DNA of 64,000 bases, from the NCBI RefSeq assembly GCF_037042905.1, contig NC_087245.1:7876001-7940000 (forward strand), given 5' to 3'. This stretch comes from Lytechinus pictus. Taxonomy: Eukaryota. The notes under the pieces were generated by a model. It was not told the origin of the DNA. It did no database searches and worked only from the letters and a program-made list of their open reading frames with translations. Made by a program: the position numbers and the translations under genes. This document shows positions 1-64,000 of this stretch, piece after piece; the first letter of the stretch is position 1; each line of letters begins with the position of its first letter.

Positions 1-344
1 TTGCCCCTTGTCATCATTTACTTACCCAGTTGCCAATTTGAAATCTACATCCTATTAGTGATCTCAATTTTAAAGCAGCTATAACTTTCTTATTGCTTGT
101 CCGATTTCTTTCAAACTTTCACCATTCTTTTTCATTTATTTTTCTCCTTCCCAACACAACATTTTATGGCCAAGGCTGGATTCCCCTTTAATAATATGTC
201 AATATACCATGTTCAGGATTGAACAGCATATTTTGAGGCTATATATTTTTTCCTAATTATACTTAAAAAACAAAACAAAAAAGAAGAGTGTCCTGAAACC
301 TGAGTCTTTATGTTTTTGTTATATGTTACCAACTTCTTGTATTT

Positions 345-570
345 ATGTTGGCTCAGTTGGTAGAGCATCCGTCTCGCAGCCGAGAGGACTGGAGTTTATA
401 CTCTGGCCGCATCAGACCAAAAGACGTAAAAAGATGGGAGTTGCTGCTACCCTGTTTGGCGTTCAACATTTAAGGGAGAGCCTCATTGATCTGTTGGCTT
501 CTGGGCTTACGATCAATTGGGCAAAATTAATTTTCGGAATGTTTCTATTAGATTTCCATTTCAAACAATA
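345..570 (+). mobile_element. tRNA-derived SINE, degenerate
   Basis: A-box-like TGGCTCAGTTGGTAGAGC and a decayed B box, followed by a non-tRNA body; 3' boundary approximate. Confidence 0.6.
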
Positions 571-699
571 AAATATAGAATTTTCTAATTCTTTTTTTTT
601 CCATCTACATGTATGTAGAAAGCTGAAAAAGAAACGGCATGCATTACTCCTAACACAAGATTGTACAAGTATATTGTTAACATAGTTGACATAGTTCTG

Positions 700-821
700 G
701 GGCCCGTAACACAAAGATAAGCAATGATCGTAGAACAATTTTCTACGATTGATTCCATTGACTACAATGTACAATCAAACGTGAAAATCAAGCATATGAT
801 TAAACCTTGTGTTACTGGACC
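700..821. mobile_element. Short MITE flanked by CTG/CTG (Harbinger-like, CWG target)
   Basis: Imperfect TIR GGGCCCGTAACACAAAG ... CTTGTGTTACTGGACC. Confidence 0.6.
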
Positions 822-824
822 CTG

Positions 825-992
825 GTGGGTGTTTCATAAAGCTGTTCGTAAGTGAAGAGTGACTTTAAGAACGACTGGTGAACATTTCTTACGCACTAAG
901 TAATCACCAATGACATCATTTACCACAAGAAAGGATCATCAGTCGTTCTTAAAGTCACTCTTTTCTTACGAACAGCTTTTTGAAACGGCCCC
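825..992. mobile_element. Palindromic MITE (CWG-flanked); second copy at 60871-61041
   Basis: About 50-bp inverted arms (TTTCATAAAGCTGTTCGTAAG...GAACGACTG). Confidence 0.8.
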
Positions 993-1029
993 CAGGTGAT
1001 GTATTTTTGTTACTCATTTACTTATGCAG

Positions 1030-1125
1030 ACTAGAAAGTTCGGTAAACGTCTAAACATTATCATCGTAGCTGAAGGTGCTCTTACCCAAGATGGAGATCC
1101 TATCACAGCCAATATCATCAAGGAT
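1030..1125 (+). CDS. PFK: PFK exon (TRKFGKRLNIIIVAEGALTQDGDPITANIIKD)
   Basis: tgcag| acceptor, |gtaag donor, 96 nt, NIIIVAEGA motif. Confidence 0.95.
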
Positions 1126-1810
1126 GTAAGCTACTCTTGTTAGTCTTTATTCATGAGCTAGGTACTCTTTTGTGGTAGAAGTAATAGTACGTGTGAGTGA
1201 ATTACAATTGAATTATTAGAATGGAAGCATTTTTTTTTAATTGCTTCATCAGAATTGTGGCTAGAGCATTAGATGATATATTGTTCATGTATTTTCCACA
1301 TGTAGAATATCGTGTATTCTAAATTCTTTTTTTAATCACATTTGAAATGTTTTTATTTTCAAATACATTTTTTTACTATTTGGAAAAAGGCAAATTGAAC
1401 CAGAGTGGGCTCAATTGATAAAATTGAAATCAAATATGAATGTCACCTGATGAAACTTGTGATTGATAATGTGTTACAATAACTTCATGGTTATAAGCTA
1501 CTGATATCATCACATTTGATTGGTTGAGAACACATTTGATTGGTTGAGAACAGTAAAAAAAGAAATTTGATATTAACACACTTATATTTCATGTTGAAGA
1601 TTTATCAACCACACAGTTTCTCAATTTGAAGTATGATAAAATTGATGTGTAAAGATATACAATGAAAATGAAATTTACAAGTATGATAAAACAAATAGTC
1701 CAGAGATGAATTATACATGGTACAGGATAAGCATGAATAAGTTTGATCTAAGACAATAAAAGAAGGGATTTCAACTAAATGATTATTAATTTTATCTCTC
1801 TTTTCATTAG

Positions 1811-3762
<1,952 letters not shown>

Positions 3763-3897
3763 CTTAGTGTACATAATGTCTCTCCATAAACTTTCAAAGT
3801 CAATGGAATACAACTCTTATACTTTTCCCTTATTCAGTGGTTAGTACTTATCACCTATTATGCTGACTGCGTAGTTGTTGTTTTGTTGCTATGACAG

Positions 3898-4023
3898 GGA
3901 TGTAGGATGGGTGCTGAAGCAGTTCTATCCCTCGTAGACACCAAACCTGATATGCCAGCCTATGTCGTATCTCTGGATGGTAATAAGGCTATACGGGTTC
4001 CTCTCATGGACTGTGTCAGGAAG
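3898..4023 (+). CDS. PFK: PFK exon ([42 protein letters not shown])
   Basis: acag| and |gtaag, 126 nt. Confidence 0.95.
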
Positions 4024-4544
4024 GTAAGTCTATTACTCTCTTCTCTGACTCTCACCCTCCATCTTTATCTTTCTCTATGCTGTTGTTTATTACCATCTTG
4101 CTCTCTTTACTTTCTGCTTGTCTTTTTTTTCTCTTTCTCTCTTGCACAACCTTATTCTCATCTTTTTTACCCATTTTGCTCCAGTCTGTAATCTAATCAG
4201 TTCCTTTCATCTCACTGGAAATTATAATCTTTTCATCTTTCCTGTCCCTGTCAATACTTCATAGTTTACGCACTACACATGTAACATCAAACCATCAAAT
4301 TCTCCCTAGTACCTGATTTGTTTGCATTATTTACCTTGGCCCCACCTTATGTTTGGAAATAATGAATAGCACACTGATCTGTCATGACACCAATATTTAC
4401 AATTCTTTAGAAAACACTTAGAACAGACATATGCATTTTACATGTCGTGATCGCTGGCTTTCGTATTTGAATTGGGTTGGATGGATAAATAAAGTCTTGT
4501 GTAAGACAGGTTCAGATTGCTTTCCTTCGTTTCCTTCCTAACAG

Positions 4545-4609
4545 ACCCAAGCAGTTGGTGAAGCACTGAAAGGGAAAGATTTCAAGAAAGCCTGCTCACT
4601 CAGAGGAAG
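4545..4609 (+). CDS. PFK: PFK exon (TQAVGEALKGKDFKKACSLRGR)
   Basis: Pyrimidine tract + acag|, |gtaag, 65 nt, ends in phase 2. Confidence 0.93.
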
Positions 4610-5050
4610 GTAAGACTAGTAGATAATACAACATATAATTGGTAGTGTTTTTTTTTTTGTAGAGATCAGAGAAGTGAACTGGGTAGCATGATGTAATTCG
4701 ACCTAGTGGGTTGAGGAAAAGTTGATTCAGAGAATGCATGAAATCGTGTGTCAAATAAAAATATAAAACTGAAAAAAAAAATATATATATGTATGTTCAC
4801 AGGTTTATGAACGTTGCTTATACTACTGCATGCAGCTAAATATTGAGTCGAATTATGATTTGCCTCTGATAATAGTCCTTGTAAGTTGCAAGAATACCTT
4901 TATGAATTACAACTGCTTTCACACAAAGGTAGAAGTGAAAAATATCTGCACATCTTAGATTTTCTAAATGAATTGCAAATAAATAATAAAATTAAAACTA
5001 TTTGCCTTGAACTTGAAAATTTCCACTTGTATTTTTCTTGAATACTAAAG

Positions 5051-5141
5051 GAGTTTCCTGAGCAACCTTAGTATATACCTGACTCTGTCCAGAGTGAAGC
5101 CAAAGGAAGAAGTGTGCAGCTTGGATGGTAGACATTGCGCT
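5051..5141 (+). CDS. PFK: PFK exon, inter-half linker (SFLSNLSIYLTLSRVKPKEEVCSLDGRHCA)
   Basis: aaag| and |gtaag, 91 nt, completes the split codon and restores phase 0; resembles the 'SF..N...Y..L...P' linker. Confidence 0.88.
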
Positions 5142-5392
5142 GTAAGTTATTCTCCTGGTTGTAACAATCACATTTTACCCATACACCAGCTTTTGTTCTA
5201 GGGTTAATTTGCTTCTCTGTTGAATTTTTTATCCTATCACAAATGTCACCTTATTGTAACCATTGATATTTTCAAAACTTACCTTTAATGAAATCCAAAT
5301 CTCTTTGTTGGGCCAAAGTAAATACTGTGATTAATTTGGTACACTGCTCTTGTGTCTCAACAACCTTTCTTTTTTTATGAATCAGAGCCCAG

Positions 5393-6180
5393 GGGCCATA
5401 TTCTGAAAATTGTCTTAAGATAAATATTCTTGTATCTTTTTAGTTACAATACAATCCGTATTCTGAAAACTCTTGTATATTTTCTTGTAAATTTTCTTGT
5501 AACTTTCACTAAGTGCTTATAAAAACAGAGTTACAATGATGCGTAAAGTTAAAAACGGCGCATATATCTCTGTGCGCAAGATAACATATCGATATAAAAG
5601 GTATTCTGAAAATTCTCTGATCTTTGCATTCTGTTAACTTCCTTGCAAAATACAAGAAAATTTACAAGAGGAAGGAGGCTATTGTAACTTAATGTTGAAT
5701 GTGATATTTTACTCGGTCAACAATAGTAATGATCTTGCTGCATCCTGCAAGAACATCATGTTTGGCATAAGGAGGCATTCCAAAGACGTAATAACGACGG
5801 ATTGGTAGACTTTTTAGCAATTGAAAATTGGCATTCAAGATGATGAATATTTTCAGAGAAAATATGACTCTGAGAAAAGCCACATGTATTTTAGCACGGT
5901 ATAAGCATAAGCATAAGCGTTGGTGGTGCAAAGGAAATTACGCCTCAAGTCAGCAATGCGCTTAATTATTTTTTAGAAGGGACACTTCTATTGGTTGACC
6001 GAAACATATAAAGAGTTTAATGATTGGTTGATGATAAAATATTAGGCGTGTCAGAGATAAAATAGGGGACGTCCTTACAGAGATAAGACAATTTTCAGAA
6101 TACCGATTTAAGAAAATGTTAGCGAGCTGTTATCTTGCTGAGTTACAAGAAAAATTAAGACAATTTTCAAAATACCACCC
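5393..6180. mobile_element. MITE with CAG TSD (Harbinger-like)
   Basis: TIR GGGCCATATTCTGAAAATTGTCTTAA...TTAAGACAATTTTCAAAATACCACCC, CAG on both sides. Confidence 0.75.
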
Positions 6181-6522
6181 CAGTATTTATCTCATGATGT
6201 TATTGTCCAAAACTCAATTAATTTCAAACAAGATTATATATTTCATTATTACCCTTCTCATTAATGTTGTAAGTTAGAGCAATTACAGGATCGGAGTTCG
6301 GTTCGGAAGTTTTGCTCCTAAAATCGAAATCGGTTCGGATATCGGATCGGCAGATATTCAAAAACAAAAAAATACATTAAAATTTGTGGGTGGCCGGCAC
6401 GTGGACAAATGCTGCAAGCTACACTGATGACAGAATTTGTTTTGATCTCCGACAAAAGCGGAGGAAGAAGATGATGATTTTGTTTTGATCTCCGACATAA
6501 TTGGAGGAAGGAAAAGAAGATA

Positions 6523-7725
6523 CCGTAAGTAACGGTGTATTAACCGCACCCCCCATTTTCGGATGGAAAAAAAAAAAAAAAAAAAAATCATCAAAATTTT
6601 TTTTTTATCAAACTTACTTTCTATCTCTAATATGCGTATTTAAGAAAGAGTCAAGAACCAAAAAATATCGAAGAATTACTGGTAAAAAATGATGGGAAAT
6701 CAGCGCTTTGTCACTTATCTGCAAGTTGCCGACATTATATTGGCCACTTCCACACTCACCTCACACACACACATATGGTACCGGTGTTCATTGCAAGTAC
6801 CGATACCAGCATCAGCATGGGGGCTCACCCATACGAGAAGATCGTTCATATCATATTTCCTGCATCACAGCCCCACTTTTGCTTTCAGAATTCTGTCTAG
6901 CATTCAATGTCTTGACATGAATTTTAGACAAGGGAATACGGAAAGGTTCAAGATACGAGAAATTTGCGATTTTGTTCAGGTGTTTTTCTTGTCTGCTTTG
7001 AACCACTACCGGTAGATCTCAGTACGTGTGTGGCGGTATCTTACAGACAGCAAAATAGGAAAAAAAAATGCTAGTACCGGTATACCGTATTTTCAATGGG
7101 AGCTCTGGGCGGGAATAAAGTGAATAATAATTAAAAATAAAAAGTCGGAAGGAGTGAAGATGGGGATTGAAGATTGATTTTGAGATGATGGATGATAGAG
7201 AGAAATGAAGGAAAGGCAAATGAAAGAAATTAATTGTCAAATAATACCAATAATTTGTCAAACAAAATAACTTCCACGGAAAGGTAAAGCGCCAGCTTAC
7301 GTTGACGTTGCCATATACATTACACATGCATGTCTTATTCGGCTAGCTGCACCGCGCTGTGCGATCGATTGGCGTCTGAACTTTGCCGCGATGACTAAAA
7401 AATGACAACAAAGACAGAGTCACACCATTAAAAAAAGTCAGTTTCATGAAGGTAGGTGCGTTTGTTACCGTGATATAACTTTGAGGGACATTTACGGCAG
7501 ATACCGGTAGTCATAGTTGCTTCCCTTTTATACCCGCGGCTCATACCCCTAAACGGGATTGCCCCAAGCGGCTACGCTCGGCCGCCCGACGTGAGTTGAA
7601 AACTGGTAGTGGTATCGGGCTGAGATTGGCTTGGCTCAGACCTGTCACCGTGTATAAACCGCACCCCCGACTTTTGATTCTGTCCCGCCGAGAAAAAGGT
7701 GCGGTTAATACACCGTTACTTACGG
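6523..7725. mobile_element. Tc1/mariner (pogo-like) non-autonomous element
   Basis: TA TSD; 28-bp TIR CCGTAAGTAACGGTGTATTAACCGCACC. Confidence 0.85.
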
Positions 7726-7771
7726 TAATGATGATGCAGCGCGCGACACTACCGCCGATCAACGATAGTCT

Positions 7772-8385
7772 TCTTCTCTACAACATCGTGATGATGGCGG
7801 AGGCAATCGTAAACTCGTGGAGGACACATGACTTACCGAAATAGACGCACTATTATCCAAAGTTGATTACGATGATATTCACCTTCTCTACAACATCGAA
7901 GTGATGGCGGAGGTAATCGTAAACTCTTAGAGGACGCATGACCTACCGAAATAGACGCACTATTATCCAAAGTTGATTACGATGATATTCACATTCTCTA
8001 CAATATCGTGATGGCGGAGGTAATCGTAAACTCTTAGAGGACACATGACCCACCGAAATAGACGCACTATTATCCAAAGATGATTACGATGATATTCACC
8101 TTCTCTATAACATCGTAGTGATGGCGGAGGTAATCGTTAACTCTTAGAGGACGCATGACCTACAGAAATAGACGCACTACAAGCTGAAGTTGTTTCTGAT
8201 GATATTCACCTTCTCTACAACATCGTGGTGATGGTGGAGGCAATCTTAAACTCTTAGAGGACGCATGACCTACGTCACCTACCGAAATAGACGCACTATT
8301 ATCCAAAGTTGTTTACGATGCTATTCAACTTCTCTACAACATCGTGATGATGGCGGAGGTAATCCCAAACTCTTAGAAGACGCAT
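7772..8385. repeat. About 118-bp tandem repeat, about 5 copies
   Basis: Repeated TTCTCTACAACATCG...ATGGCGGAGG...CCGAAATAGACGCACTA. Confidence 0.9.
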
Positions 8386-8477
8386 AGTTGTAAACATTAC
8401 CGCGCATGTCAGCGTGTTCAACTAAATTGTATTTGCCTCCGCTTAAGATCAAAACATATCATCATCTTGTTGTTTTT

Positions 8478-10087
8478 GTCTCGCCTGCGTAGCGAGACAT
8501 AGGTACATGTATCACTATTTCCGGCGTCGGCGTCGTTGTCGTCAACAATTGTGTTGTACACCCAATAACTTTCTATAGCTTCGAGGTGGGATCACCAAAT
8601 TCATACCAGAGGTCCATCTCCTGAAGGCACAGGTCAAGTTTGAATATGAGTCAAATTGGAATAAGGTCAAAGGTCAATGAACTTTCCATGACTGGCACTG
8701 TACTGTGTTGTACACATAATAACTTTGTACACCCAATAACTTTCTATAGCTTCGATGTGGGATCACCAAATTCATAACAGAGGTCCATCTCCTGAAGGCA
8801 CAGGTCAAGTTCGAATATGAGTCAAATTGGAATAAGGTCAAAGGTCAATGAACTTTCCATGACTGGCACTGTGCTGTGTTGTACACATAATAACTTTCTA
8901 TATCTTCGAGGTGGGATCACCAAATTCATACCAGAGGTCCATCTACTGAAGGCACAGGTCAAGTTCGAGTATGAGTCGAATTTGAATAAGGTCAAAGGTC
9001 AATGAACTTTCCATGACTGGCACTGTGCTGTGTTGTACACATAATAACTTTGTACACCCAATAACTTTCTATAGCTTCGAGGTGGGATCACCAAATTCAT
9101 AACAGAGGTCCATCTCCTGAAGGCACAGGTCAAGTTCGAATATGAGTCAAATTGGAATAAGGTCAAAGGTCAAAGGTCAATGAACTTTCCATGACTGGCA
9201 CTGTGCTGTGTTGTACACATAATAACTTTCTATATCTTCGAGGTGGGATCACCAAATTCACACTAGAGGTCCATCTCCTGAAGGCACAGGTCAAGTTCGA
9301 GTATGAGTCGAATTTGAATAAGGTCAAAGGTCAATGAACTTTCCATGACTGGCACTGTGCTGTGTTGTACACATAATAACTTTCTATATCTTCGAGGTGG
9401 GATCACCAAATTCATACCAGAGGTCCATCTCATGAAGGCACAGGTCAAGTTTGAATATGAGTCGAATTTGAATAAGGTCAAAGGTCAAAGGTCAATGAAC
9501 TTTCCATGACTGGCACTGTGCTGTGTTGTACACACAATAACTTTCTATAGCTTCGAGGTGAGATCGCCAAATTCATAACAGACGTCCATCTCTAGAAGGT
9601 ACAGGTCAAGTTCGAATATGAGTCGAATTTGAATAAGGTCAAAGGTCAATGAACTATCGAGGTGAGATCGCCAAATTCATAACAGAGGTCCATCTCTTGA
9701 AGGTGCAGGCCAAGTTCAAATGTGAGCCGAATTTGATTAAGGTCAAAGGTCAATGAACTTTCCATGACTGGCACTGTGCTTTGTTGTACACATAATAACT
9801 TTTTATATCTTCGAGGTAGGATTGCCAAATTCAAACAAGAGGTCCATCTCTTGAAGGTGCAGGTCAAGTTCGAATGTGAGTTGAATTTGATTAAGGTCAA
9901 AGGTCAATGAACTTTCCATGACTGGCACTGCTGTGTTGTACACACAATAACTTTCTATAGCTTCGAGGTGGGATCGCCAAACTCGTAACAGAGGTCCATC
10001 TAAGTCATATAGCATACATGTAGTTTTGACATGCAGTCTCTTCATGACTGCAATATGCAGGCGAGACAACGCTTGGCGTTTGCCTTG
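8478..10087 (+). mobile_element. Helentron/HINE-like element with about 9 internal 150-170-bp tandem units
   Basis: subTIR GTCTCGCCTGC...GCAGGCGAGAC, GTC/GGC microsatellite, 3' hairpin AACGCTTGGCGTT, T-run flanks. Confidence 0.75.
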
Positions 10088-10726
10088 TTCTTCTTCCTCT
10101 GTTTTTGTCGGAGATTAAAACAAATTATCACCAATCATCATCATCATCATCTTTTTTTTCCTCCGATTATGTCGGAGATCAAAACAATTCATCATCTTCT
10201 TTCTCCGATTATGTCGGAGATCAAAACAAAACATAATTTTCTTCTCCTTTATCTTCTTTTCCTTCCACCGCTTTTGTCCGAGATCAAAACAAATCATTAG
10301 CGCATTTTGACGGGAAACATGTCGCCACATGTTTTTTGTCTTGTTATGCTTTGGTTTTTCCGATCTGATTTTTTTCCCACTCGTCAAAAATCGGAGTTCG
10401 GAAAAAGTAGAAAAAAGGGGAAAATCGGATCGGATCGGGAATTGGAATAAAAATCAGTTACAACATTACTTCTCATTACAACTAAACACAAAGGTTTTAA
10501 GGGGTTTGGTACGTGTAATGAGGTACAAATTCCAATTACTGAAGAATTTTCTTGAGCTTTGATTTTAATACATAGATTAGTGTAATACTTCATAATTGAT
10601 ATGTTTTTGACATATATCATAATGGAATATTTTAAGCTTAAGACCTCGGTAGGTATACTAAGAATAACCCTGCGAGAGTCAAATGAATTCTTTAAGAAAA
10701 ACCAATCACCTTTTCTCTTGACACAG

Positions 10727-10873
10727 AGTAACTACAATATGGCTGTTATGAATGTTGGAGCACCAGCAGCTGGCATGAATGCAGCTGTGAGGGCGTTTAT
10801 CAGAACCTCTCTCTTTCATGGATACAGGGTTTATCGTATCAATGATGGATTCGAAGGTCTTATTGCTGATCAG
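10727..10873 (+). CDS. PFK: PFK exon ([49 protein letters not shown])
   Basis: acag| and |gtatg, 147 nt, start of the regulatory half. Confidence 0.96.
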
Positions 10874-12615
10874 GTATGTATGTCATAAGAAATTTGTAAA
10901 TATTAAAGCTATTCATATAGAATATTAAAATAATGTAGTGTCAGCTAATGATTTATCATTAATCAGTTATAGGTACTATTTAAGCAAGAATAATTATTAT
11001 AGTAACATGTATGTTTTAGATACTAAGGAATGCCAATTCTTGTATAAATCAAACTAGGGTGTTTTTTTTTCTTTTCTTCTACTAATTAGAATTTATGAAA
11101 TTATGATTTTGGCATTTTTTTTTTGGCAATTTTTTATGACGGCTTTGCCATTATAGCACCGTTTGTACTTCTCTGACTGTAGTATCTTAATGTGTTAAAT
11201 CGTTAACACATGTTTGGACCACTAAAATATCAATATCCTTTCATTTTTGTGATAGTTTCTTTTTTTTAATGTTCTGTTGGGATCACCGACTGATTGAATG
11301 GATTTCTCCTTTTTGACCTTTATGTTTTTCAGCATAATAGACAAAGGAATTTAAAGAACATTACTGATTTATTTGCTTTAATACTCTTCAATATAAACAA
11401 ATTTTGTTGTCCTGTCTGTAATGTATTTGAGTTGTTTGAAAAGATTTTTTTTTTAATTAACAAAAGTTTTTTAACTGAGGATGAAACCCTTGGAACAAGT
11501 TAGCTTGTGTGAAAACAGAAAAATCAAAGAAACAAATCAGTTCAAGTTTGAGAACAATTAATCATAATAATTTGAATGAAAAATGTGAGAGTTGAGTATT
11601 ATGTGTGGTTAGTTAATGCCAGGAAACTGTTGTTCAGTTTCCCTTTAAAAATTTGATTTCTCAAGACAAGAAGAGCTTTATATCCAGTCCATGTCGACGA
11701 AGAGTCTTATTGTTCAAGTTCTAATGAAATTATGTAGCTAACATATGTTCCTGTAATAATTGTGTTTTGTGTTCAATAATGTTATTGATATTGTTCAGTT
11801 TTATTTTGTTGTCAGTTATTACTCTTTAACACTGTTTCATTGACACAGGTTTTATTGCATCAATTTATTGTGTAAAGTACATATCATATAAAACTTCTAT
11901 GTTTCTACTACTTACTTTGCCTGAATATTATTTGCTTTGAAGCATGGATAAATCTTAAATTACCAGAGGCCTTTAACACAAAGTTTGATAAGTGATCTTA
12001 CAGTTGATTTGTATGCTTTGTTGCACACAATGATCAATGTAATAATGTGTGAAAACCAGCCCTACGATCGAACACTCCATGTAGGCTTTGTGTTGGGTCT
12101 TTGGTAAAAATGAGCAGAAATGAAACATTCAGAAATTGTGTTTTGAAATGAAATCAGGCAATTGTCTTTTCAAGACACAAGATGTGATTATGATCAGCCA
12201 TTACTTTGAACTGTTATTTCCTTGTTATATTTTGTTTTGAATATGATTATTAACTAATAACTTTTGAAAATGATTGAATCTTCTTTTCTGCACTGTGTAC
12301 ATATATATTTAACATCAGGGAGAGGTGAGATATTATCAATAATATGTTTTGATTTTCCCTATACCCTCTGTATGGCTTGCATGTATTGTAATTCACTCCT
12401 GGCCTTTGATTTGCACAAACTTCTTGTCTAGATATAAAATGAGCTAAGTTACCTGAGTGCCATCTGCGAATTTCTCAGATTTTTTTAAAAGCAAAATGAA
12501 TTGAAGATGTAGACAAAATGCAGTCGTACTGTTGAGACTTCAGAAAGCAAATCAAGTTAATTAGGGCATCAGCTATACATCATCTCCAAATGATTTCCTA
12601 TTTGTTGTGAAAATA

Positions 12616-13438
12616 CAGTGTGTCCCACAAAAACAAAACCGAGATTTAGCGATGATTTATCATAACTTAATCATAAATACAATAGACAAATGACCTACCA
12701 ATGTAAAGCTTAGAATCTCCGCTTTCATCTGAAATTACTTAGATTATTCCTCATTCACGCATGAGTGAGCAAAAACAATTTGAAGAAAGGATACCAAAAA
12801 CTTATTTGGCGGAGGGTATCTGAATTTAAAAAAGAAAATCACATGCCTAAAAAGTTCAAGATCTGCTCTTTTATTTGATACCTTAATCACAGAAAATGGT
12901 CAAGAAGTAAAAAAGTTCTGTTCCCTCGAAACAATGCTTGTATTTCCATAATTTGATTAAATAAACGTGTTTTCACCGGTTTCCCACAGAAGCTATTGCA
13001 CGGTTAACAAAAGACTTAATGCATGGCTGATCGTCAACAAAATGGAGCATCGAGTGAGTCTGAACGCTAGCCTTGTTAAACCACTTCATTTCATGAAATT
13101 ATTGAAATTCAAGCCTAATTTGAAATATCCAGAACTTCGTTATTTCTTGACCATTTTCTATAATTGAGGTATCGAATTAAAGAGCAGATATTGAACTTTT
13201 TAAAAATACATGTATGGTTTTCTTTTTTAAATCCAGATACAACCCGCCAAGTGATTTTTTGGTATCCCCTCTTCAAATTGCTTTTGCTCACTCATGCGTG
13301 AATGAGAAATAATCTAAGTAATTTCGGATGAAAGAGGAGATTCTAAGCTTTGCAATGGTAGGTCATTTGTCTGATGTATTTGTGATTAAGTTATGATAAA
13401 TCATTGATAGATCTCGTTTTTTTTTGTGGGACGCACTG
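12616..13438. mobile_element. Tc1/mariner-like foldback MITE
   Basis: TA|CAGTG...CACTG|TA with about 300-bp imperfect inverted arms. Confidence 0.85.
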
Positions 13439-15638
13439 TATAATTCTGTGAGTAACATGAAAGTAAATGATTCAAGGTATTCATATTCACTCTATTCAAA
13501 CCTTAGTGCCATGGATGAATAAGGACATTGAGGGGGGGGGGAGTCAAACAGTCATCAAGGGGAATTTCATTGATATATCCTGAATTAAAATCTTCAGAGA
13601 TGTCTACAGGGTTTGTCTGATTTCAGGCCCTAACAACTTCCCTTATCAGGCTTTTCAGCCTTTTCAAACCAGTGAAAAAACTGACACTTAAATTAGGGAT
13701 ATTCAATGTTTTTTTTGTCTTCTCTATCATTCTTTGATGTTGAGTACATGCAAAATATAATACATGTACATATTTTTTATGGCTATGCGGAACACACAAC
13801 ACAATGCTATGTTAATTGTAGATATTTAGACTTTACATGAATGTAAGTAAATATCTGTTGCACAATCATGTTTTAATAGCCAAACAAAACTTGGTTGATT
13901 TTACTTTGGTGGAATTGTCTTCCTTTTGTGATTTTATGTCTAGGTTTTAGTGCTGTGCTTTATTAGAATCTTGGTTTGTTTTGGTGTTGAGTTTGAGTTT
14001 AGTTTGGAAAATCACTGTCTTTAAAAGAATGCAATCCCACATGTTTCACAATGCGTTATTCCACTTTGTGTTTTACTTGAAGAGTCATGGGGGAATGGAA
14101 ATAAGTTTTATTTCGATTGTTTTATCACCTGATCATTTAAGGCATTTACCATTTTATATTGAATTACCTCATATAGTTCATGCTGTAGTTTAAAAAAAAT
14201 CCATACTTTTTAACATTGATTTCCATTATATGTATTTATTGACTATTTCCTGGAGATTGTTGGCCGATTGCTTTTTTTAATTTCTGCTTTTTTAAATATT
14301 TATTTCGCTTATTCTTTTTTTATTTTCATTTATTTCAATCAATTTTGAGACATAATGTCAGAGTGCAAGTCTTTCCAATATATAGGAGACATTTCAGAAA
14401 GCAAAAGATCAAATCAACAGCCTCATCTATTTTATAAAGTCTTACAGGTTTTGATTTGTAATGGATATATGTACATACTATTGGGCTGCTTCACAAAGGA
14501 TTAAGTTGGACTTGAAGTTGCACTTATATTCCAAATTGCTCCACATCGCTGCATTGGTCCAGATTACCCAAGCTGATAATACATTGCATGTGTAATGTGA
14601 TCCCAATACTATTATTAACAGTAAAACTTGTTTATTAAAGATATTAAAAAAGACACTATCATTCCTGCATGATTGGATACCCCACATTGCAAAAGTATAT
14701 TCACTATGTAATAATTCAGTTTGAAAGAACCCATTACCTGTTCTATCATTCAATTAAAGTATAAAAAAAAACTGTAGAAGTAGTCAAACCTATGTCAGTT
14801 TATTACTTAAGTCATGTATGTCCAGTTTTCTCATTATACAGTGTGTCCAATAAAAAAATTAATCCATTTTCAAAAAGATATATCCTAATCATCAAATATG
14901 TTTTGATTTGAGACCTAATACTAAACAAATTGCTCATTCGTGGCATGTTAGATGTACAAACAATAAATACGGAGGCTTGTCAGAAACGTTTTGCACAGAA
15001 ACTCACATGTAGATTGTAATGCATGTGAGGCTGTACTTTGACATATTTTTTAGTGCAATGTCATAAAGTTACGAAAAATTTAGTACATTTTTGCATAAAC
15101 TTTTCTTGTCGACTGTCGTATATAAAGAAGAAAAACGTGAATGAAAGATCATAAATCATTCAACTATGTTGTAGAAAATAACTGAGAACCCTTGTTTCCT
15201 TCTTATTCTGGGACACATGGTATTGATATAATATGAATATGAACAAGCAATGAACTTAATATTTTGTCTCATGGTTATGGCAGAAAGGGTAGAAAAGGGG
15301 CTATGTGGACTTTATAATTTCACAACTCATGATTATAGCAATGCCAGGCCTAATTAAAGTACATAGGCAAATGGTAAAACCTTAAACTCATCTGAATTCG
15401 CCTAGCATTGACTTATCATGAACCTTAATCAGTTGATACGGTCCAGAATAATGGTAACATAAAGAACTACATACAATAAGTAGAGCAATGAATATCCTTG
15501 TAAAAAAAAAAAGTAAAATGGAATAGCTAACATTGTTTCGCTGCCAATGGTGGGACACCTGTTGAATATCTTTGTAAGAGACGTCTTTCTGATCGAGGAG
15601 GTTATATATGATTTACATGTTATGATCTCTTTATACAG

Positions 15639-15709
15639 GTTCAGTTATCAGGTTGGATGGATGTTAGTGATTGGGTTCGACAAGGAGGTTCTATACTAGG
15701 AACTAATAG
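15639..15709 (+). CDS. PFK: PFK exon (VQLSGWMDVSDWVRQGGSILGTNR)
   Basis: tacag| and |gtatgt, 71 nt, W..V..W...GGS.LGT.R motif. Confidence 0.95.
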
Positions 15710-17821
15710 GTATGTAAGGCATTACAATGAACATTGTACCAATGGGTCATTCCACATTGAAAACAAACTCACTGAAGTATAATCAATTGAGGTCAGTGAT
15801 TGGGTTTGACAAGGAGGTTCTATACTAGGAACTAACATGTATATAAGACAATACAATGAACATTATTCCACATTGAAAACAAACTCATTGAAGTATAATC
15901 AATTGAGGTCAGTGATTGGGTTCGACAAGGAGGTTCTATACTAGGAACTAACATGTATATAAGACAATACAATGAACATTATTCCACATTGAAAACAAAC
16001 TCACTGAAGTATAATCAATTGAGGTCAGTGATTGGGTTTGACAAGGAGGTTCTATCCTAGGAACTAACATGTATATAAGACAATACAATGAACATTATTC
16101 CACATTGAAAACAAACTCACTGAAGTATAATCAATTGAGGTCAGTGATTGGGTTTGACAAGGAGGTTCTATACTAGGAACTAACATGTATATAAGACAAT
16201 ACAATGAACATTATTCCACATTGAAAACAAACTCACTGAAGTATAATCAATTGAGGTCGGTGATTGGGTTCGACAAGGAGGTTCTATACTAGGAACTAAC
16301 ATGTATATAAGACAATACAATGAACATTATTCCACATTGAAAACAAACTCACTGAAGTATAATCAATTGAGGTCAGTGATTGGGTTCGACGAGCGGGTTC
16401 TATACTAGGAACTAACATGTATATAAGACAATACAATGAACATTATTCCACATTGAAAACAAACTCACTGAAGTATAATCAATTGAGGTCAGTGATTGGG
16501 TTCGACAAGGAGGTTCTATACTAGGAACTAACATGTATAAGACAATACAATGAACATTATTCCACATTGAAAACAAACTCACTGAAGTATAATCAATTGA
16601 GGTCGGTGATTGGGTTCGACAAGGAGGTTCTATACTAGGAACTAACATGTATATAAGACAATACAATGAACATTATTCCACATTGAAAACAAACTCACTG
16701 AAGTATAATCAATTGAGGTCAGTGATTGGGTTCGACAAGGAGGTTCTATACTAGGAACTAACATGTATATAAGACAATACAATGAACATTATTCCACATT
16801 GAAAACAAACTCACTGAAGTATAATCAATTGAGGTCAGTGATTGGGTTCGACGAGCGGGTTCTATACTAGGAACTAACATGTATATAAGACAATACAATG
16901 AACATTATTCCACATTGAAAACAAACTCACTGAAGTATAATCAATTGAGGTCAGTGATTGGGTTCGACAAGGAGGTTCTATACTAGGAACTAACATGTAT
17001 AAGACAATACAATGAACATTATTCCACATTGAAAACAAACTCACTGAAGTATAATCAATTGAGGTCGGTGATTGGGTTCGACAAGGAGGTTCTATACTAG
17101 GAACTAACATGTATATAAGACAATACAATGAACATTATTCCACATTGAAAACAAACTCACTGAAGTATAATCAATTGAGGTCAGTGATTGGGTTCGACGA
17201 GCGGGTTCTATACTAGGAACTAACATGTATATAAGACAATACAATGAACATTATTCCACATTGAAAACAAACTCACTGAAGTATAATCAATTGAGGTCAG
17301 TGATTGGGTTCGACAAGGAGGTTCTATACTAGGAACTAACATGTATAAGACAATACAATGAACATTATTCCACATTGAAAACAAACTCACTGAAGTATAA
17401 TCAATTGAGGTCGGTGATTGGGTTCGACAAGGAGGTTCTATACTAGGAACTAACATGTATATAAGACAATACAATGAACATTATTCCACATTGAAAACAA
17501 ACTCACTGAAGTATAATCAATTGAGGTCAGTGATTGGGTTCGACAAGGAGGTTCTATACTAGGAACTAACATGTATATAAGACAATACAATGAACATTAT
17601 TCCACATTGAAAACAAACTCACTGAAGTATAATCAATTGAGGTCAGTGATTGGGTTCGACGAGCGGGTTCTATACTAGGAACTAACATGTATATAAGACA
17701 ATACAATGAACATTATTCCACATTGAAAACAAACTCACTGAAGTATAATCAATTGAGGTCAGTGATTGGGTTCAACGAGCGGGTTCTATACTAGGAAGTA
17801 ACAGACATTACAATGAACATT
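15710..17821 (+). repeat. 116-bp tandem array (18 units) derived from the PFK exon 3' end and intron start
   Basis: GAGGTC anchors at 15789, 15905, 16021 ... 17755, spaced 116 or 114 bp. Confidence 0.97.
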
Positions 17822-18637
17822 GCCTGAATACAGGTAGGCAGTTTGGGCATTTCATGATACATGCCTCCAAATCACACTTATTGTGATGTCACTCATATGA
17901 GTTTGCTTGACTACATTGTACTCAATAAAATGCATTAATCACAATGTTTCTCTTTCAAAGTGATTAGATACCTCACTACAGTTTTCAGAGAATAATTTTC
18001 ATGATATTGCATCAATATTTGCTCCACATTTTTCAAAGACTGCTCCACAGAACTCTTTTGTGCAGTAGGTATTTACACAGGACTGTACAGAATTTTGTTA
18101 AGAGCCTTTCTTTGCTGCAAAAATATTCCCTGTTTTCCGTGGGGTCTAACTGCAAGTTATTGTTATTCAATGCTTGGGATTTATCCTTGAATTCAATATT
18201 TTTTCAATTTCTTAATTCTTACTCATGGCATGTGTTATATTGTATCTTTAAAAAATAATTGATTGACCCTGAAGCCTCTCATGAAAATGAACATTAGTGG
18301 CGAATGTACATGTATTATGAAACTCACAAATTCCAGATTGAAAAGAAATCAATGTCAGGTACAAATTTTGATAGTTCAAGACAGAAAAATGTTATGACTA
18401 GCTGAACAATGCATCGATGCCGAGTTTCTTAATTTTGGTCAAAATGGGTCTCATTGCAATCTCATTAGTTCAAAAATGTTCTCCTCTGTTCATTAATTGT
18501 TTTGTATTTAATGCTACTCTAACTGTAATACTTTCAAAATTCCTATTCTTTGATGTTTAAGAATACTTTGCCTACAGCTATTTATTTGTTATTTTGTGAT
18601 TAAAATCCAAATCTTTGTTCTTAATCAACAATATTAG

Positions 18638-18725
18638 GACAACTCCAAAGAAGAACATGGCTGTTGTTGCAGAGAAGATCAAGAAGTATAATATTAATGC
18701 TCTTCTGTTGGTTGGTGGCTTTGAG
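18638..18725 (+). CDS. PFK: PFK exon (TTPKKNMAVVAEKIKKYNINALLLVGGFE)
   Basis: ttag| and |gtaag, 88 nt. Confidence 0.95.
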
Positions 18726-18884
18726 GTAAGATGTACATGTAGCTTTATTGTGAATGGTAGTATGTCCAACAAGTTACATGATATGCTTCCATGATTGTCT
18801 AATTGAACATTTCATAACATTGATCAGAATACAAATGACTTGTGCCAGATTATAACTGTATTAGACAAAGTGCGTTGTATTGTT

Positions 18885-19257
18885 CAGGGAAATCAGGGAA
18901 AATTATTTTACTTTTTTTCAGTCAGGGACAAATCTGGGATTTTGATAAAAAATACCTCAAATGAGGGAAAAATCAGGGAATTTCGATCGGCCCAATAGTC
19001 GAAAGCACGGTAGTCAGTTATATTTTGTTGCATATCAAAACAACATCCATTGAATGACTGGTTATGGTGCCTGTCTAATAGTACTAATTAGTTTTACATT
19101 ATTGTTTTTATGCTGAAAGTACATGTACATGTAATTCACTGCAACAACTTAGAAAATATGTGAAACTTTGAACGGGTTTAAATAATTATCAGGGAATTTT
19201 TAAACTTCACAGGGAAAAATCAGGGAATTTTGTTTCCTTGAATAGCTGGGAACCCTG
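18885..19257. mobile_element. DNA-transposon remnant with TCAGGGAA subterminal repeats
   Basis: Multiple CAGGGAA motifs, ends ...GGGAACCCTG; no TSD seen. Confidence 0.45.
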
Positions 19258-19939
19258 ATTGTTGTATATATGTATTTCTTTCAAAACAGACGAATGTATC
19301 ATACAGTGTTCAATGGTAGTATGTCAAAAACGGTACATGATATGCGTCCAAGATTTAAAAATCTGATGACATTGGTCAGAATATGAAATGAATATGCTAA
19401 AAGATAATTGTACTTGTGCACTGTATTGTTGTATAAATATATTCTTTTCAAAATAGACAATGTACCAAAGCGATTTGATAACTTTATAAAATGTGAGCTG
19501 CATGACTTTAAATGCTATAAAAGCATGTCCCATAATGTAAAGATAATGCCCTGTAAAATGTACATCTTAATAGATGGAGAAATATTAAGAAATGTCCAGA
19601 AGGATATTTTTTTTCTCATTTAACTACAATATAATATAAGGGTACCACAGAACAATTTTATGAATTTCATATTTCAATCATAAGACATCTTGATAATGAT
19701 AATGTTTATTTTGAAGCCCTTGTTCTATCAACTGGTAATTCTATAAAATAACCATTTGTACGACTGACTTCCATTCATCTCCATTCTTTCTTCAATTCAT
19801 GACCTGCTCAAGCCGTCATAATTTGAGAGCATTCAACCTTTCATATGAAGTAGAAAAACTGTGACAGATCTTTTATATAGAGGTTCAGAAATATAAAGAA
19901 TTGCTCCTATCTGAATGTAATTATCTGCCATCAGTGTTA

Positions 19940-20342
19940 AGCCCAGCGCACACTATGCGACCCGATGCGACACAATCTTTTTATAAATCGCATTTTGCAG
20001 TAAATATGAAAGTTCCAAGAAGTAAGAATATTTAATTCTAAGATTGGCATAATGTTAGGAATAATAAAATTATAATTTTGCTTTGTGGCAAGCCCTGTGG
20101 TCTGGGTTAAGTCCAAATCGGCTTCAAGTCGCAACCGATGATGACGTCATTACGATTTGGTCTTGAATTTACTTTTATTCCTATAGGGAGGCCCGAACTA
20201 GACTGAATTTCAATTTCAGTAGTACCACCACTATTCTGAACTCTGATCGCTAAGGTTTTATGGGTTTAAATGTCCATATCAAATGTTATTACAATTTTTT
20301 TGAAATTCTGATTGTAACGAATCCCATAGTGTACGCCAGGCT
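19940..20342. mobile_element. PIF/Harbinger-like MITE
   Basis: TTA TSD; TIR AGCCCAGCGCACACTATG...CATAGTGTACGCCAGGCT. Confidence 0.75.
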
Positions 20343-20424
20343 TTAGAACTTAAAGAATAATTTTTTCAAGTTTCCACAAGTCACCCATACCCTCTTTGTA
20401 AATCCTTATGATTCTGATTCATAG

Positions 20425-20577
20425 GCTTACAACAGTGCTATCCAGTTATTAGCTGCTCGGAAGGAATATCCAGAGCTATGCATCCCTGTGGTTGTGATAC
20501 CAGCAACGGTCAGTAACAACGTACCAGGGACGGACTTCAGTCTTGGATGTGATACTGCCCTCAATGCCATCGCTGAT
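20425..20577 (+). CDS. PFK: PFK exon ([51 protein letters not shown])
   Basis: atag| and |gtaag, 153 nt. Confidence 0.97.
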
Positions 20578-22267
20578 GTAAGTTTGTATCACTTCCTTAT
20601 TTCTTCCTCAGTAGTGATGGTGCTTTCTGATTTTGTTTATGCTTGAGGAAAATGATTTGTTGATGGTGGTATATTTATTTTTTATACAACTCCCAAGAAT
20701 GTTCTGTAATCTGATTGGTTGAAATCGGATCACATGATATTCAGCGAATCGCACTATTGCATCCAAAATGCACTATCCTGCACTCTGACGTCATACCAAA
20801 AGTACTATCCTGCACTCTGACGTCAGAGTGCAGGATAGTGCGAGGTCTGGAATTATCTAGAATTTAGATCAAATACAGCATTCGGGGCAACTCAGTAACA
20901 TGGGGGAGGAGGGGGGTGTATAAAACAAACAATGCACACATTCTTGCGCATAGAGGACCTAAATAATGAACTCTGTGCTCGACTCGCCGAATGGATATAC
21001 CGCACACGGTCCTGCGGACCTCGGTGCGGTATGTCCATTGGCTCTTCTCGCACATCGTTCATTATTTGGCCCTGCATGCACGCGCTTACGTGCATTATTT
21101 GTATACTGTTATGTGCATATCCAAAGTAAGCATGCAAATAAGGATTGCAAACTTTGAAAATTTCAAAAGACCATTAGTTCAACAAAGAAAAAAAAAACAG
21201 TATTTCATGTAAACTGTATATACAGATTATTGGTTTTTTTTTATCTGTGTATACAGATTGTTATCTATGCAGATTATGAGATAATAATAATCTCTAGGGG
21301 TATATCTGGTTTATCTACTAATCTATATATGAACCACAACTGTAACCAAATGGCCCCCTCTTGACACCATCCATTGAACATAATGTAATACTGATACATA
21401 TATCTGCGTTAGTCCAATTCTTTACAAAACCCTTCTCATCATGCCTTGGTTTAGTGACCGCAAGTACTTCTTCAGGTACGTTGATACCATTTACTCATTG
21501 GTTGAGAGAATTCTTGGGAAAATACTACTTCTCCAGAAATTTCTTTTATGTCAAATGCAGTGCCACTCACACCCCTGCATTGTCATCTTCCTGAAGATGA
21601 GAAGAACGCACTTGTTGAAACATTATGTTTGGAGGGTCCTTTACAGGACCAACGGATGCGCATTAAATATTACATGGTTCCATTCCACTTAATAAGCTTT
21701 CCAGTGTCGGCTCAATCTAAAGGTCTTGAACTTGAAGAACCCTTGCAATCATCAATGTACATTGGTTTAAGAATTATTTTCTCATGGCTAAACTCTGAAA
21801 GGAGACTGATCCCCAGATTGCATTCTTGTGTCAACCTTTTGGGAAAGTACTTGCACCTAGTACCTGCCACAACTTGTACAATTATAACTGTGGAATTTAG
21901 GCATAACGTTTGGAACCCTTCAATTATGTATGCAGTGATCCCTGCCTGCATCAGTTAATCTTTATATTAATACAGATTATAACTAGTTTATCAGATAAGA
22001 ATTTTTCTACTAATCTGTGTATACAGATCACAATAATCTGTTACCGTGATTAAAGTTATTTAGAAGAAACCCATAATCCATATATTCAGGTTATTATCTG
22101 TATTACAGATTAGTAGAAAATTATAATATAGGTTAGATAAAATACCGTAATCCAAACTGTTTATTTAAAAAGTCGTAATAAAGATCATAAACAAATAAGG
22201 AAAAAAATAAAAAGTAGCACGCATGCTCATCTTGTCTATTTTATTGTACCTTCTCTATCCTTCCCAG

Positions 22268-22432
22268 ATTTGCGATCGTATCAAGCAATCTGCCAGTGGC
22301 TCAAAGAGGCGTGTCTTCATCGTAGAGACCATGGGTGGTTACTGTGGTTACCTAGCAACCATGAGCGGCTTAGCAGGAGGAGCTGATGCAGCTTACATAT
22401 ATGAAGAACCTTTCTCTATAAAGGATCTGGAG
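22268..22432 (+). CDS. PFK: PFK exon ([55 protein letters not shown])
   Basis: cccag| and |gtatg, 165 nt. Confidence 0.97.
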
Positions 22433-22892
22433 GTATGTACTTCTTACTATTACAGTCCAGACACAGTATATAAGTTTAAATGTTATGATGTCCACTTATT
22501 GGTTAGTGAATATAATGCTCTATCAATGATTTCTTCTAAAGTTTTTCTCTCCAGACTGAAATATATAGTCTAATTAAATGTAAAATGCATCTATTGAATA
22601 GGTTCATAAAACTCATATGGATTGCAAACCCTCAAATTTGTTGTCAATATATCTGCATGTTTAAAAGATTTGATTACAGTTATTCTAAAAAAAAAAAAAC
22701 AACCTTGTAACCATCAGAATCTAGTCCAATCCATTGAATATAGTATATGGTATAGAACCCTTTTCTGAAGTCACAAATAGCATCACAATAATGTTGACAT
22801 TCCTTCTTCTAAAAATAGATCTCTTATTTGTTGATTTTGAATAGGTTTTCCTAATTCATTGTGTAATATGTTTATGATTGAATGACTTTCAG

Positions 22893-22954
22893 CTTGATGT
22901 AACTCACTTGGCAGCCAAGATAGCTGATGGTGTTCAGAGAGGACTTATTCTCAG
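22893..22954 (+). CDS. PFK: PFK exon (LDVTHLAAKIADGVQRGLILR)
   Basis: ttcag| and |gtagtg, 62 nt. Confidence 0.94.
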
Positions 22955-23414
22955 GTAGTGTATATTAAACTCCATGTACAGTATTAAAGGGAAAATCACC
23001 ATTGAATATTTGTTTCTTTTTTCTAGTTTATATTAAAATTTGTAAAACTCTGAAATGATCATGATTTGAGTATGTTATGATATGAATTAAGGTTTTTCAT
23101 CATGTTCTACCAAAATATGGTATTATAAACAATGAAATGCACGGAAAGGAAATTGAAGTCACACTATGATTCTCTATTTATCTGATATTTCAAGTTCCAT
23201 CACTGGACACCATAAAAGTCCTGAATAAGATTCATGTCATTTCCATCAGAATTTGTTCTTTTCATAGAGAATTATTTTGTACCGTAGGGAGTACTTTTAG
23301 CTCCAACTGGTGAATTCTTCAGATGTCATCGTAGATTGCAGTATAATACTGATCATGAGAGAATAGTATTGTGTTAATGTTGTTCTACGTTGCCCCATGT
23401 TCATTATATACCAG

Positions 23415-23526
23415 GAATGAGAATGCAAGCAGTAATTTCACCACCGAGTTCCTCCAGCGTTTATACTCTGAGGAAGGCAAGCATCTCTTTACTACAAGGA
23501 TGAATGTACTCGGTCACATGCAACAG
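23415..23526 (+). CDS. PFK: PFK exon ([37 protein letters not shown])
   Basis: ccag| and |gtatac, 112 nt. Confidence 0.96.
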
Positions 23527-25715
23527 GTATACAACATACACTCATTGAAAAATAGTCTCGGTGGAAAGATTACTGAATATATGAAAATTAAGAAAACTGT
23601 CTTTTTCACAATCATTAATTTTTTTCCTGTTTTGGTAAGCTTTTACTTGCGAGTCTGCAAGCTTCATTGTATTTGCTGATGCAGTATGACAAAGCTTGAG
23701 AATGGATCATAACATTATCTTGTCTTATGTCTCTGTTCATAGCGGGGTTCCATTCCGCTCCAACTTGTCAGTTATGACTGAATAAAGAATTAACATATCT
23801 TGTCAATATTTTACATCTAGGAAAATCAGATTTTTTTTTCATTTTCCAAGAAGAAAAAATCTGTTCTCCAGGAATAGAATATCTGTAATGACAATGAGAG
23901 CATTACAATTTGGGTTGTAATGGCTTGTTAATGTCTCCAAGGGGACCAGTCATGCTGATATTATTCAATAAAAATCATGAACTTGTGATGGCATATTGGC
24001 TTTGACATTAATAATGATATTATGCAATAATTATATCGCATTTAATATAATGTTTCTAAGGGCTGCATACTATTACCATGGCTTTAGCATGGTCACCTTG
24101 ATTAGGCATTCTATTAGCTAATGCCCACTAATAAATTATTGCTGCTTGTTTGTTCTTAATATTAGGCCTTTTAAAAAGCCTCATTAAATATTTCAAGAAG
24201 CAGAATAACCATTATTGCACACATTTCTTTGTTAAAGTTCTATAAGTTTAGCCATGTGTACTTCTCTGAGAGATAATTTTATAAGACAATGTCTTTTTTT
24301 AGTCAAGCTTAGACAACTTTTGTCTTTTTATCACTACATTAGTGCCCTTTGGTAAGGCATTGATTTTCATTACCAGGTCCCTCAGAGAGTACCTAAAGCC
24401 TTTAGTCCTCTGGTTGGTAACTAAAAAGCATTCATGCTTTCCAATTTGTCGAGTGAAACCCATCGGTTATCAAATCATAATAGGGTGAAGGATATTTCAT
24501 TTTCCAAAAAGCGTATCACCTTTTGTTTATTATTTTTAATCCCATTCTTTTCTTTACCTGTTTTCAATTAATCTTAACATGTTTCATTCTTACATCTGTG
24601 TGTAATAATATAACACAGAGTAATAATTGTAAGAAGCAATGTTTGCTTGCCAGCATATGTACCAAAGAATAGATGTAGTATTTAAACCATTCTTTTTGTA
24701 TGTTGGATTTCAGCGTATTTATGAATTCTATCCCAAATTAAATTTGTTTTGACTAATTCTGGTGATTTACTTGTTTCAGTATTTTGATATTCTAATTAAC
24801 ATATAAACAATCCTTGTTACATATAACTATTATTTACATCATGCACAGCACTGCCGAAATGGGTTTTTTTACTACCAAATCTTTTTGACTTATCTGTAAT
24901 AGTCTGCAGTTAATGAATGACAGGCATGTCTTCTGCTTCAAATGATTATTTCTTCATTGTCACTCCAGCAATAAAAAAATTATCTTCAATATAATACTCT
25001 TTGTAAAATGCATTATTTCTATAGTGCATTCTTTTCAAATCTGATTATAATGGGTGTGCATTTTGCAAGATGATTCATTTGTGCTATATGTGTTTGTGTT
25101 TATTTTTTTATTTTATTTTTTTTGAAATTTGTTTGAAAGGTTATAAATCGTCGCATTTCGTTATCTGTTTGATTCTGCTTGTATGTCTGTGTTCGTTTTG
25201 ATCTGTGTTTTTCAAATTTTGAAACATATCTAAGAAACATTTTATTTTGACTTGGTAAACAATGAAGTGTTGCCCTTCACAAGTTATTGATAAAGCTGAG
25301 AAAAAAAATATGATTGCTGTCAAAGAAGTTTTTAAAAGAAATCCTCTGAGACATTGTAAGAGTAGGAGCATGATAATGATGTTTGTCTTTGGAGCTGCTT
25401 TATATATATATACCAATCCTTTTGCAGGCTAGATCTTATTGTATTCATTCAGGGTCAATCTCAGAGCAAAAACACAAAAGTCAATCAAAAATCATATTGC
25501 TTTCCATTTCAAGTAAACATTTGCTTGGATGGAACTTAAGTACATGATTCCTCTGTTTTATATATGGATCATGTCATTTGAGTCAATAACTACCCATGAA
25601 CAGAGAACCAGAATTATCAAATCATTCAAAGAATTTGCAGAGTACAATTAAGATTGCTGTGTGTGACAAAATAATAGTTATATGTGATAAGAACTGTTTA
25701 TGTCATTGAAGCTTA

Positions 25716-27387
25716 AGGCCCGGTCACATATACATGTAGGCGACGCACGAGGGGCGCATGGCCCACGTGTTGAAATTTGGCAGTTTTGGTCAATGCGTTG
25801 TTACTCGCTAGATCTGCGCCATTGTTCGTTAAGCGTTCGACGAGCGCGTTTTACCAACGTTATGTATTCGACGCTGTTCGCCTGTGCGTCGTGATTTTTT
25901 GAGCATGCTCAAAAATATGCACAGAGCTCGACGCATGACTCTATACGCCATGAAGTCGCCAAACATTCGCAAAGCGCGCTAGACCAACGCTAGACGTACG
26001 CTGAGCCTACGTTGAGTATCCGTCGCAAGTTTGGCGGCTGATTTCGAACGAACGACTGGCGCACACATAACGTGCTTTCCAACGAACATGCAACGAATAT
26101 GAACGAGCTAAACGAGTGCTGAACGAGTGCTGAACGTCTCTCTAACGCACACAACGTTTATCTTGCGTGTTCCTAACCTATACCCGGCGTGTGCCTAGCG
26201 TGTAGTCATAGGGCATATAAGTGGATCCGGCACCAACTCCTCATCACTTTTTCTCCAGCCCTCGAAAGAATCACCTCGGAAGATGGATGATCCTGACACT
26301 CAATTGAAATATAAAATTACAGTTCTCCAACATCAGCATAACCTAATGGCACTGACTATTTACCAACTAAAAGTCTCCAGAAGGACGAAATCGATCGATT
26401 TAAGGTGAAATAAACATTTTACTATGTTCAATAACCAACGCTTTTTCTTTTGACATAATTATTTGTAATATTAAAATCGAATACAAAGCACATTGTTGAA
26501 CAAGAGGTTGATAACAATCATTTACCAAGACCTTTATTACCACTTGTTTTCAATCTACACTGTCCACGTGAGAAATGGGCAGACACAAAGCGTATTATTT
26601 CAATTAAACATATGAAATAACCAATGTTCTATTCGTAATACTTGTAACAATTTTATTTTTTAACTTGACAAACGGATGAATGCAAAACACATTATGATTA
26701 CGTTAAAACAATCCAATAACTAACCTTTTCTCTATCAACAATCGCTTTTCAACAATGAAATGGAATAATACAAAACGTTTTGTGTAAAAGCAATCATTTA
26801 TCACTACTTTTTTAAAACTTGTTTTCAATCTTTATACAACTACATTGTCTATGTGAGAAATAGGCAAAAACGAAATGCTGTGTTTCACATAAATATTAAA
26901 TATCCAACTTCATAATTGTACAACAGTCCTTGTGCATCTTTCTATAGCATCCCTCCCAATCTTGATCAAGACTGATTCTCACCGGCACCAGACATAGTAG
27001 GAGTATTCAAATCACTGGGTGTCATCTGGCCCGAGGTCGAAGATGCCATCTGACCTGAGGTTCTTTTTAGTTTTGCAGCCACAGTCACGTGACTCGAATT
27101 TTTCGGTCGCGGGCTGCGCGTTGAACTCGCAGTGCATGCGCTAGCCTTTCGTTCAACACGCTCGCAATACGGGATGCATTCGTTGGGAGGTTTTGCATAT
27201 GCGCTCCGTGCACAGTCAAAATGCGCCCAGTATACGCGCAGCGCGTTAGCAATATGTTATGTATTCGATGCAAGTGCGCGAGACTTGACACAATTTCTGA
27301 CAGGAGTTGAGCGCACAACGACGCACTGGCCCTATTTTCCAATTTTCAATGCGCGGGTCGTGCGTCGGGCTATATGTGACCGGGCCT
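25716..27387. mobile_element. PIF/Harbinger-like non-autonomous element, CpG-rich ends
   Basis: TTA TSD; TIR AGGCCCGGTCACATATA...TATATGTGACCGGGCCT. Confidence 0.85.
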
Positions 27388-28290
27388 TTAGGAGGGGGGT
27401 TTGTAATAAATAAAATCATAACCGTGCCCATTAGAGGATGAATTCAATACAAAAGGGGTAAAATATTTATTTTCAATACTGGTTGTGTATTACAAATTTA
27501 GGTGGCTGTGGTAAGTCTAATGTAATTTAAAACAGGTTTGCTCATGAGAATACAAACACTTTTGCATTATTATTATTTATTATTTTCATGATTGCATATA
27601 TCAGATTATGAAATATGTTTTGTATAAGTATGCTTGTAGTATAGATCTAATGATTAATCCTTTGTTGTTTCTCCTACTAATTGCGTAAAGCTGTTGCTTG
27701 ATTTGGTTGTTTGGAAATAGATATGGGAATAAATAATGAGTAAGTATAATTGCATAAAAGCAGGTAGTGCAATGATATTACTCCAGCTGTAGCAAAATGA
27801 ATGAATTATCTTCTAGCTGCTCAGTAACTTCACCTGGGTAGAGAGTGTCAAGTTTAGTTTCTTGCTAAAGTACATGATCAGAAACACTGCAGGATATGAG
27901 TGGTATAAGAACTTTGTTGTCTACATTCAAAAGATAACATTAAATGAATGAGATACCCTCAGAGTTGGTGTCATTGTATGGGGGAGTAGGACAAGTTGTA
28001 TCAATTAGATCATTTTCTCAAGCTGTAGCAAGCTGATACCCTTCTGTCAGTACTGGGTATCCATCTAGGTGAACAGTAAGTATTGAGTAGTGTCTTGCCA
28101 AAGAACATCAGTGCTACTTCAGGACCTGGAGAGTATATCCTATAAAAAAAGAATTGTGATTTCCACTGACAAGTTGTTATAAGCTATTGTCTGATATCCT
28201 TTCATCTGATTGGCTCGGATGAAAATCACTATTCCTTCATGAAACATACCTCTTCAGTTGTGAACTCCCTTTCTGATTCATATTCTACAG

Positions 28291-29180
28291 CAGGGGTTCT
28301 CAAACTACAGCCCGCGGGCCGGATCCGGCCCGCGGAGCTTCTCTATCCGGCCCGCAAGACTCTGCTGTGTTTTTAAAATCACTTTTAGGTCACAAATATG
28401 AAACATATAGCTCAATATGATTACATTGTGTATCCAGGAAACCGTAATAAAAGTAATGGCAGTCAAATAAATTTGACTTTCAAGCAAAGTTTAGTGGAGT
28501 TTTTTCTGTCTGTTCTACTTTCTTATTATATGACCAGCGCGGCGCTACATTGAAAAAGTAATTTGACATCAAACGTTAATAACACATGCGCACACATTCT
28601 AACACGCGAGAAATTCGGTTAAAACATAAACTTAATTGCCACTTCAGTTCTGCGGATTTTCTCAGGGGTACATTGGTCATCATTAATTGTTAGCCAGGTC
28701 AAGATGGCATCAAATTCTGCAAAGAAAAGAAAGGTAGATGCTGAAAATCGTGTTTTCCATGAAGAATGGACAGACAAGTATGCATTAATTTTGCCGCAAT
28801 TGAGCACAAGGCCAATGTGATGGCCAATCTACTTTGACCACAAAAAATATTGATAGGCCTACTACAAAACATCTGTCTCTTCAATTTCAGCTACCGAATT
28901 CCTTTTAACAAAGTACTACCATTTTGTTGTCATTACTATTGACTCTCGCTGTATTTTGAAATCTTTTCTAATTTTGCCTGTGTTACATACGAAACTGTTA
29001 AGAATTTGTTGGATGAAATTCTCCCAAAATAAGGGCCAGATTGCACCGAAGAGCATCTAGGACCCTGGCCGCAAGGGTCTTCGTGCACATTTTTTCTAGG
29101 TATATCCACTTCACCCTGGCCCTTTCAGGTTTATTTCGAGTCTCATCTGGCCCTTCAAAGAAAAAGTTTGAGAACCCCTT
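28291..29180 (+). mobile_element. hAT (Charlie/SPIN-like) internally deleted element
   Basis: TIR CAGGGGTTCTCAAACT...AGTTTGAGAACCCCT; perfect 8-bp TSD TTCTACAG. Confidence 0.9.
28704..28820 (+). pseudogene. Truncated N-terminus of a hAT transposase
   Basis: MASNSAKKRKVDAENRVFHEEWTDKYALILPQLSTRPM*, typical of Charlie/SPIN/GTF2IRD2-like transposases. Confidence 0.75.
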
Positions 29181-29340
29181 TTCTACAGAATACAGGTGTT
29201 TGTTATTTTATTCATGGGTTGAAACCTCTATGAATTTACCCCTGTTCATTTTTTTACTCAGGCTTTTTACCAACGTTTCTCCAAGATTTGTCTGGTTTTG
29301 TTAAAAGCAAAATTTTTTTATTTGTCTGTTTAACCATCAG

Positions 29341-29440
29341 GGTGGTAGTCCAACAGTGTTTGATCGTAATATGAGTACAAAGCTTGGTGTTAAAGCATCA
29401 AACTTCCTTCAAGAAAAGATCAAGGAATGCTCCAAAGATG
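29341..29440 (+). CDS. PFK: PFK exon (GGSPTVFDRNMSTKLGVKASNFLQEKIKECSKD)
   Basis: tcag| and |gtaag, 100 nt. Confidence 0.95.
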
Positions 29441-30010
29441 GTAAGAAAATTAGGAACTTTTCCTTCTTTTTTATATATCTAGTTTCTGATAAAGTGGCTT
29501 TCTTGTACTTGCAGAGTTTATGTGGAACATAATAATAACTAGTTGAATGCAATGAAATCATTGCTGTTTCAAGGGCATTTATAGTAATAATATTTCACTT
29601 TTATGTAGCGCTAAAACCATCAGATTGACGTCTGTAAAGCGCTTATTAGGTATATTATTTATAAAATTAAATCAAAATGAATTCTAACATACATATAGCA
29701 AGAAGAGATTTTCATGTTTGTTCAAAATAATAGATACATTGTTTTGGCCTCATTACATGGAAATATTACAACTAAAAATGTGGAATCTGTACTTCTCATG
29801 TCAATGTGTCCCACTCGTCTAATTTGTATTTCTTTTCTATCACCTTTCTATTTCTCTTTTAAATTATATTTCTCTCTCTCTTCTCTTTCTATTGATTTTT
29901 TTTTTTCTCTTTTTAATTCAATTTTTTGTTATCACTTTCTCTATCTCTTTCTTCATCTCATTCTCATTCATCTTAATCCTTGTTTTTCTTTTGCTCATTA
30001 ATGTGTATAG

Positions 30011-30116
30011 GCAAGGTGTTCACAGATTGTGATAGTACAGTATGTCTATTAGGCATCTCACAGCGAGTGGTTGGGTTCACACCAGTCAAGGAATTGGAGA
30101 AATACACAGATTTTGA
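30011..30116 (+). CDS. PFK: PFK exon (GKVFTDCDSTVCLLGISQRVVGFTPVKELEKYTDFE)
   Basis: atag| and |gtaag, 106 nt. Confidence 0.94.
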
Positions 30117-30262
30117 GTAAGTATGAGCTTACACTCTGAAATGGTCTTTCTTACTGTCTAATAAAATATTAAATGAAATAGAGAGGATTAGTTCCAAAAC
30201 TGTGTTGCCAAACTAAAACTGATGTTTGTGTCTTTTTTATCTTTCCCTTGTGGCAGAAGTGA

Positions 30263-30471
30263 GGGTTCCATGACATCTGCTTTGGCAACAATTGTTCTGC
30301 TAAAAATTCTGTACTCTATTACTAACTTCAACCCTGGATTTAACTCTATACTCTTTCCTAATCCTACATGTAACTCTAAGCCTAACATAAAACCCTATTG
30401 CAATCCTAACCCTACACCTTAGACAAAATAAAGCCTGGAGCAATTGTTGCCGAATCAAATGCCTTGTCACC
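30263..30471. mobile_element. Small MITE with telomere-like (CTAACC) interior
   Basis: Inverted GGCAACAATTG/CAATTGTTGCC arms; degenerate TAACCC repeats. Confidence 0.5.
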
Positions 30472-30755
30472 ATGCACGCCAAAACGAGACATACAGGTTG
30501 GTGCCACTTTACTGGTTTGGGCGATCAGAATCTTGATATAATTTTTCATTTTTTAAGCTGCTATCATAATTTTGAAAGTATATGATCTTATTTTATAGCA
30601 TTTAGACATAGGGGTTATCGGGTTTTAGTATAAATTATTGGATATGAACTTGAGGTCACAAAACTAAGGTTAAGAGTTATTTCAGGTCAACAAACCAAGC
30701 ATATCATAAAATAATAGAATTCTAATGATTATCATCAATATCATCTTGTTCACAG

Positions 30756-30873
30756 GCATCGGATCCCCAAAAATCAATGGTGGATGAAATTGCGCCCTCT
30801 TCTGAGGATTCTTGCCAAGCATGTAGAGATCTATGAATCTGAGACAGAGGGTGTGGAAAAACCAGTAGACTAG
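30756..30873 (+). CDS. PFK: PFK terminal coding exon ([38 protein letters not shown])
   Basis: cacag| acceptor, TAG stop at 30871-30873. Confidence 0.95.
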
Positions 30874-31675
30874 AATCATCTGCTATGTCAGATAAGCTCC
30901 AACTCACCACATTACTTGTTCAATGTGTTCCATGCCAAGCCACTGTTGTGCTATCTTGATAATCAACATATTCTTGAAATTTCTTCCTGCGAATCATCAA
31001 TTAAACCTTAGAATCATAATGGAGATAGATAAGTGGCATACTCTGTGTGTTTGATTTCTTCATGTTTGAAGACCTGCCAATCCCTTGAATTTCAAAACAT
31101 GTATTCTTATTAGCTTACCATTGTATTTACTGGGGGAAAATAAGAGAAAGCACATGCATGTGGAATTTGGGAGGGGTTGAGTCACCTTATGAGGAAATAG
31201 TGGTGCCTATACATCCTAGTGTTTTAAGTTCATAGAAAACAAGTATACAGTAAATACAACAAGATCATACTGGCTGGCTGGTCTGCAAACTGCATAATTC
31301 CATGAAAGACGATTTTTGGGCCCTTTAACACAAAAGCATACAGAGTATACAATTGTTTGCAATAGTCTATATGGCAAACTTTGTATGAAATATTACAATT
31401 GATATATATTTCATGTCCCATGGGTTTGTGTGTGTGTGCTATTTTTCGCATTGTATGAACTGCCATTCATGTACCTGATGATTATTTTCAAGAAAGCTCC
31501 TTCCTCTTAAACATAGGTTTGTAATTAGTTGTTACAGAAGTTACTAAGATGAAAATATATAAATATGATATTTATAAGAAAAATCCGCAAGCATCATTAT
31601 TAAGTACCCAGATTTAGGAAGGGACCCAAACTTTGGTTCATTTTCAGATAAGTTCTCAGATTGGCATCATTTTTT

Positions 31676-32865
31676 GTCTCGCCTGCATAGCAGAGCGAGA
31701 CTATAGGCGCCGCTTTTCTGACGGCGGCGTCGTCAACATTGAAATCTTAACCAAGGTTAAGTTTTTGAAATGTCATCATAACTTAGAAAGTCTATGGACC
31801 TAGTTCATGAAACTTGGACCTAAGTGTAATCAAGTATTACTGAACATCCTTACTGAGTTTCAGGTCACATGACCAAGGTCAAAGGTCATTTAGGGTCAAT
31901 GAACTTAGACCATGTTGGGGGAATCAATATCAAAATCTTAACCAAGGTTAAGTTTTTGAAATGTTGGCATAACTTCAAAATTATATGGACCTAGTTCATA
32001 AAACTCAGACATAAGGGTAATAGTGTATCACTGAAGATTCTGCGTGAGTTTCAGGTCACATGATTAAGGTCAAAGGTCACTTAGGGTCAACGAACTTTGG
32101 CTATGTTGGGGTTATTTTGGGAATTGTCATAACTTTAAAAGTTTATGGATCTTGGTCATGAAGCTTGGACATAAGAGCAACCATGTATCCCTGAATATCA
32201 TGTGCGAGTTTCAGGTCACATGACCAAGGTCAAAGGTCACTTAGGGTCGACAAACTTTGTCCATGTTGGGGTTATTTGAGGAATTGTCATCATAACTTCG
32301 AAATCTTATGAATCTAATTTATGAAACTTGGACAAAAGAGCAATCAAGTACCCTTGAACATCCTGTGCGAGTTTCAGGTCACATGACCAAGGTCAAAGGT
32401 CATTTAGGGTCAACAAACTTTGGTAATATCGGGGGTAATTGTGGAACTGTCATCATAACTTTAGAAGTTTATGGATCTAGTTGAAGAAACTTGGACATAA
32501 GAGCAGCAATGTATCCCTGAATACCCTGTGCCCATTTCAGGAACATGGCCAAGATCAAAGGTCATTTAAAGGTCAATGAACTCTGGCCGTGTTGGGAGTA
32601 TGTTTTGAATTAGCATCATAACTTAGAAAGTTTATGGATCTAGCTCATGAAACATTGACATAAGGGTAATCAAGTATGAATGATTGTTTTGTGCATGTCT
32701 TAGGTCACATGATCAAAGGTCATTTTGGTTCAAAGGACATAATATTTTATTATCATATCAGTGTTATCTTCTGTGAATAATTATTCATTAGCTGTTTTCA
32801 AAGGCAGCTTTGCTGCTATATCGAATTGCGTAATGCAGGCAAGATTGCCAGAGGCGTTCCACTTG
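31676..32865 (+). mobile_element. Helentron/HINE-like element (family B) with about 175-180-bp tandem units
   Basis: GTCTCGCCTGCATAGCAGAGCGAGAC start, GGC repeat, ends ATGCAGGC...CCAGAGGCGTTCCACTTG, T-run flanks. Confidence 0.75.
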
Positions 32866-35800
32866 TTTTTTTGTTAGCATGCTGATTAGATGAATATTTG
32901 GAGAATTCGTAGCTTCCATTAATAGTAAGCTATACTATATATTATATAGTTGTATTTTAATGCACGTTGTTCTCCATACCATATGTAAGTTACAAAATAG
33001 ATCAATTATGAAAAAGTGATAGTTAATAGGTAGTTGAATTTCAATAGGTCTTGATCTGCCTCTGTGCTGTAGCTAACAAACAGTTGTTGGAATGAGACTT
33101 ATGTACATATAAAGTACTCCTAACATTCATGTTAAGCCACTATCAGTATTGAACTGGTTTTATGACTTCCGGTTGTATAATGAAACAGTGTATATGAAAA
33201 CTGCTTTGCGATACATAATGCCTAATAGCAACTTTTTTCACACAGAGGCAAGTACTGTTCAGTTGTGAAATACAGAGTAATTAGCAGATTAGCACAGTGA
33301 TAAGTGTTAACTTATATTTCTGTAGAACTATAAGAATAAAACTATACTATTAAGTATATTCATGTGTAGGCCCCGTAATACAGATTATTCACATGAATGA
33401 ATGAATTTATTTATTATCCAATGCAATGATATTAACCATTTTACAAGTTTACAGCCAATTAGTTATGAATACATAGAAAAGTAAGGATAATAGAAACCAG
33501 AAAATACATAGATTAGCTGATATTAATGAAAAGAAACTACCACCGTTATAGCAGAAAGATGTCAGTATTTTGATGTTTATATCATCTAAAATTGACATTT
33601 TATCAGAATATATTATGTTATTACCTGCATTTTTTTATTAAAGTACTAAGAGCTTTTGAAATGATGTACTGATATTAAGACTTTAATTTATGAGGTGCAT
33701 TGCTGCAGTGTAATCAATCTTATAAATCAATTGTGACTATTTATTTCTGTCTAATCTGAGTTCATACTGTGACTGAAATATCATCCTAAGCCATTTATGT
33801 AGATTCAGTGTAGATATGATGGGAGAAGCAGTATATGAATTGACAAATATTGGAACAGCATACAGAATATTAGTGTTGCTTTTCCATGTATCGTTGTAGT
33901 TGGTTGACTAATATTTTTGTAGTCATGCAGCTTGTAAACAGCTGTAACAATCTATTATGTCCATTTATATCCATATCCATATCTGAGAGTGAAGAAAGGT
34001 CTTTTCTTGAATTTCTTTTTTTTATGAATTACTTTATTGTATGCAATGAAAATTCAAGAGTACCTCATTTTTATACAGGGATAATTTTCCTGTAAAGGCA
34101 TGATTGTATTTCTACACCAAGTTTGTTTTGTTATGTACCAGTTTCGTGTATGCCTGCAGTTATGCTTTGCAGCATGCCTCTAATAAATAAATAGCACTTC
34201 ATTTGATTGGGAGTTAGAGGAGTTCTAAATATTATTTTATATAATGTTGAATGGTAATAGATTGAAACTTTGATGTGATTTTATAGACTGTAGAATGAAG
34301 ATACCTTATTTTTATGTAATAGAAGATATAAAAGAAAATCATATGATGGTTATAAAGGTTTTATTTATTATATCGTGTTTGTGTGCATGTGATGCTTCAT
34401 AGGTCTATTCAGAATGCATAAATTTGTACCAAATATGGCAGATTTTTTAAAAAGGATTGTTTCAATATTTGTTGAAAATAGTACTGCAGTGGTGTAGTCT
34501 TTGAGATTGTCAGGTTTAGTCAAAATCATGTTCTTTCCCAAATGATGCACAGTAATGTGATTTCAATATATTTGTTGGCATTGTGTTTATATCATCAGAC
34601 ATCTCAATGGTGTGTGAATTAGTAGCTATATTGTGCTTGAAATTTGTGTAGAGATGTACATATATGATATGTGCACATTATAGGCTAGAAATAGCTATGA
34701 AAAAAATAATAGAATTTTGTCTGTTGTGCTAGTCCTCTTGAAATCTAAAATTTAATTCTATATCTATTTATACTAGTGAAAACTTAATACATATGAAATT
34801 AAACCCTCGTACACTTTCCCCACCTAGTACCAGATCATGAAAAATATCTGAATGGTATAATACATTATGTTAAATATTTATCATCGTGAAGTAAATCCTG
34901 TGCAGTAAAGAACTGTTGCTGCGATAGATGAGTCCCTTTAATTATGCTAGAGTAGTGTTTGGAAAGACTTCAAGCAAAGTGGTTCCTTCTATGCAGCGAT
35001 CACAATTTCAATTAAGTTTGCCTCTGCATGCCCTGAAATTGCTGTCTTCGGATATACTAGAAATTATTACAACTCTTAATGTGAGATGCACAGGTTGTAA
35101 GAAAATGTAAAACGCATTTACTGCATTGTAGTTTGACTTGTTAGGTGGTCTGTCTATGACAGATCACCTCTTAATTTCGTCAGAATTTTCTTTATTATTC
35201 ATTTATTTATTCTTAACCCCTATGTTTGTCGCCAACTTTTCTCCGAATTGGCTGAATCAATTTGGCTGATTTTTCTGTCATATATAGTCTATCATAGAGA
35301 CGGCATACTAAGCTTTTCAAGGTTATCTGATCATGATGACGTCATCTACGCGCCATTTTGTAAAATTCTTAATTTGATCATATCAACATAACAGATCCTC
35401 AATAATCAACCATATTTACATCAAATAAACTTTAGGTCAAAGGTCGTCTGTCAATGTCATCAAAGGTCATGTACATGTAAAAGTCATGACGCGCACGTCA
35501 AAGCTAAAAAAATCCTCAAAATGGCCTATCAATTTTTTTAGGTACGTTTCAGGTCATTCTAAGCATTTCAAAAATTTGCGCGTGTGTAACGCCTTAACGC
35601 AACGCAGAAACACCGTTTTTGTCTCACCTGCATAGCAGAGTGATAGTCCAGGATAGGCCCCATAGAAAATTGACCAAACCTTGTTTTTTTATATATACAA
35701 TATTTTTTGATGGTTTCTTGTCAATTCGAGGGTGCTGATTACGAATCTGGATGATGCCACTCTTGTAACCTTGAGCATTTTCTGCAAATTGGCAAAATCC

Positions 35801-36234
35801 AATATGGCCGCCAAAAATGCAAATTACCCAAGAAAATCATAAAATTGTTCGCACATTGGCTATGAAATGCATGACATTGTGTGGCAGGAGTGAAATACAA
35901 TCTTAAAAAATAATTTTTGACAAAATATTTATTTTCCTCATATTCAAAATGGCCGCCATAGGCCATTGTATACATTATTATGTACAATATGAATAGGGAA
36001 AACTAATTTTCACAAAAATGAGCACTAAACAGCAAAAAATCACGATGTATGAACGAAGTAATATATGCAAATCATCATTACTAACGAGATATATAATTTA
36101 TTATGTCATATATGGGAACATTGCTATATTTTGATGTCTAAAATAGCCGCCACTGGCCCAAAGAGTATTATGTACAATGGCAATGGCTGGGGCCAAAAAA
36201 TGACAACAGTGAGCACTAAAATGCATATTATTAA

Positions 36235-36817
36235 AGGAGAATGAAACTCTTGGAGCAAGTTAGCTTTTGTGAAAGCAGAAAAATCAAAGAATAAGATCAA
36301 CAAAAGTTTGAGTAAAATAGGACTAGCAATAGAAGAGTTATGAGCATTTTAATGTAGAGATCACTAATGCTATGGAGATCCTCCCATTGGCAACGCAACC
36401 AAGATCTATGATATCACAGATGAACAACTCTCCCCTTTTGGACACTGAAAATATACCCCAAAACATCTCTTTTTGCTCATTCTAATCATATGACAAACGA
36501 TTCGTCAATGATATAATGTTGTGAAACCTCTGTACTTGTCCTCTCATAAAGAGAACACCTCACCTTGTGATAGATTCTATATAAGTGAGAATATAAGTGA
36601 AATAAGTACTAAAGCAATGAGGGAGTTGTACGTGTGTGACATCACAGATCTTGGTCGCATTGCCAATGGGAGGATCTACATGGCATAGTGATCTCAATAT
36701 TCAAATGCTCATAACTTTCTTATTATTCATTCAATCTTCCTCAAACTTTCAACAATATGTTTCTTTGATTTTTCTCTTTGATATGGATTCAGCTGGTTTC
36801 AAGGGTTTCATTCTCCT
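36235..36817. mobile_element. Kolobok-like MITE, copy 1
   Basis: TTAA|AGGAGAATGAAAC...GTTTCATTCTCCT|TTAA. Confidence 0.85.
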
Positions 36818-36821
36818 TTAA

Positions 36822-37405
36822 AGGAGAATGAAACTCTTGGAGCAAGTTAGCTTTTGTGGAAGCAGAAAAATCAAAGAATAAGATCAACAAAAGTTTGAGC
36901 AAAATAGGACTAGCAATAGAAGAGTTATGAGCATTTGAATGTCGAGATCACTAATGCTATGGAGCTCCTCCCATCGGCAATGCGACCAAGATCTATGATG
37001 TCACAGATGAACAACTCTCCCCTTTTGGACACTGAAAATATACCCCAAAACATCTCTTTTTGCTCATTCTAATCATATGACAAACGATTCATCAATGATA
37101 TAATGTTGTGAAACCTCTGTACTTGTCCTCTCATAAAGAGAACACCTCACCTTGTGAAATACTCTATAAAAGTGAGAATATAAGTGAAATAACTACTAAA
37201 GTAATGAGGGAGTTGTACGTCTGTGACATCACAGATCTTGGTCGCATTGCCAATGGGAGGATCTACATGGCATTAGTGATCTCAATATTCAAATGCTCAT
37301 AACTTTCTTATTATTCATTCAATCTTCCTCAAACTTTCAACAATATGTTTCTTTGATTTTTCTCTTTGATATGGATTCAGCTGGTTTCAAGGGTTTCATT
37401 CTCCT
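36822..37405. mobile_element. Kolobok-like MITE, copy 2 (head-to-tail with copy 1)
   Basis: Same termini; shares the TTAA at 36818-36821. Confidence 0.85.
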
Positions 37406-40400
37406 TTAAAGATAAACGAGTGGAACACTGACTAAAAACATAATTGTTAATATGCCATTTATGTGATAAATGCTGTATTTTGAAATTTAAAATGGCCGCC
37501 ATAGCCCCTATATTTATTATGTACAATGCGAATGGAGAAACTAATTTTCACACGAGTAAGAAACATAAAATGCATGTAATTGTGATCTACGAGTAAAATA
37601 TTGTCTGACAACATGTTTTATAGCAAGACATACCATTTCTTTTGTCATGCATGAGATAAATGCTGTATTATGAAATTCAAAATGGCCCCTATAGGCCCTA
37701 ACAGTATTATCCACAATGTGGATGGGAACATATAATTATGTAAGAATTTGGATTTGCTTGACTAGGACATCCATAATCCTGTTGTATGAGTAAAACGTTA
37801 TTTGAAAACACATTTTAAAAAATAAATTATAGCATTTCTTCTGCCATATAGGGGATAAATACTGTATTTTGACATTCAAAATAACCTCTACAAGCCCTAA
37901 CTAAATTATGTAACATACGAACAGGGAAACTAATTTTCACAAGAGTGAGAATCATAAAATGCATATAACTGTGATGTACGAGTAAAAATATTGTCTTAAA
38001 CATTATTTCTAACTAAATACATCACATATTGGTCGTGGAGGTAATAAATGCTGTATACTTTGAAATCCAAAATGGCTGCCATAGGTCCTTAAAGTATTGT
38101 GTACATCGTAACATGGGACATACAATTTTGACAGAATTTGGCTTTGCTTGATTCTAAATATTTCATATAATTGTGATGTAAGGGTTAAAGCCATGGTTTC
38201 TAACGAGATATATCATAATATTGTGTAATTAAGATGATAAATGCTGCATTTTTAAATTGAAAATGGCCACCATAGGCACTTATCGTATAATATACAATTT
38301 GAGTGGAGACAAATAATGTTCACAAAAAGGGCATATGGCAGCCATTTTGAATGTTGAAATACAGTATTTATCACCTAAATTACATAAGATATGATATATT
38401 TTGTTATAAATCATGTTTTCAGACAATATTTCACTCATACATCACCATTTGGCCAAGCAAAGCCAAATTCGGTTGAAATAATTTGTTCCCATTCAAATTG
38501 TGCGTAATACCGTAAGGGCCTGTAGCGGCCATTTTGACTTTAAAATAACAGTATGTATCACCTAACTGGCAGAATAAATGATATATCTTAATAGAAATTA
38601 TGCTTTCAGACAATATTTTACTCATAGATCACTATTACATGCATTTATGGTGCTCACTCCTGTGAATATTGGTTTCCCACTTTGCAATGTACATAATACA
38701 GTTAATGTCTATGGCGGCCATTTTGAAAGTCAAAATACAGTATTTAACACAAACTTGAAACCTAAATGATATATTTCGTTAGAAAATACGTATTTAGACA
38801 GTATCCAATTAATCTATCACATATATATGCATTTTAGTGCTCACTCTTGTGATTTCTTTTCTCCTCTTTCTCATTGTGCATAATACTTTTAGGGCCTTTG
38901 GCAGCCATTTTGAATATCAAAATACAACATTCATCACAAACATGGCATAATAATAATATATTTCGTTAACAACTATGTTTTTAGTCAGTATTCCACTCGT
39001 TTAATCTTCATAATAAGCATTTTAGTGATCACTCTTGTGTGAATTTTTTGGCCCCCATTGCCATTGTACGCAATACTGTTTGGGCCAGTGGCGGCTATTT
39101 TAGATATCAAAATACAGCAATGTTCCCATATATGACATAATAAATGATATATCTCATTAGTAATGATGAATTGCATGTATTACTTCGTTCATACATCGCG
39201 ATTTTTTTGCAGTTTAGTGCTCATTTTTGTGAAAATTAGTTTTCCCTATTCATATTGTACATAATAGAGTATACAAGGGCCCATGGCGGCCATTTTGAAT
39301 ATCAGCAAAATAAATATTTTGTCAAAAATTATTTTTACTGAGAGTATTTCACTCCTGCCACACTATTTCATGCATTTCATAGCCAATGTGCGGACAATTT
39401 TATAATTTTCATGGGTAATTTGCATATTTTGGCGGCCATATTGGATTTTGCCAATTTGCGGAAAATGCTCAAGGTTACACGAGTGGCATCATTCAGATTC
39501 GTAATCAGCACCCTCGAATTGACAAGAAACCATCAAAAAATATTGTATATATAAAAAAACAAGGTTATGCCTCTTCTATCCTGGACTATGAGACTATAGG
39601 CGCCGCTTTTCCGACGGCGGCGGCGGCGTCAACACCAAATCTTAACCTGAGGTTAAGTTTTTGAAATGACAGCATAACTTAGAAAGTATATGGACCTAGT
39701 TCATGAAACTTGGCCATAAGGTTAATCAAGTATTACTGAACATCCTGCCTGAGTTTCATGTCACATGACCAAGGTCAAAGGTCATTTAGGGTCAATGAAC
39801 TTAGACCATGTTGGGGGAATCAACATCAAAATCTTAACCTAAGGTTAAGTTTTTGAAATGTCATCATAACTTAGAAAATATATGGACCTAGTTCATGAAA
39901 CTTATACATAAGGTTAATCAAGTATCACTGAACATCCTGCATGAGTTTCACGTCACATGACCAAGGTCAAAGGTCATTTAGGGTCAATGAACTTTGGCCG
40001 AATTGGGGGTATCTGTTGAATTACCATCATAACTTTGAAAGTTTATGGATCTGATTCATGAAACTTGGACATAATAGTAATCAAGTATTACTGAACATCC
40101 TGTGCAAGTTTCAGGTCACATGATCAAGGTCAAAGGTCATTTAGGGTCAATGAACTTTGGCCAAATTGGGGTATTTGTTGAATTACAGCCATAAATTTGA
40201 AAGTGTGTTGGTCTAGTTCATAAAACTTGGACATAATAGTAATCAAGTATCACTGAACATCCTGTGCGAGTTTCAGGTCACATGATCAAGGTCAAAGGTC
40301 ATGTAAGGTCAAAGAACTTTGGCCACGTTGGGGGTATTTGTTGAATTGCCATCATATCTCTATAAGTGTATTGGTCTAGTTCATAAAACGTGGAAATAAG

Positions 40401-43400
40401 AGTAACCAAGTTTTCAAAATCAGCACTGCTGCTATATTGAATCGCGTGATGCAGGTGAGACGGCCAGAGGCATTCCACTTGTTTTTAATATCATTGCATT
40501 GATAATATAATTCTGAGCAATTTGATACCTTGGTCAACCTACGACCATTAATAACGAAATTAACACCCGTTTAAGTTTGCAGCACGTGTGCGCGCGAGCT
40601 CTCACTATAGGCCATATATGGGCAAAAACATGCCTATAGAAAATCCGCTGTAGCTCTTCAGAACGAATGGGGACCCCCCATTTTTTTTTCATATTTTGAT
40701 AGAGTATGAATTAGAGATATAATTTCATGTCTCATTTGACCCTCAATTATATTAAGACGTCATCAAAATGGCGTCAGAAGTCAAAATATCCATTTTGCTT
40801 GTTATGACGTTATAATAATTATGCAAATTTGGCTCTAACTCCGTGAATATTGGTCAATTTTTGCCCAATTTTGGATTAGTATGGTGTAGCTTAGGTCTTA
40901 CTCTTTCTGAGTTATTGCCTTTATTTTTCATTTTAATGACCGGATCATCCTGAAAAATTGCAAATAATAAAGGCATGTCATTTTGCGTGTAATCTCTATG
41001 GGACATGACTTTTTCTCAAAAATAGATTCTACATTCCTCTATTTCGTGAGCCATATCTCCACTTTTTCATGTCAGATTTCTCCGAGCTTTTAGTATGTTG
41101 TAGCTGAGATTCTAAGCTTTCACAAATGTTCTCTCCATTTTTTGATCAGATGCCGGGATCATGCCCGTTTTTCGCTTGCAAAATTGGATTTGTAATTCTC
41201 AAATTTGCTTACGTGTAATCTCTATGGGAACGTGTAATCTCTATGGGGAATATCGTGGATGAATGGATAACGCACTTGACTTGCGTCTTTGGGGTCCCTG
41301 GTTCGAGTCTTGGGGTGAACACGATGATTTTTTTTCTTTTTTTTTTCTTTTTACCACCTCGTACATGATCCTTTATGACAATTAAAACGTATAAAAGTTA
41401 AAATATGGCAAGATAAAACAAATTATAATTACTTTTTTTTCATATCACATGTATTGTCATACATCAAAGAGACCTTTTTCACAGTGCTTTATCTAGCATC
41501 TTTCACAAGTATTCTATCCATAGTGAACATTCAGTTGTCATGATATTGATCTGCATGAACATGGTGATAGTGATCATGATGGCGAGAATAAGGACAGACC
41601 ACCTAATTCGTCTGTATGACAAATTAAAATCTAGTTATATTTCTTTTGATATCATAAATTCAAGTCAGATTTTCACTTTCACATACACTTTCATGTCATA
41701 GCTTCTACTATATGTATGTTCTTGTTTATCCTTTTCATTTTCCTATTTTGTGTCCAGTTTTGTCTTTCTTTGCATTTTTTTAAAGGTGTACAGCAATATG
41801 TCAGATTGAATTTTGTATATTTAGACAATATGGTTTTTTTTTTCAGTTCATCAAAACAAATGTCCATAATTGTATTAAATATTTATAATTTCACTTATTT
41901 TAAACGTAATAAATTGTGTAATATCAGAGCGGTGTTCAGTTTAGTAGAAAAAAAACACCCAAAAAATACAGCAAGCTACTTAAACAGCCTACCATGTATT
42001 ATTTTTTACTGCACAAATTTATAGTTACATGTTTATGTGAAGACTAATCTTCTGTTGAGAATGCCTCTCCTGAGTTTTGGTTTATCCCCAATTCTAGTTT
42101 AATACAACATTATATGACTTTGTATGTTCTGAACCTCTATGGTAATAAGGTGTTTTAGTGGATGTCATCAGTGATTCTACAAACAAAATTTGGTCAAGAA
42201 TGATCTGAATGAGAAGAACTTTTTGTTTTATTACTATTTTCAAGCATGGAATGGGCTGAAAATGAATATCTTTGTTCGTACCTTTATTAATATTATGCAA
42301 TAATAAATTTTGTAAAATGATGTTCGAAACCTCAAAAAAGGAAAATATAATCACATGTTGATTCCCTCCCAAGGGCGCTAAATATCCTGAAAAGTCAAAT
42401 TTGAATTATCACAAAGAATCAAATAGATGTTTTTTTAATTAATGTTCGCTACACTTGTGTAAGATTTATTTTAAATTGATGTTCAATACACTTATGCAAG
42501 ATAGGAATATTTGATGATACTTCAATATTGTTCCCATTATTAAAAACCTTCACAAAACATTTAGAGTTTCTGTAAAGGAGAATTCTTTCCTTCCATCTAT
42601 ATTTTCATACATTTTTTCATACCTTCCATTCATGTTATGTTTGCATTTGTAACTCCTGTTTATCCAGCTTCCCAATGATCTTGTTTATGATGAAATATTA
42701 CTATTCTAATATTATCTAGCATACATGTATTATGTACACAATGTTTGTACTCATTATATTGTGATAAATGTATGCCCAATTTATTGATTGACCACATGTT
42801 CATTGTGTTTACCATTAAATACCTCATATGTGGAATTTCATTTTATGTAATATTCCCCCCCCCCTCAAAAAAAAAAAATATATGTTGATTTTCATTTTGT
42901 AATGTTTTGCTAGTATATTATGAATTTGAAAGGCTAGATTTATCAGAACCTTAATTGTGATTATATGGTGTGTGTTTATGCAATCAACGATAACCAAAGA
43001 TTAACCAAAGTTAATCTTTTCCATCAATGCTAGAATTACAGGATTAGTAATTCCGTTTGATAACCCTCTTCATTCAAATGATAATCTGCATTCTATTGTT
43101 ACACTTTATGCCATTATTTACCGAGTTTTACATCTGTAAGTTATTGTACCAACACATTTCAAGAGAGAATACATTGACCACATGCATAGTTGACATGAAA
43201 TGGTGATATGTATTATAATCCAATAATTTGCCAAAAAATTTCAGGTGACCAGATATATTTTTAGCCAACATGAGAAATTTTCAATCACTACTACAGATGA
43301 CTAGTTTTATTGACTGGTTATGATTTTGAGATAAAGTTTATCAACTAAAATGATACACATTACTATTTTATAGACCATATAATAAACATTTTGCTCAGTC

Positions 43401-44283
43401 ATTAAAATAATTACCCACATTTGTTACCTTTGAGACAGTATAAATTCTCTCAGGAATTGGGCACGTTATAATTGTTCCAAACGTACCTTGTGCATGTAAT
43501 TCCTATTTGTTTTCTTAGTAGAGTAAAAATATTATGTGAATGGGGTTGAGAATTGTCATTTCTTGAATATTGTGTTGTATATCATGTGCCAAAAGTTGAA
43601 TTGAAATATGTAAAAGTGTATAGTTCAAGCTTCATCCTGTATTGCATTATATGTCAAATGTATGCATGGTCCTGCATAAGTGGAACTCGGTAAATTTCAG
43701 TTTCTTTTTATATTTGAACATGGATTTCTGCAATGACCAAGTTTTATGGATTTGGGAATAGAGTATTGCATCATTCAGCTTTGAATATATACAAAAAAAT
43801 GCAGTCTTTTTAGAAAATAATCATCATTGTGAAATGTTAGGTATTAAAAAGTGCTGTATTATTCTGAATGAGTTAATACTGGATAGTTTAAATGGTTCCT
43901 TACACACACTGTACTTTGTGAGTGCTTTATTGCGATCGGTATAGGGCGATATATTGCATGTAATGCTTGTATATATATGTGACATCAGCAGTCAGAAAAC
44001 AATAGGAAAAAGCATTTGCAGTGTATAGCTTTCACACTGTTATTTTTTTGTCAAATGGTCATCAAAGTGACAACAGCACAAGTAATTTTTCTTAGAGACT
44101 GAATGTGACTTGCATGGGTTGATGTCTGCAAACTGATACAAGTTTATCCTGCCACTAAAATTGTTGATTTTCAACCTGAATAAACCAAGCACCAAAGAAA
44201 AGTACATTTTTGATCATTTGTCTAATAATTTCATAATGGAGTACTTTTATGATCTATCCAATCAGCTTGAGACTGTCATTCTG

Positions 44284-44432
44284 GGGAGCATTTCATCAAC
44301 ATTTATCATCTGACAAGTCAAATGTGACACTGTCTACAATTTACCTAGACTCTTTCTTATTGACTGAGAAGCACTGTTACTATGGCAACTGTCAGATAAA
44401 ATGTTCGACAAGTCCTTTCATAAAACGCTCCC
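44284..44432. mobile_element. Short CWG-flanked MITE
   Basis: CTG|GGGAGCATTTCAT...ATAAAACGCTCCC|CAG. Confidence 0.55.
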
Positions 44433-45907
44433 CAGATGTGACAGACACCTGTCTGCTTGTTTCATTGTCGTCTTTAACCCATCCTACCTCAAGGACCTGT
44501 TGAATAACAACTACCAAATTTTGCGATTGAATCCAAGGTCTCCATGTGGTTACGGTAATGACAAATATATGTAACAGAACCCTTGACCAATATTCTGAGA
44601 ATTCTCTACTTGTATCATTCATACAATTTTAAATTTCAGCATTCAGAATCAGACTGGTGTATACCCTCCTTTGACTTGCTGGTCCATGGTGCAATCTACA
44701 CACTTCAAACATATCATGCCCATGAAATTTGTCAATACTGTATGTGAAGGTGAAAGTAAGACTTTTTCAAAATATCTGCCTCGGGTCCTCTTACATATCA
44801 AAGTTGGGTAAAAATGAACCTCATAATAATATGCAATTCCAATATGCATTTTCAACAGGTCATGGTATGCAATGCCTTTAAGTTTGAAATAATACTGTGA
44901 AAAAAATCAAAATGATGAAATAACCATCTCTCTCTCTCTCTCCTGCCTTGTCCCTTACTATATTTCAATTATTCCAAACCATAAATTTTTGTCATGACTA
45001 AACATCAATCGCTTCTACATTATCTTCATAATGCAAACCTTCAAAGATCATGAATGTTTCATATTAAAACATTTATTCACAAATATTTACATCTTTGTCT
45101 GTCAACATGGTCATGATTAAACAGAGAACAAATAAATTTCAGAATAAATACCTCTGCAGTATATTCATTTAGGGAGAGGAGGATGGGGATTATGTACCTG
45201 AATTTATTTTTCTAAAAATAAGAGATTACATAGAGAATGCAAAAAATAAACGTCCTCTCATTGAGGCCAAGTCCAAGGTTAGTATTTCATAAAGCTGTTA
45301 CAAGTTACACTCACAAGGGTGACCCTTTCTTGGCTACTAAATCAGAATCTCTTGTTATGATTCATCAGCTCCAGTAGAAACTTGAAATACAATTTTTGTA
45401 GAAGCATCTTTATGTAAATGAATTACTGATTTCAAAATTTAGTAGGGTTTTAGGGAATGCACTCCAATTATGGAGAAACAAAATTGGGGGGTTAAGCATA
45501 TTATCTTTAAGTCACAAATCATAGCACAAGAAACGGTAACCACTCAGAGTCAAGTTGTGTGTAACTTATGCATAAATAATTGGCTTCTGACATGTCCCTA
45601 AGGTCTATTAATTTTAATCCCCATTCTTACTTCCAAAATCATTTCTTTATAAGTGGTTGATAAGAACTGGTAGTTACTATAACTATATACATTCCATAAA
45701 TGAATGATTCGGAAATAGCATAAAAGAGCAGCATCTCTGTACAGATAAAGCACTGTGTATGCACCCCACAACAACACTTGAATTTTGCCCTTCAAAAAAA
45801 AAATGTGATAGCCCCATGACGTGACAGTAGACTCTGAACTCATCTGCATTCTTTAAAAAGTTTAATAGTACTTGAACCCTCTCAAATTGTCATGGGATGA
45901 AGTTTAA

Positions 45908-46626
45908 CCCTATCCAGGCCGAGGTATTTTGGGACATCATATGGCAGGGGGGGGGGGGGGGCAGTGCCTCCCCTTGAGATCTCTGCCATCGATCACACCG
46001 AAAATTCACACGCAGGTTGTCTGGGACATAATCTACAAAATCGTATAGTAATTTATTTCATGAAAATTGCTATTTAGTGATTATGCTTATTTATGCGTAA
46101 TTAGTATGCAAAATCATACTTCTTCCTTGAACTCCCTGAATAAAGCTCCAAATTATCTATTTTTGGTACAGAAACTCATAGTGGTGTTCTTAGCAAATGT
46201 ACGTGAAAAAGATTGCAATGTCAGATCAATTTCTTATGTATTATATTGTTTTTTGTAATTTCTCATGTATTTCTTTGTTTTTTGACCCCTTGTTTTTCAT
46301 TGTTTATAATGAACTTTGTCGGTGGCTCTATTGAGATAATAAACAGCATAAAATAAATTCAATTAGGCCAGCAAAACTAAAGATAATCACACAATTCTGA
46401 TTTTTGGTTGAAAACACAATTTACATTTGACTTTGTACACAAAATCATGTTTTTGAGCAATTTTCGGTCTGGCATACAGTAACACAGTTTACAAAATGTT
46501 GTGTAATTACGGAACCGAGTACTCGGGTGGTCGCAAAATTGATCTCAAAAGATGCGCATGACTTGAAAATAAAAAGTCAGGGAGCAGCACGGTAAAAAGA
46601 TTTTGCATTGCAAAAATCGTTGAGGG
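45908..46626. mobile_element. piggyBac-like MITE
   Basis: TTAA|CCCT...AGGG|TTAA. Confidence 0.65.
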
Positions 46627-47865
46627 TTAACAAATCATTTGGCTATGAAGGCATCACATAAAAACAAAGTGACTTTAAAGTGTATAGATAACATGCAGAT
46701 TAAAACAATAGTTATCATTGGGTAATTTACATTTGGGCCTTTAAAATTATGACTGGAATTTACATACAGCCTACTTCATATTGTGAAATTGAGTTCAACT
46801 AGATTTTTATTTTAAAAAAATCAATAGGACTGGGTATGGAATTTCAAATTGTAATCTGCCTCTCTCTCTTGAGTTCCAGAATGGTCATCCAAATACAAAT
46901 ATAGGAATGGCTACAATACAAATATTTCTATTCATACAGCAATTAAGGGACTTACATTTGAAAGAATTAACCATGTAAATATAACAAAGCATCTTATCCA
47001 AATTCGTTTAAAATCTAGTCACAGTTGACCACAGTTTGAGGCGTCTCAAGGTGCCTGAGATGATCAAAGTGACTTTCAGCATGTACTTAACTGTACATAC
47101 CCCCACATATTAGTTCATTCTTTAGCCAAAATGAATTTTATTTAGATGATTAGACACAAATTAGATGAGTAAATCCACATGTTGATTTCTAGACTACTTT
47201 CAGGTACAACCTATAATATTTGTGGAAATGTTTGCAATAGTGGACTCATTCATGGCCATGAGTCATTCTTAGAAAAACCTACCAATTCATGGTCTCAACC
47301 ATTTTTTCTTAAATTTTCTGTAGGTTTACATCCTTACATGGTTTCTGTGACAAAGGACAATAACATAGATGGATAGTCTTCATCACAATGCTTTGACTGG
47401 AAAATAAAGACCAGTTTGTTAACATCCATCACAATCTTTTAACTGATTGTATGTTTGCATGTTCTCTTGATGATATGTCATTGATTTATGGGGATGCGGG
47501 CGGAAAGAGGGTCAAGATATAAATTTCATGAATGTAATACTGTGTTCAATATCCCCAAAGTACACATGCTGACCATAAGATGTATGCATTTCCAGCCTGC
47601 ATTAGCATTAATGTGCACCATTTTCACTTCCAAAGTCATTGTCTTCTCTTCGTACAACATACGGCTCATCTTCAACAATCCAACTAGCACTATAAGACAC
47701 ATCCAATTCACAAAGACACATCCAATTCACAAAGCCTCTCCATGATTTCTATTTGGTCCATCTGATAAGAGTCTTTGATAAATGCCACCGGTTGTCGCCT
47801 GTTCGTAGTGCACATATATTTAATTGTTAGATGGCAAGTTATTGAATGAGTTTAGTTGAGGGGTG

Positions 47866-47955
47866 TTATTTGATCTCTGGTGTACTGAGTCCATATTTTG
47901 CTTTCATCTTGTCTAGTTCTGCTTGCTTCTTTGCTTCATCCATTTTCTTGAAGGC
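47866..47955 (-). CDS. SF3B6: SF3B6 exon 4 (AFKKMDEAKKQAELDKMKAKYGLSTPEIK*)
   Basis: cacag| acceptor, TAA stop. Confidence 0.95.
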   Translation of the reverse strand, partial: AFKKMDEAKKQAELDKMKAKYGLSTPEIK

Positions 47956-48718
47956 CTGTGAAAGGAGAGGTTTAAAGAAAAATACAATACAAGGCAATAA
48001 GACCCATCATTCGCATGTGCATCAAACACACTGCAATAAACACAGAAGTATTCACAGTACTAGAACAAAAGGAAAATAAGCTGGATATATTGTTCCTTTT
48101 CCAAGTGCCTCATAATAAAATGTTAATGAATTCAGAAGATTCAATGAAGATAGTGATCCAAACTTAAAGGGCAATATGTAATCCTAAAAAGGCTGGAGGA
48201 CTGATACATCTAGTCTTTGATATTTTCATAACCATGAAGCACACTTTATCCAAACAAAAAAATGTAGACACTTCATGACTTTTTCTTTAGAGTTTTCTTT
48301 CAAAACTATTGTAAATGAAAAAAAAATGAGATAGAGAAATGTATAGGACATCCGAAATAAAGAAACACACATATTTAGATCTTAAACAAGAACTACATGC
48401 ATAATCAATTAAATTTCAAATAATCAATACTATGAATAATGATTAAGACCTGTCACCTTTTAGCTTGTAACCTTTGATGTTATAAATCCAAAATCTGATC
48501 AGATCATTGGCACTCCCATAATCCAATTTATTTATGCATGTTGAAAAAATGTTCTTAATTTATCCCAAGAACAAGATATACAAGACTTCTTTCAGGCTCT
48601 GTGACATTTGACCTCATGACCCAAAAAGCTGATCAGATAATTTTCAGTCCCATATGCATAAACAAGCCAAGTTAGTAGTTGAACCCTCAAACCATTCTTA
48701 ACTTATTAAGAAAAGAAA

Positions 48719-49411
48719 CTAGCACATCACTGATGTGGCACTCATCCAGCATCTTGCAATGAAATATAACACAATTTCTAATTCAGCTCAGTTGACACTG
48801 TAGTGAATTATATTGGTGACATAAATTGAGGAAACAGAATTGAAATTGATGAAGAAATGACAGAGAAGAAGCAATTTTGTGATTTATGAATAAATTTTGT
48901 ATACATTAGCATAAATAATTTTCTAGTCAGAATTTTCAATAACCTTGGTGAACCTCATGTAGCTCTCGGATGGAACAAAAAGAAAATCAAAATCGGTCAA
49001 CAAATAAATAAGAAGCATTTTTGGTGAGTTTTAAAAATATGCACATATTAGCATATTTAATGAGTTTCAAAATTCTGTGTAGAAGCTTTGTATCGCCACC
49101 TAGAGCTATCATGTAAAGCAAACAAAATTGAACAACAAATGAAAAAGATTTATAAAGCATTTATTGTGATTAATCAAAATTTTGAAAAATATGCATAATA
49201 TAAATTTCACATATAAGTTAGGATAAAAAAATGTCTAGTCAAAATTCTGTGTGGAAGTTTGGTGACCCTCATGTAGCTCTTCCTCTACCAGATGGATGAA
49301 GAAAAATCAAATCGGTCAACTAATAAAGAAGAAGAGGCATTTTCTGTGATTCGGATGACGAATGCCACGCCATGGCATAGGCTCATCTGGCCCTCTGGGC
49401 CGGATGAGCTA
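48719..49411 (-). mobile_element. Helentron/HINE-like element (third family)
   Basis: On the minus strand: starts TTTT-AGCTCATCCGGCCCAGAGGGCCAGATGAGC (stem-loop); ends GGATGAG + hairpin CACATCAGTGATGTG + CTAG-TT. Confidence 0.65.
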
Positions 49412-49764
49412 AAAAAAATAATGCAATGTATATGACCTCTATGTCCTTTAACCTAATTACCACCCAAACTTGAAAGATCATTGTCACTCCAAAATGCATA
49501 CATAGACCTAGTTAAGTTGATCCATCAAATGGTTCTGTAGTTATCACATGAATGAAAACGGGATGGAAAACCTGAAAAAAAAATACTCAGGCAACTACAT
49601 ATACCTACGAAGGCTGAAGGCAAAATTCTATTTACACTTTTCATTTATATATAATCTCAAGATAACATGCATCATATTCATATTTTATTCAACGTGTATG
49701 CTGAATTATATATTAAAAAGAAAAAAACCCTACATACTCCACCATAGATCTAGTTAAAACTTAC

Positions 49765-49903
49765 CCTATTTGACTGGTAGTAGAGAACAACCAAATACCT
49801 GCCACACACATTGAAACCTGAGAGATGATCACAGGCATTCTTGGCATCAAAGATGTCTTCATATACCACATATGCTGTGCCCTTTGTGTCTGGATTAACA
49901 CCT
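49765..49903 (-). CDS. SF3B6: SF3B6 exon 3 ([46 protein letters not shown])
   Basis: ccag| and |gtaag, 139 nt. Confidence 0.97.
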
Positions 49904-50896
49904 CTGGTTTAAAAAAACAAACAAATATAATGAGGCTTGTCATGATAAATAACATAACAAAGAACTTTGTAACTTTGGGTAAAAGACTGATAAAACCAAA
50001 TGATCAGACAAACCTTAGAATCAACCGGAAGTATATATCCTTTGTTAAAGTGCACTGACCCATGACCTTTGACCTCAGGTTAATTTGCATATCACAAGGT
50101 AGTTCATGTCTATCAGGAATTAAGCATGTACATAACATCCAAGTTGAAATGTCAGTACTTTGTCATATTTCATCATTCCAGGAGCTCATACACAACATGC
50201 ACACCAGTATGCAAATGAACAAACCTTCCTCATTTGCATATCATTTGCATATTTCACATCTGAGTGAACTATACTGCCCTTTTGAATATCTAAAAGACAT
50301 ATATGGATGATGGTGATACTTGAAGATAATGTCAAATGAATACCATGGCCCCTTTGTGAGTTGTGCATTAAAACAACATGTATGCAAATTACCACAGGTG
50401 ATTCATTTACATATCATTTGCATATATCCCACTTTTAATACATTTTTTGTTCTAACTTTTGAAGGAAGCATGCTTTCAATTCAGAAATTTCACCACTTTA
50501 TTTAGAAAAATGTATTTTACAACTTGCACCAGAATATTGCCAGTTATATGGCAAAAGAACAAATATTTTGAGAAGCATTAGTAAATACTAACCGCACCCA
50601 AAATATCTTATCCTATACACACTATATAAGGGTGACAAAACTATTCACTTGATGTGTTGTATGAAAGGAGAGAAGGTTAGCACTCCCCTTGATAAGGACG
50701 GAATTCACCTTCGGGTGACAACACATAAATGGTTAAGGCATTGCCACTTACTTTGTGGCATCTAACCACGTTTTTGTCACTGCCACTTAATACTTTGTGG
50801 CATCCAACCACGTTATTCCAAAAGAGAAATTATATCTGCAAAGACTTTTCTGGGCTGGGCAAAACATGTATTATGCATACATTTCTCATCATCCTG

Positions 50897-51032
50897 GTGC
50901 CCGTTGCAGAAAGAGTTGCAATCAATCGCAAAACACACGCAACTTGATTTTCAACCAATCAACAGCGTGCATTTAGGACATGCGATTGATTTTTTGGCTT
51001 GCGTTTAAACATCTCTTTCTGCAACGGGCCCC
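50897..51032. mobile_element. Short CWG-flanked MITE
   Basis: GCCCGTTGCAGAAAGAG ... CTCTTTCTGCAACGGGC inverted termini. Confidence 0.7.
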
Positions 51033-51487
51033 CAGATGATACAAAAAAGTTTGCTTATCAGGGCTTGATTCCAAAGCAACATGTATTAGGGTGTTTTTGT
51101 CCTATTTTATTTCACCCCATTAATGGTGTTATAAAAAATGTGCCCTTTTGAAAAGTGACCTTGCCCTAAAAATATGTGCCCTTTTGAAAAGTGACCTTGC
51201 CCTAAAAATATTCAAATCTAATACCTAAAGTAGTGCTAGAATCTAGTAGACAAGACAAAATGGGTACAGCCCCACATTAAATGGTTTTTGGGCTGGATGT
51301 CAATCAGACCAAGTGGTTAAAGTACATTGTAGATGAAATGGCTAAATGCGCAATGCTGCCCAAGGTCATGTGCGCTGGTGGGATTTTACTTTTTGCTTTC
51401 AAAATTTTTGCTCACTTTTGATAGATTACTGCAGGGAAAAACTCTTGTTGTTTCATATTTTCGCTAGATTCCGAGGCATTGTACAAC

Positions 51488-51652
51488 ACAAATAGCAAAT
51501 ATTCTTATTTATGCAATTGTGCAATATTTCGCATTTGGTGAAAGAAAGAGACGCTCTATTCAACTCCGCTAACACCTCGTTGAATAGAGCATCTTTCTTT
51601 CACCTCATGCGAAATCTCGCACCATCGCACTCATGCCTATTCGCTATTTGTA
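51488..51652. repeat. Imperfect palindromic (hairpin) element
   Basis: ACAAATAGC...GCTCTATTCAAC/GTTGAATAGAGC...GCTATTTGT. Confidence 0.6.
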
Positions 51653-51990
51653 TAATATTCAATTTTTCCTCTGATAATGTACTACTACTTGGTTTGATTC
51701 ATTACAGAAAAAGTAAATAATTATTATAATCATTCATTGTAATTTGTTAAAGATCCTCTGATACAAAAATCTGTAAAACTTTGCATTTTAAAAATATTTC
51801 ATATAATAAAATACATACAAAGAAATAATGTGTGGCATCATCAGCTCCCTCACTTTGCATACTCTGATAAAAAGCAAACTAAAAATTCCATGAAGTTTCT
51901 TTTATTGCATCTGATTTGATGACATTTTTCAGTGTCCTGATTTTTGTTGGTGGGGTGGATTTGGCTTTTATTGAGAGATTAATCACTTAC

Positions 51991-52109
51991 ACTCTGATCT
52001 GTCTGATGGCTCCATACTTTCCAAAGATGTCGTACATTTCCTCTGCAGTGATCTTGTAAGGCAGGTTTCTAACATACAGAATTCTGTTCACCTCTGGAGG
52101 GAGGCGAAC
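51991..52109 (-). CDS. SF3B6: SF3B6 exon 2 ([40 protein letters not shown])
   Basis: gaag| and |gtaagt, 119 nt. Confidence 0.97.
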
Positions 52110-53522
52110 CTTCAAAATGAAATGAAAAAAACAACAACATTTTCATCTATGATAGATAATCATGGAATTGAGAATTTTTTGCATTTGCATCAGCTCTTGA
52201 TCTATAGTCCTACTTATGAATATTCATGAATTGAGCAGCGATTTCCGTGCATCCACAATTTGTGTTAGCGATGTTTTGGAATCAGCAGTGAATTGATACG
52301 TGTGAGGAAACCGATACTGGCTCTAAATCACCAATTTTGAGACTGATAGAAGCATGGAAAAGAAGTGATACATTGTGAAATGTAAGATGATTTGTTATAA
52401 ATGAATTATACAGTAGAGGCACCGGTCCAAAATTGGGATTGTCCCAGAAAACAAGGATATCCTCATAAACCAAGACAAATATGTCTTAATAAATTGAGAT
52501 TGTCCTTGTTAATGGGGACAGTTTTTCTTCACTTACCCCTGCGGGACATGGATGGCAATTACAGGGTCGGGGATTGAGAGTGCTAAAATACATGTAGATT
52601 CAGTGACCTCAATTCATCCCAGTTCACCATCTATTTTTCATGACTTGCCTCTTCTTCCAATAATTTTGCTTTGAAACCTGATATGTTTACACTGACTCAA
52701 TTGATGTTGGCACTTGACATGTATATGAACTTTCCTAGATTTCTTGTGTGGATGAATCTTTGAAAACTGAGTCTGAGACAGTCCCTGTAAACTGGACGAT
52801 CCCAATTTGCTGACCCGCGCCTTTACTGTTGTAAGGTCATTTCATTGCCATGGGTATATTTTCCCCCACAAGTGACACCTTTGTCACTCAGACTAGCAAA
52901 GCGAGTTTTAAGGCTTGATGTTCGGGTAGGTGTAGCATAGCCTTAGTAGTGAAGTGGAGTGAAGCCTAACTTTATACACATCGTCATACTCAGTCTCAGT
53001 CATTAATGATGTTTATTGTAGCTAGGTAGTATATACTAATTATTTATAATCACGGATTAAATTTTAGTATTTGTGAATTATAATTTTTATCTATAAATTG
53101 TTCTTCAAAACGGCATGGAGTCCTCAAGACTAGGGAGTACCTAGTCTTGAGGACGCGATGATGACTTTTAAAATAATGAAATATACTTCTTCATCATTGA
53201 CGTCTTGACACTCTTCCCGTAGTCGCAGAAGAGAAGGACCAAAACAAAGATGGATTTCCCTCAGAAATCCATCTTTTGAAACAAAAATCACTTGAATTTT
53301 ATGAATTTCATTGATTTTTACACCTTCCTACTCCTAATGCGTAGGAAGGTTTTTAAAATTATGATATAAAAATGTGAAAAAATTAAGGTTTCTTACCCAA
53401 CTGATGCCGAGTAGACCCCTTGATCCACATGTAAACAACGTAAGTACAATAGCGTTGACCCTTGAACCGCTTAGTTATGTATGACGCTAGCAATGCCGTT
53501 TTGACGAACAATTTATAGATAA

Positions 53523-53670
53523 CAAGTGGAATGCCTCTGGCCGTCTCACCTGCATCACGCGATTCAATATAGCCGCAGTGCTGATTTTGAAAACTACTAT
53601 AACTCGCACAAGATGTTCAGTGATACTTGGTTACTCTTATTTCCACGTTTTATGAACTAGACCAATACAC

Positions 53671-53702
<32 letters not shown>

Positions 53703-54878
53703 TAAAGATTTGTATAGCGCACATATCTGTCGATGACACTCAAGGCGCACAATTAACTACTTATATAAAACAGAAATCAATAAATACATAAAAATGAACA
53801 AACTGAGAAGAAAAAATACACAATCAGTTAAGTTGGTAGTCAAAAAATAAAAAATGGCCTTATCACACAACAGTTAAGGAAATGCTTCCCTCATGAGGTA
53901 AGTCTTCAATTTGCTGTGGAATAGCTCTCTTGACTGGCACGACTTAATGTCCGATGGGATTGAATTCCACAAACGGGGACCAGCAACGGAAAAAGATCTG
54001 TCACCCCAGGACCTTTTCACTCTAACTTGTTGGAGCTGGTGAACATTCCCTGAACGAAGACCGGGTCTACACGATCTCTTCAACTCCAGAAGATCTGATA
54101 GGTACACTGGTGTCTGGTTGGTTTTCAGTTTATAGAGATATGATGGCAATTCAACAAATACCCCCAACGTGGCCAAAGTTCTTTGACCTTACATGACCTT
54201 TGACCTTGATCATGTGACCTGAAACTCGCACAGGATGTTCAGTGATACTTGATTACTATTATGTCCAAGTTTTATGAACTAGACCAACAAACTTTAAAAT
54301 TTATGGCTGTAATTCAACAAATACCCCAATTTGGCCAAAGTTCATTGACCCTGAATGACCTTTGACCTTGATCATGTGACCTGAAACTTGCACAGGATGT
54401 TCAGTAATACTTGATTACTATTATGTCCAAGTTTCATGAATCAGATCCATAAACTTTCAAAGTTATGATGGTAATTCAACAGATACCCCCAATTCGGCCA
54501 AAGTTCATTGACCCTAAATGACCTTTGACCTTGGTCATGTGACGTGAAACTCATGCAGGATGTTCAGTGATACTTGATTAACCTTATGTATAAGTTTCAT
54601 GAACTAGGTCCATATATTTTCTAAGTTATGATGACATTTCAAAAACTTAACCTTAGGTTAAGATTTTGATGTTGATTCCCCCAACATGGTCTAAGTTCAT
54701 TGACCCTAAATGACCTTTGACCTTGGTCATGTGACATGAAACTCAGGCAGGATGTTCAGTAATACTTGATTAACATTATGGCCAAGTTTCATGAACTAGG
54801 TCCATATACTTTCTAAGTTATGCTGTCATTTCAAAAACTTAACCTCAGGTTAAGATTTGGTGTTGACGCCGCCGCCGC

Positions 54879-54909
<31 letters not shown>

Positions 54910-54974
54910 GTCGCCGTCGCCGCCGCCGTCGGAAAAGCGGCGCCTATAGTCTCACTCTGCTATGCAGGTGAGAC
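53523..54974 (-). mobile_element. HINE family B copy, inverted, near-identical to 39592-40481
   Basis: Same termini and tandem units on the minus strand; expanded (GCC)n. Confidence 0.85.
53674..54129 (-). mobile_element. 5'-truncated L2/CR1-group LINE 3' end
   Basis: ORF2 C-terminus PVYLSDLL...GDRSFSVAGPRLWNSIP..FHSKLKTYL, 3' UTR and (ATT)n tail. Confidence 0.85.
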
Positions 54975-56565
54975 AAAAATGATTATTTCACAAATACTAA
55001 AATTTATTACGTGATTATAAATAATTATTAGTATTATATTTTAACATTTGCGAAATAATTTTTTTTATCTATAGATTATTCATCAGAACGGCATCGCTAC
55101 CCGGAAGTACGTCATACATAAGCTGTTCAAGGGTCGACGCTAAAAAAAAAGGAAGGTGTAAAAATTAATGAAATTCATAGAATTCAAGTGATTTTTGTTT
55201 CAAAAGATGGATTTCCGAGGGAAATCCATCTTTGTTTTGGTCCTTCTCTTCTGCGACCGGAAGTGTCAAGACGTCAATGATGAAGAAGTATATTTCATTA
55301 TTTTTAAAGTCATCATCATTGCGTCCTCAAGACTAGGCCTAGGGAGTATAATGGTGGGTCCCAAGTCTGCGAACCTAACAATTTGAGTTAAGATTTAACA
55401 TGAATTTCTTCTTATTTCACAAAATCTTTCAGTTAATAAAGTTCCTTATATTATCATAAGTGCACCAAATTTCTCATTAAAAAATGAAAGAAAATATAAG
55501 AAAATATAGGATTTTCTTAAAAACCTCGGCTCGGGCAGTCATTTTCAGATTGAAAAAAATGGTACCCCATGTCTGCGCACTCATTCACTTTGCACACGAT
55601 TTGGGGATTTTGATGAGAAAGGCTGTATTTTGAGGCCGTCACATGAAATGCCCTAAATTCATTATTTTTCCACCATTTTGAGTCGGATATTTTCATGAAT
55701 ACCTGTCTATGTATTGCATGTGTAAAGTTCGTGCTCGTTCCGTATCTTCTTTAACTAGAATCGCGCAGAAACGCGTGTGCGCAGTCAAGGGAGACTGCGC
55801 CGACTTGCCATACCTATTTATTGCGAACTGGGCATGACCCATGTTGTTGTTGGCAAATATCAGCAGTGCAGAAGCTGCACCACAAAGCATGATGATAGGA
55901 TTAAAAAAGGGGGCAGAGACCGCAGTGCGCGTGCGTATGTGCAGAGCTAGCTAACTTGCCCCCTTTTCGATCCCATGATACATTATGATTGCGGTTCTTA
56001 TCGCTTTGAGGTAGGCCTAACTTGTCACACGGAGACGTGAAATCCGGTACTGACGTTGCGTGCAAGAAATATCGCATTATTCAGACATGACTAACTACGG
56101 AGTAGGATGGGGGGTTGGGTGTCCGGACAGTTTATATTTTTGAGGCCTTCTTTTTTGTCTTTGGATTGCACTAAAAATATGAATTCGATAGTCGTAATCA
56201 TCTTCTATTTTGTTCTCTATTATATTTCCTAACATTTTGTAATAAAAATTGATGGAACTTCACTGAAAATTTTTCCAAATGACTTTCTAAAATTGATCGT
56301 CCGGACACACAACCTGTCCGGACACACAACAACTGGGTATACGGCCTACGGTAGTGTACCGTACCGGTAGGCGGTACATAAGTACCTTACTTAGCCTCAC
56401 ACAATTCTAACTAGCGTGTCTGAAACCGTCATTCGATTCTCCTCAGTAATTACGTTCACTTTCTCAAACGTAACTCATTCTCTAATATTCCAGAATTAGA
56501 CCCTATCTATTGACCATCTTAATTCAAACAAATTACTTAAAACTGATATTAAAATTATTCCTCAC

Positions 56566-56595
56566 ATTTTGACGGCGGGCTGCTTGCATCGCCAT
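56566..56595 (-). CDS. SF3B6: SF3B6 exon 1 (MAMQAARRQN)
   Basis: ATG at 56595 in aacATGg context, |gtgag donor. Confidence 0.93.
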
Positions 56596-57118
56596 GTTGA
56601 CGTTGATGATAGCAAAGATACAGTACGGAAGCTAGATCGAGCATGCAGCTGCAGCGCACGCACGCAATATTAATATGAAAGGTAGGGACTTTTGACGACA
56701 AAGTACGCTTAACGTAGTCTGCTATGCAGACTCTGAATGGCTCGTGAAGTGGGATCTGCAGCTGGTTTGCGAAGCAAACCAGCTTGAAAGGGCGAGCGAA
56801 GCGAGCCATTTCAGAGTCTGCTTCTTCTTTGGAAATCTTGTTCCCACGGTCAAAATAAGTCCCACCCACCCAAAATTTCAGAGAGCTTTCATTGGATAAC
56901 TTCATCTGTCTGTAAACCAAATTTTATGACCACTGAGGAGTATAGATAATCCCCTACTTCAACCACAGAGCCATGAGCAGGGTTATTATGTAATACCCTC
57001 GCTCAGGCCATCAGACAGTGTTTACATATGACATTCCACTGAGCAGCTGCATGTATGGCCAAAACCTTGCTCCATGGCCCAAAATAGTGGATGGTTTTAT
57101 CATAGCTCTATATATATA

Positions 57119-57900
57119 TTCAATTCAATTCAATCTTTATTTCGCAAATAGGATAAAAATACAAGGAAACATCAAATAATGTGATTAGATAATAAAAATA
57201 AATTGCGTGGCTTCCCATGAAGGTAATAAGAAACATGTGAGGCTCGCCAAAACATAGTAAAAACAAAACAACATTAATACAAAACAGAATATCATATCAT
57301 TATAGTTAATAGTGAATATAAAAAGGAGAAAAAAACACGAGTTGAGGGGGGTAGATACGTTACAAGTATGCATTGATATCATGTGTGAGAATTAATAATA
57401 ATTTACTAGAAAATTTGAATACTGTTTTCTAAAAGAATATATAAATTGTGAATTAGTTATTATTTGGGGAATCTCATTCCATTGTTTGGGACCTACATAA
57501 CTCAGCTTCGTGACTATAGACCTAATAGACCATAAATGAAATTTATTGGAAGAACGGGTATTATGGTTATGAACTTGATTATTGCATTGAAAAATATCTG
57601 AAAACTACATGGGTAACAACTACCTCTTCTTGAACTTATAGATAAATATTGTGAGTTCTCGCTTATTAAATAAAGGTGCGGATGGTGCTATTAGAATAGG
57701 TAATTATTCTTAAACATTTCTTTTGAATATTGAGTCCAATTCATATGAGGTTACATTGGTATTGCAATATTTTAAATAAGAGAAAATCATGGAATGGTAT
57801 AAAGTTATCAGATTTTTATGAAGCAAACTAAGCTTAAGTTTGTAAATTAAACCAGTATTCCTTAAAACATTTATCATATGGTACTTAAAACCCAAAATAT
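57119..57900 (-). mobile_element. Degenerate CR1/L2-group LINE 3' end
   Basis: LITLYHSMIFSYLKYCN and SYVGPKQWNEIP fragments; AATAAA + (TTGAA)n tail. Confidence 0.7.
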
Positions 57901-58920
57901 CAAACTCAAAAACACCATTCTCATAAAATTCAGAACTGAAATATTAAATATGATAGTTTACAAAATGAAAATCTTAAATTTCACGATTGTAAGTTTGTAA
58001 ACTATCATACTTTTAATCAAACAGGATAGCTATGTTTTATTTTGTTCCTGTTTGGAATTAACTTCTAACCATAGTTTCTTGATTGGACCTTGTATTTGTA
58101 GTCACTTCTCCATGCTACTGTATTCAACCTGTTTTACTGTTATGTTAGCTCAGTTTGATATTAATTAGCCCTAATTAGCCTTGTGTAAGTTGTCATGCCC
58201 AGCAACATTCGTTCACCTTTGTATTAAAAGTGTTTTTATGCCAGCCATAATGTATGTGATAATCAGGTACTTTCAAACTCAAAAGTATGCTGAATGAAAA
58301 TGTTGGCAATTTTTTTATATAAACCTAAATCGGATCTATTTGATTTAAATCAGATTTTTTTAAATTTCAATCTGATTTTTTCTAACAATTTTTTTTTGAC
58401 AAAGTGCAAACACCCAAAATATAACCCTTCACACTGACATCAATTTTAAAATTATGCATTTCACCACCAAAATTATTCTTAACTATTTCATAATCAAATC
58501 CAGTCAAAATATAATTTATAGAAAATATTAAAGCCATAAAGAAGCTGACATTTTCTGCTGTGTCTAAAGTACATGTAGAGAGCTTCTACTTATTGGTTCA
58601 AAGGAACTGTCTTGGTACAACTAATGCTGCAAACATGCAAAGTTGGTGCTCATTTTCAAAGCTCTTGGTATTTAATGAGGATCAGTTTATTTGGAAGAAT
58701 TCCATGACTCAGAGATTCAAGTTCTCCAAAGAGATATATTTTTTAAATTTTATTTTCAGGTCAAGGATTGAAGATCATACACGTTAAAGAAAACTGCATT
58801 TATCTTTTGTTTGTTTCAACCCCAAGTTGTTCTTTGAGCCACAGTTGGAACGACTGTTTCAAAGCATTGGCTTTCAAAGCTTTGACCGACTGCATTTATT
58901 TTTGTTTGTATCAACCTTAA

Positions 58921-59517
58921 AGGAATGGACCGGGCTGAAAATATTCAGATCTAAATAAATAGAGTAAAATTATGAAAATTTCACCAAAATTGGATGACAA
59001 ATAACAAAGTTATTGTATTTTAAAGTTTATCAATATTTTGTGAAAAGAGTTATATTTACATCGTCATGAATGTTCATTTGGTGGGTTGATGATGTCACAT
59101 CCCCTCTTTCCTTTTTCTTATAACATGAAATCATAATTGTTTCATTTTTTTTATACATGTGTAAATAATGTGTCTCCATTATGATGAAATAAGTTGCGGC
59201 AATAAATAACTAATGTACTTAATTAGTTGCCAATTCAATTGTTTTTAGTTCTTGGTAAATTCCTTTTTAATAAACCTAATTTCACATAATCATAATCAAA
59301 AGAACAAGTGGAGATATGCCATCATAAGCCCAACTAACGGATATTCATGAAGACATGCCTAGAAATGTTTTACCGGAATAATCGAAAAGAAATCTTTAAA
59401 ATTCAATAACTTTGTTATTTGTTATCCGATTTTGATCAAATTTCAGTATTTTACTCTGTGAATTTTACTTTATTTATTGATACATGTATCATAATTTCTC
59501 CAGCCTGGACAATTCCT
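58921..59517. mobile_element. Kolobok-like MITE
   Basis: TTAA|AGGAAT...ATTCCT|TTAA. Confidence 0.75.
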
Positions 59518-60430
59518 TTAAGTTCTTCTTTGAGCCATAGTTGGAACTATTTGACTGTTTCAAAGCATTGGCTTGCAAAGTTTTGACAAACTTGCAAGTT
59601 GATTTAAATGATTTCGTTTACAATAAACTGGAAAACTAGTATTTTAGCAGCAGTTTTGCTAAAATAAGAAAACGGGTTCCCTTATATACTGTGTCGGCCT
59701 ATTTATTTGAATACAGGAACATGTAAAGGAATAGAAATGTTAAAATATCGGTGTATTGGGTAAGCAGGGACGTTGCCGATTTTTACTTTTATTGTACTCA
59801 ATTCAAAATATTCACTTAAAAATGTACAAACATAAATCATTTTGGCAAAGGGCACTAAAATGTATAGTTGTTATGATTTAGTCATGTTAGTGCCCTTTGC
59901 CAAGAACATTCATACATATTTTAAAATAAATGTACATATGTACTTAATTACTGAACCTTTTTCAGTGAACTGGCTGAATGAAGCACAATCCTACTCAGAA
60001 TGTCTGAACAGGCTTTTTCTAGTATAGGATCCATGGTTATAACCCATCCTGGCAAAAATCTATCATGTTGAGATTCAGCCTAATAAGTTCAGAGTTCCTT
60101 TACTTTCTTGAAAACTGCCCTCTAAAACACTTTTGAATTTTGACATAAAGAAACAAGAAATTTGTTTTACTATTAACAAAGTCTACTCATACATACAAGT
60201 TGAGTAGGGGTCGCATATAATGTAGGCTACATGTTCATCTTTGGTTTTGCAAGATTGACTTGATATCATTGATTTGATTTCAATTGTTCTGAGTAGATAT
60301 GAAGGATTTATTCCTGTTCTCATGATATAAAGTTGGTAAAATCTTTCTCTTTTTAATTCAAAAAGTAAAACTGCCACAAACAATAAAAAATCCCAAATAA
60401 TTTGTACATGTTTCAATGGAAGTGATTTAA

Positions 60431-61188
60431 AGGAAAAGTCATGCACCCCAACAAAAAGCTGCTTTGAATAGTAAGAGAAAATCAGACAAGCATAACGCTG
60501 AAAATTTCATCAAAATCCGATCTAAAAGAAGAAAGTAATGACGTTTAAAATGTTTGCTTAATTTCACAAAACCGTGGTTATATGCAAATCCTTGTCGGTA
60601 TGCAAATTAGGGCGATGACATCACTCATTTTTTTTTTGTATTTTATTATGTGAAATATGAAATATTTTTATGAAAAAAAATCATTCCTCCCTGACCATGT
60701 GGGATTACATTGTTTTAACATTTTGTAGTTCAAACAAGAGGGTCCTATTTGTTAAATTCGTAAAAATTGAAATGTTGTATAATTCAAACAGTAAAAATGC
60801 AAAAGCAATAGTGAGTGAGTGACATCATCGACTCTCTAATTTTCATATCACTGAATTGTCATTATAACTGGGGGCCGTTTCATAAAGCTGTTCACAAGTT
60901 AAGAGCGACTTAAAGAACGACTGGTGAACACTTCTTACGCGATAAACCATCGCCAATGTATATACAATTTACCACAAGAAAGGATCTCAAATCGTTCTTA
61001 AAGTCGCTCTTAACTTACGAACAGCTTTATAAAACACCCATCTGTTTTGTGAAAAATAAGCGAAACTTTAAAATGTTATCATAAACTATTTTACATCCGA
61101 TTTTGATGTAGTTTCCAGCGTTATTCTTGTTTGATTTTTCTCTATGTTTATTCAATTAAACTCTTTTTTTCTGGGGTGGATATGACCT
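60431..61188. mobile_element. Kolobok-like MITE with a nested CTG-flanked MITE (60871-61041)
   Basis: TTAA|AGG...CCT|TTAA; homologous to 62516-63106. Confidence 0.75.
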
Positions 61189-61554
61189 TTAAATCAATGA
61201 TTTGAAAAAAATGATCACAGTGATTTAAATCGCGATTTAAATCGCGATTAAAATCAACGTGATTTAAATCAGCCAATCCTGCTGAATTAACTGAATATGA
61301 AAACAATTAGCTTTGTCAACACATGCAATGTCGATGCCAAAGATGTGAAAGTTGCATATTGGTATGCCCGGGAGCTATATGCCTTGATGCTTTACTCATT
61401 AGTGCAAACTGCTTACATGTACTATGCCCCATTGCTTTGAAGGATAATTATTTTGTTTCAAAATATTAATTTGTTGGATTTGAATTGTGGAAAGTAGGTA
61501 ATTTTTTTTTTTTGTCTGTTAAATATGAGCTTACCAGTTATATTGGCTGTAGTG

Positions 61555-61849
61555 CACTAGCGTACCTACGGGGGGGGGGGGGCAATCTGCCCCCCCCTGA
61601 CGAGCCACAACCCATACAAAAGACATATCCCTGCCCCCCTGACCCTGACGAGCTTGAAAGACCTTTATTGCCCCCCCCCCCCCTGACAAACTTGAAGGCC
61701 TTTTTCTTTTTTTTTGCATGTCAATATTTTTTCTGGTACGAAAACCTTTATTTTCGATTGAGGACCTTTTCTTTCTTTTTTTTTTTGCTTGTCAAATTTT
61801 TTGGCGGGCAAATTTTCCCCTCCTGTGGAAAATCCTAGGTACGCCACTG
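61555..61849. mobile_element. hAT-like MITE
   Basis: 8-bp TSD CTGTAGTG; TIR CACTAGCGTACCTA...TAGGTACGCCACTG. Confidence 0.75.
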
Positions 61850-61947
61850 CTGTAGTGTATGCTACTTCTTCTAAAAAAAAATGCATTTCATAGGCGGATC
61901 CAGGGTGGGCCCGAGGTGTCCGGTGTGATGATGAACAGTGTATATTT

Positions 61948-62090
61948 CAGGGGCCGTGGAAATGGTTTTCAAAGTAGGGGGGGGGGGGGCTGATGACGCA
62001 AAAAATCACAATCATATGGTCATTTTTACGATTATGTACACGGCTTTGAAAGTGGGGTCACCCCCCCCCCCCCCGCTTCCGCGGCCCCTG
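61948..62090. mobile_element. Short MITE CAGGGGCCG...CGGCCCCTG
   Basis: Inverted termini, poly-G/poly-C subterminal tracts. Confidence 0.6.
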
Positions 62091-62515
62091 TATTTCATGT
62101 GCAATGGGGATGTCTGAATCTCATCTGTAAATGAAATATATATAATTTATCTTTATTTGATATTAGCCATAAAACAAAACATCAAAACATTCACAATAGG
62201 CTTAATGAAGAAGGAAACATTGAAGTCGAAATAATAGAATTATAAAGAAAATGTGAAACTAAATGCTAATGGCAGGGCAAACAAAACTTAATTTATTAAG
62301 ATGTAAGAAGAAGGAACGGAAAAGAAGAAAAGAGACAAAGAGAAAGAGAAAGAAAAGATAACAATAAGGAAAGGAAGGGGAAGAAATAAAGAGGGTATAA
62401 GAAAGGAGAACAAGTCATATCTTATGTGAGTAGTACATATATAGGGTTAATGTTGCACGCTAAAATTTCATATAATTTCTTATTTTGTACTTTAGAAAAC
62501 AGTTTGGTTCATTAA

Positions 62516-63106
62516 AGGTCAAGTCTACCTCAGAAAAATGTTGATTTGAATCAATAGAGAAAGATCAGACAAGCACAATGCTGAAAATTTCATCAAAATC
62601 GGATGTAAAATAAGAAAGTTATGACATTTCCAAGTTTCGCTTATTTTTAACAAAATAGTTATATGAACGAGCCAGTTACATCCAAATGAGAGAGTCGATG
62701 ATGTCACTCACTCAATATTTCTTTTGTTTTTTATTGTTTGAATTACACAATATTTCAATTTTTACGAATTTGATGATTAGGACCTCTTTGCCTGAAGCAT
62801 AAAATGTTAAACGTGTTCAGGGAGGAATGAAACTTCATTTCACCATGACAATGACAAGAAAATAAAAATATTTCACATTTCATATAATAAAATACAAAAG
62901 AAATAGTGAGTGAGTGATGTCATCAGTTCCCTCATTTGCATACCGACCGAGATGTGCATATCAAACTGTTTTGTGAAATGAAGCGAAACTTTTAAATGTC
63001 ATAACTTTCTTATTTTACATCCGATTTTGATGAAATTTTCAGTGTTATGCTTGTTGAATTTTTCTCTTTTTATTCAAATCAAGTTTTGTTGGGGTGGACT
63101 TGTCCT
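62516..63106. mobile_element. Kolobok-like MITE
   Basis: TTAA|AGGTCAAGTC...GACTTGTCCT|TTAA. Confidence 0.8.
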
Positions 63107-63189
63107 TTAATCAATCAGTTCCATTATATTGTAGAAATGATAAAGATACACGTAGGATGATAAATAACATTAAAAAAAAACAGGACATT

Positions 63190-63522
63190 GGAGGAAAGGA
63201 AGAAGAATGAGAGAGCAAATGAAATAGATGAAAATAAAATTAGAAAAAATAAGAAAGGAGGAGGAAGGGAAAGAATGAAAGAAAGAAAGAGAGAGAGAGA
63301 AAGAGATAAAAATGAAAAAAAAGGAAGGAAAAATGAATGAATGAAAGAAAGAAAAAGGAAGAAAGGAAAGGAAAGAAAGGAAGATATAAAGAGAAAAAGA
63401 AGAGAGAAAAAAGAAAGAAAACAAAAGAGAAGAAAGAGGAAAAGAAAAAAAAATCAAGAAGAATGAAAAGAGGAAAAAAGAAAAAAGGAAAGAAAGGAAG
63501 AGAAAGAAAGAAAAAGAAAAGG
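63190..63522. repeat. Purine-rich (GA/GAAA) low-complexity tract
   Basis: Almost exclusively A/G on the + strand. Confidence 0.9.
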
Positions 63523-64000
63523 TATATTCCATGTCACTTATAAAAGACCCGGGGGGGGGGGGGTGATCAGGGCATCTTCTACACATTCATATACTGTATT
63601 AGTTCCATACACGTTCCTTGCTGTAACAAAAAATGTTTCAAAATATGCCCTATGCTATTTATAACCATGAGCTATTACAGACTTGGTATCATCATGGACC
63701 TATCATCCAAACCATTCCATCTCCTGACTACTCAAGTACATTCATATATGTATCTATGCATGTATATGGATCCTATGTGTATGTAGCAAGCCCCAAAAGT
63801 GAAAGAGGAGTATACCCTATTTGTTTAAATTCCACAAGATAAGAAATGGTCAGAACAGCTGGATCCTAATCCCTCTCTTGCCCCTACTTCCACAAATCTG
63901 CTGTCAATCATGGTATCTACTGGCAACGGAGGGTTTCAGCAAGCTCCGCCTTGTGTACACGTTTCGTGTACATTGGTCAAACAAGTTGTAGACCCAGATC

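Follow-up and report, generated by a model that had tools for sequence, protein, structure and literature searches.

The window analysed here is a 64,000-nucleotide stretch of Lytechinus pictus DNA that carries a PFK gene, which we modelled as 15 exons between positions 1030 and 30873, encoding 530 aa with no stop. Compared with the L. pictus PFK XP_054750941.2 (P0122), the model showed 0 mismatches over 530 of 530 residues. Six of the seven exon stretches scanned matched the Pfam PFK family, three of them above the curated cutoff, and the best full-identity homologue of a downstream exon was a Lytechinus PFK. The exon of main concern is 71 nt long and is followed by an intron in which its own end is repeated many times over (Table 1). 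A 6-nt microexon encoding Gly-Glu (12319-12324), with good flanks (CAG/.../GTGAGA, slashes marking splice boundaries), was also observed between the exons ending at 10873 and starting at 15639. It fits the extra letters in the transcript contig of set X10 and is found in the X1 isoforms of both L. variegatus and the Strongylocentrotus cluster (P0003, P0127). This microexon is thus a conserved alternative exon lying just ahead of exon 15639-15709, and among the matches listed there was no literature on it.

Table 1. Features of the PFK locus and of the repeat array (window coordinates).
Feature	Position	Strand	Basis
Upstream constitutive PFK exon, start of C-terminal half	10727..10873	+	Pfam PF00365, E=1.5e-12; exon model
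Real PFK exon, 71 nt; last two bases open the Arg540 codon	15639..15709	+	Exon model; X1 and X10 contigs
Pair of GT sites in the real exon (after 15662, after 15687), in-frame split path giving R540M	15660..15693	+	Enumeration; matches P0125
Source segment (unit 0, 129 bp)	15663..15791	+	47 nt exon + 82 nt intron; unit alignment
Authentic donor TAG/GTATGT	15707..15715	+	Joined in X1 and X10 contigs; U1 duplex -8.3 kcal/mol
First of 18 junction-made donor-like sites	15789..15797	+	U1 duplex -7.4 kcal/mol; predicted 7-bp stem
Units 1-17	15792..17757	+	14 x 116 bp, 3 x 114 bp; cut at junction
First of 17 copied, weakened donors (CAT/GTATAT)	15836..15844	+	U1 duplex -1.9 kcal/mol
Unit 18, terminal, truncated	17758..17822	+	Donor removed by 9-nt deletion
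Next PFK exon	18638..18725	+	Exon model; X1 and X10 contig ends

Tandem Repeats Finder delimited an array at 15749-17803, with a period of 116, 17.8 copies and 97% matches. The repeat unit joins 47 nt from the 3' end of the exon to the 82 nt of intron behind it, of which 13 nt are deleted. Each unit therefore spans the exon-intron boundary, in agreement with a first-pass annotation of this DNA, made from the letters alone, which had derived the array from the PFK exon end and its splice donor. That annotation was right that units combine exon-derived sequence with the start of the intron, although it put the exon share at about 44 nt rather than the 47 nt measured here, and its unit length of 116 bp applies to 14 of the 17 inner units, the remaining three measuring 114 bp. 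The statement that units copy the coding sequence of the exon likewise holds in part: the exact exon peptide VSDWVRQGGSILGT is encoded by only 6 of the 17, and the other units are altered or stop-carrying, the changes being a stop (3/17), S>G (4/17) and QG>RA (4/17). Mean identity among the 14 units of 116 bp was 97.9% (91 pairs). In the unit alignment, units 0 and 18 both differ from the homogenised inner units 1-17. Comparison of units 1-17 further revealed variants recurring at a spacing of 3-4 units from unit 5 onward, which points to recent duplications of whole blocks. A three-base cluster underlying QG>RA in the copy frame (16372-17801) is common to units 6, 10, 13 and 17 and to the terminal unit 18, which suggests exchange of the old terminal copy with younger units.

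No further copies of the unit were found in the 64-kb window, where the best other matches were of 10-15 nt (E of at least 0.37). The window holds other tandem arrays with units of 100-200 bp, at 7773-10001, 31742-32677, 39629-40411 and 54139-54866; units of 163/192 bp turn up in three places and resemble a repeat family dispersed through the genome. On the minus strand at 53874-54188 lies a 104-aa open frame, which gave no Pfam match and resembles the end of a LINE-type ORF2. In the intron that follows exon 1811-1903, long stretches of degenerate (GAT)n run over 1915-2046 and 3336-3762; the first of them opens about 12 nt past the donor of that exon.

Donor sites were scored by their duplex energy with the 5' end of U1, a crude proxy. 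On this scale the real donor of exon 15639-15709 scored -8.3 kcal/mol, and the 14 real PFK donors ranged from -4.3 to -10.7. The copied donor reads CAT/GTATAT in 14 units and CAT/GTATAA in three; at -1.9 kcal/mol it is weaker than all 14 real PFK donors, and -1G and +5G are both absent from 17 of 17 copied donors as against none of the 14 real ones. The first-pass annotation had held that the copied donors were weakened, keeping GT and losing both of these G residues, and that unit 18 had no aligned donor at all; both points were borne out, the second by the deletion listed in Table 1. The joining of one unit to the next makes a second kind of donor-like site that scored far better. These sites, one at each of 18 unit junctions, read GAG/GTCAGT (14) or GAG/GTCGGT (4) and equal or exceed 4 of the 14 real PFK donors at -7.4 kcal/mol, a strength matched by 2.4% of the 1440 intronic GT sites outside the array. 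Plausible donors are thus still present in the array. The same junctions also set an AG ahead of each exon copy, with a pyrimidine fraction of 0.44 that lies under those of all 15 real PFK acceptors (0.56-0.89). In each of five extensions of the exon to downstream donors that we tried, the reading frame met the same premature stop, 67-69 nt into the intron.

Splicing was examined in contigs, which drop rare splice forms; the analysis covered 4 of 24 listed contig sets, aligned over 15000-15930. Two of these, X1 and X10, carry the window's species label (organism A) and come from two studies whose library kind is unrecorded or guessed. Each contributed one contig over exon 15639-15709, running into the exon at 18638 with 0 other letters. 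Since both organism-A contigs that cover the exon (2 of 2) connect 15709 with 18638, the authentic donor is the site used in the main form. In X1 record 1 (15000-15710) the upstream intron is retained and the array-bearing intron removed, so that introns here can leave out of order. Neither an array-extended nor a split-exon form was present in the organism-A contigs over the exon (n=2, a sample from which rare forms drop out). Use of the units as a mutually exclusive or cassette exon alongside the normal one was also considered and rejected: their acceptors are poor, and they lack the first 24 nt of the exon.

Contigs with a second species label (organism B), one of which differs from the window at 38 of 422 letters in this region, allowed the array to be placed in time. 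In X3 record 13 the exon is followed by 82 intron bases, one copy of the exon end and then the flank of unit 18. This copy includes 40 nt identical to window positions 15697-15736, TAG/GTATGT among them, and its exon-like part is interrupted by short insertions and deletions (10 nt duplicated and a 13-nt gap, the latter deduced from a depth table). It corresponds to unit 18 of the window and ends at the same flank, with its donor intact. As junction and end point are the same in the window and in organism B, both descend from one duplication older than the species split, and the intact donor in the organism B copy implies that the founding duplication had a working donor. A second contig, X2 record 12 (15745-15893), spans a complete inner unit in which both -1 and +5 are G; the differences listed for it fit a unit that keeps the 13 nt absent from the window units and is without a neighbouring stretch. 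Repeat number therefore seems to vary in organism B, where a one-copy contig (X3) stands against one with an extra full unit (X2). For the earlier suggestion that the array is a VNTR, this offers weak support as regards copy-number variation, in organism B only. Polarised by organism B, the amplified unit of the window shows four substitutions of its own besides the 13-nt deletion, and the proposed descent of all 17 amplified units from one weakened unit was upheld.

The same comparison brought out a sign that the end of a working exon and its copy in the intron have exchanged sequence. At two linked sites, 15707 (the synonymous position of an Asn codon) and 15719, the window has T and G in the exon and C and A in its units, whereas organism B shows C and A in the exon and T and G in the terminal copy of X3 (one contig). 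Under a simple model, parallel change at both sites without exchange has a probability of roughly 0.0004-0.001. This one contig suggests that exon end and copy exchanged sequence at least once, and the least demanding history would combine an old allelic polymorphism with conversion from exon to copy. The array had been put forward as a gene-conversion donor for the exon; exchange as such gains some support from the swapped sites, which do not show it running from copy to exon.

Taken together, we read the array as a 'mirage' minisatellite that arose as a by-product of local duplication and was tolerated, with a probability of about 0.83, and it is most likely neutral. Before the species separated, a segment made up of 47 nt from the exon end and 27 nt from the intron start was copied to a place 82 nt past the donor, the donor remaining intact, as the two species bear out. 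Full-length units, of about 129 bp, would then have arisen as the exon end and its copy slipped or exchanged unequally. One such unit in the lineage of the window would have lost 13 bp and acquired four substitutions, of which two lie in the donor, before being amplified recently to 17, the latest amplification probably proceeding in blocks of 3-4 units; at least one exchange between exon end and copy may have accompanied this history. The real donor, which two contigs show joined to the next exon, would prevail as the first donor after the real acceptor, by exon definition or by 5'-first selection, and the copies would have no good acceptor ahead of them. Because extension to any downstream donor meets the stop, stray products would be truncated and probably degraded. 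Weakness of the copied donors would be helpful and not required. We also examined whether copies are enriched at the junctions of PFK and rejected this: local copies were found at 4 of 31 PFK junctions (three of them matches of 18-26 nt) versus 19 of 150 random intronic points, and only this junction bears an array. With local repeats so common at intronic points, a single array needs no special cause.

An unlikely alternative is that so many copies were tolerated only because the donor of the amplified unit had been crippled first. The uniform lack of -1G and +5G in the copied donors is what such a filter would leave, and the donor takes two of the four substitutions specific to the amplified unit (P about 0.018 for at least two in seven donor sites, a post hoc figure). 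Together with the loss of the unit 18 donor by a separate deletion, these substitutions may be hints of mild selection against intact copies. The organism B contigs, however, carry intact donors at both the terminal copy and a complete inner unit, and the window itself tolerates 18 junction donors at -7.4 kcal/mol. A predicted 7-bp stem gives a weak hint that the latter might be masked in a hairpin, with opening energies of 5.4-9.4 kcal/mol versus 3.0 for the real donor; against this, the real PFK donors span 2.3-7.9 kcal/mol and the fold around the junction donors was no better than that of shuffled sequences (z +0.4 to +0.8). In man, moreover, F7, LMNB2 and PDGF bear repeated donors of which the first alone is used, according to PMC1557585. 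In view of the intact copy, the inner unit with both G residues and the strong junction sites, the claim that the array was tolerated because its founder donor was crippled is largely unsupported. A crippled donor is, as far as these sequences indicate, no precondition for the duplication to persist.

Also improbable in our view is the idea that an intron is being gained, such that a share of transcripts uses a GT inside the exon, re-enters at the AG of a unit, takes that unit as the second half of the exon and leaves by its copied donor to the exon at 18638, yielding a full-length PFK with Met540. In its favour, among six clustered Lytechinus proteins, an older L. pictus RefSeq isoform X2 (P0125; XP_054750951.1, XP_054750961.1) differs from isoform X1 by R540M alone. 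We enumerated GT-AG paths of the same length that run from the real exon into a unit and exit by the copied donor, and the P0125 protein arose exactly by two routes, one leaving after 15662 via 6 units and the other after 15687 via 13 units, so that on enumeration the duplicated AG-GT motifs do permit an in-frame new intron. The path also fits the hypothetical model drawn in Fig. 7 of PMC3087553. The residue itself is well conserved, Arg540 being kept in 125 of 129 aligned PFKs (the others are two gaps, one Ser and the Met of P0125) and aligning with Arg471 of human muscle PFK (PFKM). We take this position to be the fructose-2,6-bisphosphate (sugar-bisphosphate activator) site in the regulatory half; the literature searched yielded no paper naming the ligand of human PFKM Arg471. 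If such splicing were true, a recent satellite would have given rise to a glycolytic isoform with altered allostery; the array would then be a direct case of the mirage route to intron gain and would touch the control of the main glycolytic step.

Every splice site that this path needs is poor, however, the internal donors scoring -2.3 and -4.2 kcal/mol and the copied donor -1.9, with a low-pyrimidine GAG acceptor between them, and both organism-A contigs contain the normal exon. P0125 is known from nr only, without a contig, and the later record XP_054750941.2 carries no isoform label, from which the R540M model appears to have been dropped. A search for short proteins with the Met form (P0125 residues 505-575 against proteins of 30-461 aa) gave 15 candidates, none significant. 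In view of the poor sites, the normal exon in both contigs and the lack of an isoform label in the later record, and raw reads aside, we read the R540M model as an annotation artefact. A simple route to it would be a read with an AAC codon, synonymous and as found in organism B, which aligns with one mismatch either to the exon or through a unit. Alleles whose exon end was converted by a unit could also give a Met540 protein.

We give equally little credence to the array being a regulatory VNTR, in which junction donors divert transcripts to a stop-carrying form and array length tunes the level of PFK. The 18 reasonably strong donor-like sites, the stop in all extensions tried and the apparent variation in copy number among organism B contigs are what it would call for, and a human precedent exists in the ABCA7 intronic VNTR, which is reported to affect splicing (PMC5954066). 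Against it, the unit differs between the two species and is not conserved, the array is unremarkable among many other local repeats, and no contig shows the extended form, a weak point given that contigs drop rare forms. That the array was created or inflated by mis-assembly is very improbable: the units are 98% identical and none of the four aligned contig sets has an organism-A contig over 15736-15930, but the variants follow an ordered block pattern, unit 18 stands apart from the others, the organism B contigs share both junction and end point with the window, and the R540M model implies a RefSeq assembly with CAT/GT units, perhaps the same assembly as the window.

The tolerated by-product thus finds its closest counterparts in repeats already described. 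Amphioxus 'mirage' minisatellites have been reported in Adh3, the globin genes BflGb6 and BflGb9, troponin C and PGBD5; according to these reports, splicing is apparently undisturbed, length is variable, evolution is concerted except in the boundary units, and a model of intron gain is put forward (PMC3087553; PMC3902484). The PFK array fits this class, being built of head-to-tail units that span the gene's own exon-intron boundary. It shares with the amphioxus repeats a unit length within 10-160 bp, the retention of normal splicing and a distinct boundary unit beside homogenised inner units, and it resembles BflGb9 in lying at the 3' boundary of an exon. It is unlike them in being found in an echinoderm and in having 18 copies compared with 3-6 in BflGb6. 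The literature searched, outside which most subscription journals fall, yielded no mirage case in echinoderms.

Human genes provide a second set of comparisons. According to PMC1557585, VNTRs at exon-intron boundaries occur in F7 intron 7 (37 bp x 5-9), LMNB2 (100 bp x 10-15) and PDGF intron 4 (81 bp x 16-18), and further ones in CBS and IFI 6-16, where proximal pseudo-sites are used too; in F7 the downstream donors are identical to the real one and yet silent. As in F7, LMNB2 and PDGF, the first monomer at PFK spans the 3' end of the exon, the donor is repeated downstream and the first donor is the one used. Unlike F7, in which the donors are identical and the units take in 4 exon bases, the PFK copies contain 47 exon bases, their donors are degraded and an extra donor-like site arises at each junction; unlike CBS and 6-16, the PFK contigs show no use of proximal copies. 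The array is therefore an ordinary mirage repeat, of a type known from lancelets and humans.

A third comparison is with intron gain through duplicated AG-GT segments, as described in a review (PMC3443670) and in a report of a potato case (PMC4974935). The PFK duplication resembles these in allowing, on paper, a seamless in-frame new intron. It differs in that its split path is only predicted, alters a conserved Arg and relies on poor splice sites, and, with the R540M model read as an artefact, it shows how false protein isoforms can enter a reference annotation through mirage arrays. What sets PFK apart from the amphioxus mirages is, finally, that all of its amplified donors are weakened and that a related species displays the two-copy state from which the array was founded. 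There, a single copy with an intact donor stands beside the expanded state of the window, which argues that crippling of the donor is no precondition for arrays of this kind.
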